From NCBI GenBank assembly GCA_977017575.1, contig CDRNVI010000153.1:64329-128328 (forward strand): a DNA stretch of 64,000 nucleotides, written 5' to 3'. The notes below the pieces were generated by a model, which saw nothing but the letters and a program-made list of their open reading frames with translations, searched no databases and had not been told where the DNA came from. Every line of letters starts with the position of its first letter. Position 1 is the first letter of the stretch. The position numbers and the translations under genes were made by a program. The DNA is from Paramoeba atlantica (lineage: Eukaryota; Protista; Discosea). Shown in pieces: positions 1 to 64,000 of the stretch.

Positions 1-180
1 ATCATTAATTGTTATTTTCGTTGGTTTTAGAAGGGAATAGATTGGATATGTTACGTATCTACCGGGAAGGAGGACCTGGTGTGATCTGAAAATTAGTGTC
101 TCTTGAATATCTTTGTGGGATGGCTTGGATTTGTTCCCTGTTGGTCTAGATTGATCTTCTGGGTGTCTTGCATAATGGTC

Positions 181-2700
181 ACCTCTTTCTTTGCTGATTC
201 CAGCTGCGTGAGCTAGTTGGTCTGCTCTCCCATTGTATTTTCTTTTTATGTGTTGGTGTGTAATGGTATTGAAATCTTGGTCTAACTGTTCTGAAAGGAT
301 ATGGATTTGCAAGATTGGGCTAGGTCAGTTTTTATCTTTGAGTCTCCAAGGATATGGAGGTCTTTTATGCCTGGGGATATGGCGAGTCTTTTGAGTTCAT
401 ATTCTCCCCAAAACTCTCCAGTATTGCTTGTTCCCAGGGCTGTTGTAAGTGCTTTCGCTGCTATTTCTTCATGATTTTTGTATATGACACAGCCTGCCCC
501 ACCTTTAAGGTTCGGGATGTCACCTGTGTCATCATAGTATCCCGTGAATTCCGTTCTCCTTTCGAAGACCGGTTTTTCTTCTTCTTTCTCACTGTCTTCT
601 TTTGTTTCTTTGGGATTACTTGTGTTCTTTTTTTGTGGGGTTCTTTTTGATGTGTTGAGAATTCTCCTCTCAGCTTCCTTAAATTTTATGAGGTTTTTAG
701 TGAAATGGAAGTCAGTTAGTTTTGGTAGATTGGCCTTTTCATCAAAACCTATGTCTGTAATTAAGTTTCTTATCGTCATGAGGATTGTCAGGTTGAAAGT
801 TGCTTGAGATAGGGACACTTTTCTTTCCACTAGGAGTAGATCGTTTATACTTCTCGGCCACTTGATATTCTGGTAAATTTTTGTCTTGGGTTTTAGAAAG
901 TCTATCTTTTTCTTCATTTTTTTATAACATTCCAAAATATGTGGACAGTTGAGGAAATGGTGATAGGTTTCTCTTTCTTGGCACCCAAACCGGCATTTGT
1001 CATTGAGGTCTTTGATAAAATTTGCTGTCCTGCTTTTGTGGTTCCATGCTTTGGCAATGTAAGGATGTAATTGTGTTTAAAGGGGACTGGGAGTTTGTGT
1101 GATAGATTGTGGAGCATATTTGTTTCTGCATGGGGGCTTTTATCGTATGTGAAGCCCACTGGGTTGTGAGCAGGGAATCGGGCTCTAAGTTGAGAATATA
1201 TCCAATTTGTGGGTCTTTTGATATTTTCCTTCCATTCGTTGTATTTTTCCCTGTTTGTGAAATGTTCATCACAGTTTGTTTGATAGTTTTTTCTAAGGCC
1301 CATTATTCGGTAGTACATGTTTATGGCCCATCTTCTTTTCCATTCTACTGTGTTTTCACTCAGGTTGAATGTTTGGTGGTTTGTTTTACATGGTGGTCTT
1401 TTTGCAACTAGACATGCTATGTTGAATAACAGAGGGTGGATAATGGGGGTTTTAAAACTTAGTGGCGGAACATTGGAGTACAGCATGGTGTTTGGGATAT
1501 TGTTCTTACCACCAAGACCCACTCTTATTGTTCTTGACATTTCCCCCATAAGATTTTGAGGGATAATGGAGAAGCGTCCCAGGTATGGGATGTGTGATAT
1601 TACGTATGTATTTATGTGGTTTATTCGTTGTTGGACAGTTGAGTTGGCTTTTTTCGTTTCGTTTTGTACAAAAGAAGCTGCCTCCTTTTGCTTGTCTAAC
1701 CGGTGTTTCCAATTTGTTTGGCCAAAGTTTTTGGTTTCTATTTTAACCCCCAGGTATGTTGTTATTTTTGTTTTCTTTGCTTCGTCCCATGGATGGGGAA
1801 GTGGTTCATTAATTTGGCTATCAAACATGAGGAGAAGGATTTTATCATAATTTAATTTGCTGCCCATTGCTTCATTGTAGTTTTTAAAAACTGAGGTGAT
1901 TTTCTCGAGTTGTGTGAAGTTTTGAAGGATAACAGCAATGTCGTCCATATATGCTCTTGCAAAATGATTTGGTTCGTCTGGTAACTTAGACACCAGAAGG
2001 TCAAAGATTAGTATGTAGAGTATAGGAGATAGCGGGCATCCTTGTTTGACACCAGTTACTGCTATAAACTCAACACGTTTTGCTCCATTAATGTGGATTG
2101 TGGTTTTACTGGGTGCGAGTGCTAAGTTTGCTATGTTTCTGAGGTGTTTTGGGCAGTTAATTTTTTCCAACATTAGTTTGATCATATCTCTGTTAATGAA
2201 GTCGTATGCTTTCATGTAATCGGTTTGGAGAATCATGGGCTTGTTACCCAAATCTCGTTCTTGTTGGTAAGCATTTAAGATGTCATCAAGGCAGTCATCT
2301 ATAAATCTGTTGTGTAAGAGGGCTCTTTGAGCTGGAGACACTATTTCAGAGAGGGTATCTCTGAATTCGTGTGTCCAGTATTTCATTAGAAGTCTGTATG
2401 AAGCATTGGTTATTGATATTGGTCTTGTTCTATCAGGTGTAACCGGTCCATCCTCTTTAGGAAGTAGGACTAATCTGGCTTCGTTGAAATTTGGGCCTGG
2501 GTCGAAATTGTCTTGGGTTGATGCTTTTATCAGGTCTGGCCAGAAGCTTGGGAATTTTTTGTGCATAGCACGATAATATGCAAAAGGGATGCCATTTGGT
2601 CCTGAGCCTGTTCTATTTGTTTTAGAGACTGTTTTGGTTATGATTTCTGGGTCAGGAGCGAAATCTTTTTCTTTTTCGATTTTGGGATAATCTTGAAGGA
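181..2700 (-). mobile_element. 5'-truncated, frameshifted non-LTR (LINE-type) retrotransposon: RT, CCHC zinc knuckle, RNase H
   Basis: ORF 914..2773 has LINE RT motifs (GPNGIP, RPISITNASYRLL, QTDYMKAYDFI, GVKQGCPLSPILY, YMDD, YLGV). A frameshift near 1060 leads to CRFGCQERETYHHFLNC in frame with ORF 282..935, which contains RNase H motifs (KGGAGCVIY, TSNTGEFWG, ILGDSK). A second frameshift gives HIKRKYNGRADQLA at ~200-250. No endonuclease or ORF1 upstream. Confidence 0.9.
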
Positions 2701-2709
2701 TTTTTTTTT

Positions 2710-5700
2710 CTACTCTTCTAACTCTTTCAATCTCAGAAAATGGGCAGGAACTCCCCCCCAAATTGAATGACATCCAATCTGTTCTCTTGGCAATGGAAAT
2801 CCACCAGGAAGAAGCTCACTGCAGTGCCCCATCAGATTTTCTCGAGTGATAAATGCAACTTGATGTAAAATGACATGATCTTCAATCTCAGCAGGCCCAA
2901 ACTCCATTCCTTCTAATTCAAAAGAGTGACCAAAAATGACAGAATAATGAGATACAATACAGTGAGAACCAACACGAATCATATCTGGGTCACCAAGATA
3001 AAGGGAATCAATGAAGCTTGCTGTTCCAATCTTCACTCCAAGACATCTCAAATAGAGGGTATAAAGAGGACTTCCAAGTGTGAGAGCTAGAAATCCAACA
3101 TTGTTAAGTGATTTCAGTTGCCATGCTTTGAGGTATGGTTCAAGTCGTGTCACTTTCTCGGAGACTACATCGTATCTGCGGATCAAGATCCACTTTCCAA
3201 CAATTGAAAGCAAAACCTTCAAAGCTTGAAAGGTCATGTACCACATCAAGAGAGAAAAGTAAGAGAGAGTGCGGTTTTGATACTCCAACCAAAGATATCG
3301 AACCAACTCATATCCTGGCCACATAAAACTTGCTAGAATAATGAGGAGGATCACAATTCCTCCAATTTGTTTTATGAAGCGAGCAACTTGAGGAATACAT
3401 CCATGAAGAGAAGTGAATTGGGTGCTTGGTGCTTTTGGATAAATTTTTGCAGGAATTCCAACACACATTGAATCATTGGGAACTTCCATTCCATCTTCAA
3501 TCAAACATCTCCCTGCGATCTTACAATTCTCACCAATAACAACACCACCCCTGATTTCACAATCAGCTCCAATCCAAGTACCCCTTCCAATTCGAATCTC
3601 CTGGAAGACTGTAAATCCACTTGGTGCTTCTTTTGATGCTGCTACTGTTAACACTGTTGAACCACCAATGAAAATATCATCTTCCAAAACAACAAGATCA
3701 ACAAGTTCAGGGGTAAGACGGAAATTCGTCATCAAAACAGAGTTTTTGATCTCCATTCCCATGAGCTTTGCGAGCCAAATAATCAAATGAGTTTGTTGGA
3801 AATAAATTAAAAAGTGAGAACTCACAAAATCAAAGTGTCGATCAACAATGAACTTTCGCCACATGAACCACCCAGTTGATGGGTAAAGCACTCCTGGTTG
3901 AATCCCTCCAGGAAGAAAGATTCGCTTCACACAAATTACCATGATTATTTTCCCAAGAGCTAAGATGAGCAATGAAATGAGAATAAAAACAAGGCCTGTG
4001 TAACGACCAGCATCAAAGTCACCTGATTCAACCACTTGAACAAATGGCATAACAGCCAAACCAGGGATAACTGATATCACAACAACAACCACAATGCCTA
4101 TAAGTTTTGCCAGATGCCAAAGTAAAGAGTTCCCAGTTTCATTGGGTAAAACATCATCTTTCTGCTGCTCATTGTCACCCCCTTCACTCTCAACATCTGT
4201 CTCAGTTGGTTCATAATACTCAAATGGCATGCGAGCTTCTCCTGGTTTCATTGTACCAGGAGCAGTGATGATACCATTTGGAGGGAGTGTAGAATTTCGC
4301 CCAATTTGAATCTGATCAAATCTCATGACTCCTGTGCTTTCAAATGAATAAGCGGTCACATGTGCACCACCATCCAAATTGGACCCACCCCCAACCTCGA
4401 TCAAATCAAATTCAGTCATCCAAACAGGCATAGACGAAGGCAAACCAGAAGGCATTCGGACTCCCATTGCTCGGAGCCAGAAAAAGTGCAGAAGAGTTTG
4501 TTTGAAAATCATCAACACCAGCTCCCCATAATACCAAAAGAGCGTTTTGACCATCCACCAACGAAGGAAATAAAAACTCCACAGTTGTGCCTTCCTTGGT
4601 TTCATTTGCCCAATGATCAACCATTTTGATATTGTGGTTAAGATAACCAAACATAACATCCCGATTAACAATGCAACAGGAAAACCAATAAAGAGCAAAC
4701 CATATCGACTGAACTTAGGATCAAAGAAAAACAGATATTCATACTCAAAATCACCATAGAGCCACTCGAGGTACAGAAATGCAGGCCATAAACAAACAGC
4801 TCCAAATCCTGGGATAAAGATCAAAGAAAAGAGAGCTTGCATCATTCCAACAATCAGATATTGCCAATATGGAACTGTTCCCTCTCTACCACAAATTTCT
4901 CTTTCAGGACAATGTTCAGAACTTCCCATTCCAAACTCACATGCAGCAGCAGTCTTGGGAGTTTTCTTTGAAAAAAAAAGAAGGTTTAATCCAAAGAAGA
5001 CGACCAGAGAGTTTTTTTGTTAAAAAAAAAAAGAAAAAAAGAAAAACCTGTGGTGCTCCAAATTCAATGACAATCTCTGTGTCAGTCTTTCCATTGGAAA
5101 CTTCATCGAAGAGAACATCAACAGCATTTCCAATTGTCCAATTTGGCCGAACACTATCCGAAGTTTCGCTCAGGAAATCCTTCTTCGTCAATTTCGTTGC
5201 AGTCAGTATCTCTCGAATTTTATCAGGAGAGAAATCAAGAAAGTGTGGCAAATCACGAATCTGGGTGTCTTCTTCTTCCAAAAGGGTTGAAATTGGTAAC
5301 TCATTTCGCATTGTGAGGTGGTAGAGAAAGACAAAATGAAGGACCTTGCGTTTTTGTTCAACAGAGAGTTTGCCATTGGGACCGAAAACAGTATTGGGAG
5401 CAAAGTAGTTCTTCTTCCCACCTCCCTGTTGATCGAAATATTGTTCGAGAAGATGAAATGTCAAGAGGTTAATTTGACCATAGTCATAAAGCATCATTGG
5501 ATCAATTGTTAAAGAAGGAAACGCCTGAGAAAGGAAATGGCGGAGTTCAACTTGTTCAATAGAAGTCAACCCAAGTTCGAGAAAGGAAGATTCAGACTGA
5601 ACAGTGTGGGTGGCATCAGAGCAAATAATTTGAGCAGTCATCAAACGAAGAAACACATTCATCACATTCTGGCAGCACTCTAAACCCATTTTATCGTCAC

Positions 5701-8654
5701 CGAGAGATACACCCCCACAACAGTGAAGAATTGGAACAAGAATTGCAGGATCAGACAAGATTGGATTCATTCGGTCATTTCGATAATGTTTCTCATGCAA
5801 TACCTGAAAAAGACCATTGAGATAATTCTCTTTGGTTTGCTTTCTCCTAATTTTCCCACTTGTCGTTTTCAAGATTGTTCGAGCAGGAAGAAGAACGACA
5901 ATACTGCACTTAATTTCATGTCCACGCCTTACTGCATTTGCGATATCGTCACATATAGCTTCGTAATCCATGTTTTTGATTTGATGAGATCGCACTTCGA
6001 TAACACAACAAATGAGTTCTTTGTCTTCCTCATCGACCATTGCAAAGACAGCACAACATCCAGGACGAATGGCTGAATTACTTTGGTCAACTGTGGCTTC
6101 TAAATCATTTGGGTAAAAATTCTTTCCACCAATAATGAGAATATCTTTTTTGCGACCACAAAGATAAACTTGCCCTTCATAGAGGAATCCAATGTCACCA
6201 GTTCGCAACCATCCACCACCCAAATCACTTCCATGATGAAGACCATCCTCTTTAATCACACCATGAAAGGTTTCTTCAGTTAAATCAGGTCGACCGTAAT
6301 ATCCGTGAGCCACTCTGCGCCCTCGAACCCAAATCTCTCCAGAAGAATACATATTTTGTAACTCACATGTCTCTTTATCAACAATCGCAACTTCACAATC
6401 AACAGGCCAACCACATCCCACCACAGAGAGGGTTGTCTCCCCCTCCTCTCCATCCTCCTCTTCTTCTTTCCCCTCACTCTTCTCACTCACAATCATCATC
6501 TGACCACTTCCAGGTTCATCTTCTTCCTCCTTGCTGGAGTTCTTTTCAACAATTTTGACTCCGTCGTGTTCTAACTGTTCTTTCACTAAAACCTTCACTC
6601 TATTTTGTCGATAAGCTCGCTCATCAATCTTAAGTTCATTAACCACCTCATCTGGGAGATGAGTGGTGATGATCAAAGTACTCTCTGCCATTCCATACAC
6701 TGGACAATGCGCAATTGGACGGAAAGATGAAAATCGTTCATTCCAAGAACAGAGAGTGTCTAATCTCACTGGTTCAGAACCATTCAAAGCACACCGCATA
6801 CTAGACAAATCTAAGGTATCGGCAACTTCTTGAGAGGTTTTCTTGGCACACAACTCATATCCAAAGTTGGGACCTGTGGTAACACAAGCTTTGTATTTGC
6901 TGATCATCTGCGCAAAGAGAGTAGGATTGGAGAGAAAGGTAGCAGGGCTGGCCCCAATTGTCGCTCTACCCATCAAGAGAGGATAAAAAATTGCCCCGAT
7001 CAATCCTGTGGAAATTAAAGAGTTTTTAAAGGTTTGTTGGTAAAAAAAAAACGCAGCTTCTTCTTAAGTTATGAATAAAACTTACCCATATCATGATACT
7101 GCGGAATCCAAAATATCTAGAATTAAAGGGAGGAGATAAGTTCATGGTCATCTAAAAACGAAAGGGAAAAAAGGGAAAAAAGAAGACTGTTGGTTTCTAA
7201 AGAGGGAAAATAAAAAAGAAGATGTAAAAATGACTCCATACCATTATGTCACAATTCCCTGGAGACACTGAAACATTGTAGAGAACGTTGGCATGTGAAA
7301 CCATCACTCCTTTTGGATCACCTGTACTTCCTGTGGAGGAACAATAAAATTATTATTATAAATTTGATGTGGTATGATGATTGGCACCTCTAATTTTTTT
7401 CGACCACCAAAAAATCCTTTCTTCTCTTTTGCATAAACTCTTTTTACATTCCTCCATATCCAATCTAATTATCAAATCCCCTTCAAATAAGAAAGAATCA
7501 ATTGCGAAACCTGAAGTATATTGGAGGAATGCAAGATCATCTGATGCAATCGGATCATTGAGGAATGAATCACCATCGCTTGAGAATTCGACATCTTTGA
7601 GTTTGAGGGATTTGTCCACGCTCATCCAGGGGAGTTCAGGCCAAGATTGACTTTTTTTTTTCTTTGGTGACTCTTGAATTTGGTCTGCCTCACCGACTGT
7701 GATATCTCCCAACTCTTCTTTTCCAATCCCATTCCCGAAAGAATTGAATGAGAACTTTCCAGAGAATCTTCCTCCAAACGATGCTGATGATCTGGATGAA
7801 ATCAGTCCCGAATCACCCAACGAGTGTTTTGACTTTGAGAATGACTTGTTTGAGAAACTCCCACTCCCTATGTCGTCGTTTTTGTCTTTGAGACTTTTGA
7901 AGGAGAATCGGTTCGAGTCTTTCATAGATTGTCCCAATGACCTTTTTGACCCTGACCTGGGAGAATGTCTCCCACCCTCGCAAAAACTGGGCTCCTTCGA
8001 CAACCAGGTTGGTGTTGCGATCTTGATGAGTGTGTTTTTTTTCTGTTGCAATTTTGTGAACGGCATAACTTTCTCTCTGTACGCTCGGTGGGTGAGAATG
8101 AGCCGACAATTTGCATTTTCAAGAGCGGTTGAAAATCTTGGAACAGAAATATCAGGCTTTGAGGGGTCTGGAGGATACACTGGGACTGCAACAATCCCTG
8201 AGAGAAAAATTGAACAACAATGAAAAATAAACTGGATGGATTAAAAGGATTGGAAAAAAAAAAAACCTGTCAGTAAACATGCCAGCATTGCAGGAATAAA
8301 ATCAATCCCAGGAAGGAAACACAACGCAACTTTGTCCCCTGCATTCAAATGAAATTTGGAGAACATTCGTTTTGCGATGTGTTGTGCGCTGTTCAACAAC
8401 TGACGATAGCTCCTTCTTGACACTTCTTCACATGATTTATCGACCCATATTATCGCAGGACTGTCTGGCGCTTTTTTCGTTCTTCTAGTGAATGCTTCTC
8501 GAAAATTCTTACATTCCAGGAGTTCTTCGTGATTTAATCCCACCGGCCCAAAATGTGTATCGTAAAAGTCTTGTTGTTCAGACGATGGCGAAGGACGATT
8601 TTCTCTTGCCCTCATCATAATTTCGTGACTTCCTTTGATGTACGCCATCTTCAT
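2710..8654 (-). CDS. FAAL-type adenylation domain + acyl carrier domain + Pls/PosA-like C-terminal module (3x TM pair/hexapeptide beta-helix); 6 exons, ~1802 aa
   Basis: Exons 8654-8267, 8197-7511, 7330-7242, 7116-7086, 7005-5048 and 4965-2710 all join at GT-AG, total 5409 nt, in frame. Motifs: LQYTSGSTGDPKGVMVSHAN, WIPQYHDMGLIG, GPNFGY, YGMAE, GEIWVRG, LRTGDIGF, GRKKD, TTSGKIRR; carrier motif ELGLTS. Three hydrophobic plus LRAMGVRM/LMGMEIK/LRCLGVKIG units, each followed by hexapeptide repeats (IGRGTWIGADCEIRGGVVIGENC). Confidence 0.88.
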
Positions 8655-9629
8655 CAAATCCGCCCAACAGCAGGAGAAAAAGACGAGTTCTTTTCCAAAA
8701 CCAAACTTTCAAATAACAGCCCACCTGTTTGGAAACAAAGGTTGGCCGCCCGGGGAGCTCTCTGGCCAAAACAGAGGGTCCAATTTGACGAAAACAATAA
8801 TGGTGACACCAAATTCTTCGAAATTTATCCTTTAAATGGAGACCCATTTAAAGAAGGGTCTCTCCAACACTTCAAATAGTGTCGACAATGTTGCGAAACG
8901 GAAAACCATTTCTCGTTTTCCGGGAAAGAAAAAAAAAGACATCGAAATTCTATTTCGAACAACTTTTGACTCAAAAAAAATTCGGAACAAAGGGGCCCAA
9001 TTTTGAAAAGCCAAAAAAGATTTTTCCAAGAATTTTCTTTTCGACAAAGACAAAGAAAGAAAAATATCAAAAAGAAAAAAGAAGGGAAACAAAGAAGAAA
9101 AAGAAGAAAAAGAAGAAAAAGAAACCTTCCGCTCGTCTGAAAAGATTTTCTCTTGTCTTTTTTTTCCCTTTCTTTTTCCCTTTTCTCTTTCCTTTTCTTT
9201 TTCCTTTTCCTTTTCCTTCTCCTTCTCATTTTCCTTTTCTTTTTCCTTCTCTTTATCTTTCATTCTCCCCATCACCATCCTTCTCTTTCTCCTTCTCCCT
9301 CTCACCAGCCCCCTTATCAAACAAAGAAGTCACAAAAATAGGATTTTTTTTCTCTTACACTTTTACCCGCTTTTTAACCTTTATCCCCAAGAAAAATGGA
9401 GGAGGGATTGATATTTTTTTGGCAGAGACATTGACATTCCTTTCCTTTTTTCCATTCAAATAAAATGAAACAAAGCAAAAAAAAGTCTTTTGGCAGACAA
9501 AAATAGGTTCAAAAAATCAAGAGCTCTAAAATTAGAACGCTTTCTTTCAATTCTTTTTCTCTCTTTCATTCTCTCCCTCATTCAATTTGCCCTTGAAACT
9601 TTGCAAAAAAGAAAAAGAAGAAAAAGAAA

Positions 9630-10450
9630 ATGGGGAATAGTCTCCAAAAAGAAAGACCAAAAAGGAGGGTTGTGGAGATTGCATTCCAAGGTCCTCGTGG
9701 AGTTGGTAAGAGTTTCCTCCTTCTTCGTTATGTCCAAGTTTTGTTTTCTTTTTCTTTTTTTTTTCTAATATTTATTTATTATATTTATTATTTTGAAGGA
9801 TTAATTTCTTTTTCTTAGAACGTTTTTGTTGTGGGATATGTTCCGCCAATTGAGGAGTAGTTTGAATTTTCTTCTCTTCTCTTTGATTTTCTTCTCTTTC
9901 TCTTTTTTCATCCTCAAGTCACAGTTACCAAAAACGAATCATTTTGTTGGCTGATGAAAAACCAGTTTTCTTTGACATGCCTGGTTTTCATTCTCTTTCT
10001 TATTTTAATCATTCATTTCAAAAAAATTAGTTTTTTAAAAGAGATATATCTTTTTTTTCAGATAGAGCAGGAGGAGAACAATTTATCTCAATGAGAGATC
10101 TGTCCATCCGAGATGCAAGAGGGCTCTTCTTTGTGTATTCAATCAATTCCTCAGAATCTTTTGACGAGATTGAAACCTTCATTCAGAGGGCGGAAAGAGT
10201 GAAAGAGCGTTCAATTGAAGGAATTGGAGTTTTGATTGGAAACAAAGTTGATCTTGAAGAAGATCGACAAGTCCCAAAATATAAAGGAGAGGAATTGGCC
10301 ACACGATATCAAATCCCTTTCTTTGAAACAAGTGCAAAGACAGGAGAGAATGTTGAAGAGATATTTCAAGCTCTTGGATCATTGGTTATTTATGGAGACC
10401 CTTTTTACCAATCTGGAGGGTGTAAAAATATTAAGTCAGCAAAGAGATGA
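9630..10450 (+). CDS. Ras-like small GTPase, copy 1
   Basis: Spliced: P-loop GPRGVGKS, switch I NVFVVGYVPPIEEY, G3 DRAGG, NKVD, ETSAK; ends GGCKNIKSAKR. Confidence 0.9.
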
Positions 10451-10979
10451 CAAATTGATTGTTTGTTTCAAAAATGTTACAAACCCTGTTCTGTTGCTTT
10501 CTGTTCAATTTGATGCCATCTTGTTGCTCCACTCCTCCGATTGATCACACCGCTCTTTCTCTCTTGCATTCCCACTCCTCTGTTTTTCCCTCATTGTTTT
10601 ATTTTCCCTTTTCCTGTTTTTCCTGATGTTTATTTTATCCTGTCCGATTTGATTTTGTCCCTGTTTCCCGATACTAAAACGCATTCAACCTTTGAAAGAG
10701 AGAGAGAGATTATTTTCGAAGAATGATATTATTTTAAATTGAGATTCAATAATTCTTATTCTGATTTCAAATAATTCAAAAATTCAATTCCCAAAACTCA
10801 AAACTCAAAAATGCAACAAAAATATGGTTCAAAAATCAAGAGCTCTAAAATTGAGGACTCTTTCTTTCTGTTTCTCTTTCGTTTCTCTCCTATCTTTCTC
10901 TTTCGTTTCTCTCTTTCATTTCCCTAAAATTGCAGTCTTGAAATTCAACTCTCCAAAAAAAGAAAAAGAAGAAAAGAAA

Positions 10980-11827
10980 ATGGGGAATGGTCTCCAAAAA
11001 GAAAGATCAAAAAAGAGGGCTGGAAAAGAAAGATCATCATCCCTGCGGATTGCATTCCAAGGTCCTGGTGGAGTTGGTAAGAGTTCCCTTGTTTGTCGTT
11101 ATGTCCAAGTTTTGTTTTTCTTTTTCTGCTTTTTCTTTTTCTTTGAAAGTATTTTGAAGGATTACTTACTTTTTCTTTTTCTCAGGGTCTTTTTGTGGAG
11201 GAATATGATCCTTTAATTGATGACTAGTTTGAATTTTTTTCTTCTCTTTAATCTTCTCTTTCTCTTTTTTCACCCTCCAGTTCATCAATCACAGTTTCCG
11301 AAAACAAATCATTTTGTTAGCTGATGAACAACCACTTCTCTTTGAAATAATTGGTTTTCATTCTCTCTTTCTTATTTTAATCATTCATTTCAAAAAAATA
11401 GTTTTTTAAAAGAGATATATCTTCTATTTTTTCAGATACAGCAGGACAAGAAGAATTTATCTCAATGAGAGATCAGATCATCCGATATGCAAGAGGATTC
11501 TTCTTTGTATATTCAATCACTTCCCCAGAATCTTTTGATGAGATTGAGACCTTCATTCAGAGGGTGGAAAGAGTGAAAGATCGTTCAATTGAAGGAATTG
11601 GAGTTTTGATTGGAAACAAAGTTGATCTTGAAGAAGAACATCGACAAGTCTCAAAAGAGAAAGGAGAGGAATTGGCCAAACGTTATGGAATCCCTTTCTT
11701 TGAAACAAGTGCAAAGACAGGAGAGAATGTTGAAGAGATGTTTCAAGCTCTTGGATCATTGATTATTTATGGAGACCCTTTTTACCAATTTGGAGGGTGT
11801 AAAAATATTAAGGCAGCAAAGAGATGA
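10980..11827 (+). CDS. Ras-like small GTPase, copy 2
   Basis: GPGGVGKS, GLFVEEYDPLIDDY, DTAGQEEF, NKVD, ETSAK; all introns GT-AG. Confidence 0.9.
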
Positions 11828-12216
11828 CAATTGATTGTTTGTTTCAAAAAAAACAAAACTAGAAAAAGTCTCTGACCAGAAAAATGAGAGAAGTTTGTAA
11901 TTTTTTTTTGGGATGGATTCAAAAATCTTTGCCATTTTTTCAACCTTTGAAAGAGAGAGATTATTTTCGAAGAATGATATTATTTTAAATTGAGATTCAA
12001 TAATTCTTATTAATAATTCAAAAATTCCCAAAACTCAAAACTAAAATTGGTTCAAAAATCAAGAGCTCTAAAATTGAGAACTCTTTCTTTCTCTCTGTTT
12101 CTCTTTCGTTTTTTTTTCTCTCTCTCTCTTTCGTTTCTCTCTTTCGTTCTCTCCCTCATTACCCTAAAATTGCAGTCTTGAAAATTCATTCCAACTCAAA
12201 AAAAGGAAGAAAGAAA

Positions 12217-13057
12217 ATGGGGAATGGTCTTCGAAAAGAAAGATCAAAAAAGAGGGATGGAAAAGAAGAAGGAAGACCATCACACCTGAAGATTGCATTC
12301 CAAGGTCCTGGTGGAGTTGGTAAGAGTTCCCTCCTTATTCGTTATGTCCAAGTTTTGTTTTCTTTTTCTTTTCTTTTTTCTTTTTTTTTTTTGAAAATAT
12401 TTTTTCTTTTTCTTAGAACCTTTTTCTGGAGGAGGAATATGATCCAACAATTGATGACTAGTTTGAATTTTCTTCTTCTTCTCTTTGATCTTCTCTTTTT
12501 TTTCATCCTCAAGTTCATCAATCACAGTTACCGAAAACAAATCATTTTGTCAGCTGATGAACAACCACTTCTATTTGACATAATTGGTTTTCATTCTCTC
12601 TTTATTTTAATCATTCATTTCAAAATATTAGTTTTTTAAAAGAGATATATCTTCTATTTTTTCAGATACAGCAGGACAAGAAGAATTTATCTCAATGAGA
12701 GATCAGATCATTCTAGATGCAAAAGGATTCTTCTTTGTGTATTCAATCACTTCCCCAGAATCTTTTGATGAGATTGAAACCTTCATTCAGAGGGTGGAAA
12801 GAGTGAAAGATCGTTCAATTGAAGGAATTGGAGTTTTGATTGGAAACAAAGTTGATCTTGAAGAAGAACATCGACAAGTCTCAAAAGATAAAGGAGAGGA
12901 ATTGGCCAAACGTTATGGAATCCCTTTCTTTGAAACAAGTGCAAAGACAGGAGAGAATGTTGAAGAGATGTTTCAAGCTCTTGGATCATTGATTATTTAT
13001 GGAGAATCTTTTTATCAATTTGGAGGGTGTAAAAATATTAAGGCAGCAAAGAGATGA
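12217..13057 (+). CDS. Ras-like small GTPase, copy 3 (the only copy with all canonical G motifs)
   Basis: GPGGVGKS, YDPTIDDY, DTAGQEEF, NKVD, ETSAK. Confidence 0.92.
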
Positions 13058-13256
13058 CAATTGTGATTGTTTGTTTCAAAAAAAACATGACAAAAAAGGA
13101 ACAAAATATTTCCTCCCCAACAAAGAGACAATTCAAAAATCAAGAGCTCTAAAAATTGAGAAACTCTTTCATTTCTCTCTTTTGTTCTCTCGCTCATTGT
13201 CCTAAAATTGCAGTCTTGAAATTCATTCCAACTCTCAAAAAAAAGGAAGAAAGAAA

Positions 13257-14123
13257 ATGGGGAATGGTCTTCGAAAAGAAAGATCAAAAAAGAGGGATGG
13301 AAAAGAAGAAGAAAGATTTTCTCGACCATCACAGATGAAGGTTGAAATGGAAGGTCCTGGTGGAGTTGGTAAGAGTTCCCTCAGTATTCGCTATGTCCAA
13401 GTTTTGTTTTCTTTTTCTTCTGTTTTTTCTTTTTTTTATTTTTTATTTTTATTTTTGAAGGATTTTTTTTCTTTTTCTTTTTCTTTTTCTCAGGGTAATT
13501 TTGTGGAGTATTATGATCCAACAATTGATGACTCGTTTGAATTTTCTTCTCTTCTCTTTGATTTTCTTCTCTTTCTCTTTTTTCATCCTCAAGTTCACCA
13601 ATCACAGTTACCGAAAACAGATCATTTTGTTGGCTGATGAACAACCAATTTTCTTTGACATAATTGGTTTTCATTCTCTCTTTTTGCTCATTCATTTCCA
13701 AAAAAAATGTTTTTTAAAAAGAGAGATTCTATTTTTTCAGATGAACCAGGACAAGAAGAATTTATCTCATTGAAAGAGCAGTTCATTCGAGATGCAAGAT
13801 GTTTCTTCTTTGTATATTCAATCGCTGCCCTACAATCTTTTGATGAGATTGAAACCTTCATTCAGAGGGTGGAAAGAATGAAAGATCGTTCAATTGAAGG
13901 AATTGGAATTTTGATTGGAAACAAAGTTGATCTTGAAGAACATCGACAAGTCCCAAAATATAAAGGAGAGGAATTGGCCACACGATATCAAATCCCTTTC
14001 TTTGAAACAAGTGCAAAGACAGGAGAGAATGTTGAAGAGATGTTTCAAGCTCTTGGATCATTGATTATTTATGGAGAACCTTTTTATCAATCCTGTAAAA
14101 ATATTAAGTCAGCAAAGAGATGA
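13257..14123 (+). CDS. Ras-like small GTPase, copy 4
   Basis: GPGGVGKS, GNFVEYYDPTIDDS, DEPGQEEF, NKVD, ETSAK. Confidence 0.9.
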
Positions 14124-14246
14124 TGACCAATTTGAATTGCTTGTTTCAAAAACAAACAAGATTGAACACAAAAGTCTCTGGCCAGAAAAAGAGAGAGAAG
14201 AGATTATTTTCGAAGAAAGTAAATTTTCTTAAAGAAGCGAAGAAAT

Positions 14247-14249
<3 letters not shown>

Positions 14250-14290
<41 letters not shown>
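14250..14290. repeat. (CT)n microsatellite in an array spacer
   Basis: Perfect dinucleotide run of ~40 nt. Confidence 0.95.
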
Positions 14291-14297
<7 letters not shown>

Positions 14298-14613
14298 AGA
14301 ATCAATCTCTTCATCAGATTTTCTCTTCCTCTCTGTCTTGATTTCATCAATCTCTCAAAAACCCCAAAAAAAACATCTTCTTTTTCAACTCCACTCTCTC
14401 TCTCTCTTCTTAAAATCCCTTGAAACAAATGGAATCAAAATGAAAAAGAAGAACAACCCCAGAGACAAAAAAAAAATAGCTGAAAAATCAAGAGCTCTTA
14501 AAAATTGCGAAGAGAGCGTTCTCTCTTTCTCTCGTTTCTTTCTCTCTCAAAAACTAAAATTACAATCTTGAAAAATTCATTCCAACACTCCAAAAAAAGA
14601 AGAAGAAAAGAAA

Positions 14614-15515
14614 ATGGGGAATGGTCTCCTAAAAGAAAGACCAAAAAAGAGGGTTGTGGAAGAAAGAAGACCAAAAAAAGAAGAAGAAGAAGAAAGATTC
14701 TTTCGACCATCACAGATGGAGATTGCATTGGATGGTTTTGGTGCAGTTGGGAAGAGTTCTCTTATTATTCGCTTTGTCCTTGTTTTGTTTTTCTTTTTCT
14801 TTTTTTCTTTTTCTTTTTTCTTTTTCTTTTTTTTGAAAAGGATTTTGAAAGAATGATTTTTCTTTTTCAGAATTGTGATTTAGTGGAGTTAGATAATTCA
14901 ATAAGAGACGATTCGTTTGAATTTTCTTCTCTTTGATTTTCTCTTTCTCTTTTTTTCAACCTCAAGTTCATCACAGTTTCCGAAAACAAATCTTTTTGTC
15001 AGCTGATGAAAAACCACTTCAATTTGAGATACCTGGTTTTTCATTTTTCTCTTTCTTCTCAATCATTCATTTCCAAAAAAAAATAGTTTTTTTAAAAAGA
15101 GATTTATTCTATTTTTTTTTCAGATCTAAGAAAACATGAATGTCCTCTCAAAGAGAGGATGCGGAAAGATTATTTGGTTCGAGATGCAAGAGGGTTCTTC
15201 TTTGTGTATTCAATCACTTCCCCAGAATCTTTTCGTGCGATTGAGCCCCTCATTCAGTGGGCGGAAAGAGTGAAAGATTGTTCAATTGAAGGAATTGGAG
15301 TTTTGATTGGAAACAAAGTTGATCTTGAAGAAGATCGACAAGTCCCAAAAGATCAAGGAGAAGAATTGGCCAAACGTTATGGAATCCCTTTCTTTGAAAC
15401 AAGTGCAAAGACAGGAGAGAATGTTGAAGAAATGTTTCAAGCTCTTGGATCATTGGTTATTTATGGAGAACCTATTTACCCATCCAGTAAAAATATTAAG
15501 TCAGCAAAGAGATGA
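14614..15515 (+). CDS. Ras-like small GTPase, copy 5 (G3 motif lost)
   Basis: GFGAVGKS, NCDLVELDNSIRDDS, DLRKHECPLKERMR, NKVD, ETSAK; frame intact. Confidence 0.87.
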
Positions 15516-15756
15516 CTGACAATTGTGATTGTTTGTTTCAAAAAAAACAAAAAAACATGACAAAAAAGAAACAAAAGATTATCCTCCCCACAACAAACAA
15601 TTCAAAAATCAAGAGCTCTAAAAATTGAGAAACTCTGCTGTTCTTTTTCGTTTCTCTCTCTCTTTCTCTTTCGCTTCTCTCTCGTTTTTCCCTTTTTGAG
15701 AACGCAAGTAGTAACAACAAACAGTGAAATTGTTTGCAATCCCCCAAGAAAAGAAA

Positions 15757-16588
15757 ATGGGGAATGGTCTCCGAAAAGAAAGAAGATCAAAAAAGAGGGT
15801 TGTGGAGATTGCATTCCAAGGTCCTCGTGGAGTTGGTAAGAGTGCCCTCGGTATTCGTTTTGCCCAAGTTTTATCTTCTTTTTCTTTTTCTTTTTCTTTT
15901 TCTTTTTCTTTTGAAAATATTTTTGAAGGATTGTTTTCTTTTCTTTTTCTTAGAACCATTTTGTGAAGGGATATGATCCATCAATTGATGACTAGTTTGA
16001 ATTTTCTTCTCTTTGATCTTCTCTTTCTCTTTTTTCATCCTCGAGTCACAGTCACCTAAAACGAGTCATTTTGTTGGCTGATGAACAACCACTTTTCTTT
16101 GAAATACCTGTTTTTTTTTCTCTCTTTCTTATTTTAATCATTCATTTCAAAAAATTAGTTTTTTAAAAGAGATTTATTCTCTTTTCTCAGATCCAAGAGA
16201 AGGACAATCTCTTGTCTTAGAGAGGATGCTGAGAGATGAGATCATTTTAGGTGCAAAAGGATTCTTCTTTGTGTATTCAATCACTTCCCCAGAATCTTTT
16301 GATGAGATTGAAACCTTCATTCAGAGGGTGGAAAGAGTGAAAGATTGTTCAATTGAAGGAATTGGAATTTTGATTGGAAACAAAGTTGATCTTGAAAAAG
16401 ATCGACAAGTCTCAAAATATAAGGGAGAGGAATTGGCCAAACGTTATCAGATTCCTTTCTTTGAAACAAGTGCAAAGACAGGAGAGAATGTTGAAGAAAT
16501 CTTTCAAACTCTTGGATCATTGATTATTTATGGAGACCCTTTTTACCAATTTGATGGGTGTAAAAATATTAAGGCAGCAAAGAGATGA
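15757..16588 (+). CDS. Ras-like small GTPase, copy 6; intron-3 donor mutated, possible pseudogene
   Basis: GPRGVGKS, NHFVKGYDPSIDDY, DPREGQ. At 16110 the sequence reads CCTG-TTTT where other copies have CCTG-GTTTT. Confidence 0.75.
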
Positions 16589-16904
16589 CAATTGTGATTG
16601 TTTTGTTTCAAAAAAAAACAAAACAACTGACAAAAAAGAAACAAAATATTTCCTCCCCACAACAAACAAAAAATATCCAAATGATCCAAAGAGACAATTC
16701 AAAAATCAAGAGCTCTAAAATCGAGGAACTCTTTCTTTTTCGAAAATTTCTGACTCGTTTCGATTGTTTGTTTTTTGTGGTTCTATCGTTTCTCTCTCGC
16801 TTCTCTCGTTTCTCTCTCGTTTCTCTCTCTCTCATTGTAAAAAACTAAAATTACAATCTTGAAAATTCATTCCACCCCTCCAAAACGAAAAAGAAGAAAA
16901 GAAA

Positions 16905-17780
16905 ATGGGGAATGGTCTCCGAAAAGAAGGAAGACCAGAAAAGAGGGTCGAAGAAGAGTTCTTTCGACCATCAGAGATGGATATTGCATTGCAAGGTTCT
17001 GATAGGGTTGGGAAGAGTGCCCTCATTGTTCGCTTTGTCCTAGTTTTGTTTTCTTTTTCTGTTTTTTTTTTTCTTTTTTTTTTTGAAAATATTTTTTGAA
17101 GGATCTTTTTCTTTTTCTTTTTTATTCAGAATTATTATTATTTAGTGGATAAAGTAAAGCTTGACGAAAAGTTTGAATTTTGTTCTTCTCTTTGATCTTT
17201 TTCTCTCTTTCTCTTTTTTCATCCTCACGTTCATCAATCACAGATACCGAAAACAAATCACTTTGTTGGCTGATGACCAACCACTTCAATTTGAGATACC
17301 AGGTTTTCATTCTCTTTCTTTCTTCTTAATCATTCATTTCCAAAAAATTATTTTTTTTTTAAAAGGGAGATTTATTCTCTTTTTTCAGATCCAAGAGAAG
17401 GAGAATCTCCTCTCTCAGCGATGATGCGGAGAGAAGAGAACATTCAAGATGCAAGAGGGCTCTTCTTTGTGTATTCAATCACTTCCTCAGCATCTTTTCA
17501 TGAGATTGAGCCCTTCATTCAGAGGGTGGAAAAAATGAAAGATTGTCCAATTGAAAAAATGGGAGTTTTAATTGGAAACAAAGCTGATCTTGAAGAACAT
17601 CGACAAGTCCCAAGAGAGAAAGGAGAGGAATTGGCCAAACGTTATGGGATCCCTTTCTTTGAAACAAGTGCAAAGACAGGAGAGAATGTTGAAGAGATGT
17701 TTCAAGCTCTTGGATCATTGGTTATTTATGGAGAACCTATTTACCAATCCTGTAAAAATATTAAGTCAGCAAAGAGATGA
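16905..17780 (+). CDS. Ras-like small GTPase, copy 7
   Basis: GSDRVGKS, NYYYLVDKVKLDEK, DPREGE, NKAD, ETSAK; frame intact. Confidence 0.87.
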
Positions 17781-18362
17781 CTGACAATTGATTATTTGTT
17801 TTTTTATTGGATCGTGGGTTCAAAAATCTTTGCCATTTTCAAATCGATGTTTCTCAGAACCCTTTCATGAAAGAAGGTTTTTTTTTTGAAGAGTGTTTTT
17901 ATTTAAATTAAACTTCAATAATAATTATTATTCCGATTTGAAAAAATTCAACGTTCTGATGCCCATCAAAATGAGAATTCTCCCCTTGAAAAAATCAACA
18001 CAAAAAGACCATTTTTGACCAATTTTTTGTCAAACTTTCCGGTTTCTCTCTTTCTTTTTCGTTTCTCTCTTCTCGCTCATTGGCCCAAAATTACGCTGTG
18101 TTAAATATTTGGTGACCAAAAACCATTTTCGGTGAATCCTTTTCTTTGTTCTTGCGAAATTAATCTCATTCTTTCTTTTCCCGAATTTCATTTCCCTTTA
18201 TTCCCTTTTCCTTTGTTGTAGAGTACTTTTGGAGCCCTGTCTTCAGCCATTCCCACGTTTTCCTAGAGAAGGCTAGTTCTTCATTGTTCGTGCCATCCTG
18301 TGAATTTTACACAGTCTTGAAATCCATTCCAACTCTCCAAAAAAAAAAGAAAGAAGAAGAAA

Positions 18363-19204
18363 ATGGGGAATGGCCTTCAAAAAGAAAGAAAAAAAAAGAG
18401 GGTTGGGGAAGAAGAAAGACCATTAATTTACCTGAATATTACATTCCAAGGTCCTGGTGGAGTTGGGAAGAGTTCCCTTGCTCTTCGCTATTTCCAAGTT
18501 TTGTTTTCTTTTTCTTTTTCTTTTTGAAAATATTTTTGAAGGATTATTTTCTTTTTCTTTTTCTCTTCAGAATCTTTTCGTGGATCAGTATGATCCAACA
18601 ACTGATAACTAGTTTGAATTTTCTTGTTCTCTTTGATCTTCTCTTTCTCTTCTTTCATCCTCAAGTTCATTAATCAAAGTTTCCGAAAACACACCATTTT
18701 GTTGGCTGATGAAAAACTAATTTTCTTTGAAATACTTGGTTTTCATTCTCTCTTTCTTATTGTAATCATTCATTTCAAAAAAAATTAGTTTTTTAAAAGA
18801 GAGATTCTATTTTTTCAGATAAAGCAGGAGGAGAAAAATTTATGGCATCGAGAGATCGGAACATTCAAAACGCAAGAGGATTCTTCTTTTTTTATTCAAT
18901 CACTTCCTCACAATCTTTTGATGAGATTGAAACCTTCATTCAGAGGATGGAAAGAGTGAAAGATCGTTCAATTGAAGGAATTGGAGTTTTGATTGGAAAC
19001 AAAGTTGATCTTGAAGAAGAACATCGACAAGTCCCAAAATATAAGGGAGAGGAATTGGCCAAACATTATGGAATCCCTTTCTTTGAAACAAGTGCAAAGA
19101 CAGGAGAGAATGTTGAAGAGATGTTTCAAGCTCTTGGATCATTGGTTCTTTATGGAGAACCTTTTTATCGATCCGGTAAAAATATTAAGTCAGCAAAGAT
19201 ATGA
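18363..19204 (+). CDS. Ras-like small GTPase, copy 8
   Basis: MGNGLQKERKKKR..., GPGGVGKS, NLFVDQYDPTTDNY, DKAGGEKF, NKVD, ETSAK. The intron-2 acceptor is AAG rather than CAG. Confidence 0.87.
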
Positions 19205-19557
19205 CAATTGTGATTGTTTGTTTCAAAAAAAACAAAAAAACATGACAAAAAAGTTGTTTCAATCTGCCTTTGCCAATTTTTTTCAATCTTTGAAAGAAGA
19301 GATTATTTTCAAAGAATGATATTATTTTAAATTGAGATTCAATAATTCTTATGAATAATTCAAAAACTCAAAACTCAAAAATGCAACAAAAATATGGTTC
19401 AAAAATCAAGAGCTCTAAAATTGAGAACTCTTTCTTTCTGTTTCTCTTTCGTTTTTTTCTCTCTCTCTTTCTCTTTCGTTTCTCTCTTTCATTCTCTCGC
19501 TCATTGCCCTAAAATTACAGTCTTAAAAATTCAATCCAAAAAAACAGAAGAAAGAAA

Positions 19558-20464
19558 ATGGGGAATGGTCTTCGAAAAGAAAGAAGATCAAAAAAGAGGG
19601 TTGGAGAAGAAGAAGAAGAAGAAGAAAGATTCTCTCGACCATCACAGCTGAAGATTGGAATGGAAGGTTCTTATAAAGTTGGTAAGACCGCCCTCATTTC
19701 TCGCTTTGGCTCAGTTTTGTTTTTTCTTTTTCTTCTGTTTTTTCTTTCTCTTTTTCTTTTCAAATATTTATTGAAGGATTATTTTCATTTTTCTTTTTTC
19801 TTTTCCTTTTCTCAGGGTTATTTTGTGGAGGAATCTGATCTATCAGTTCAGGACAGGTTTGAATTTTCTTCTTCTCCTCTTTGATCTTCTCTTTCTCTTT
19901 TTTCATCCTCAAGTTCATCAATCACAGTAACAAATTCCAAATCATTTTGTTGGCTGATGAACAGCCAATTGAATATGATCTAATTGGTTTTCATTTTCTC
20001 TTTCTTATTTTAATCATTCATTTCAAAAAATTAGTTTTTTAAAAGAGATTTATTCTCTTTTCTCAGATCCAAGAGAAGGAGAATCTCTTGTCTTTGAGAT
20101 GATTCTGAGAGATGAGATCATTCTAGATACAAGATGTTTCTTCTTTGTGTATTCAATCACTTCCTCACAATCTTTTGATGAGATTGAAACCTTCATTCAG
20201 AGGGTGGAAAGAGTGAAAGATCGTTCAATTGAAGGAATTGGAGTTTTGATTGGAAACAAAGTTGATCTTGAAGCAGATCGACAAGTCTCAAAATATAAAG
20301 GAGAGGAATTGGCCAAACGTTATCAGATCCCTTTCTTTGAAACAAGTGCAAAGACAGGAGAGAATGTTGAAGAGATGTTTCAAACTCTTGGATCATTGAT
20401 TATTTATGGAGAACCTTTTTACCAATCTGGAGGGTGTAAAAATATTAAGGCAGCAAAGAGATGA
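19558..20464 (+). CDS. Ras-like small GTPase, copy 9
   Basis: GSYKVGKT, GYFVEESDLSVQDS, DPREGE, NKVD, ETSAK. Confidence 0.87.
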
Positions 20465-21109
20465 CTGACAATTGATTGTTCAAAAAAAACCAACTGACTA
20501 AAAAGAAACAAAATGCTCCCACAACAAACTCCCCTAAACCATCCTCAACTTTTTCTCCAACAAAAAACCCTCCTTCAAAAACTGTAAACCCTCGATTTCT
20601 TCAGGTATCAAATCTCTTCCTCCTTTCTCTCTCTCTCAGAAAAACCTTCCTCTTACAAGCTCCTTCTTCTTCTTCTTCTTCCCCACTCTCCCACATCTTT
20701 CTTCAAATGACAAAAGGAAAATAGAACAGTTCTCGATCCTTGTCGAGCCTTCTTCCATTTCATTTCTTCTATTCCATTTCTTCCATTCCATTTCTTCCAT
20801 TCCAAGAATATCTCAGGTGTCTTTCAACAGATGATGCCACAGATTTTGTTTCTTTCTCTCTCTCTTTTCTTAAAACCCCCTTGGAACAAATGGAATAAAA
20901 TTATGAAAAACAAATGACAAAAATTGGTTTCAAAAATCAAGAGCTCTAAAAATTTTATTGCAAAGAGGGGTTCTCTCTTTTCTCTCGTTTCTCTCTCGTT
21001 TCTCTCTCATTGTAAAAACTAAAATTACTCTCTCTTTTCTCTCTCATTGTCCTAAAATTGCAGTCTTGAAAATTCATTCCAACTCTCTAATAGAAAAGGA
21101 GAAAAGAAA

Positions 21110-21971
21110 ATGGGGAATGGTCTCCAAAAAAGAGAAGAAAAGGAAGAAGAAGAAAGATTCTTTCGACCATCACAGATGGCGATTGCATTGGAAGGTTCTG
21201 ATAAAGTTGGGAAGAGTTCCCTCCTTTCTCGCTTTGTCCTAGTTTTGTTTCTTTTCTTTTTTCTTTTTCTCTTTTTTTTTTTGGAAAGTATTTTGAAGAA
21301 TTATTTTCTTTTTCTTTTTCTTTTTCTCAGAATTATTTAGTGGATGAAGAGGATCGAGCAATTGGCGAAAAGTTTGAATTTTGTTCTTCTCTTTAATCTT
21401 CTCTTTCTCTTTTTTCATTCTCAAGTTCAGCAATCACAGTTACCGAAAACGAATCATTTTGTCAGCTGATGAACAACCACTTCTATTTGAGATACCTGGT
21501 TTTCCTTCTCTCTTTCTTATCAATCATTCATTTCAAAAAAAAATAATTTTTTAAAAGAGAGATATTCTATTTTTTTCAGATACAGAAGGAGAAGGCTTTT
21601 TAGTCTTAGAGATGATGCGGAGAAAAGAGATCAATGAAGATGCAAGAGGATTCTTCTTTGTTTTTTCAATCACTTCCCAAGAATCTTTTGATGAGATCGA
21701 ACCCACCATTCAAATGATAAAAGGTATGAAAGAGCACCCAATTGAAAGAATTGGAATTTTGATTGGAAACAAAGTTGATCTTGAAGACGATCGACAAGTC
21801 TCAAAAGAGAAAGGAGAGGAATTGGCCAAACGTTATGGGATCCCTTTCTTTGAAACAAGTGCAAAGACAGGAGAGAATGTTGAAGAGATGTTTCAAGCTC
21901 TTGGATCATTGGTTATTTATGGAGACCCTTTTTACCGATCCTGTAAAAATATTAAGTCAGCAAAGAGATGA
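21110..21971 (+). CDS. Ras-like small GTPase, copy 10
   Basis: GSDKVGKS, NYLVDEEDRAIGEN, DTEGEG, NKVD, ETSAK. Confidence 0.87.
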
Positions 21972-22398
21972 CAATTGTGATTGTTTGTTTCAAAAAGATT
22001 TGAACACAAAAGTTTTTTTTGTGATAGAAGAGATTTTTTTTTGGATGGCGGATTCAATCTTTGCCATTTTCAAATTGATGTTTCTCAGGATCCTTTCATG
22101 AAAGAAGGTTTCTTTTTTGAGAGGGAATCATTATTTAAATTAAACTTCAATAATTATTCTGATTTGAAATAATTCAACGTTCTGATGTCCATCAAAACGA
22201 GAATTCTCCCTTGAATATACCATCAACACAAAAAGACCACGAGAAAGAAAAGGAGAAATGCCTCGCAGGTGAAAAGATGCTCCTTTTACGGTGATGAAGA
22301 GAGAGAACTTCGAGAGAAAGAATAGGATTTGAGTCCAATTTTTTGTTTTCGCGTTGGTCTTGCCATATTTTGCCACAACTCCCTCCAACAGAATGGAT

Positions 22399-22820
22399 CT
22401 TAACAATTTTAGATTTTCTAGCTCTCACACTTGAAAGTCCTCTTTATACCCCACCTGAGATATCTTCGAGTGAAGATTGGAACAGCAAGCTTCATTGATT
22501 GCCCAAGAGCTAAGGTGAGCAATGAAATGAGAATAAAAACGAAGCCTGTGGAACGACCACCACATCAAAGACACCACTTCAACAAATGGCATAACAACCA
22601 AACCAGGGATAACTGATATCACAACAATAACCACAATGCCGACAAGTTTTGCCAGATGCCAAAGTAAAGAATGACCACTTTCGTTGGATAAATCATCATT
22701 GTACCAGGAGCAGTGTGATGATACCATTTGGCGGGAGTGTGGAATTTCGACCAATTTGAATCTGATCAAATCTCATGACCCCTGTGCTTTCAAATGAATA
22801 GGCAGTCACATGTGCACCAC
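22399..22820. pseudogene. Rearranged relic of the FAAL-Pls-like gene 3' module
   Basis: 22399-22503 matches the reverse complement of ~3003-3115. 22502-22820 matches ~3952-4370 in direct orientation with internal deletions and frameshifts. Confidence 0.88.
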
Positions 22821-23649
22821 AAGTTTTGGTACTGACCTTTCCGGGCCTCCCCTTGCAATCAAACGAGAATTCAATGGCGAGCGAAGAATGAATGAATATT
22901 CAATCCATGAAACAAGAGAGCCCAATCCCAGGTAATGGTTTGAGTCAATATGTCCAATAAAATAATAACATAGAACAATCTCAAAATACGCATTAAACAA
23001 TTAAATTTGTTGATGTTCTTTTCCAGTCGTCTCACATGCTGAATTGGTTGTTGACATATTGGTTGCCCAACTTCTTCTTCTCAGCTTACCCACGAGTGTG
23101 CCTTGAAAGAAAAAGCTTCAGATACTCTTGAATGGGGTGGCCACTTCTTGGCACAACAATTGAATACCACTGACACTACGACAAAGACACAGTCCATTCT
23201 GTTTTTCTTCCCTCTGTTGCGCGCAATCCTCCGCTGGCTCCGCCAATGGATGTAACTTGGGTATTTATGTTGATAAACACAAGATTGTTGACCAACATCA
23301 CCTCACAATCCCAACTCGACCAACCCTTGTCAATAAAAACGATTGCCATTTGCCAATTATCAACAACAGGGGACCAATTGACCGATGCCAATATTTTTAT
23401 CGTGTTGATTTCGCGCTTTTGTTTTCTCTGGTTTCTCTTCTTATTGTCTCTTTCTTTTCAATCTTCCTCGATTTTGTTCGAATCTTCCTTCAATTTATGC
23501 TGACGACTCATATTTATCTTCTTCCAATTAACCCCTTTTACTCCTTTTACTTCTCAACCAGAAAAATGAAGAGATGTTCTCATTCAACGTCGACCATTGC
23601 AATCTTCGATTTTCACCAAAAAAATTCTTTCTCACTCGCACCAAAACCT

Positions 23650-26600
23650 CAAATTGGTCTGGACTTAACTTTGTTTCCTTTTTCTTTGATGTGCAGTTTT
23701 TGGGATGGAAAATGTTGTTCTAAGGCTTTTGAGAAAGAGGAGAAGGAGAAGAAGTCGGAAGAGAAGAAGGAGGAGAGAAAGAAGAGGAAGAAGAGGAAGA
23801 AGAGGAAGAAGAGGAGGAATTCAATTTACTTTGAAGATCCAAAAGCTTTGATAAATTCGTAGTGCGATTATAATGTGGAATTAAAACATGTCCAAGAAAG
23901 TGGGGATGGTTTTGGCAGAGATGTCCAATTTGTCTGTACATTCGAATAAAAAATCGATTAATAATCAAAAAAAAATGAAGAAAAGATTCATTTAATTGAA
24001 TAAATGAATTAATTAATAAATAAATACATTAATAAATATATACATGAATAAATCAATAAATAAATAATAAAAATAAAATAAAATAAAAGGGAATAAATTT
24101 AACCTTAAAATATAATCTTGTCGATTCAAAGGCAAATCACGAATCAAAACAACACTTGTCTCACTCAAAACTTCCACCCAAAAAGAGAACGAAGAAGAAA
24201 AAGAAAGAGTCGAGCTCAGAGAAGAGAGAGAAGAGAGAGAAGAAGAGAGAGCCGGAGGAGGAGGAAAGAGAGAAGGAAAGAGATCGAGGAGATGAACTAT
24301 CTTTGACAATGATTGTACATTCTAAAAAAAAAAAAGTACAATAAGGGAGAGGAGAAAGAGAAGAGAAAGAGAAGAGAGAAGAGAAGAGAGAAAAGAAGAG
24401 AGAGAAAAGAAAAAGTGGAATAAAAAAATAACCTCTAAAGAAATGAGATGAATCCAGAGACAAATTCTCTCATGGAAAGAAAGATTTTTACTTTTGATCC
24501 CTTTTTCGAGTACTTCAAATATTAATTCATCTAAAAAAAAAAATGTTTCATAAAAAAATAAGGAATTGAAAATTAAAAAAGTAAAATAAAATAAGGAATA
24601 ATAAATCTTTTCTTGTTCTCTTTTCTTTTTCTCTTTTCTTTTTCTCTTTTCTTTTCTCTCTTCTCTTACTCTCTCTTCTAAAAAAAGAAAATCAAACCAA
24701 CAGGTTGAGAAACAACACATCCAACAAAACGAATTAAATTCACAAAACAAAGCCAAGTAAACACATCGACATTTCTTTCTCCTTTCTTCCCTTCAATCTC
24801 TTTCTCTTCTTGCCCGCTCTCTTGTTCCCTCTCACTCTCTCCTTTCTCTTCTGTACTGACAACTTCCATATCACTTTCATCATCACTTTCAGAAGAAGAA
24901 AGAGAAGAAGAGAGAGAGAGAGAAGAAGAAGAAGAAGAGAAAGAAAAAGGAAAATATTTTTCTAAAAGAGGAAAAGTTTCATCTTTTAAAATATCACAAA
25001 AAATAGAAAGTGACTCAAATAATTTCTCCATTTGTTCTTTTGATCTTTCTTCTCTCTTCTTCTCTCTTCTTCTCTTTTCCTTCTCTTCTTTCTCTCTCTC
25101 ATCTTCAAAAATCAGAGAAGTTAAAAAATCTGAGTCAAGAAAAACAATCGGAGAAGAATCTTCTTTCTTTCTCTCTCTTTTCTCTTCTCCATCTCTCGCT
25201 CTCTCTCTTTTTTCTTTCTCTTTCTCTCTATTTTTTTGTAAACTCAAAAAATAAGAGGTTGTGCTTTTGAGGTATTTTTGAACAAAACTTTCCTTGTAAG
25301 GAAGAGAGAAGAGGTTCTTTGGGAGGAGAAGAGAGAAGAAAGAGAAGAAAGAGAAGAAAGAGAGAAGAAAGGATAAAGAAAGAGAAGAAGAGAGGAAGAG
25401 AGGAAGAGAGGAAGAGAAGAAGAGATAAAAGAAAGAAGACAAGGAGAGAGAGAAGGAGAGAGAGAATAGGAAACGGAGTAGAGGAAGAAAGAAATTAACA
25501 AAGAAGAAGAAGGAAAAAAAATAGAAGGAAAAGAAGAAAAGAAAGAAAAGAAAGAAAAGAAAGAAAAGAAAGAAAAGAAAGAAAAGAAAGAAAGAAAAGA
25601 AAAGAAAGAAAGAAGAAAAGAAAAGACCTCAGAAGCGGTTTGGAGCCCACAAATTAAATATTGAATTTGGAAATTCAAAAAAATTACAAAATCTCTGTTA
25701 TTTAAATTTCAAAAAAAAAAAAAAGATTAACAGAAAAGAAAAGAAAAGAAAAGAACAGAACAGAAAAGAAAGAAAAGAAAAAAAAAAATGGAAGTAAAAG
25801 AAAAGAAAGAAAAAAAAGAAAAAAAAGGAAAAAAGGAAAAAAAAGGAAAAAAAAAAAAAGGAAAAAAGGAGGAAAAAAGGGGAAAAAATGTAAAAAAATT
25901 AAGAATTTAAAAAATAAATCCAAAAAAAAACCTTGTTTTAGGACACTTAAAAGGAAACAAAACAAGAGTCGAACAAAACTTCAAAACTCCTTCTTTATTT
26001 CCTTTTTAACCAAAATTGAGTATTTTTATTTATTTTCTTTTTTTTTGCAAAAGAAAAAAAAGAAAAAAAAGGAGAGAAAAAGAAAAAGAAAAAAAGAAAA
26101 AAGAAAAAAAGAAAAAGAAAAAAGAAGAAGAAAAAGAAAAAAAAAGAAAAAAAGAAAAAAAGAAAAAGAAAAAGAAAAAAAAAGAAAAAAAAAATTTAAA
26201 GAAAATGTAAAAAACCAAAATGAGAATGAAAGAGAAGAAAAGAGCGAAGAATCATCCATTGAGAAGCTCCCAATTTTTTCTCCAAAATTGAAACCAATTC
26301 TTCTTCTGTTTTTATTTTTTTTTTAATGAAGAATAAATAATAAGAATAAATAATCATAAAATAAAAAATAATAAGAAAAATAAAAATAATAAGTAAAAAA
26401 AAATAAAAAAAAAATATAATAATAAATAAAAAATAAAAAAAAATAAAAAAAAATAAAAAAAAATAAAAAAAATAAAAAAAATAAAAAAAATAAAAAAAAT
26501 AAAAAAAAATAAAAAAAATAAAAAAAATAAAAAAAAAACCTTTTGATTTTTCAAAAGAAAAATAATTCTTCTTTCCAACAAACTCAAAAACAAACTCAAA

Positions 26601-29022
26601 AACAGAACAATGAACCAACAAAGGAACAAAAACTCCAAACATTTCCCCCACTCTCTCTCCCCATCTCTCTTCTTCTCCTTCTCTCTCTCTCTCTTCTCTC
26701 TCTTCCCCTCTCTCTCTCCTCTCTCTCCTCTCTCTCTCTTTCTCTTCTCTCTCTCTCTTCTTTTTCCCCCAATCGATTTCAATGCAATCTAAATTCAAAG
26801 AATTGTTCACAAAAAAAGATAAATAAATTAAAAAAAGAAAACAAAATCCGTCGATTGTTGTTTTACAATTTGGGCAGAGAGAGAGAGAGAGAGAAGAGAG
26901 AGAGGAAGAAGAGAGAGAAGAAGAGAGAGAAGAAGAAGAAGGAGAAGAAGAAGAAGAAGAAGAGAGAGAAGAAGAGGTTAAAAGAGAAGAATGAAGAGAG
27001 AAGAGATAAGAGAGAAAGGCCTGGGGAGAAGAAGAGGGAGAGAGATGGAGCTCTTCTATTGAAGCAGAGAGAGAGAGGAAAGAAGAGAGAGAAGAAGAAG
27101 AGAGAGGAGAAGAGAGAGAAGGAGAGAGAGAAGAAAGAGAAACAGATTTCGATAATTTGAGAGCATTTTTTTCTGTTTCATTTTCGGTTTCTATTTCTTC
27201 TTCTTCTTCTTCTCTCTCTTTCTCTTTCTCTTTCTCTTTTTCTTCTTTTTCTTCTTTTTCTTCTTTTTCTTCTTTTTCTTTCATTTCTTCTTTCTTTCTT
27301 CCCTCTCTCTCTTTCTCTCTCTTTCTCTCTCTCTCTTCTCTTTCTCTTTTTTCAAACTCTTTCAAAATCAAAAGAGAGAGAGAAAGAAAAGAAGAAGAAA
27401 ACATTTTTTCTCCAAAATTTTCTTCTCTTCCAACAATTAAATCAATTAATTGTAACTTGTTTTCTTTCTCTTTCTCTTTCTCTCTCTTTCTTTTCTTTTT
27501 CGAAGGAGCAGAAAAGGGAAGAGAAGAAGAAGAAGAGAGGGAGAGAGAAGAAGAAGAAGAAGAAGAAGAGGAACAGTTTATAACCATAGAACTGAAGGAA
27601 TTTTCAATGAAATTTCTGGAAAAATCAGATTTTAGCTTTTCTCAAAAATTAATTCACTCATTTGAAAATTTTTTTTTTAACATTTTCTTTTTCATGTTAA
27701 ATAAAAAATAAAATTTGGTTTTTTTTAAATTTTATTTGATTGTTATTTTCATTAAAATTCAATATTATTAAATTCTTGAACTTAAAAAATAATAAATAAA
27801 ATAAAACAAAATAAAATAATAAAAATAATCAGAAAAAAAAACCGAAATTCAATATCAGAAAAAGAAGAAAGAACATCAAAACGAGAAATATAAAGAATCC
27901 AAATCTCTGGACAAGGGACAACCTTCACTGCTGATCTGGAGAGAGTTTTTTTTTGTTTAGTATTTTAAAAAGAGAAGAGAGAAAAGAGAAAGAGAAAAGA
28001 GAAAGAAAGAAAGAAAAAAGAACTTGAAAACTCTTTGTAAAACACGAGAAGAAACAGAAGGATTTCTCAAAAGTAAAATTCGAATATACAAAGTCCAAAA
28101 AATTTTATCTTTTTTGTGTGTTTCCACTATAAAATTATTAGAAAAGAGAGGGAGGGAAGAGAGGAAAGAAGAGAGAGATAAAGAGAAAAGAGAAAAGAGA
28201 GTGAGAGAGAGAGAAAGAGAGAGAGTAAAAGAGAGAGAAAAGAAAACCAGCTCTCGCCAATAAAGGAAGAACTTCTTCTCTTAAATTTGGAGAAATTTGT
28301 TGTAAATTCATTTGAAAAATCTCTTTTAATCCCATCTTTTTTTTTTGTATTAATTATTTATTAATTATTATTTATTAATTATTATTTATTATTTATTATT
28401 TATTATTCTTTATTAATATATTATTCTTTTATATTCTTTTTATTTTCTTATTTCTTTTCTATTTTCTTTTCTATGTTTTATGTTTTGTTATTCAATTTAT
28501 TTTCTTAACAAATAAAATAATTTATTAAAAAAAAAAAATACCTCATTTTGATTGGGTTTTCTTCCAAACAAAATACTCAAAATAGCAAAAAGAAATTCTT
28601 CTTTTGTTGTTGTTGCACTAAAAGATTCGGAAACTCCTTCGTGATATCTTGTTTCTGAGGAAGAGAAGGAAGAAGAAAGGAGAGAATAGTAGAGGGAAGA
28701 GGAAAAGAAAAGAAAAAAATAGAAAAAAATAGAAAAGAAGAAAAGAAAAATAATAAGAACCAAAAAAGAAGAAAAGAAAAAGAAAAAGATGGAATACCAA
28801 AAACCTATTAAAAAAAAAATTAGAAAAGAAAAAAAGAAAAAGAAAAAGAAAAAGAAAACAAAAAGAAAAAAAGAAAAAGAAAAAGAAAAAAAGAAAAAGA
28901 AAAAGAAAAAGAAAAAAGAAAACAAAAACAAAAATGAAAAAAAAGAAATGAAAAAATTGAAAAAAATAGAAAAAAAAAAATAGAAAAAAAAACAAACATT
29001 CGAAAATTCATTTTTCTCCCTT

Positions 29023-29054
<32 letters not shown>

Positions 29055-31183
29055 TCTCTCCTTTCTCTTCTTTCCCTTCTTTCCCTTCTTTCCTTTTCCT
29101 TTCTTTCCCCCCTTCTTCGCCCCTCCTCTCTTCCCTCCTCTCTTCCCTTTCTTGCTTCCTCCTTTCTCTTTCTCTCTCTCTTCTTCTTCTTCTCTTTCTT
29201 CTTCCTCTTCTTCTTCTTCTTCTTCTCTCTCTTCCTCTTCTCTCTCTCCAAAAAATGGAATAAAATCATCATCTTTTAATTCTGCAAATCCTCTCATTTT
29301 CTCTCTCTCTTCCCTCTCTCTTTCTCTCTCTCTTATTCTCTCTCCTTTTCTTTTTCTTTTTCTCTCTCTTTCTTTTTCCTCTTTCTCTCCTTTCTCTCCT
29401 TTCTCTCTTTTCTCTCTTTTCTCTCTTTTCTCTTCTTTCTCTTCTTTCTCTTTTCTCTTCATTATTCCCTCTTCTTCTTGGACATTACGAACACATTTCT
29501 TTTTTGATGGAGGTTCTTTCTCTCTCTTTTTCTCTTTCTCTTCTTTCTCTTCCTCTTCTCTTCCTTTCTTTTTTTCTTTCTCTTTCTCTTTCTCTTTCCC
29601 TTCCTCTCTTTTTCTCTTCAAATTTGTCTCTTTTTCTTCTCCTTCTTTCTCTTTTTCTCTATCCTTTTCTTTGTCCTGTTTTTTTTGAAGCCTTCGAGGA
29701 GCTATAAAAAAAAATTAAAGAAAGAAAGAAGAGAAGAGAAGAAAAGAGAAAAAAAAGGAAAGAGAAAAGAAAGAAAGAGAAAGAGAGAAGAGAGAAAACC
29801 TCTAAAACTTCCCCAACCAGGAGGTTTTTCTTTCTTTCTTTTAGTGCTCAAAGACAAACCAATCTAGAGAGAGAGAAAGGGAGAGAGGAGAAGAAGAGAG
29901 GAGAAGAAAAGAGGAGAGAAAGAAATATCATGTATTAATTATTTTTCTTAAATAAAATAAAAATGAATAAATAAATAACAAAAAATAAAAAATAAAAGAA
30001 AATAAAAGAAAGAAATAAAAAAAAAAATAAAAATAAAAATAAAATAAATAAAATAAAATAAAATAAAATAAAATAAAATAAAATAAAATAAAATAAAATA
30101 AAATAAAATAAAATAAAATAAAATAAAATAAAATAAAAAAATCTTTCAACCTGCTTACGATCCCTCAAAGCCAACAAATCACGAACAACACAAACAAGAG
30201 GCTCCCCCCCTCTCAACAACTCCAAATAAAAAGAAGAAAGAGAAAAAGAAAGAGAAAGAAAATGAATAATTTCTCTCAAAATTCTCTCTGGATCTTGAGT
30301 TGCTGTGTATTTGTGGTTTGGTGATAGGTGTTGGAATTCGCATGATGGTGCGTTGCATTGGCTGTTAAGTAGAGGAGAGAGAGGAGAGAGAGGGGAAAGA
30401 GAATGAAGAGAAGAGAGAAAAGAAAAATTTAATTCAAATGAATCCTCAAAAAAACTACAAAAAAAAAAAGAAAAAGAAAGTAATAAAAAAGAAAGAAAGA
30501 AAAGAAAGAAAAGAAAGAAAAGAAAGAAAAAAGAAAGAAAAAAAGAAAGAAAAAAGAAAAGAAAAAAAGAAAAAAAAAACCCATGAAGTTCAAAACGACA
30601 AATAGGACGAATTGGATCAAATCGAACAGAAAATTGTCGAATCATTCTCTCTGCCTCTTCTTCTTCTTCTTCTTCTTCTTCTTCTCTCTCTTTCTCTTCC
30701 TCACTTCTTCTCTCTCCCTCTCCTTTCTCTTCTTGATGAACCCAATAACCTCGAAACATATTCAACGGACTAACATAATTAAAAGAAATTTCTCTTTCTC
30801 TTTCTTTCATTCCTTCACTCTCCCCTTCTCTTCTTCTCAAAAAAAACATCGCTCTCTCTTCTCTCTCCTCTCTCTCCTCCCTCTCCTCTCTATCCTCTTC
30901 CCTCTCTCTCTCTTCTTCCCTCTCTCTCTCCTCCCTCTCCTCTCCCTCTCCTCTCTCTTCTCCCTCTCTCCTCTCTCTCAAAACAGAAGAAGAAGAAGAA
31001 GAGAGAGTAGAAACAGGATTCCAAAGAAGAAGAAGAAAAGGTTTGTGTGGAGGAAGAGAGAGATGACCAATATCTGAAAGGGGACCTTTTGTTGAGATCC
31101 CTTTTTTTTCAATCTGAAGAAAGAGAAGAGAAGAAGAGAAGAGAAGAAATTAGAAAAGAAAAAAGAAAAAAGAAAAAAGAAAG

Positions 31184-31222
<39 letters not shown>

Positions 31223-34200
31223 GAGAGAAAGAGAAGAGAGAAAGAGAAGAGAGAAAGAGAAAAGAACCATTGTAATAAGAGATTGGCTAATTTCGCAACA
31301 CTTTTCGGTGTCTCCTTTTTCTTTTTCGATCAAAACAGAAGAGGAAGAAGAGAGAGAAGAAGAGACGGAAGAAGAGAGAGAAGAAGAGAGAGAAGAAGAG
31401 AGAGAAGAAGAGAGAGAAGATTGAGTAGAGGGCGTTGGGTCTCTCTTTCTCTTTCTCATTGCCGTCGTCGTCGTTGCTGTCTTTGTTGACAATGGTAATG
31501 ATGTTGTTGTCTTTGTTGATGATGTCGATGGTAATGATGTTGGTGTTGTTTTCTTTGTTGATGTTGATGGTAATGTTGTTGTTGTTTTTGTTTTTGTTGG
31601 TGATGGTAATGCCGTTGTTGTTTTTGATATTGTTTTCTTTGGAACACCAACCGTTGTTGCTGGAGTGGATGTCGACTTTGGTGTTGTTGTCCTTGCTGTT
31701 GTAGTAGCAGTTGTTGTTGTTGTTGTTGTTGTTGTCTTTGTTGATGGAGAAGGCGAAGGAGAAGAAGGAGATGGTAAGGGAGACAAATAGAGAGAGGGAG
31801 ATGCAGGAGAAAAATCTGAAGAAGAGAATAATAAAGGAGAAGCTGTCGAGGATGAAGGGAGAGAAGAAGAAGAAGAAAGAGAAGAGATTTCAAGCTCAAT
31901 TTCTTTTGGATTTGACTGAAAAGATTTGAGTCTCTGTCTTTTCTTTTGTGGTGGAGAAGTATTTCCTGAATTGTTTGTTTTTGTGAGGATGAGTTCGTCT
32001 TCTTGGTCGTCCTATTCGAAGAGAAGAGAGAAAGAATAAGAAACAAATAGAAATAAATAATAGAAAATAAATGAAAAGAAAAGAAAAGAAAAGAAAAGAA
32101 AAGAAAAGAAAAGAAAAGAAAAGAAAGAAAAAAAGAAAAAAAGAAAATAAACAAATAAATAAAAAATATAAACATAAATAAAAACCTCAGCCAATTCCAT
32201 ACCACGACGACCACCTTGGTCCCTACCAATCTCATCCACCATCTCAACAACAGAAGGAATCACAAGAGGACCCGAAAGAAGAGAAGAAAGAGAAGAAGAA
32301 AGAAGAGAAGAAGAAGAAAAAGAAAAAGAAGAAGAAGAAGAAAAAGAAGAATAAAGACTCTCTTCTTCCTCTGTAGTAACATATCCTCTCTCACCCCTCT
32401 CTCTCTCTCTCCTCTCCTTCTCTCTCTTTTCCCTCTCCCCCTCTTCAAACTGCCTCAACTCAAAATCCAACAACATATCTTTAAAACTCTCTTTCTCTCT
32501 CCTCTCTTCTCTCTCTCTCTCTCTCTCTAAATTCTTCTTCTCTTCTACTTGAAGAGCAATAAGCTCAACAAATGTTTGAAAATATTGTTGTTGTTGTTCT
32601 TGTAATTGTTTGCGAAGTTCTTCTTCTTCTTCTTGAAGAGAAGACAATTGTTGTTGCGATATTTCTTGAGTTTTTATCAAGTGACTTTGTGTTGTTTTTT
32701 GGTGTGTTGTCTGTTTTGGGAGAGAAAAGAAAAAGAGAAAGAGAAAGAAAAAAATTCTTATTATTTGCTGTTCAAAAAAAAACTTTTTTCTTTCTTTTTT
32801 CTCTTTCTTTTAAAAAAAAAATAACCTGAGAATTTAAAATTCCAAGTTTCAAAGGCAAAGAATTTTTAATTTTTTCTAAACTTGATTCTTCATTTTGTTT
32901 TCTTTTTTCTATTCTCTCCAGTTGCCTCACTTCTTCTTCTAATTTTTCGATTTCGAGAGAGATGTCTCTGGAGAAAGAAAGAGAGAAAGAAAGGAAAGAG
33001 AGAGAGAGAAAAGAGAGGGAGAAAGAAAAGAGAAAAGAGAAAAGAGTCAAAAAAAGAGAAAAAAGAGAGAACGAAAAGAAAAAGGGAAAGGAAAAAAGAA
33101 AGAAAGAAAAAAGCAAAAAGCAAACCGAATTTTCTTTTGTTGAGGAGCAGAAGAAACAGAAGAAACAGAAGAAGAAGAAGAAAGAGAAGAAGAACTTTCT
33201 CCACTTTGTTGTTTGCTTCTAATTTGAGTTGATTTTGTTGTTGGTTTTGTTGTTGTCGTTGTTGTTGTTGTTGTTTCTTTTGACGGAACTGGAACTTTTG
33301 CCTGAGCAAGAACTTTATCTGTTGTACCATCTTTCGTCACACTTTTTGAGAGACCTTTCGTCACATCTTTCCCTTCTTCACGAATTTTTTCTTTTTGTTG
33401 CTGTGCTCCCTTGTCAGAAAAAGAGGGGAGAGAAGAAGAAGAAGAAGAAGAAGAAGAAGAAGAAGAGAGAGAAGAAGAGAGAGAAGAAGAAGAAGAAAGA
33501 GAAGAAGAAAAGAGATCAAAAGACGCTTTAAGAGGTTCAATTGTCTTTTGCCGAAAAATCAAATATTGATCCCAAAGATGAGAGGAGCCAGTGGACATTT
33601 TATCCAAATTTTCTTCCATTTCTGTGATTTTTTGACCCCAATTTTGGATTTCTTGGCCCAATTTTTTGATTTCTTCTCTTTTTCTTTCTTCTTCTTTTCT
33701 TCTCTCTTCTTCTTCTTCTTCTTCTTCTTCTCTTCTCTCTTTTTCTTTCTTTTCTTCTTCTCTTTTTTTTCTCTCTTCTTCTCTTCTTGTTTCTCTTTTC
33801 TTCCTTTCTTCTTCTCTTCTTTTCTCTTCTTTATTTTTTTCTTCCCTGTTCCTTTTCTCTTCTTCTCTTTTTATGTCTTCAATTTTCTTCGCTTCTTTTC
33901 TTCGTCTTTCTTCGTCTTTCTTCTTCTCTTCCTCTCTCTTCTTCTCTTCTTCTTTCTTCTTCTCTTCTTCTCTTTTCTTCTCTTCTTCTCTCTTCTTCTC
34001 TTCTTCTCTTCTCTTCTCTTCTCTCTTTCTCTCTTCTTCTCTTCTCTCTTCTTCTCTCTTCTTCTCCCTCGCTTCTTCTTCTCTTCTTTTCTCTTCTTCT
34101 CTTCTTTTCTCTTCTTCTCTTCTTCTCTCTTCTTCTCTTCTTCTCTCTTCTTCTCTTTTTTTCTCTTCTTCTCTTCTCTTCTCTTCTTCTCTTCTCTTCT

Positions 34201-37200
34201 CTTCTTCTCTTCTCTTCTCTTCTTCTCTTCTTCTCTCTTCTTCTCTCCTCTCCTCTTCTCTCTTCCTCTCGTCTTCCCTCTTTCTCTCGTCTTCTCTCCT
34301 CTTCTCCTCTCTCTCTCTTTCTTCCTCTCTCTTCCTCTCTTCTTCCCGAATATTTTCTTCTTTCTCCCCCTCTCTTTCCTTCATCACTTCAAGAGCGTGA
34401 ATTATTTCTTTCTCTTTTTCTCCTACACCCATTATATTTTCTTCTTTACCAAGTAGTTTTCTTTCCCCTTCTTCTTTCTTCTCTCCTCCCTCCCCCTCTC
34501 CCTTTCTCTCTCTTTCATCTTCTTCCCTTCTTTCTCTCCTCCCACTTTCATCATCTTTTCTCTCTCCTCTTTCTCCTCTTTCTCCTCTTTCTCTTCTTTC
34601 ACTAGACCCAGTCATCCACCACATTCCTCCACTCGCCGCATCACCAGATCGATCCCGATCCCAATCGTACACTCTCCCCCATCGATTTCCCATCTCTCTC
34701 TCTCTCTCCCTCTCTCTCTCCCTCTCTCTCTCCCTCTCTCGATCACTCTCTCTATCTCTTTCCCTTTGCCTTTCCCTTTCTCGCGCTCTTTCTCGTGCTC
34801 TCTCCCTTTCTCGCGCTCTTTCTCTCTCCATTTCTCTCTCTCTATTCTCTCTCGCCTCAAATTGTTCTCGATTTTGGAAATCAAGAGGAATTGTACCTCG
34901 CTCAACATCAATAGGAGACCTTTTCATGTCCAAAGACTCTTCCTTTTTCACTTTTGGAGAAAGAGCTTGTTTTTGTGGAGGAGGAGAGTGTTGGCGAGAA
35001 GGACTTGGGTCGATTTCAATTGTAAAATGAGGAGAAGAACGGGGAGGAGGGGAGGAGCGAAGAGGAGAGCGAAGAGGAGAGCGAAGAGGAGAAAAGCGTG
35101 TCGGAGAACGAAGAGAAGAAGGAGGAGATGGAAAGGGGCCTCTTCTCGGAGGAGGAGGGGAGAAATCTCTTCTATTATGGCGAGAAAAGAATCGAGGGTG
35201 TCTCGGAGAAAGAGGAGATCTTTGTCTTCGAGCAGGAGGAAGAGGAGATGGTGATCGGCGTCTTGTTCTGTTTGGAGGGGAAGGTGTGTTTCTTCTTCTT
35301 CGAAGAATTGGTGTTCGAAGAGATGGGGGAGTTGTTCTATTTTGGTGAGGAGAAGAAGGAGGGGATCTTTTTGACCAAGAAGAAGAAGAAGAAGAAGAAG
35401 GGATTTGAGATCTCCAAGATGGAGAATTTCTCCAATTGGAAGAAAATCCTCCTCTCGAACGAGGTGAACGAGGCGAAGGAGATCGTCTTCCACGAGAAGG
35501 AGAAGGAGATAACCTTTTCCTTGGAAGTGATGTTGGAGAAGAAATTGATCTCCCTCTTCGATAAGAAGAAGAAGAGAAAGGAGGAGGTCGAGGGAGAGGG
35601 AGTGGAGGCTGAGGAGAAGAAGTAAAAATTGTTGATTGGCTTTTTCGAATGGGAGATCGAGTGGGAGAGAAAGGGGGGGATTCATTGTTTTTGCGATGGT
35701 CCCATCCTGATGATCTTGTTTCTCCAAATCTGAATTCAATTTTAGTTTTTCAATATTTTGAATTGAAATGAATAATAAATTAAGAATAAAATAAAGAAAA
35801 CTCGACAAAAAAGAAAAAGAAAAAGAAAGAAAGAGTGGAAAAAAAGAATAAATAAATAAATAAATAAATAATCACAATAAAATAACCACCTCTCTCTCCC
35901 AAAATCACGCGAAGGAGAAGATCGAAAACGAGGAGGAGAAGGAGTAATTTGTCTCAATTTTGAGAGTTGAATCACAGGAGATAAAGACTCTCTTCTTTCT
36001 ATTCTCTTGTTTCGAGGAGAAAGAGACTCTCTTCTTTCTATTCTCTTATTTCTAGGAGATAAAGAATCTCTTGATCGAATTCGAACAACAGAAAAAGAAG
36101 GAGATCTTCGAGAAACAAAAGAAGGAGAACGGCGCTCTCCTCCACTAAAGGAGAGAGGGGATCGCTGGTGGATAAAAGAAGAAGAAGGAGGAGAAGGAGA
36201 GAAGCGATGGAGAAAGGAAGGAGATTTTCCTCCTCCTCCTCTTTCTTGTTTTGAAAAAGAAAGAGGAGAAGATCTTCGAGGTCTTGTTTGTTCTCCGAAA
36301 TGAGAAAGAGGAGATGATAATCTTGATGTTGGAGGAGATGATCGTCTTGATAGTGGAGATGATAATCTTGATGATAGAGGAGATGGTTGTCTTGGTAATG
36401 GAGATGATCTTCTTAATTGGAGAGGAGGTGATCGTCTTGATAATGGAGGAGATGACATTCTTGATGGAGATGATAATCTTGATGTTGGAGGAGGGGACGT
36501 TCGTCTTGGTGGAGGAGGTGATGATCTACGCGTTGGAGATGATCGTCTTGACAATGGAGATGACAATCTTGACGATAGAGGAGGTGATCGTCTTGACAAT
36601 GGAGACGATAATCTTGATGATAGAGGAGGTGATCGTCTTGGTAATGGAGATGATCTTCTTGATTGGAGAGGAGGTGATCGTCTTGGTAATGGAGGTGATC
36701 GTCTTGATGATAGAGGGGATGAGAGTCGTGGTGGTGGAGGAGAAGATCGTCTTGATAATGGTGGAGATGATAATCTTGACGAGAGAGGAGGTGATCTTCT
36801 TGATAATGGTGGGGATGACAATCTTGACGATAGAGGAGATGAGTGTCTTGGAGGAGGAGATGGAGAACGGCGACGATCCCATCCACTTCGAAAAGTAGAA
36901 GGAGGAGGAGGAGGAGGAGGAAGATCTCGAAGTCTTCTTGGTGGAGGAGAAGATCTCCTTTCTTCATCTCTCCAACTAGAAGGAGGACTGCCAACAACAA
37001 CAACAGGACTTCGAGGTTGATAAGAAGATTTTTTTGGAGGTGACCTTCTATCTCCAAAAGAGAATTTTGATTCTCCTTGTCGTCCCCATCTTCCACTCAC
37101 TCCACCCCATGAAGAAGAAAGAGGAGGAGGAGGAGGAGATGAAGAAGGTTCATATTCTCTTCTTTGGTTCCGAGAAGGGGGACTTGTTTCTCGATCTCTT

Positions 37201-37517
37201 CTTTGAGAACCACGAAAATCCTTCATCTCCTTCTCTTCCTGGGTTGTTCTTGGAGGGGTCCTTCTTCCCTCATCTCGAAAACGAAGAGACGAACCACCAT
37301 GTGTGGTGGTGTTCCCTCTCTCTCTTCTCTCTTCATCTTCACGGAACCGATGATGATGTTGAGGGGGAAAGATTGGAGGGGGAGAACGACGTTGTTCTGG
37401 ATGAAAAGAAGAAGAAGAAGAAGAAGATCGTGCTTGTGGTGGTGGTGGTGGTGGTCGATGTAGTCTTGGAGGGTATCCTCCTCGTCGAGTTGTTCCTCGA
37501 AATCCTCTTCCCCTCAT
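23650..37517 (-). CDS. ZFC3H1/Red1-like nuclear RNA-decay adaptor: SP/RS-rich N-terminus, E/K/R helix, zf-C3H1, C-terminal helical repeats; many exons, 3' end approximate
   Basis: ATG 37517 (MRGRGFRG); exon 2 is open from ~35.73 to ~33.1 kb. Spliced motif YVSPLNMFRGY...FDPIRPICRFELHG/QCNAPSCEFQH at ~30.3-30.8 kb fits the Red1/ZFC3H1 C3H1 finger. Downstream exons include PEIWILYI-type segments. The exon chain below 30 kb is only partly resolved. Confidence 0.7.
26401..26530. repeat. (A7-8T)n intronic simple repeat
   Basis: Tandem AAAAAAAT-type units. Confidence 0.9.
30025..30135. repeat. (AAAAT)n intronic microsatellite
   Basis: Near-perfect pentanucleotide run. Confidence 0.95.
33700..34340 (-). 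repeat. Coding repeat EE(E/K)(K/R)RE forming a long charged helix
   Basis: ORF 33047..34951 contains ~200 aa of REEEKRREEEKKREEERR. Confidence 0.85.
36300..36870 (-). repeat. Coding ~21-nt repeat (SSPLSRR/SPPLSSR) in the ZFC3H1-like exon 1
   Basis: Recurrent GATGATAGAGGAG..GATCGTCTT units on the + strand; SP/RS peptide repeats on the - strand. Confidence 0.85.
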
Positions 37518-37830
37518 TCTTTCTTTCTTTCTTTTTTCTTCTCTGGCTCTTGCCAAAAGTCTTGTTTCTTTCGAAAAGAAAAGAAAAACGAAAAACAAAA
37601 AAAAAGGAAAGAAAACTGAAACGATTTATTCGACTATCAAAAAGAATCAAATTCATTTTTTTTTTGGTATTTATTTCGAGCATTTTGGTGCCTTTTTTTT
37701 TTTTCTTTTCTTTTTCTTTTTTGGTTGACTCAAGAGTTTTGTTGGTTTTTCAATTTTTTTGTTTTGTTTTGTTTTCTGATTTCAAAGAAAAAACCAAAAT
37801 ATCTTTTTTCAACAAACAAAAAAAAACATC

Positions 37831-39337
37831 ATGACAAACAAAAAAGAAGAAGAAAAGGTTTTATTAAGAGTGATAGAAGATGGAGAAGGAGAAGAAACAA
37901 TCGTTTTTGTTCATGGATGGCCTGACAATTACCACACATTTGACAAACAAATTGCTCATTTTTCGAAGAATTATCGTTGTATTCGTTTGGTTATGCCATT
38001 TTATGGTGATTCTAAAGAGTAATTTATTTTTTTTTCCTTTTATTTCTTCAGTTCTTCTTTTTTCTTTTTCTTTTTCTCTCCTTTTCCCTTCTCTTATTTC
38101 ACCCAAATCCCCTCCCCGCCCTCTCTCTCTTCTCTCTCTCCAAAAAAAGTGAAGGAGGAGCAATCTCAGGAAACAGAAAAAGATACAACAGATGGGGATA
38201 CAATTTCGAAAGCATCGGAAACATGATTGGTGATACAATTCAAAGTGTTTGTGGTCCGAGAGCTCTTGTTACTGTTGTTGCTCATGATTGGGGGGTCCAC
38301 TGGGCATCTTATTTTCAAGTTTGTTTGTTTTATTTTTTTTTTTTTCTTTTTTTTTTCTTTTTCTTTCTTTTTTTTTTTTTTCTTTTTTTTCTCTCTCTTA
38401 TTTTCAAGTTTTTTCTTTTTCTTTTTCTTCTTTTCTTTTTTTTTCTTTTTTATCTCTCTCTTTTCTTTTTCTTTTCTCTTTGGTTTTTCTGAAATATCAA
38501 AAATATCAAAATAAAAAATAAATTCTAGAAACAACACCCAGAAATGGTGAAAAAAATTGTCTTATTAGATGTTGAATGTCCAACATTTCGACGACCACCA
38601 TTCAGGATGTTTCCTGCTTTGATTTTAATGGGTGTTTATTATCAGGTTTTTCTTCTTCTTCTTCTTCTTTCTTCTTTCTTCTTCTTCTTTTCTCCTTTCT
38701 CTGCTCTTTTTAAAATCTAAAATGTCATATTTTGTTTGGTTTCATTTGAAAATTTCATCTTCGTTTTTTTTTGATTGTTTTGAACTCAGTGGTGGTTGAT
38801 TTTGGCATGGATGTTGCTTGCATTTCCACTCATTGGCAAATTTTTGGCCAATTTTTTCTTTCGATGGACGGTTTTTTTTTTCTCCTTTTTTTTTTTTTCA
38901 AATTTTCCCTTTATTTCTTATTTCTTCTCTTTCAATAAAAACTCATTTTTTTTTTTCAAATATTTAAGGTTGGAAGACTGAGACATTCTGCAAAAGGAAA
39001 AGATCCCCTTCCTCAAGATGAAATCTCAGAACTAACCCCTCTCTGTGGCTTTCCATATTTTTACTTTCAAACCAACACGATTCTTGAGGCTTTGTTCCTT
39101 CGCTCTCCTTTAGGCCATTCGAGTTCTGAGGCACGACCAACTTGCCCTTGTTTATTCATGTGGGGAAAACAAAAGAAAATTCAATTCCATGGCAGGAGAT
39201 GGGTGAAGGAGTTGCAGGCGAGGGATGGATGTGATGCTATTCAGGTTGATGGGTCACATTGGTTCTTTTGGGAGGAACCTGATTTTGTGAATGCGAAGAT
39301 TGAAGAATTCATCCAGTCCAACAAAGCAAATTTGTGA
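37831..39337 (+). CDS. Alpha/beta hydrolase, epoxide-hydrolase-like, multi-exon
   Basis: VFVHGWPD oxyanion motif, AHDWG nucleophile elbow, C-terminal GSHWFFWEEP catalytic His; ends SNKANL. Confidence 0.88.
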
Positions 39338-39465
39338 AGAAAAAGATTTTATTCAGTTTCGATTTTGGGTGTGAGGAGTGAGAGGAGAGAGCAGTTTTCG
39401 GGGGTTGGTTCACCAAAAAATGATCTCAAAAAATAAAAATAAATGGGAATTCAAAAAAAAAGTCA

Positions 39466-41457
39466 TCATTGTACAAATGGGATCATCAAAAACGTAATTG
39501 AATGAGGATCAAGTGCCATTCCACCTCCAACAACAATCCTCTCTTCCCCTCTTTCCACAATATCTCCAGGGAGTTCTCCATGTTCACCAAGTTGCAAACT
39601 CTGACCATTCAAATAGGTCTGAGAGGAAGTTAAACTATCTGAAGTTACAGAATAGACCACAACTCTCTCAATTTCCAAAGAAGAAGAAGAAGAAGAAGAA
39701 GAAGATTCAGTTGCTGTTGACAAAGATTCTGTTAATGAAGGAGCACTGATATCATCTGGTCCTTTTGTTGGAGAAGACGAACTTTGCACGTTTTTTTTTC
39801 GAGACCATTGTTTTTTTTGTTGTGAAAAATTTAAAAAATCTTTTTCTTCGTTACAAGCAGTGGTAAAACCAGCAGAGAGAATGGGAAGTTCAACAAAAAC
39901 TTTTCCAGGCCGAACATTAATCAATACAACCATCATTGCTGAGTCATTTTTCTCCTTTCTCAGATGAATTAAATGCAAACGAGTTAAGGCAGCAGGGGAA
40001 GCACAAAAAGCATATGCTCGAACATCATTTCGAGGAAGCATTTGATCGGAAAGAAGGGTCCCTTTTGTTGAAGTCTGAAAAGAAATAGGAGATGTCAAGG
40101 TTTTAAAAAGAATAGCAATCCAATAATCAGGGGTGGGGGAATAATTTTCCATCAAAGGATCACTAACAATCAGACCATAATTTCCTCCAATGAGTTGCTG
40201 TCGAATCATCAAAGGCCCTAACTTCTCAGAAGTTGTCTGATTCACCTCTGAAAAGCCCAGTAAACTCGATTGAGAAAACATTCCAAGTTGATCTGCATAC
40301 CAAAGAGAGCTCACAAATCTATCAGATGCATTTACAAGGCCTCCTCCAGAAACACTTGCTGTCTCTCCAACCCAGACTGTTGGTTTTGTCGTTGTATCCC
40401 TTGAGAATGAAGTTTGATGTAACTTTGGCAATCTCTTTTTATGTTGGACTCTTTCAGTCGTTTCATTCTTTATCAAGAAGTCGTAATTTTCGTTCACACA
40501 ATTTTGAAAACTGACAGCTCGATCAAGAAATTGGTTCATATAAACAGGGTCTTCAATCCTCCCAATCGTCCCATTATCCCAGACACGCACATCTTGAGAG
40601 AGACCATAATAGTGCCAAGTATAGACATCCATAATCGTACTATTCGCCTCCTTTTCTTGCTTTGCAGTCTCAGAAACAAAATCACAAAAGAAATCTGGGA
40701 TATTCCAAACACCAAACAATCCTACAGAGACATCTGGACCAATCAGAGGAACGTCTTTTCCATAAAAGAGAGGCAAAGAAGCTTTCAGTTGAGCAAAATC
40801 AAAAGCGAGTTGCTTCGCATTCACACAAACATCATGTTGATAGAAAGAGTTTGGCTCATTTCCGAGTTCGAGACCAGTGAATTGGATTCCCTTTTCTTTT
40901 GCATAAGACAAAAGAACCGCAGCATTATCAGATATCCATGAGCAAGAAGAAGAAGAAGAAGAAGAAGAAAAATTGAGGCGAGGCCAAGCAGCATTCAAAC
41001 CAAAAATCAAATCAGCTCCTACATCAAGAGCAAATTGAGAAATATCTTCAAGTTGTCGACAATCAAACACCTGAGAATTTCCCCACAAATTGTGAGAGAA
41101 AGGGATCCCTTTTCCATCAACAGAATATCGAACTTGGTCTTGAGAAGTTCCACCAATTCGAAGAACAGAAGGAGCGAGATTCGCAGTCATTTGTTGGAAA
41201 AGAGATGAAGAAAGAAAGGGTGGAGTTGTTGAACCGTTGAGAAATTGGGAGATGTCGATTGAATAGCTGATGAATCGAGGGTCGAGAGAGGCCCAGACTG
41301 AACCATTGATAGAAAGAGAGAAAGAAGGGGTTGTAATTGTTGTTGTTGCCATTCTTGTTGGAGAAAGAAAGGAAAAAAAAAAAAAGAAAACGAAGATCAG
41401 AGAGTTGATCCTGAACAACAAGGAGCACCTGTTCTGAGGAGAAGCAACACCTCCCAT
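39466..41457 (-). CDS. Glycoside hydrolase family 79 (heparanase/beta-glucuronidase-like), single exon
   Basis: LRIGGT, LIFGLNA, ELGNEPN (acid/base Glu), WVGET (nucleophile Glu), WYADQLG, RQQLIGGNYGL, PTPDYW; hydrophobic N-terminus (alternative start 41352). Confidence 0.9.
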   Translation of the reverse strand: MGGVASPQNRCSLLFRINSLIFVFFFFFSFLSPTRMATTTITTPSFSLSINGSVWASLDPRFISYSIDISQFLNGSTTPPFLSSSLFQQMTANLAPSVLRIGGTSQDQVRYSVDGKGIPFSHNLWGNSQVFDCRQLEDISQFALDVGADLIFGLNAAWPRLNFSSSSSSSSCSWISDNAAVLLSYAKEKGIQFTGLELGNEPNSFYQHDVCVNAKQLAFDFAQLKASLPLFYGKDVPLIGPDVSVGLFGVWNIPDFFCDFVSETAKQEKEANSTIMDVYTWHYYGLSQDVRVWDNGTIGRIEDPVYMNQFLDRAVSFQNCVNENYDFLIKNETTERVQHKKRLPKLHQTSFSRDTTTKPTVWVGETASVSGGGLVNASDRFVSSLWYADQLGMFSQSSLLGFSEVNQTTSEKLGPLMIRQQLIGGNYGLIVSDPLMENYSPTPDYWIAILFKTLTSPISFQTSTKGTLLSDQMLPRNDVRAYAFCASPAALTRLHLIHLRKEKNDSAMMVVLINVRPGKVFVELPILSAGFTTACNEEKDFLNFSQQKKQWSRKKNVQSSSSPTKGPDDISAPSLTESLSTATESSSSSSSSSLEIERVVVYSVTSDSLTSSQTYLNGQSLQLGEHGELPGDIVERGEERIVVGGGMALDPHSITFLMIPFVQ

Positions 41458-41786
41458 GTCAATTGTTGATCCAAGAATCTTTTTTTTTTTGTTTTTGTTT
41501 TTTCAAAGAGGGTGTCTGTGTTTCTCGTTCACCTCCAAAAAAATTATCCTCCTTTTTATCAGATTTTTCAAGAACGAATAATTTTTTTTAGCTTGAAAAT
41601 CACAATAAAATAAAAGTCAGAAAAAATCAAAAAGGCGTGTGACTCTTTTTTTCTTTTCGGGAGGCTAAAAAGAGTCGGTTTTTCTTTTTTGCCGGTTCAT
41701 GCCGAAAGAACTCATCAACCTTTTCTGATTCTCTCCTCTCTTCTTTCTTTCTCTCTCTTTCTCTTTTTTTTTCTTTTTTTGAAAAA

Positions 41787-44700
41787 ATGGAAGACGAAAA
41801 GGTGAGTTCTTCTGGTCAGTCTGTTGTTGTGATGGTCAATCAGGTTTCTTTTTTGTTCTTCTTCTTCTTGAAAGAGAAATTCCCGATTCCCCCCTTTTCT
41901 TTCTTCTTCAGCTCTAAAATTCCACTCCACCTTCCCCCCCCCCCTCTCTCTCCCCTCTCTCTCCCCCCCCCTCTCTCTCCCCCCTCTCTCTCTCCCCTCT
42001 CCTCTCTCTCTTTCTTTCCAAAAAAGGCCGGAAGAATCCAATACATCGACGAAGGAGGGGGAATGTTCCTCGGATACGAAACCTCTCAACTGATTGGCCA
42101 ACCCATTACCATTTTGATGACCTCTCCTTATAAAGAACAGCATGATTCTTTTTTGAAACGTTATTTGATGACTAATGTTCCTTGTATTATGAAAAAGGTT
42201 TGTTTTTTTTGTTTTTTTGTTTTTTGTTTTTTGTTTTTTTTTTTTTTTTTAAATTTTTTTTTTAAATTTTTTTTTTAAATTTTTTTTTTAATTTTTTTTT
42301 TAATTTTTTGGAAGAAAAGAAAGACAAAAGAAAAGAAAAGGGAATTGGCAAAGAATTATTTTAAGTGGAATAAGATGGAATTTAATGATTCAGAAAAGCT
42401 GAATTGGTTGGACAAAAAGATAATAAAAGAGAAGAATTGTTGGAACTCCAAGAAAAAGATTTGAGAAAATAAGTGTAATTGTCAATAAGATTGAAATGTT
42501 TGTCTCAGAAGTTAAAATGTTTGGCCAAATAGAACAGATATAAACAGAGAGAAACAATTTATTTTATGAAGAATATTATTTCTTTTAATTAAATATTATT
42601 TCTTATTTTTTCTTTTCTTTATTAATAAAAATTAAAAAAAAAACAGACAAGAATTGTGGAAGCTCGAAAGAAAAATGGAGAAATAAGTGCAATAAGATTA
42701 AATGTTTCAGAAGTTAAAATGGTTGGACAACCTTTGTGGGTTGGGATTATTGAACCTTTGTTTTGTCCTATTGGTACTCTTGTTTTTAATGATCGTGGTG
42801 TTGTGGTTTGTTTTTTTATTTTTTTATTTATTTTTTTATTTATTCTTTTTTTTTTCTATTTTTTTTTGTATTTTTTTTGTATTTTTTTTTGTATTTATTG
42901 AACCTTTGTTTTGTCCTATTGGTACTCTTGTTTTTAATGATCGTGGTGTTGTGGTTTGTTTTTTTTTATTTATTTATTTATTTATTTATTATTTTTTTTT
43001 TCTTTATTTATTCTTTTATTTTTTTTTTCTAAATTTTTTCTATTTTTTTTTCTATTTTTTTCTATTTTTTTTTCTATTTATTGAACCTTTGTTTTGTCCT
43101 ATTGGTACTCTTGTTTTTAATGACCACGGTGTTCTGGTTTGTTGTTTTTTTGTTATTTTTTTTTTTTATTTTTTTTATTTTTATTTTATTTTTTTTTATT
43201 TTTTTATTTTATTTTTTTTATTTTCCTATTTTTTTATTTTCTAATTTTTTATTCTATTTTTTTTTTTTTTGTATTTTGCATATTTTTAATTTCCTTTTTC
43301 TTTCTTTCTTTTCCTTTTGAAAAACATGAGTACTTTTCTTATCTTCTTTTTTATGCAAAAAATAGATAAATGTCAATTCATGTGCAGAGAGTTTATGGGG
43401 TTATGTTAAACAAGATCTGATTGGAAAAAATATAAATTCCTTAATTCCAGGTTTTCTCTTTTCTCTTTCTTTTCTCTCTTTTTTCTCTCTTTTTCTCTCT
43501 CTTTTCTCTCTCTTTTTCTCTCTCTTCTTTCTTATTTTCTTTCTTCTCTCTCTTTTCTCTCCCTCTCTTAAAATTTATTTTTGAAATTATTTATTGATTA
43601 TTATTTTTTTAAAAAAAAAGGAGCATTTCCAGCACATGATTTATTAAAAGTGACAAGAAATTTGTCTGCAATTCACAAATCAGGGCTTTGGTTCTCGATT
43701 AGTGCAAACTTTGAATTAATCGATGTTTCTTCTTCTTCTTCTCTTCCTCACTCTCTTATCTGTTCTGGGACTTCTCCCTCTACTCCTTCTGCTCCTTCTT
43801 TACCTTCTCCTTCTTTTACTTCTCCTCTCTCTTCTCCTTCTTCTATTTCTCCGTCGTTGACTACTCCTCCTTCGTCTTTTTCTCCTTCTTTCTCTTCTGT
43901 CTCTCCTTCTTCTACCTCCTCTTCCCCCTCTATCTCTCCCTCTTCTTCTCCTTCCTTCTCTTCCCACAAACCCTCTTCTTCTTCTTCTTCCTTCTCCTTC
44001 TCTCACCGCCACTCTCCCCCCACATCAAAAAACACAGAAAACATCTATATTTGTTCAGTACAAAAAGTATTAAAAGAAACAGAAATATTTTTATCTGTTG
44101 ATTTAAATGGAAATGTTTATAATGGAAATCAATTTGCTGCTCCTCTTTTGGGTTATTCTCCCAAACAGTTGCAGGGCATTCATCTTTCTACTTTGAGTAA
44201 TTTTTTTTTTTTTTCTTTTTTTTTTTTTTTTCTTTTTTTTTTTTTTTTCTTTTTTTTTTTTTTTCTTTTTTTTTTTTTTCTTTTTTCTTTTTTTCTTTTT
44301 TCTTTTTCTTTTTCTTTTTTCTTTTTTCTTTACTCTTTTTTTTTTTCTTTTTCAAACTCTCAATATTTTGTGTTTATTCATTTTTTATATCATTTTAAAA
44401 TCTCTCTCTCTCTCTTCTCTTTCCCAGTCCCAAAATTCGAAGTAGACCCACAACTCCTCTCAATCGCAAAAACATACAACCAACTCGCAAAAGAAGGAAA
44501 AAACAACATCAAAATGAGAGAAATAGAGACAATTTTGAGAAGGGGCTCTCAAGAAGAGGGGAGAGTTGTTGCTGCTCATCGAGATGGTTCTTTTGTTTAT
44601 GTTAGTGTTCGCCTTTTTTTTTGTTTTCAGAAAGGTTTTTTTTTTTTTTAATTTTTTTTAATTTTTTTTAATTTTTTTTTAATTTTTTTTTAATTTTTTT

Positions 44701-47700
44701 TGGTTTTTTTTGAAATTTTTTGTGTTGAAAAAAAATTATCTATTTTTGAAAATCGTTTTATTTCTTTAAAATATTCTTTCAATAAATTTCAAATTTTAAT
44801 CATTAAAAAAAAAATAGAGTGTTTTGTATCTGTCAAAATTAAGCGACTTCACGATTCCCAACCTGATCCAATTGTTCGTTTTTCTTTGATTTTTCTTTGA
44901 TTTTTCTTTGATTTTTCTTTGATTTTTTTTTTCTCTTTGATTATTTTCTTTTTTCTTTGATTTTTTTGCAATGAAAAATTCATTTCTTTTCTTTCTTTTC
45001 TTTGGGATGTTCCTTCCCTCTTTCTCTTTCTCTCTCTTTCTCTCTTTCTCTCTTTCTCTCTCTCTTGAAATCGCAGTCATCTGGTGACAAGCCGGGTTTA
45101 GACATTGGGTTTCGTTTTTCAGTCGATGTTAATATTTTCTTTTTTCTTTTTTCTTTTTTCTTTTTTCTTTTTTTTTTTTTTTTTCTTTTCTTCTTTTTCT
45201 TTCTTATTTCTTTTGTGTCTTCTGATCCCATATGATGCAGTCATCTCCAGCACGAGGAACCCCAATTAATATTATTGAGGTTTCTTTCTTTTCTTTTCTT
45301 TTCTCTCTTCTTCTCTTCTTCTCTTCTCTCTTTCTTTCTCTTTCTTTCTCTGATCTTTGGTCTCTTTTCTCTTTTTTTTTTTTTTTCAAAAAGCAAATTG
45401 GAAATGACTATTTTGTTACAAACAAAAATCTTGGAGGTGGAAGTTCTGCCGCTGTTCACATTGGAATGAGGAAGAAAGATGGAGTACAAGTATTTCTTTT
45501 CTTTTCTTCTTTTCTTTTCTTTTCTTTTCTTCTCTTCTTTTTTTTTCTTTTCTTTTCTTCTTTTTCACCCCTTCTTTATTCTCTTTTTCTTTCATTTTAA
45601 TAACAAATTAATTTTTTCACAAAAAAAAAAAGGTGGCAGTAAAAATAACCCAAAAGAAAGGGTTATCAGAAGAAGGGCTCAGACGTGCACAAGGAGAAGC
45701 TTTGATTTTATCTTCTCTTCGTGGTCATCCAAATATATGTCAACTTCATTGTTTGTTTTTTATTTATTATTTATTATTATTATTCCTTTTTCCTTTTTTT
45801 TTTCTTCTCTTTTTCTTTTGATTTCCTTTACTTTCTTTCCTTCCTTTTTCCTCTCACTCCTTTTCCCCTTTTCCAAAACAGATACAAACGAAACAAACGA
45901 AAAAATCTACCTTGTCCTGGAATACATCCACGGAGGAAGCCTCGCAAAATACATCCTCACAAACCAAATTTCAAATTCCGATATCAAATTGATCTTCAAA
46001 GATGTGACAGCCGGAATTGGTTTTTGTCACCAAAATCAAATCGTCCATCGAGATGTGAAAAATGAGAATATTCTTTTAACTAGAAAGAGAGAAGTGAAGC
46101 TGATTGATTTTGGGTTGAGTAGCCGGTTTGGGGGAGAGAATTGGTCTGAAATTCAGGGGACTTATTGCGGAACTCCTGCTTATGCTGCTCCTGAAATGCT
46201 CTTGGCTCATCCTTACATTGGTCCAGAAGTTGATATTTGGAGTTTGGGTGTTGTTTTGTATACTATGATGTTTAAAGAGTTCCCTTTTCGGACTGTTCAA
46301 GATATTGTGAATGGGACGTTTTCTCGCTCCTGTTTGACGGATCCTGAGTTACTTGATTTGATTTCAAAGATGTTCTCTTTGGAACCTCAAGGTAGGCCAA
46401 CTTGCGAAATGATTTTGTCTCATCCCTGGTTGGCGCCTAGGCTGGGAACACCTGTCACTACTTCTCATGATGAGAGTCATGATGGTAAAATTGAATATCC
46501 TCCTCGTTCACTTCCCACAATCAAGAACGAAAAAGATGATACTGAGATGGATTGCCCTCCTGACGAAGATTGGGAAAGCATCAGCGCCACAACATCTTCG
46601 GCAACTCCAATGACTCTACTAAAAAAAAAGGAAGAAACTGATGAACTTGATGCTGCTTCTCTGCCATCAACTGAAAATCATGCTCTGAAATCTTCCTTTT
46701 CTGCCCTTTTTGGAGAGGCGAATTTTTCTCCCATCTCTTCTCCAGCTTTTGAGAACTTGAACCTTTCCCCTCTTTCTTCACCGCCCCTCTTTTCCCAAGA
46801 TGAGCTTGGAAGTGAGTTCAGCGAGCTTGGAGAGTTAGGTTATCAGCTCGAAGATGAGGTTCCCCTTTCTCCATCTTCTCCAAAGAAAACATCTTTATTC
46901 AATGATCATGGAGAACCTTTCCGAAAGAGAGTGGCGTTGGGGTCACAGAGGGATGATTTTCCATCTCCCTCTCCTTCTCGTGTATCTCCTCCGCATCCAT
47001 TTGTTCGTGACACACCATCTCGACACAGATCTTCGTCTACTTCTTTTCTCAGAGAATCATCTGATACGTTTTCTTTTTCTGAGCATTCTTTTGAGGAACC
47101 AAAAGGATGTACTCCTCCTCCGTGTGAACCTTCTCAAAATGTGGTGGTAAAAGATCCAGAAAAGGAGCAACAACAACCAGAAATCGTTGTACCTTGTCCT
47201 TGGAGATCCTCCTCACTTGATGGGGTCAAACTCCGTGCCCCAGGAACACAATCACAATTTTCTCGCTCCAACCCACAACGGTATCAACCTCAGTGTCAAC
47301 AAGCCCAGCAAGAAAAACAAGGACTCTCAAACCACCAACGTATTCATCCTCTTCAAGATTCACAAACAGAACCTCATTGGAGGACCTTGATGGGCGGTTC
47401 TGCATCAAATGTATTCGAATTATCCTCGCAACAAACATCGAGAATTCGAAGATCTCCAACAATTCCAAGATCTCCAACGATCCCAAGATCCCCAACGATC
47501 CCAAGATCCCCAACAACTCAAATATCCCCGACAATCCAAAGATCTCCGAGATCTCCAACAATTCCAAGATCCCCAACAACTCAATATTCCCCGACAATTC
47601 CAAGATCTCCAACGAGAAGATCTCCATCTCAAGTATCACCAACCTATATCCCTCGTCATCGAGCTGCATATAATACCTCTCCCTCTTGTTTAACATCAAC

Positions 47701-48349
47701 ATCACCTTCTTCTGTTCGGGGTCCATCTCCACACCAAGCAGTATCTCCAAGGAACCAACCAAAACGTTCAGCAGCTCCTTTCCCTTTTGAGATCCCCCCC
47801 TCTCTGCTCCAAAGAGTTCGAACAGATCAAGTAAACCTTCCTGAGATGATGCCAGAGAGATATACACCACCAACTGCCCCAAAAACATCAATAGATCTAT
47901 CCCAACCATTTAGTCAAATCCAACTCCGAAGCCCCTCTATTCCTTTGAATTCTGTGGCTTCTCCTGGTCTTCCAGAAAGCTCTCATTCTCCTCACGCTTA
48001 TTTCCCTGAACAATCATCCCCTTCAGCAGGACCACCAGTGTTTGGAGGATCTCCCCTTGGCACTGAAACTGGAGGAGTTTCTGAAGGACCCCCCTATTCT
48101 GAGAGTTCACCATCAGGTTGGCACTCTCCATCTCTTCGAGGAGGGGGAGGAGGAGGGAGTGCTGCCGCGTCAGGAAATCGAATTCAAGTGAATTTGACAG
48201 GGGGTGATGGAGCAGCATCTAGTAATGGTGGGAATGGAAGTGAGAGTGCGAATCCAATGCAATTTGTTGTTCGAGGAGATGGGAAAACCTACACTGTAAT
48301 TTTACCAAATGGGTTGGCTGTAAATCGTGATTATAAAAGGAAAAGGTAG
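41787..48349 (+). CDS. PAS-domain Ser/Thr kinase (CAMK group, PASK-like) with three PAS domains and a long SP-rich tail
   Basis: PAS signatures FLGYETSQLIGQPITILM, LWGYVKQDLIGKNINSLIP and LLGYSPKQLQGIHL. Kinase motifs LGGGSSAAV, VAVK, HRDVKNENIL, DFG, CGTPAYAAPE, DIWSLGV. Stop at 48349. Confidence 0.88.
42350..43143 (+). repeat. Intronic partial duplicates of one PAS-kinase exon
   Basis: A ~63-nt unit TATTGAACCTTTG...GTGGTTTG occurs at 42748, 42896 and 43079 (third copy diverged). Degenerate copies of the exon's 5' part lie at ~42350-42420 and ~42430-42530. Confidence 0.85.
47447..47640 (+). repeat. Coding 18-nt repeat RSPTIP in the kinase tail
   Basis: RSPTIPRSPTIPRSPTIPRSPTTQISPTIQRSPRSPTIPRSPTTQYSPTIPRSPT. 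Confidence 0.9.
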
Positions 48350-48624
48350 AAAAAAAGTTGTTTAAAGGGTCGAAACCTTATTATGTGACAAAAGGGCAGA
48401 ATACGCATTGCCACAACAAAAACATGCTTCAAATCTTATTTAAAACCATTAAAAAAAAAAATCAAAATCATAAAGAAAGAAAATCCAAAAGTTTTTTCGT
48501 GAATGACAACCAAATTGTTGTTTATTTCTTGTTGTTTTATTTGCCACAACTAAATTCATGATTTCATGAAATCATGTCTCCCTCCAAAGCGAATTCCATT
48601 TTGCACACACACCGTCCAATTTCT

Positions 48625-51600
48625 TTATTTTGTGTACATAACATCATCCCATGGATGTCGATAAAGGGGTTGCTTCAACCTCTTCTGATCCAATGCGTGT
48701 CCAATTAAACCGATGGTTCTAAAAAATCATCCAATGAATAAAAAGTAAAAAAGGATTGAAAAAAAAATAAAAAGTTGGACCTGGCAAGAGCAAAGAGCCC
48801 GTTCAAATACCCAATCTCAACCACTTCTTCAATTTCTTCAGCATTAAAAGCTGCGCAACTTTCCATCAAATCAAGGAAAAGTGCGGCAATACAACCATCA
48901 ACATTGAGCACCAAATTGGCAGCTGCAAATCAAATCAGCCGAAAAGAAAAACCAAGAAGGAGAGAAACACAAAAGAAAAAAAAATAAAATAAAATAAGAA
49001 GTAAAATAATGGCAAAAATGAGAACCCTTTGTGACAGTGATGGCTTCCACTTCAAGAGCAAATTCAAGATGTCTTCGGGTTGGAAAATGCATTGAGGCAT
49101 ATTCTTTCATGATAATGACTCGCTTATCCAAGCTGTCTATTGTTCAAAAAAGAAATGGAAAATTTCAATAACAGAAGAATTCGTTTTGAGAAACCGAAAA
49201 AGAAAAACCTCTTGATTTAATTCGGTGACCAATTCCTGGAATTCGAATTCCTTTCTTCTTCATTGCATTAACAAATGTTAATGGAGTACTGTACCGAGCA
49301 AAATCGTTTAATGAAAAATAAAATAAAAAATCCATTGAACAAATAAACATACATTTGATCCTTCAAAGCATCATAAAAAAATCGAGCAGCATCATCAATA
49401 GCTCCTCCAAATCTTGGCCCTAACCATTTTAGAAAATCAGCTCAAAAAAATCTTATTTTTCAAAAGAAAATGAAGAAGAGAGAAAGACCGATTGTTAAAA
49501 GACCAGAACAAAGGCATGAAACAAGATCTTTTCCGGCTCTTGCAGCCACGATTGTGTTGTGAGCTATTTTTATGGAGAATAAAAATGAGAATCATCCAAA
49601 AAAAAAATTTTAAATAAAAAATTTTGAATATTTTAAAAAAAAAACCTCCAGAAACACAGGGACCATGATCAGCAGCCAAAACAAGAACAATTTCTAAAAA
49701 CAGAGAAAAACAAAACTGTCAAAAACTCTCGAATTTTCTCAAATCGAAAATAAAAGAAAGAAAAAGAAAAAGAAACCAATAAATTTGGTGGCATATTTGG
49801 GGAGTTTTCTCTTGAACCAAAGAGCGGCAATAACTTCTCCAACTGAGACATCTCCTTCGGAAATAAATTGGGAGATTGGTGTATCGAAATAAACTGGCTG
49901 TCATAAAAAAAAAATGATTAAAAATAGAAGAAAAAAATAAAGAATAAAAACAATAAATTTTGTCCTTCTGAAAAAAAAAATTTAATTAAATAATCAACCT
50001 CTTCTCCACGATCATCACAAATTGTACTGACAATTCCAGTAGATCGACGAACACGTCCTTTTTTAAAAGCAAGATTAAAGTCAATGGGAATATCAGGTGA
50101 TGATTCTTCATTTTCTCTTTCTTTGATAACTCCTTCTTTCACCAATTTCTGAACAAGAGGATTTTTTAGTTTTTTTTTTTTTAAGATTTCAAAAAGAAAA
50201 AGAGAATAAAATTGAGAGAAAAGAGTAAGAGAGGAGAGAGGGAGAGAGAGAGAACCTGATAAACTTCTCCAATTGCTTTGTCAAGACTATCAAAAGATTC
50301 AGGAACAACAACACCCGCTTTCTTCAAAGCTTCATTCTTTGCTTCGGCGCTCTCTTTTTGAGCTCCCCCTCCCCTATTATTACACAAAAAACCATTTCAT
50401 TAAAAAAAAACAACTTTTTTTTCAAAAGAGAGAAAGAAAGAAAAGAATAAAAGAAAAAACAAACCGAGCTCCAGCATGTCCAAATTGAACCTCAGTTTTG
50501 AACATTTTCGCGCATGTACCGCTCACCCATCCAACAACAGGCTACACCATATCGATTTTAATAAAAGAAAAATCAAGAAAATAATTTTTTAAAAAGATAT
50601 TTCAATAAAAGAAAAAGAAATTCAAATAATTTGAAATTATAAAAAAGTGATTTTGTTTTGTTTTTCAAAAAAAAAAAAAGAAAAGAGAAAGGAACCTTTG
50701 TGATTTTTCCAGACTGAACAGCTTCAGCAATTTCATACTCAACAGTCCCCCCAACCTTGAAAAAAGAAAAATGATGAATAAAAAAAAAGAAATATTTTGT
50801 GGAAAAAGAAGAAAATACCTCTCCAAGCACAACAATCATTTTGATATCATCAATTTCCTATTCAAATCACACCAAAAAAGAGGTCAGAAAAAGAGAGAGA
50901 GAAAAACACAAAATTGACAAAAAAAAAAAGAAAAGAAAAAAGAAAGAAGAAAAAAGAAAAAAGAAAAAAGAAAAGAAAACTTGATATCGGAGGATATGAT
51001 CAGTAAATGTGGATCCTCCCCAAGCATCCCCTCCAATTGCAATTCCCTCAAAAACACCTAAAAAAATAAATCAGAAATCCGAAATAAATAAATAAATCAG
51101 AAATTAAAAAAGAAAAAGATTTTTTTTAAAAAAAAAAGAACCATTTGTTGTACGAGAAAGCATATTATATAGTTCATTTGACAATCCCCCAGACTGAAAA
51201 ACAAAAAAAGAATTAAATATTATTTCAAAAAAAAAATCATTTCAAAAAAAAAAATCATTTCAAATTAAAATCAAAATTTTACCTTTGATACAACACCAAC
51301 AGATCCTGGACGAAAGAGTTTACAACTCACAATATTATCCATTGTTCCTTTAGTAAAAAAAAGAAGAAAGAGAAGAAAGTGAGGGAAAACAGAGAAAAGA
51401 AAAGAAAATAGATTAAAAAAAAGAAAGGAAAATATTAAAGAATAAATATTATTTGTGAAAAAAACATTACCAGCAGTATCTCCAATTTTAAAAGCTCCCG
51501 CCTTGAAAGAGAAGAAAAAAAATCATCAGTAACAATTTTTTTAAAAAAAGACTTTTTCTTTTCTTTTCTCAAATTACAAAAAAAAAATTCTTTTCCAACC

Positions 51601-52719
51601 TGAATTCCACCAACAGTGGCAGGGCCAATAATCATTTTTCCTTTTTTCTTTGCCAATGCAATCAATCTTCGAGCGTCTGCTTCTGGAACCCCCTATTTAA
51701 AATTAAATTTGAGAAAAAAGAGAATATTTTGAATTGAAATATTCAATGATTCTCAAAAAAAAAAACTGTTCTTTTTGAAGAAATGAAAAACGAAAATGAA
51801 AAATGAAAATGAATAAAGAAAAAAAACAAAAAAAAACCTCAGCAATAATAACAACAGTTCGAATTGTAGGCTGTTCCAAAGCAAGACGAGATGATTGGTA
51901 GGCACTATTACAAAAATTGTTCAGAAAATAAAAAGAAAAAGAAAATAAAATAAGAAAATGAACCTTCGAAAGGAAGCGAAATTGATGAAAACATCGGCGT
52001 TAGGATGAGAAGAACATGTCAAACCAATATCATCATAAACAGGGATTAAGATCTAAACTCATATTTGCAATCAGAAAAGAAAAGAAGAAAAAAGAAAAAA
52101 AAAGTTTAAAAAAAAAAGTAAAAATAAAAAAAGTAAAAAGAAGAGATCAAAAAAACAAAACTCAAAAACATAATCAAAATAAAAAGTCCAAGAACAAAAA
52201 AAAAAACAAGACCAAAAAAAAACAAGACAAAAAAAAAGAGGGCAAAAAAAAACCTCTGTGGTACCAAAAAACGCTTTTTGTGAACCCTTTTTTTAAAAAA
52301 TTTTAGTTCTCTGAAAAACCAAATAAAAAAGGATCGTTTCGTTTTCAAGAGACACAAACCTGTGTTGTTCCGGGAGTGATGAGAGCTGCGACAGAAGGAG
52401 TTTTTCTTTGGCAAAGATAATCAAAATCTAACATTCGCTGAAGAAAAAAAAAATGAGTTTCATGGTTTGAAAAAAGAAAGGAGGAAAGAGAAGGGCGAAT
52501 TGGAGAGGGAGAGAGAGAAAAAAAAGCCCAAAAAACCTGAACAGGAGGAGTTTTGTAATTGTAAATCACAGCCTGAGTAGTTTTCGAAAACAACTGCCCA
52601 CTAGACGACATCGTTACGTTTTTTTCTTCTTCTTCTTCTTTTTCTTCTTTACCCTTCTTTTCTTCTTTTCTCTCTTCTTCGCTTTCGTCTCTTTTTCGTT
52701 TACGTGTCGGGTGTTCCAT
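48625..52719 (-). CDS. ATP-citrate lyase, split-type subunit (SCS-alpha-like plus citrate-synthase-like domains; plant ACLB / fungal Acl1 type), many small exons
   Basis: [64 protein letters not shown] (phospho-His), [43 protein letters not shown]; TAA at 48625. Confidence 0.93.
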
Positions 52720-52989
52720 TTGTCGGTTCACCGCGTCGTAAAAGTCGACAAACTTTTCCTTTGATTCAAGGCTAAAATTTTTTTTAGAAACCTAAAAATC
52801 TGTTTTTGGTGTTTCGGTTTTTATTTGCCTATTTTTGATTTGTTGTTTGATTTTTTCCGTTTTTTTGTGTTGCTTTGTTTCCCACTCAAGGTTCTCTCTT
52901 TTCAACTTTTCGTGAATTGGTTTCAGGATTGGGTTTTCTTGTTTCTTATTTTTTTTGGTGAATCTCCACAAATTCTGTGATGAAAAAAA

Positions 52990-55900
52990 GTGATGGAGAA
53001 AAAAGGAGTTTTGTTCAAAACTCAAGATGAACGGGCGGAGAAAAGTGAGAATAAGTATCAGATGGCTTCCTCACTTTGCTCCCGGAGCTTTGGTGACCAT
53101 ACAGAGCAGTGGCATTACCGTTTGAATGAACGAGGAGGAACAAGTGATGGTGTCTCTCTTTCAAGTTATCGGACTAAAAGAGGTTCCAGTTCCGATCGGA
53201 ATCAAGGAGGGAGCCGATCGGAGGAGCAGGGGAGTGATCCTCTTTCAAAAGGTGAGAGGGGAAAAGGAGAAGAAGGAGATAAGAAGAGTGATATTCCAAG
53301 AGGTGAGAAACCGAAAACCCATCGAAATGTGAGAGATTCTCCAAAGAGGACTGATGATTTTGCCTTGAGTTGTAATACAACACACAGCTTTTCTTCTCCA
53401 CCATTAAAAAAACCTGAATCTCCAGCTCTAAAAAGAAAGAAAGTGAAGTCTGCAACTTCGATGAAAAAGTTCTTTTTCTTTTTGGCACTCTTCATATGCA
53501 AACACTAAATTGTTATCTTCCCCATGTTATCAGAGTAGCAAAGGGAGATCTTTCAAGAAGCGATTTTGCTCAGGTGATCACTCTTTTTTCATCACCATCT
53601 TTTCCAATTGAACATTTTGATTCTAATTTTTGTTTTTTTGATTTTGTTTTTCTCTTAGGCTACTGGGACAGCATCGGTTTTTCTTTTACTTTTTTTCATT
53701 CCTTTTTTTTTTCTCGTTCTGATTGAGAAGAACAAAAATACAGCTGGCTCATATTTCAAGTCTCACTCGAGGGACAGTCATTAAAATAGTCAATAATGAT
53801 CGGTTTTTCCCCTTATTCAACTTTTTTCTTTTCCTCTCTTCTTTCTGCTCATGGCTTTTTTTTAAGATGTGCACACACCCTGGCGAAAACAATGAAAGTT
53901 GAACCTCAAACGCGTGTTGATGATATTTGTGAACGATTTGTAAAAATGGTTGATAGTTCACTTTCCCCCTCTCTTTAAATCTTTTTCTCTTTTGACAAAT
54001 TGTTCCGCAGAACACTTTACTCGACAAACCAGAAGACTACGGATTGTATTACAATCGAACTCTTCTTTCTGTAATTTATTTTATGCTTTCAATTCAACAA
54101 ACTGACCCATTAATATTCACAATCTATCCCTTTTTTTTTTTCCAACAACTAGGGAGAGACACAAGTTAGCTCACTGAATCTAACTACACAAGAGAATTTT
54201 TATTTTATATTAAAACCAGATGCTCCACTCCACTCTGCTGTCTCCGCCCAATCTGTTGGTCCTCCATTTTTCTTTTTTATTTCTTTGTTAAAGAAATCCA
54301 ATCAAAGTAGGGTTTTAATCCTCGACTATTTTTTCTTGTTATTCAGATTTAATGGAACGGTTGACTGCTCCAAACATGGATCTTCATGCTGTTGATGGCC
54401 AGGTTCTCTTTTTTTCATTATTATTCAAGAGAGCGCCTTTTCGAGAGACTAACTGAATGAATTTTTGATGTTTTTTCAGACACGAAATCTTCTTCATGTC
54501 TACGCGCTTAGCAAAACAACGACTCCTGATGAAGAAGTTTTAAAATTTTTGAAAAAACACAAATTAAGTTTCACCTCCATTGACAAGAACGGAAAAATTC
54601 CTCTCTTCTATGCAATCGAAGTTTCTCTTGAACCTTTCTTTTTCTCATTATGTTTAAAATAGTTCTAATATATTGAAAAATAACAGACCCAAAAAGTTAA
54701 AATGATCCAATATTTACTGCGAAATGTTTCTGATTGCTTTTCATTTGTCGATTCTCAAGTAATTCTTCTATTGTTATTATTCTTTGAAAAAAAAGAAAAG
54801 TCTGCTTCTCTTTTATTAAAAGTCTTGTTTTAAAAAACGAATTATATAGCACCGGACTCCTGTTCATGCTCTTTGCCAAGTCGAAGGTTTGAAAGAAGAG
54901 CCCCAGTATCAAGTTTGTTATTTTTCCACACCCCATTTCCCAAACATTTTTTTTTGGTTTGTATTTCTCAATTTTATTTGTTTTTTTTTACCCTGCAGTT
55001 GGTATCAGAGGCGGTCAAATATGCGTCTTGTCATTCACAAGATACTTTGGGAAATTATCCAATTCACTATGCAACGAAAAATGGTTTCTTTTCTTTTCTT
55101 ATTCATTTTTTATTCTGGAGATCTTTGTGGAGATCTTTGTTTTTTTAAAGAGTGAGACGAATTCGTCTTTTGTAGGAAAACTAAGAATAGTGAATTTCTT
55201 GATTGATGAGTGTGGGATTGACCCTGATCTTCGGAATGGTCAACTTGAAACTCCATTGTACCTAGCTGTCCTTCATAAAAGAATTGCTGTTGCTGCTTAT
55301 TTGTCAAAGGTTAAAAATTTTAGAATAGAATGAAGAAAGATCCAATCTGGGTCAAAGAAGATTTTTTAATTTCTATCTTTTTGGTTTTTTTTTTCAGGCA
55401 GAGAAAGCTTCTCGTTTTATTACCGGTGTGGATGGACGTTTCCCACTTGATATTGCAATTGAACACAATAGCCCTGAGCTTGTTGAGATGACCAATTTTA
55501 GTATTTATCTCTTTCATTATTTCATTGATCAATTTGGAGAGCCAAAAAAAGTCTAAATTTATTGTTTTGTTCAAAACAAAAATTGACTTTTCTCAAAAGA
55601 GGAGATGACCTTAACACTGGGTGCCATTCTAGCAACTCGAGGGGACAGCGTTGATGAAATCGTCAAAGAAATGACAACATCTCCCCCCAAACCAAGAAGA
55701 AAGACACCAGAATCACCAAAAAGATCACCAAGACCACAAATATCACCAAGAAATCCAGTTCCAGTTTCTAAATCAGGAGGGATGAATATCTCTGCTCCAA
55801 TGATGGTTGCATCTTCTGCAATAAGAATAGAGAGAACTAAGAGAGTTGATGAGAGTACTTTTCTAAAGAAAGAAGATTCAGCGCCGGTGGCAAAACGATC

Positions 55901-58900
55901 TATTTCCCCTCCTCCTTCTCCTGGGAGGATTTTAACAAGGCAAAAACAGCACCATGGTCTTGATGTTTATTCAAATGAAATTGTTCAGGTTTTTTTTTTT
56001 GAGTTTTGATTATTTTGGGGTTTTTTTTTGAAGAAAATTTGATAGAAACATGACATAAATTGGCAACAAAATTTGACTCAATGCCTTTTCTTCTGTGCTT
56101 TGAGGTTCTCTCTCTCTTTTCTCTCTCTTTTCTCTCTTTGTGAATTGGAGTATTGATTGCTTGGTACTTAGGGGAAAGATTCCATTGTTTCTTGAATTCA
56201 TGAGGAGATATCCTCGAGACATCATCACAAATTACAAGTACTTAGCTTTTTTTTGTTCTTTTCCAAGGAATTATTAAGGAAAAGAAAGGAAAAAAAAGGA
56301 AAATATTTTCCTTTTTGATTCAAAATATTTTTTTTTGTAGAGTTGGAGATTGGAATTTATTGGCTGCTTTGATTCATAATTGTTCTCCTGAAACTGATTA
56401 TATGAACCTTTTAAGTTTGGATTTTCTGTTTCTTTTTTCTTTCCTTTCTTTCTTTCCCTTTCTTTCTTTCCCTTTCTTTCTTCCCCTCTTCTCTCTCCCC
56501 TTCCTCTCTCCCCTCCCTTCAAATCCGACACCCAAAAAAACAATCTCAAAAAAAACCCAAAAACAGACGACTTCATTCTCAAATCAGACCTCCAAACTCG
56601 AGTATCTCGAAACAGAACTCTTCTCCATTTCGCAATTTTAATGCGAAATGAATTTGCAATGCAGTTATTACTTGCTAGGGGGTGTAGTATTAATATGTTT
56701 GATGAGATTGGGTTTACTGAATTGCATATTGCTGTTATGACTGGTTTTTTTTTTTATTATTATTGTGTTTTTTTTAAGGATTGTGTATTTTTTTTTTAGT
56801 GTGTGTTGTATGAGAATAATAGGAATAATCCTCAGAATAAAGAATCTAGAATAAAGAATATTGAAGAAATAATAAAGAATATTTTTTTAATAAATAATTT
56901 ATTTTTTTTAATAATGGTGATAAATAGGGAATTCACGGACTGTTCGTGATTTAATTGCTCTTGGTTGTGACCCAATGATGAGGTTCATTATTATTATTAT
57001 TATTATTTTTTTCTTTTTTTTTCTTTTCTTTTCTTTTTCATTTTTTGTTTTTTGACATCTTTTCTCTCTCTTTCTTTTTCTTTTCTTTTTTTTTTAATGT
57101 TTTATTAGAGCGTTGAATCAAGAAACATCACTGGACCTGGCTGAAAGACTGAAGAAAAAAGATCTTGTTTTAATTTTTAAACATCATCTTGGTGTTGTTC
57201 TTGATCCCCATGGTTTCCACTTTCTTTTCCTTTTCTCTTTTTTTTTTTTCTTTTCCGTTTTCCCCAAAAATCCTTTCTCCTTCTTTCTCTTTTTCTTTCC
57301 TTTCCCTCTTTCTTATCTTTTCTATCTCTTCTCTTTCTCTTCCCACATCTTCTCACTTTTTTCAAAATCAGAATGTCTCGAAGTTTCGCTTCCAACACAA
57401 CCCAATTTTGTAAGAGTTCATGTTTCACAACTTTCTTTGATTGCTCCGGATGATGATCACAAATGGAGGATCTATGTCAGGTTTTTATTCTTTCTTTCTT
57501 TAAAGAATAATTTCTTAAATATTATTTTTATTCTTATGTTTCAATTTTTTTCTTTTCTCTTTCTTTCTTCCCTTTTTCTGCTCTGAAAAAAAATACACCC
57601 AAAAAACTAACAAACTTTAAAAAAGGATGTCACACAAATTAGTTGGAAAACAAAAAATCTTTAAAACAGAAGAAATTAAAAAAGTAAAAGGTCGAGTTCA
57701 AAGAAGACAGGAAATTGTTGCCAATTATCGGTTTTCTTTCTCTTTCTCTTTCTCATTTCTCAATTCTCATTTCTCATTTCTCTTTCTCAATTCTCTTTCT
57801 CAATTCTTTTTCTCTTTCTCTTTCCTCTTCCACCATCCCCCCCAAAACAAAACAAAACAAAAAAAAGCGGATGCGAAGAAGAACTCCAAAAATACTTCAA
57901 ATCAAGAGGCCACACCGATCTCGGAACAGCTCTCCTCGAAATGTCACAAAATGGCAACTTGGCAATGGTCCGCTTTTTGGTGGAGATTAAGGATGTTTCT
58001 TTCTTTTTGGTTAAGGGGAAGGGGAAGATTCATCGGGAGGATGTTTGTTCTTCTGGGGGTGTTTATGAGTTTCCGATTTTTGGGTTTGTGTTTTTTGTTT
58101 TTGTTTTTTTTTTTTTTTTTTTTGGTTTTTGTTTTGGGGGTTTTTTTTTTGGGATTTTTTTTTGTTTTTGTTTGGAAGAATAAGATGGAGAGAAAGAGAA
58201 AAGACAAAATGAAATAGTAACAATTTTCATTTTGTAAAACAATTTGAAATGAGAAATTATTTTCAAAAAAAATAAAAACAGAATAAAAGACACACCAAAA
58301 TCAGTGGCAAAAAATCCTGAAGTACTCCAATTTCTCGAAGATCTTGAAATGAGAGATATGAAAAAGTCAATAGGTTATTATTTTTTTTCTTTCTTTTTTT
58401 AAATTTTTTTTTTATTTTTCTTTTTTACTTTTTTTTTTTCTTTTTCTCTCTTCTCTAATTTTTTTTCAATTGAAAGAACAAAATGCGAATTCAACTTTTG
58501 GTTCAATGCAAAATCTCCTTTTTTGTCCAACTCAAAAACCTCTACCTGCTCGTCCTGATTTTGATGTTTTTCTCTCTTTCTCTTCTTTTCTTTCTCTCTC
58601 TCTCTTTTCGGAATCATTGCATCTTTATCTTTAACTCTTTTATTTATTCATTTTTTTTTTCATTCTAAAAAAATTAGATTTCATACAATGCATCTTCGTC
58701 GAATTTTGTTATTAAAAAAGGGAATGTTATTTATCGTGAGTTGGAAATTCGAGTTCTTTCGGTTTGAAATTTCAAGTTTAATTTAGAGTAAAGATTTGTA
58801 AAAAGGATGAAAGAAACAACATCTTAATACCAAAAAAAAAATAAAAATAAAAAAATAAAATAAAAAATAAAAAACAAAAACAAAAAAAAACAAAAAAAAA

Positions 58901-61900
58901 CAAAAAAAACAAAACAAAAAATAAAAAAATAAAGATAATAAAAATAATAAAAAAAACAGGGAGATCCAAATCTACCAGAAGAGGTACACGAATTACTAGG
59001 GAGGGCAAACATACTTTTGGATTTCGCTGTTGCAAGAGAAAAACAATATACTTTGACTCTTACTACTCCTCTCGGTGTTACTGGTGAAATTGATGTTCTC
59101 TCTTTTCCTTTTTTTCTTTTTTTTTTTGTTTTTTTTTTTGTTTTTTTCTTTTCTTTCTTTTTTGTTTTTCTTTTTGTTTTCTTCTTTTGTTTTCTATCTT
59201 TTTTCTTTACTCTCCAAATTTTAGTTCCTCTTTATGAAGTTATCTTTTACTCCTTCTTGAACTAAACTATTGTTCAGGTTTTTCTTATTTTCAGTCAACT
59301 TGACCAAGATGCACTGACAAAATATGAAGAAGATTATATTCCCTATGACCCATTTGATTCAATTCGTAAAATTAAACGAGTTTCTTTCTCTTCTTCTTTT
59401 CTTTTCTTTCTTTTCTTTCTTCTCTTTCTCTCTTTTCTCTCTCTTAAAAATTTCTTCTCATAGGTTGCAGGACACAAAAAGATTGGAATAGCAAGGAGGG
59501 TTTTAGGTGGAGAACCAGCCTTTCCTATTATGATTGTTCCTGGTCTGGCTTCTTCTGCTCTTGAAGCTTTTGCAACTGATGATAAGGTTTTTCATTTTCA
59601 GCCAGAAAGAAGAAAAGAAAAGAAAGAGAAAAAAAAAATTAAATTTATTTTTGGATTTATTTTTATCTTTTTCATTCTTTAGGAATGGTTTCGAGAGAGA
59701 GTTTGGATCGATCCTTTCAAAATTGGGCGATTGGCTGTGATGGAAAAGGTACTTCTTGATTCATTTCTTATCATATTTTGTAATCAGGCGAAATAGTTAA
59801 GTGGTAAAATTCTCGCTTTGGGTGCGAGAGGCCCGGGTTCGATTCCCGGTTTCGCCCATTTTTTTCTTCTTTTTTTCTTTTTTTTTTCTTTTTTTCTTTT
59901 TCTTTTGGTTTCTCATCTTGGACAATAGATTAACAAGAAATTTCAACGAAAGAAAAAGAAAGTTGAAACTGATCTCCAAAAGGAAGTAAGAATATTTTTC
60001 TTTCATTCAACTCCAATTTTCAACCAGAGAAATTTGTTCTGATTCTTCAATGAAACAGGAACTCGACGATGAAGAAGAAGTAAAATGGGGGAAAATGCTT
60101 GGCCAATCAGATCGAGCGGAAAAGAAAAGAAAATGGATTGCTCATATGATTCTTCAAGAAGATGGTATCAGCGATCCTCCTGGTATTAAGGTTTGTTTTC
60201 ACAGTCTCTGTTCCATCTCTTCTCCTTTTTTTCTCTTTAATCTTTTAAAAAATATAGGTGAGACCGGTTCAAGGATTGCATGGAATTGATTTTCTTGCTG
60301 AATCGAGTGTTGCCAAAGCTCAGGTTAGAAATGAAAAGAAGAAAGAGAAAAAGGAAAAATAAAGATAACATGAGAGGGAAAAGAGAAGGGAGACTAAAAG
60401 TAACAAAACAGTCTTACGTTTTTTCGCACGTAATTCGATCTTTGATTGATTTTGGTAATTTTTTCCTTTTGTCTTTTCTCTTCTCTCCTCTTGTTTTCTG
60501 ACAAAAAAATTCAAGGATATGATTATTCGATGCTGGATGCTTGCCCTTATGATTGGCGACTTCCTCCTTCTTATCTTCAGGTTTCTTTCATAATTTTATT
60601 CTTCTTTGTTCTTTCTTTTCTCTTTCTCTTCTCTTTCTCTTCTCTTTCTCTTTTCCCCTATTTAACAAAAAGACAGAAAAGAGATAATTTTTTTCGGGTG
60701 GTAAAGAAAAAAATTGAGGCAATGGTCGAACAATTTGATCAAAAAGTTGTTCTTCTTGCTCACAGTATGGGAAATAGGTTCTTTCTTTCTTTTCGCTCTT
60801 TTGTTTTATTCTCGTTTTTTTCTTCTTCCTTTCATTTTTCACTTCACCTCTCTTTTCTTTCTCTTTTTAAAACCAAAAACACAATAGAGTAACACAATAT
60901 TTTTTAAAATGGGTGGAACTGGACGATAAAGAATGGGCAGAAAAATATGTTCAGGCTTTTCTTGCATTGGGAGCCCCTTTTTTGGGTTCTGCAAAGGCTT
61001 TAAGAACTGTTATTTGTGGTGATTCTATGGGTCTTGAGGTTCGATTCTCTTTTTATTCTCTTTTTATTCTCTTTTTATTCTCTTTTTATTTGTATTTTTA
61101 TTCCCATTTTTATTTGTATTTTTATCCATTTGAGTTCTTTTCTTTTCATTGTCTTTTTTTTGTCCTTTTTCTTAAGTTTGAATGAACAGGTATTTTTAAC
61201 AGAAGAAGAGGCTTTGTACATGGCAACAAGAAGTGCTTCTCTTCCTTTTTTGTTTCCTGTCCATGAATCTGCTTATCCTGATGATATTATCCGTGTTACT
61301 TCAAAATCTTCATTTTCAGAAGTTTGTTGTTTTATAGTTGTTTTATTGTGTTTTTAATTTGTTGTTAGTTGTTAAAAAGTTAAGTTTGTTTTTGTTAAGT
61401 TGTTTTTTTTGTTTTTTTTTCATCTTTCTAAAAATTTTAACAAAATTTTGAACAGCTTCCTTTTGTTTCTGAGAAATTTGAAACTGTTCTTTCAACTTAC
61501 GTTCCTCGATCTCTTCAGTTTCTCTCTTTCTTTCTCTTTTAACTTTCAAAGACAACTAAAATTTCTCCTTTCTTTTCTCTCTCCTTTCTAGTTTTTATCA
61601 AGAGTTTTATTGTAAAGATCCATTATATTTATTTCAAGATAAAGAAACAACAGTAGGAAGTATACTCCCACCAGTGTTAGACCCTCCTCCTTGTCAAAAT
61701 ATTTGGGTGATCAATGGAATTAATAGGTTTGGTCTCAAAAAGAGAGAAAAGAGGAAAAAGAGGTAGATGAGAAAAGTGAGAAAAGAAAGAAAAAAGAGCT
61801 TTAAAATAAGTTTGAAAGAACAATTCAAAGAAGGCAAGAAATTGAATCTTTCCAATAGGGACACAGAGGTTGGATATTATATGAAAAATAATAAACCAAT

Positions 61901-62721
61901 CTTGGATCCTTCTGCTGATAAATATAGTCACAAAAAACTGGTTTTTTTTTTATTTGAAAGGAAATAAGAAACGAGAGAAAAAGAGAAAAAAAAGAGAAGG
62001 AAATAGAGTAGAGAGAAAAGAAAAAGAGAGAGGAAATTAATGTCAAAAAAAAAGGCTGGAATCAACCCGAGAGGGCTTCCAATCAAAGGGGGAATAGCAT
62101 ATGAAAGTTCGGATACTTTTCAGGTTGAAAATTAATATAAAAGAAACATTTAAATTATGCTTGTTAATTTTAGAATCATAAGAATAAAAAAGAAAAGAGT
62201 GAATATAAAAAAATTGATCCATTTTAATCAAAATATTTCTAAAAATTGAATTTAAAGCAAATAACATTAAAAATACAAACAGCCTTCAGTAAAAATTCAA
62301 AAAAGTGGAGACGGAACGGTCCCTTATTGTAGTCTAAATTATGCAGGTAAAAAAAAAGAAAAGAGAAAGAAGAAAAAAGAAAAAGAAGAAAAAAAAGAAA
62401 AAGAAAAACACAAAAAAGTAAAAATAAATACTAAAAAAAATAAATCAAGAAACTGGGTGGAGCACCCAAAGACATGTTTTTACTGTTGAAATTGAAGATG
62501 TTGAACATCGTGAAATGCTTGCGAATGATGGTTTCTTTTTCTTTTTCTTTTTATTTCTTTTTTCTTCTTTCTTTTCTTTCTTTTTCTTTTTTTTTTCTTC
62601 CTTCTTCCCTTTCTTCTCTTTGTTCTTGTTTCCTTCACTTCTCTAAATATGTCACACAGCTGTTTTAAATGAAATTATTAACTTCATTTCAAGGCCAATT
62701 CGATCAAAACCACAGGTATAA
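52990..62721 (+). CDS. Multidomain protein: ubiquitin-like/RA-like domain, ankyrin repeats, C2-like region, LCAT/PDAT acyltransferase domain
   Basis: Manual GT-AG splicing stayed in frame over the segments checked (~53.0-54.3 kb and ~55.6-59.6 kb). UBL-like TVIKIV...TMKVEPQTRVDDIC...PEDYGLY; ankyrins GNYPIHYA, ETPLYLAV, RTLLHFAI, FTELHIAV; C2-like ELLGRANILLD; LCAT/PDAT motifs MIVPGLASSALE, RERVW, CPYDWRL, LLAHSMG, GAPFLGS, GDGTVPYCSL, EHREML. Confidence 0.78.
59787..59857 (+). tRNA. tRNA-Pro (anticodon UGG), inside intron 59749-60027 of the LCAT/PDAT gene
   Basis: Acceptor stem GGCGAAA/TTTCGCC, anticodon arm CTCGC-TTTGGGT-GCGAG, T arm CCGGG-TTCGATT-CCCGG, discriminator C, followed by an oligo-T Pol III terminator. 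Confidence 0.95.
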
Positions 62722-62723
62722 AC

Positions 62724-63311
62724 TCAACCAAGAGAAAAAAGAAAGAAAGGAAAGAAAGAGAAGAAAAAGGGAAGAGAAAAAAAAACTAATTTTCCTATTT
62801 TGCAGGAGGAAAAATGAACAAAAAAAAGGAAAAAAAAATAAAAAAAAAGTATTTTATTCAATAAGAAGTTGATGAAAGAACGAAGAAAAGAAGGGAAATG
62901 AGAAAAAGAAGGATTTTTCTTCTTCTTCTTCAATGAAGCTGGAAACGGAGATCGAGATAAAGAGGAAGGTGGAGAGGAGAAAGAGAGAGAGAGAGATGGA
63001 GCTGGAGCTGGAGATAAAGATGAAGGTGGAGATAAAAATGGAGTTGAAATGGAAGAACGAGATGGGGATGGAGAAGATGAAGGAGCTTCTTTCTTGCAAA
63101 CCGGATTGAAAGAAGAAGAAGAATTGATTTTTTCGAGGATGGTCTGCACTGTCGTGATCATAAAAACATTTGACAACAAGAAAACTGTAAAAAGTTTTGC
63201 GAAAGTTGTTCGATCAATCCAAAACGATGGGATTGCCAAGACCAAAAAATACAATGGGAACAGGAAAGTCCCAAGAAGAAGAGGGTTATCGAGTTTTGTT
63301 TTCACAAACAT
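62724..63311 (-). CDS. Possible small membrane protein or terminal exon (two hydrophobic segments plus S/P-rich tail)
   Basis: MFVKTKLDNPLLLGTFLFPLYFLVLAIPSFWIDRTTFAKLFTVFLLSNVFMITTVQ is more complex than the neighbouring simple-repeat ORFs; no family recognised. Confidence 0.3.
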   Translation of the reverse strand: MFVKTKLDNPLLLGTFLFPLYFLVLAIPSFWIDRTTFAKLFTVFLLSNVFMITTVQTILEKINSSSSFNPVCKKEAPSSSPSPSRSSISTPFLSPPSSLSPAPAPSLSLSFSSPPSSLSRSPFPASLKKKKKNPSFSHFPSFLRSFINFLLNKILFFYFFFLFFVHFSSCKIGKLVFFSLPFFFSFFPFFLFSLG

Positions 63312-64000
63312 GAAAACGAAAAACACAAAAAAGAGCAAAGGTATTTCTCAAGAGAGAGAGAGAGAGGAGAGAGTGAAGTCATCAAACAAGAAAAAGTTCC
63401 GGTACAGCGAATCAGAAGTTTCAAATTTCAGAAGTTTCGAATTTTCAGGATTTTTTTCCAAAGTGACACGTTTCTTTTTGATTTGGGTGACACGTCCTTT
63501 CGTTTTTGGCACCATTTAAAAACTTTTTAGATTTCTATTTTTTAGAGCGTGTTTATTCTCAAAATGTGTGGACTTTTTGGGCTTCATTTTCTCTGCAGGT
63601 CGGGACTAGCATTCCTCAAATGAAATGAAGTTCCTTGGTGGAGTTGTGAAAAAAAGGGGAGGAAGGCAAAAAAGAAGTCCACACAGGAAAAAAAAGAAGT
63701 TCTAAATGGGTGGCCAATTCAGTTGTGATTTCTTCGGATTGATTATTTTTGTCAAAATTTCTTTTGGAAACAGGAAAAAATCATCAAAATGAATGCGGCT
63801 CTTGTGCACCGTATCATTTTGGGTGATTGGAATGGAAGGGAGTGTGGCACAGCATTGGTTTTGTCAAAAAAAAGGAAAAGAAAGAAAAAAAAGGCGAGGA
63901 AGGCGAAAAACAAGAAGGTGGTAAAGGTGAAATAATGATTGTTTTCTTTTCTTTGCTATCGATTATTTTGTTTTTGTCCAGTTCCCTTTGAAATCTTTTG

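Follow-up and report, generated by a model that had tools for sequence, protein, structure and literature searches.

The epsilon-poly-L-lysine synthetase Pls of Streptomyces albulus, the delta-poly-L-ornithine synthetase PosA of Acinetobacter baumannii and the TIGR02353 family have an adenylation domain, a carrier and a membrane domain in a single polypeptide (PMC10522769), the layout also found in the amoeba protein described here. They share with it a C-terminal domain of ~700-750 residues, with three TM pairs, three beta-helix units and the same invariant residues. In Pls the carrier-bound unit goes to a freely diffusible acceptor (PMC9205021). Every enzyme with such a membrane domain that has been characterised makes antimicrobial poly-amino acids. 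Eukaryotic FAAL-like domains are found in tandem in DIP2/CPS1 of fungi and animals (PMC8460268). In 2012, terminal domains of the kind discussed here were noted on plant 'putative acyl-protein synthetases' and on Coccomyxa FAS-I-like proteins (PMC3446292); the layout has been in the literature since that year and is not new. Literature searches on TIGR02353 and ACOS18 returned nothing relevant.

We analysed a 64,000-nt stretch of Paramoeba atlantica DNA (the window). The reading that we favour, and hold to be probable, is that it contains a spliced nuclear gene for a 1,802-residue membrane enzyme, in which a FAAL domain loads an acyl group on its own carrier and a Pls-fold domain transfers it.

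Gene structure and transcript contigs

The gene lies on the minus strand, to which all feature coordinates below refer, at 8654..2710. It has six exons and five introns, with a coding sum of 5,409 nt (1,802 codons) in frame from the start ATG at 8654 to the stop codon at 2712-2710. Exon 1 (8267..8654, 388 nt) begins with the first ATG of the ORF and encodes a leader of ~50 residues, followed by the start of the AMP-binding domain (PF00501 positions 1-71, E 5.4e-8). Exon 2 (7511..8197, 687 nt) encodes a FAAL-like 'VPVYPP' motif, a low-complexity insert and the first half of motif A3 (ending ..LQYTS), whose second half (G-STGDPKGV..) lies in exon 3 (7242..7330, 89 nt). Exon 4 (7086..7116) is a micro-exon of 31 nt encoding ..WIPQYHDM. 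Exon 5 (5048..7005, 1,958 nt) holds the remaining FAAL domain, the carrier domain and a linker of ~140 residues, and exon 6 (2710..4965, 2,256 nt including the stop) encodes the 751-residue membrane domain of Pls/PosA fold. The introns are all AT-rich with GT..AG ends: intron 1 (8198..8266, 69 nt, GC 0.26), intron 2 (7331..7510, 180 nt), intron 3 (7117..7241, 125 nt), intron 4 (7006..7085, 80 nt) and intron 5 (4966..5047, 82 nt, phase 0, T-rich, GC 0.24).

The transcript evidence comes from the public run X2, which is not recorded as an RNA run. Three of its contigs (1, 2 and 4) together tile 2700-8663, and what they lack is exactly the five introns. Contig 4 covers exon 1 (8266-8663) and lacks introns 1-4, with joints at 8196>8266 (skipping 69 nt), 7329>7510 (180), 7116>7242 (125) and 7004>7085 (80), so that both joints flanking the micro-exon lie within it. 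Contig 2 (2,670 nt) is contiguous from 4967 to 5050 with no extra letters, and the removal of intron 5 joins ORF 4937..7003 to ORF 2710..4929 in frame. The X2 read depth in intron-containing bins, including that of intron 5, equals the exon-only expectation. The overlaps between the three contigs are just 27 and 4 nt long, so that no one molecule is seen to span the whole coding region. None of the 64,000 nt was found in X5, the only run guessed as RNA.

Because the X2 contigs without the five introns tile the coding region, the two genes of the ORF track are one gene, and the six exons form a single expressed gene, X2 being a run of unrecorded kind. The preliminary description had proposed that an intron at 5047-4966 fuses these two genes, and had named a lack of splicing at 5048/4965 as evidence that would count against it; the GT/AG ends, the frame and the spliced contig all confirm this junction. 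Its spliced ORF had, however, one intron where there are five, and the other four split the adenylation domain.

A different reading is that this is not one functional gene but two genes, a pseudogene or bacterial contamination. Automatic gene callers give separate 678-aa and 739-aa products, a retroelement adjoins the 3' end, and a scrambled partial copy of exon 6 lies at 22.4-22.8 kb. Against this, the reading frame stays open through all six exons, the five spliceosomal introns are removed in the run contigs, and the C-terminus reaches the family end with all invariant residues kept, which makes this reading highly improbable. The retroelement ORF (914-2773) was also considered as part of the gene and rejected, since the C-terminus of the protein is the family end and the X2 contig stops ~45 nt past the stop codon.

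The adenylation and carrier domains

Exon 5 alone matches PRK05850 with E 1.1e-69 and the NCBIfam models of FadD32, FadD21 and FadD28 with 1e-56 to 1e-51, against only 9e-16 for the amino-acid adenylation model TIGR01733; the curated FAAL cut-offs, set for whole proteins, are inapplicable to this single exon. The top PDB matches are all FAAL structures (7r7e-g, 3kxw, FadD23 and FadD32). The ANL core motifs are present, with A3 across exons 2 and 3, and A5, A7, A8 and the A10 lysine (5854-5852) in exon 5, where they align to the FAAL structures. The C-terminal subdomain (6145-5801, exon 5) matches PF23024. Judged by these matches, the adenylation domain is assigned to the FAAL type and not to the amino-acid type, as the preliminary description had proposed, and the FAAL profile check that it suggested is positive.

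The domain carries two low-complexity inserts. The Ser/Lys-rich insert of exon 2 (~8012-7665) has flanks conserved in a relative (L002, 52% and 44% identity), while its middle is not conserved. An acidic insert (~6658-6434) lies at the FAAL-specific insertion site in exon 5, where exon residues ~116-190 stand opposite residues 336-365 of the 7r7f chain. As this acidic low-complexity segment is ~55 residues longer than in the solved FAALs, CoA rejection is not assured.

The carrier domain (5602-5462, exon 5) matches PF00550 with 21.5 bits, a marginal pass of the gathering cut-off of 20.8. The serine of its 'GLTS' motif, residue 880 of the protein (5563-5561), is the phosphopantetheine site and is invariant in 8/8 FAAL-linked relatives, so the proposed PP-binding check also came out in favour of a carrier. 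An extra linker of ~170 residues separates the carrier of the amoeba protein from its first TM helix.

The terminal membrane domain and its relatives

By hydropathy and in an AF2 model of the 751-residue domain (pLDDT 86.2, pTM 0.90), six TM helices form three pairs, and a left-handed beta-helix unit comes after every pair. TM hairpin 1 (4615..4869; exon-6 residues 33-70 and 86-117) precedes soluble unit 1 (4216..4608), which consists of helices and a left-handed beta-helix. TM hairpin 2 (3916..4125; residues 281-313 and 323-350) is followed by soluble unit 2 (3421..3903), which has the best hexapeptide match (PF00132, residues 457-489, E 5.6e-10) and matches LbH acetyltransferases of the PDB. 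TM hairpin 3 (3181..3390; residues 526-562 and 565-595) leads to soluble unit 3 (2713..3168), which holds a histidine that is invariant across the family (His680 of exon 6, His1731 of the whole protein; nt 2928-2926). The equivalent of this histidine is present in 97/97 aligned terminal domains and in only one of the three beta-helix units. All the invariant residues of the 97-sequence alignment are kept (K114, W115, G119, R135, W137, G168, D187, G403, G643, H680 and E683), and the C-terminus of exon 6 aligns to the family end.

The model superposes on Atlas models of Pls/PosA clusters with TM scores of 0.81-0.85 over ~700 residues. All matches of the terminal domain in a Foldseek search of the PDB were small LbH acetyltransferases, with no solved domain of the Pls type among them, and we found no cryo-EM structure of such a domain in the literature. 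The preliminary description had placed a FAAL domain, a GLTS carrier and three TM/hexapeptide units in one spliced ORF, in an A-T-membrane layout like that of Pls/PosA. All of these parts lie on the minus strand where it had put them, the TIGR02353 and Hexapep profile checks are positive, and the fold and the family-wide invariant residues agree with the layout. TIGR02353 matches exon 6 with E 1.6e-48 and 165.6 bits in four stretches, short of the curated cut-off of 423.1 bits; classical Pls/PosA members reach 464-658 bits, plus TIGR01733 at 1e-120 or better. The amoeba protein probably works like Pls, yet is not a member of the Pls/PosA family, because it is far below the TIGR02353 cut-off and is without an amino-acid adenylation domain.

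With exon 6 as the query, a word-index protein search gave, apart from the protein itself, a single match of 23% identity; this method was too insensitive, and an exhaustive search was used. The close kin of the amoeba protein are two unnamed sequences; the FAAL- or PKS-linked versions of Marchantia, pelagophytes, a choanoflagellate and a jakobid are more remote. Among the best 150 matches, 14 are FAAL-linked, none of them named bacterial. The five contigs examined look eukaryotic, as do all FAAL-linked relatives that could be placed. The layout is scattered among eukaryotes. Close orthologues with an already defined function, which the preliminary description had listed as a finding against its proposal, did not turn up; those found have neither a name nor a known function.

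In a tree of 101 rows (LG+G4), the FAAL- and PKS-linked terminal domains cluster in a 16-row set with SH-aLRT 95; under LG+C20 PMSF the same clustering is a 13-row set at SH-aLRT 90, with two long rows unplaced. The FAAL/PKS label was as tightly clustered in 0/500 shuffles. The terminal domains of three type I PKS-like proteins (P0027, P0098 and P0149) fall inside the FAAL-linked cluster, which suggests that this branch receives lipidic acyl-S-carrier donors. The amoeba terminal domain branches apart from the classical Pls clade.

These results bear on whether the protein is an ordinary cationic homopoly-amino-acid synthetase, orthologous to Pls/PosA. Homologues of these enzymes are reported in Amoebozoa (PMC10522769), and an amino-acid-type Pls/PosA-like protein occurs in Phalansterium (P0006). 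Such an orthologue is nevertheless very hard to reconcile with an adenylation domain matching FAAL at 1e-69 and amino-acid models at 9e-16, a TIGR02353 score under the cut-off and a terminal domain outside the classical clade. It is less improbable, but still distinctly unlikely, that the enzyme is an iterative polymerase that activates a bifunctional monomer (an omega-amino or omega-hydroxy fatty acid) and joins it repeatedly, in the way that Pls joins lysine, into a secreted polyamide or polyester. The fold and invariant residues are those of a family in which every characterised member is an iterative polymerase (PMC9205021). However, the sequence bears no sign of a bifunctional substrate, the terminal domain is just 17-29% identical to those of the classical Pls type, and the PKS-terminated relatives on the same branch better fit a single off-loading step.

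Proposed acyl transfer and comparison with known systems

In the mechanism that we favour, the FAAL-type domain would adenylate a fatty or other lipidic carboxylic acid to an acyl-AMP, and the acid would be attached through a thioester to the phosphopantetheine arm of the carrier (Ser880), in place of acyl-CoA formation. The carrier would present this thioester to the C-terminal Pls/PosA-fold domain, where the three beta-helix units are predicted to pack into a pseudo-trimer, held by the three TM hairpins on one side of the membrane, the cytosolic one (positive-inside). At this site, His1731 probably activates a free, not enzyme-bound acceptor at its amine or hydroxyl. The acyl chain would be passed to this acceptor in a single transfer, and the lipid product released into or across the membrane.

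A release or export device would differ in its acceptor: this would be water, or release would be coupled to translocation, and a free fatty acid would be moved or released across the membrane instead of a new lipid being made. The Coccomyxa FAS-I-like proteins have such a terminal domain at the thioesterase position (PMC3446292), and the six bent TM helices of the model could form a membrane path. We regard this as quite improbable, given that hydrolysis by a FAAL-carrier-only protein would be a futile ATP-consuming cycle, that aminolysis is the chemistry for which the family is known, and that LbH enzymes are transferases.

In the amoeba and its relatives from a liverwort, algae, a choanoflagellate and a jakobid, a fatty-acid-activating or polyketide module supplies the membrane domain, which implies a product different from poly-amino acids. 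As a tentative and rather unlikely extension, the FAAL-linked Pls-fold branch, which is patchy from amoebae to liverworts, may make a not-yet-described class of lipids: either a small molecule or a head group that is N- or O-acylated, put together at the membrane and released there, or else functionalised fatty acids joined into an oligomer. If true, this would be a CoA-independent route of eukaryotic lipid synthesis not recognised before. Since the amoeba protein is minimal and has transcript evidence and a confident model, it is a clean candidate for finding the product of the eukaryotic family, and MpACOS18 of Marchantia is its genetically tractable parallel.

Compared with Pls and PosA, the amoeba protein has a FAAL-type adenylation domain instead of an amino-acid-type one, the additional linker of ~170 residues, and a terminal domain of low identity that branches separately, together with other lipid-linked versions from eukaryotes. 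LpxA and LpxD are LbH enzymes that use acyl-ACP donors and a histidine as general base. They and the small LbH O-/N-acetyltransferases have three-fold packed left-handed beta-helices, as the fold matches indicate for the amoeba domain. Whereas all these enzymes are soluble homotrimers with three active sites, the amoeba domain has three unequal units in one membrane-tied chain, with one invariant histidine.

The bacterial FAALs (FadD32, FadD28, FadD23, Legionella 3kxw and the PKS-loading 7r7e-g) are the best sequence matches of the adenylation domain and have the same core motifs; at the site of their specific insertion it too carries additional sequence, a candidate counterpart. In contrast to them, the amoeba FAAL shares its polypeptide with a carrier and a putative membrane transferase, has large low-complexity inserts (exons 2 and 5) and is interrupted by four introns. 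DIP2/CPS1 also has a eukaryotic FAAL-like domain and a PF23024 match (PMC8460268), but DIP2 has two such domains and neither a carrier nor a membrane transferase, and the amoeba protein is much nearer to the bacterial-type FAALs. The FAAL- and PKS-linked eukaryotic relatives, which share its tree branch, combine the same three elements: a module that activates or builds a lipid, a carrier, and a terminal domain of Pls fold. Their terminal domains are 17-21% identical to that of the amoeba protein. The Marchantia protein has an additional N-terminal amine oxidase domain, absent from the amoeba form, and the Stygiella protein and some metagenomic ones have additional full PKS modules. The amoeba protein, with just FAAL, carrier and terminal domain, is the minimal form and has inserts specific to its lineage.

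Gene structure and splicing

The pieces of one protein are spread over four large minus-strand ORFs (8657-8241, 8180-7356, 7003-4937 and 4929-2710), which our reading of the DNA joins through six minus-strand exons: 8654-8267 (exon 1), 8197-7511 (exon 2), 7330-7242 (exon 3), 7116-7086 (exon 4), 7005-5048 (exon 5) and 4965-2710 (exon 6). Each exon is open in its own phase, and together they total 5,409 nt, in frame. The five introns (69, 180, 125, 80 and 82 nt, in order) all have GT..AG borders, with a GC content of 0.24-0.33 versus about 0.40 in the exons. The preliminary description named a single intron, 5047-4966, which is real and is the last of the five; the other four, which interrupt the adenylation domain, went unmentioned. 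What it had observed of the gene is confirmed, and extended.

Four public sequencing runs were compared with positions 2700-8690. One of them, X2, belongs to the study that produced the assembly; no library kind is recorded for it, and it is not labelled RNA. A 2,453-nt X2 contig has joints at 8196>8266, 7329>7510, 7116>7242 and 7004>7085, which are exactly introns 1-4 (CT..AC on the plus strand), and a 2,670-nt contig runs from 4967 directly to 5050 with no added letters, so that intron 5 is removed, the 2-nt offset being the shared AG. A third contig completes the tiling of 2700-8663, the overlaps being just 27 and 4 nt. The X2 depth of the intron-containing bins, 10.3 (4900-5099), 4.76 (6900-7099) and 2.98 (7100-7299), is that expected if only exon letters are present. 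Since the joints match the introns and the depths match the exons, X2, although not labelled as such, behaves like cDNA, and the message of the gene is spliced as modelled. Nothing of positions 2700-8690 is present in X5, the sole run presumed to be RNA. Part of intron 2 (7360-7500) is covered by a minor X2 contig that carries 255 unrelated letters past 7360 and may represent an unspliced transcript, an alternative form or a chimera. In run X3, several loose contig ends in this region terminate at GATC, which is what a proximity-ligation (Hi-C-type) library, and not RNA, would be expected to give.

On the same strand, a 619-aa ORF at 914-2773 with a reverse transcriptase domain (PF00078, E 1.7e-24) overlaps the final 64 nt of the gene, and is probably a non-LTR retroelement inserted immediately downstream. 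Parts of exon 6 are also found at 22399-22820, in a degenerate and scrambled copy: 3949-4157 (85% identity) and 4248-4370 (94%) in the same orientation, and 3003-3108 (89%) inverted. This copy seems to be transcribed above the level of the parent gene, because a 1,333-nt X2 contig with the rearrangement has a depth of 230 versus 8-18 for the parent, and it perhaps sits inside another message. The sole Rfam match in the window is a tRNA gene at 59787-59857 (plus strand).

Adenylation and carrier domains

All searches and the fold model were run on single exons. PF00501 is split between exon 1, which covers its start, and exon 5, which covers its later part and also matches the DIP2-like C-terminal subdomain PF23024. 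Against NCBIfam, exon 5 is matched best by FAAL models, PRK05850 (1.1e-69) and those of FadD32, FadD21 and FadD28 (1e-56 to 1e-51), and its best solved relatives in the PDB are also FAALs (7r7e-g, 3kxw, FadD23 and FadD32). The A8 motif and the A10 lysine align with the FAAL structures. From A5 to the next conserved block there are about 75 residues, versus about 30 in 7r7f; this is where FAALs carry their specific insertion, and the amoeba stretch, lengthened by acidic low-complexity sequence (6658-6434, exon 5), may be a form of it. A second insert, Ser/Lys-rich and of low complexity, lies in exon 2 (8012-7665); its flanks, but not its middle, are conserved with the closest relative, P0003, which has an insert of unrelated sequence at the same place.

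The amino-acid adenylation model TIGR01733 reaches exon 5 at 9e-16. Homologues in Amoebozoa, Metazoa and Alveolata have all been discussed as amino-acid polymer synthetases (PMC10522769); for the amoeba protein, a classical poly-amino-acid synthetase is the last, in decreasing order, of three rivals to the mechanism set out below.

The carrier domain is recognized by PF00550 on exon-5 residues 468-514 (21.5 bits, cut-off 20.8), and its 'GLTS' serine is Ser880 of the protein; across an alignment of eight FAAL-linked relatives, no column but this serine is invariant. The linker of about 170 residues from the carrier to the first TM helix (5461-5048 and 4965-4870) is partly conserved with P0003 and missing from the other relatives; a domain-family search gave no family match for it.

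The terminal membrane domain

Exon 6 matches the Pls/PosA family model TIGR02353 with an E of 1.6e-48, its 165.6 bits being well below the curated cut-off of 423.1; it also matches Hexapep and, in the PDB, small left-handed beta-helix (LbH) acetyltransferases. Its hydropathy profile has six TM segments arranged as three pairs; after each pair come a basic stretch and a beta-helix unit. The same layout is seen in an AlphaFold2 model built with 97 aligned domains (pLDDT 86.2, pTM 0.90). In the model of the PosA paper, this domain has six bent helices topped by three five-turn beta-helices (PMC10522769). Foldseek with our model against the PDB returned small LbH acetyltransferases alone, indicating that no Pls-type domain has been solved there. 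Whole-domain superposition on ESM Atlas models gave TM scores of 0.81-0.85 over about 700 residues, with bacterial Pls/PosA-family clusters and one fungal cluster. A streptophyte cluster combining Catalase and Hexapep superposes partially (TM 0.49), and may be the plant 'FAAL between HemY and catalase' architecture of PMC8460268.

The amoeba domain retains every invariant or nearly invariant column of the 97-sequence alignment. A histidine of the third unit (exon-6 residue 680, protein residue 1731) is present in 97/97 domains; units 1 and 2 have no histidine at the corresponding positions, which suggests a pseudo-trimer with a single active centre.

Relatives and predicted mechanism

With exon 6 as query, an exhaustive protein search returned 1,348 proteins at E<=1e-3, of which only five reach E<=1e-30. 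Besides the product of the gene itself, two of these five, both unnamed, are close kin: P0004, a fragment of 325 residues (60% identity) in NCBI assembly GCA_024449705.1, and P0003 (44% identity), on a metagenome contig of 6.4 kb with a GC of 0.54. The FAAL N-terminus of P0003 sits in a separate upstream ORF, so that this gene has an intron too. The remaining matches are at most 29% identical, the majority being classical Pls/PosA proteins with TIGR01733 and TIGR02353 above cut-off. With exon 5 as query, phmmer detected a FAAL-type domain in 14 of the best 150 exon-6 matches, from Salpingoeca kvevrii, Aureoumbra lagunensis, Chrysophaeum taylorii, Marchantia polymorpha (MpACOS18, with an extra amine oxidase domain), Stygiella incarcerata and metagenomes. 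On the metagenomic contigs, gene calls are fragmented and the neighbouring genes look eukaryotic, encoding for example RGS, MORN, RhoGAP and RRM proteins.

A tree of 101 terminal domains places every FAAL-linked row in one 16-row set (SH-aLRT 95); under a site-heterogeneous model with 43 rows, 13 rows stay grouped (90), and the position of two very long rows is unstable. The set includes the terminal domains of three large type I PKS-like proteins, P0027 (modules KS-AT-DH-ER-KR-ACP), P0098 and P0149, and for this reason the FAAL-linked branch is predicted to receive lipidic acyl-S-carrier donors. The three proteins have 2,920-4,380 residues, with full type I PKS modules and then a Pls-fold membrane domain at the end; the jakobid Stygiella is the source of one, and the other two are metagenomic (P0149 on L004:8001-16763).

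The preliminary description took the protein for an enzyme that activates a fatty acid and transfers it at a membrane, and this interpretation is supported. The route is most likely acyl-AMP to acyl-S-carrier to a non-tethered acceptor. A fatty acid and ATP would give acyl-AMP, from which the acyl group would pass to the phosphopantetheine of Ser880; the acyl-S-Ppant would then be brought to the beta-helix pseudo-trimer, placed at the cytosolic face because every TM hairpin comes back to the side of the basic stretch. There, His1731 would help an amine or hydroxyl group of the acceptor to attack, and a lipid product would be released at the membrane. One acyl transfer seems more likely than polymerisation, since the PKS-terminated relatives in the same branch would use the domain for off-loading; a polymerase of bifunctional fatty acids is the foremost rival to this single transfer, and a release or export device comes second.

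We found no paper characterising any FAAL-linked member, and two FAAL surveys report eukaryotic FAALs with unusual partners, giving no function (PMC8460268; PMC12820801). The amoeba protein belongs to an uncharacterised eukaryotic branch of patchy distribution, which is not wholly new, having been glimpsed earlier in plants and green algae. It differs from the Pls/PosA family in two defining features, scoring below the HMM cut-off and lacking an amino-acid adenylation domain. In its manner of working it is predicted to resemble Pls, in which lysine held on the carrier is handed to an acceptor that diffuses freely, the growing chain never being bound to the enzyme (PMC9205021).

Follow-up and report, generated by a model that had tools for sequence, protein, structure and literature searches.

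How does a tandem array of Ras genes come to vary most in the effector lobe, the portion that classical Ras conserves most strongly? The question arises at positions 9630–21971 of the 64,000-nucleotide stretch of Paramoeba atlantica DNA analysed here (the window), where ten Ras-family genes of four exons each follow one another on one strand. All units open with ATGGGGAAT, can be aligned over their full length and, under predicted splicing at shared GT..AG sites, yield ten open reading frames of 198–220 aa. Alignment, predicted splicing and a Pfam match (see below) bear out the ten tandem Ras-like genes proposed in a first-pass annotation, and we reproduced exactly its ten switch I peptides and ten switch II pentapeptides. 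The gene models are listed here, each beginning at its unit start, with motifs in the order P-loop, switch I, switch II.

g1, 9630..10450, + strand: Ras-like, 198 aa; exons 9630-9737, 9819-9859, 9925-9983, 10062-10450; GPRGVGKS (G12R), VPPIEE (no T35), DRAGG (Q61G)
g2, 10980..11827, + strand: Ras-like, 206 aa, near-canonical; exons 10980-11108, 11186-11226, 11295-11353, 11436-11827; GPGGVGKS, YDPLIDD (T35L), DTAGQ
g3, 12217..13057, + strand: Ras-like, 209 aa; exons 12217-12351, 12417-12460 (44 nt), 12528-12586, 12666-13057; GPGGVGKS, YDPTIDD, DTAGQ, then NKVD and ETSAK; the sole copy with every canonical G motif
g4, 13257..14123, + strand: Ras-like, 208 aa; exons 13257-13400, 13494-13534, 13608-13666, 13741-14123; GPGGVGKS, YDPTIDD, DEPGQ
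g5, 14614..15515, + strand: Ras-like, 220 aa, strongly derived; exons 14614-14781, 14871-14914 (44 nt), 14977-15035, 15124-15515; GFGAVGKS, LDNSIRDD, DLRKH, with an extra 3 aa inserted in switch II
g6, 15757..16588, + strand: Ras-like, chimeric, 202 aa if spliced as in the other copies; exons 15757-15867, 15954-15994, 16052-16110, 16191-16588; GPRGVGKS, YDPSIDD, DPREG; donor TTTTTT at 16111
g7, 16905..17780, + strand: Ras-like, 209 aa, strongly derived; exons 16905-17042, 17130-17170, 17244-17302, 17389-17780; GSDRVGKS, NYYYLVDKVKLDEK, DPREG, then NKAD
g8, 18363..19204, + strand: Ras-like, 206 aa; exons 18363-18497, 18571-18611, 18680-18738, 18819-19204; GPGGVGKS, YDPTTDN, DKAGG
g9, 19558..20464, + strand: Ras-like, 217 aa; exons 19558-19713, 19816-19856, 19928-19986, 20067-20464; GSYKVGKT, SDLSVQD, DPREG
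g10, 21110..21971, + strand: Ras-like, 207 aa; exons 21110-21241, 21331-21371, 21440-21498, 21580-21971; GSDKVGKS, EDRAIGE, DTEGE

Exon 2 measures 44 nt in g3 and g5 but 41 nt in the other eight copies, exon 3 measures 59 nt throughout, and the exon lengths keep the frame in every copy, with intron lengths unconstrained. All coding indels are in frame and there are no stops, as had been stated before. In g6 the intron 3 donor is TTTTTT instead of GT, and the closest GT would break the frame. Upstream of the genes lies an 18-nt motif, the core of a promoter-like conserved block of ~85 nt situated 114–200 nt 5' of the ATG. It matches nine times in the window (0.36 expected), g8 being the sole copy without it, and genome-wide it occurs only in this array and in one orphan copy.

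g1 upstream motif, 9516..9533, + strand: from motif search
g2 upstream motif, 10835..10852, + strand: from motif search
g3 upstream motif, 12058..12075, + strand: from motif search
g4 upstream motif, 13139..13156, + strand: 1 mismatch
g5 upstream motif, 14487..14504, + strand: 3 mismatches
g6 upstream motif, 15608..15625, + strand: 1 mismatch
g7 upstream motif, 16705..16722, + strand: 1 mismatch
g9 upstream motif, 19405..19422, + strand: from motif search
g10 upstream motif, 20936..20953, + strand: 1 mismatch

We regard an assembly artefact, or a cluster of dead pseudogenes, as highly improbable. In ENA assembly ERZ24900291 the array is present on two contigs of long-read style that overlap, ctg3841l (100% identity across g4–g10) and ctg2844l (99.7% across g1–g5); they agree in its order and content, and there is no obvious assembly collapse. 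Divergence among the copies is far above what one mis-assembled gene would give, a single study contributed runs of three samples in which 53–82% of the sampled words were present, and the frames are open in all ten copies. What speaks for an artefact or pseudogenes is the 0.3% by which one overlapping contig differs, single-base indels within exon 4 of both g3 and g4 included, together with the non-canonical g6 donor.

Membership of the Ras family is clear. The exon 4 parts of g2 and g5 match Pfam PF00071 (Ras) with E values of 8.8e-32 and 1.8e-24, and the top matches of a PDB sequence search were Ras, HRas, KRas and NRas chains (best E 1.7e-27). Ras residues 26–40 map exactly onto exon 2, and exon 4 begins at D57. 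Across the array G10, V14, G15, K16, S/T17, D57, N116, K117, D119 and S145-A146-K147 are invariant, while positions 11–13, 27–40, 58–67 and 70–74 are hypervariable. In the P-loop (G1, GxxxxGK[ST]) this leaves G10, G15, K16 and S/T17 fixed in all ten copies around varying positions 11–13. At T35 (G2) Thr is found only in g3, g4 and g8, with Ser in g5, g6 and g9 and P, L, K and A in g1, g2, g7 and g10, respectively. From the G3 motif DxxGQ, D57 is kept by all ten, G60 by six and Q61 by three (g2, g3 and g4). G4 reads NKVD in nine copies and NKAD in g7, and G5 is ETSAK in all. The pattern of the pseudoGTPase class, catalytic residues replaced and base- and phosphate-binding residues kept, was found, judged by sequence only, in g1 and g5–g10. 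The loss of G12/G13, T35 or Q61 in most copies alongside intact nucleotide-binding motifs suggests that most of them probably bind nucleotide but do not hydrolyse GTP.

Unlike classical Ras, none of the ten C-termini carries a CAAX prenylation box. The proteins start with MGN and end in KNIK(A/S)AK(R/I); an N-terminal Met-Gly followed by a basic stretch and the conserved C-terminal tail KNIK(A/S)AKR distinguish a Ras subfamily known to date from this amoeba lineage alone. The Ser/Thr that paralogues have at position 6 after the Met-Gly start is missing from the array, which makes myristoylation less certain here. Two transcriptome-derived proteins of MMETSP0161, P0029 and P0121, belong to the same subfamily and carry DPAGG and DTAGY; non-canonical members are therefore expressed in another species. 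The stretch with the array itself turned up in no RNA run.

Variation is distributed very unevenly along the gene. The mean pairwise p-distance is 0.180 in exon 1, 0.355 in exon 2 (switch I), 0.187 in exon 3, 0.275 in the opening ~75 nt of exon 4 (switch II) and 0.078 in its remainder, against 0.225, 0.067 and 0.127 in introns 1, 2 and 3, so that the switch exons stand well above introns 2 and 3. The annotation's variation in switches I and II is real, but its extent needs correction, since P-loop positions 11–13 and helix alpha-1 are hypervariable too and the whole effector lobe varies: mean column entropy is 1.12 over Ras residues 4–86 and 0.35 over 87–166 (Mann-Whitney p 9e-12). Its description of the flanking introns as almost unchanged holds for intron 2 (93% identical) and roughly for intron 3 (87%). 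Intron 1 is of low complexity and 77% identical, and there the description does not fit.

The normal pattern is seen in C158, a sister array of four Ras copies in this genome, where introns (0.25–0.30) exceed every exon segment. Compared with a sister gene outside the array, exon 2 is hardly closer within the array (64% identity within, 62% outside), whereas exon 4b (91% against 79%) and intron 3 (85% against 59%) are much closer, and intron identity to the outside gene falls to 59–67%. Spacers between the copies are ~80% identical where alignable, i.e. more diverged than introns 2–3. The nearest-neighbour copy differs from segment to segment, and by AU tests exon 1+2, exon 4a and exon 4b do not share one tree (p 1e-6 to 0.005); these significantly conflicting trees indicate that the copies recombine or convert. 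As an example, g6 is a mosaic whose 5' part is nearest g1/g3 and whose switch II is nearest g9. The diverged spacers, the conflicting segment trees and the distant introns of the outside sister make homogenisation of the gene body the best reading of the nearly identical introns.

The two switches did not behave alike in the codon tests. For switch II with helix alpha-2, the NG86 method gave dN 0.485 and dS 0.175 (omega 2.8, bootstrap 1.6–6.0) and maximum likelihood an omega of 9.7 (2*dlnL = 18.8 against omega = 1, likelihood-ratio p ~1e-5), with omega 2.9 and 4.9 inside the two indel classes taken separately; the tests used a single tree per region, region by region, and within-region recombination could still inflate these values. 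They show classical positive selection on switch II. For switch I (exon 2) omega was 0.8–1.0, a value that, taken alone, is compatible with neutral drift. The diversifying selection on the interaction surface put forward in the first-pass annotation hence passed a formal test in switch II and did not in switch I. Silent divergence at same-amino-acid codons (pS) is 0.556 in exon 2 and 0.07–0.18 elsewhere. The excess of switch I over the introns is thus matched by a silent-site excess, which points to old exon cassettes and not to a recent burst of amino-acid change, and fits an exon 2 that has escaped gene conversion while its flanks were homogenised. In the conserved C-terminal half and the N-terminal extension omega is ~1 and not below 1, and ordinary purifying selection is not visible there. 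From at least 353 substitution events ~18 stops would be expected, ~7 of them within just the two switch segments, and none was observed (P ~1e-8), which supports selection maintaining the coding capacity of the array copies.

Part of this picture could arise without selection for diversity. Redundant duplicates might have lost GTPase function, their switches drifting neutrally while conversion halted at diverged patches, so that relaxed constraint and heterology-limited gene conversion would leave a mosaic. This is in line with an omega near 1 in switch I as well as in the N-terminal extension and conserved half, with the many copies without catalytic residues, the clear recombination or conversion, the introns 2–3 less diverged than the spacers and the defective g6 donor. 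Drift, however, cannot yield a dN 3–10 times dS, seen in switch II and within its indel classes too, and relaxed constraint sits badly with the missing stops, the strictly in-frame indels, the structural and nucleotide-binding residues held invariant in the variable half and the upstream motif kept in nine of the ten copies. We consider this account somewhat unlikely.

The annotation had itself proposed immune-type decoys or sensors, derived copies that would mimic the Ras switches and so trap or detect effectors and toxins of viruses or intracellular bacteria, or else a locus for self/non-self recognition. A decoy or sensor role of the derived copies is a conjecture. In its favour are the tandem arrangement and positive selection on the very surface that known toxins attack: the RRSP domain of Vibrio MARTX cuts Ras and Rap1 inside switch I (PMC4468845), and Irgb2-b1, a polymorphic tandem IRG protein, binds Toxoplasma ROP5 (PMC3810784, PMC6420625). 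Yet diversified endogenous signalling or an interaction with the kinetoplastid endosymbiont would leave the same signature, and we hold the immune reading to be unlikely. Its more specific form, a recombination-shuffled germline repertoire of hydrolysis-dead Ras baits that would serve innate recognition or act as decoys, sensing or absorbing effectors of microbes or viruses (or factors of the endosymbiont) directed at the Ras switches, with the canonical g3 as the guarded signalling protein, seems to us distinctly unlikely.

The reading we prefer, with a probability of about 0.6, is that of ten protein-coding Ras-subfamily paralogues whose scaffold is homogenised while the effector lobe is kept different. 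Gene conversion or unequal crossing-over among copies would keep the scaffold uniform (introns 2–3, strands beta2–beta3, and all from beta4 onwards to the C-terminus, with the NKxD and SAK motifs that bind guanine), and P-loop positions 11–13, alpha-1, switch I and switch II/alpha-2 would be held divergent. In switch II, replacements outpacing silent changes would reflect positive selection; in switch I, the 41-nt exon would survive as deeply diverged old cassettes unerased by conversion. Recombination would reshuffle such modules, g6 joining a 5' half of the g1/g3 type to a switch II of the g9 type. We infer that GTPase cycling persists in g3 and perhaps in g2; the remaining copies, which keep GK[ST], D57, NKxD and SAK but lack G12/G13, T35 and/or Q61, may be hydrolysis-dead, probably permanently loaded Ras-like adaptors at membranes, each with a distinct binding face. 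This suggests proteins selected for binding to different partners.

We found no published description of such a Ras array in the literature, although several known systems share some of its features. Classical Ras (H/K/N-Ras, the Dictyostelium RasD/RasG type, PF00071) belongs to the same fold family by sequence, g3 having all its G motifs, but conservation is inverted in the array, where the effector lobe is variable and the allosteric lobe nearly invariant. Non-canonical or constitutively loaded GTPases and pseudoGTPases (PMC13236570; p190RhoGAP domains, PMC5593906) have comparable substitutions at G12, G13, T35 and Q61 equivalents, and the retained P-loop lysine and NKxD/SAK suggest a likeness to non-cycling nucleotide-binding GTPases; those cases are single conserved genes, whereas here ten differing variants, with a canonical copy among them, stand in one tandem array and show positive selection. 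The polymorphic wild-mouse protein Irgb2-b1 (PMC3810784, PMC6420625) likewise involves tandem GTPase genes with a diversified interaction surface, the bait comparison being a works-like analogy, but it is a vertebrate, interferon-inducible protein of another GTPase family (IRG, ~47 kDa) with population polymorphism and a known pathogen ligand. In MHC multigene families (PMC12674619, PMC3434948) introns and framework are also homogenised by recombination or conversion, paralogues are mosaics and a short binding-surface exon is deeply diverged at silent and replacement sites. The marks of such dynamics were all found here (introns more alike than the exon, raised silent divergence in the exon, inter-copy recombination), albeit in an unrelated protein and with the diversity measured among paralogues in a single haploid assembly instead of among alleles.

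The locus is a compact MHC-like case, with homogenised introns and a retained divergent exon, beyond the immunity genes of animals. Switches I and II are the textbook immovable surface of Ras, yet here they vary more than any other part of these genes, set within a concertedly evolving scaffold. If the derived copies are expressed, the array would amount to a natural experiment on how the Ras effector lobe can be re-targeted and to a candidate small-GTPase-based recognition repertoire in a protist.

The locus is a Ras-family array of ten head-to-tail units (g1 to g10), all of which start with ATGGGGAAT and are alignable end to end when unit is compared with unit. The features discussed here, from the 45.7 Mb source assembly (G000, 248 contigs; the window is G000:C153:64329-128328) and from further loci, are the following.

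Window 9630-21971, + strand: the ten tandem Ras-like genes
Window 13320-13345: one example of the ERF(F/S)RPS(Q/E)(M/L) motif
Window 13404-13470: T-rich stretch of g4 intron 1
Window 16105-16125: exon 3/intron 3 junction of g6
Window 12291-14094: part of the array compared with ENA contig ctg2844l
Window ~1970-2761, - strand: RVT_1 reverse-transcriptase open frame (L030:504-1295, from the contig gene calls), adjoining the AMP-binding/Hexapep gene upstream of the array
G000:C153:62093-62175 (L037:794-876): orphan upstream element, ~2.2 kb before the window start
G000:C158:129764-133719 (L032:2265-6220): four tandem Ras genes of the same subfamily
L036:9784-10579 (ENA ctg3889l): closest paralogue outside the array, protein P0008

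Three intron positions are common to all ten genes, with GT..AG at all junctions but one, and each spliced copy gives one open frame of 198-220 aa. Splicing reproduced every switch peptide that the first-pass annotation had listed. Exon 4 translations matched the Pfam Ras family (E 8.8e-32 and 1.8e-24), and the nearest solved relatives by sequence were Ras, HRas, KRas and NRas chains. By alignment to canonical Ras, exon 2 (41 or 44 nt) corresponds to residues 26-40, i.e. the end of alpha-1 plus switch I, exon 3 to beta2-beta3, and D57 is the first residue of exon 4. The N-terminal extension is variable apart from the ERF(F/S)RPS(Q/E)(M/L) motif, seen in the 3' part of exon 1 in g4, g5, g7, g9 and g10. 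All ten copies end in KNIK(A/S)AK(R/I), a looser form of which occurs in paralogues and in MMETSP0161 proteins.

Divergence is distributed very unevenly along these genes.

Mean pairwise p-distance among g1-g10, by segment
Exon 1: 0.180
Intron 1 (T-rich, low complexity): 0.225
Exon 2: 0.355
Intron 2: 0.067
Exon 3: 0.187
Intron 3: 0.127
Exon 4, first ~75 nt (switch II): 0.275
Exon 4, rest: 0.078

The first reading of the locus, hypervariable switches next to a C-terminal half that is alike in all copies, is borne out by these values, and both switch segments are more diverged than introns 2 and 3. Its description of the introns as near-identical fits intron 2 and roughly intron 3, but not intron 1. 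Under strict gap scoring, copies of introns 2 and 3 share 0.85 identity within the array and those of exon 2 share 0.64, shuffled controls giving ~0.5; a gap-lenient pairwise aligner had been dropped for this scheme, having returned near-random values on the T-rich introns. Column entropy in the protein alignment averaged 1.12 over Ras residues 4-86 versus 0.35 over 87-166 (p 9e-12). Positions 11-13, 20-21, 27-40, 52, 58-67 and 70-74 are hypervariable; G10, V14, G15, K16, S/T17, D57, N116, K117, D119 and S145-A146-K147 are invariant. The four-gene array on C158 served as an internal control, and there the pattern is the ordinary one, with introns 0.25-0.30 diverged versus 0.11-0.24 for exon segments. 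Its genes have three exons, lacking the intron that precedes switch I, and retain the canonical YDPTIE and DTAGQ; two copies (h1 and h2) extend ~45 aa beyond the usual C-terminus.

Selection was assessed region by region, by NG86 counting and by maximum likelihood (ML) under a GY model.

dN / dS by counting, and ML omega, by region
N-terminal extension: 0.18 / 0.21; omega 0.96
P-loop and alpha-1: 0.28 / 0.17; omega 1.30
Switch I: 0.54 / 0.55; omega 0.79
Beta2-beta3: 0.23 / 0.18; omega 2.0
Switch II and alpha-2: 0.485 / 0.175; omega 9.7
Rest: 0.087 / 0.092; omega 0.98

Switch II is under positive selection. It is the only region for which omega = 1 was rejected (2*dlnL 18.8, p ~1.5e-5), and its counting omega was 2.8 (bootstrap range 1.6-6.0). 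The signal is no artefact of a 9-nt indel, because omega was 2.9 and 4.9 inside each of the two indel classes. At codon pairs encoding the same amino acid, exon 2 has a silent divergence of 0.556, compared with 0.11-0.18 for exons 1 and 3, 0.091 for switch II and 0.074 for the remainder. The deep divergence of exon 2 thus extends to all types of site. The strong diversifying selection proposed for both switches, with dN/dS expected above 1, is supported for switch II but not for switch I.

Coding of the array is maintained by selection. At least 353 substitution events have occurred among the coding columns of the ten copies, a lower bound as only the minimum per alignment column was counted. 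A random change in these codons has a ~5% chance of creating a stop, so ~18 stops would be expected; none was seen (P ~1e-8). Exon lengths differ between copies by multiples of three only, intron lengths being free to vary, and the initial observation of in-frame indels and absent stops is upheld on both points. A search of sequencing runs found none from RNA that contains the stretch. The single irregular junction is in g6, where CCTG is followed by nine T (GTTTTC in the other copies), leaving the conserved intron-3 donor position without a GT; use of the closest GT instead would disrupt the reading frame. Possible causes are a homopolymer error, non-canonical splicing and recent disabling of this copy. 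Contig ctg2844l differs from the window by 26 mismatches and 10 gaps, including single-base insertions within exon 4 of g3 and g4, attributable either to contig-end errors or to a second haplotype carrying broken copies. Because single-base indels in exons resemble contig-end errors, the reading as allelic variation was rejected and this contig was not used as allelic evidence.

The scaffold of the genes has been homogenised, the effector lobe diversified and modules reshuffled between copies. The nearest neighbour of a copy differs between segments, and AU tests rejected a shared tree for exons 1+2, exon 4a (the first ~75 nt) and exon 4b (the rest), with p from 1e-6 to 0.005. A clear chimera is g6, with a g1/g3-like 5' half and a g9-like switch II. 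Intergenic spacers could be aligned in part only, with ~80% identity there, which places their divergence above that of introns 2-3 and of the 3' part of exon 4; this rests on local alignment, global alignment of 150/200-nt intergenic pieces having been judged unreliable. Compared with the sister gene at L036, the array introns show 59-67% identity (random level ~50%) and are therefore not intrinsically constrained. For exon 2, identity among the copies (64%) is about the same as identity to the sister gene (62%); for exon 4b the two values are 91% and 79%. In the simplest account, conversion or unequal exchange would keep the gene body uniform, the 41-nt switch-I exon would be retained as old cassettes, and switch II would have diversified by recent replacement substitutions. 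The same dynamic of a homogenised body, a retained exon and a diversified surface has been described for MHC families (PMC12674619, PMC3434948). For a Ras-family array with hypervariable switches, a full-text literature search found no description, and 'Ras' had zero occurrences in the Paramoeba genome paper (PMC5601477).

In nine of the ten copies the ATG is preceded, at 114-200 nt, by a motif that forms the core of a ~85-nt conserved block; across the whole genome, this motif is restricted to the array and the orphan element. The latter, 94% identical to the g2 element, lies beyond an AMP-binding/FAAL-like gene, on the opposite side from the array, and is followed by no Ras coding sequence.

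A tree built from the C-terminal half groups the ten array copies in a single clade (support 84/89), to which L036 is sister; both fall within an 18-member clade of this genome (95/93). Other members of that larger clade are the C158 array and the singletons of C160, C156 and C164, and several of these singletons have a non-canonical switch II too. P0008, whose locus was not among the G000 matches listed in the genome search, has the four-exon structure of the array copies; its switch I is close to canonical (DEYDPPIED), its switch II non-canonical throughout (DSVEEDY...). Outside the organism's own assembly no close relatives were found, the best matches of exon 4 being generic Ras proteins with no more than 58% identity. 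Two MMETSP0161 transcriptome proteins were the only ones found with the termini of the subfamily (Met-Gly and a basic N-terminus, N(I/V)KRA(R/V) at the C-terminus); they carry DPAGG and DTAGY, and therefore non-canonical members are transcribed in another species. Ser at position 6 after Met-Gly favours N-myristoylation. Paralogues have Ser there and the ten array copies Gln, Arg or Leu, so lipidation of the latter is less certain.

GK[ST], D57, NKxD and SAK are enough for nucleotide binding. When G12/G13, T35 and Q61 are replaced, hydrolysis is lost, both intrinsic and GAP-stimulated, as is the normal switch movement. From this established biochemistry of the replaced residues, we predict that g3, perhaps also g2, is still a cycling GTPase, and that the remaining copies would act as Ras-like adaptors that are permanently loaded or do not switch, each of them presenting its own binding face. 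Toxins that cut switch I of Ras are known (PMC4468845). By a legitimate analogy with these toxins and with Irgb2-b1 (PMC3810784, PMC6420625), the derived copies may act as decoys or sensors.
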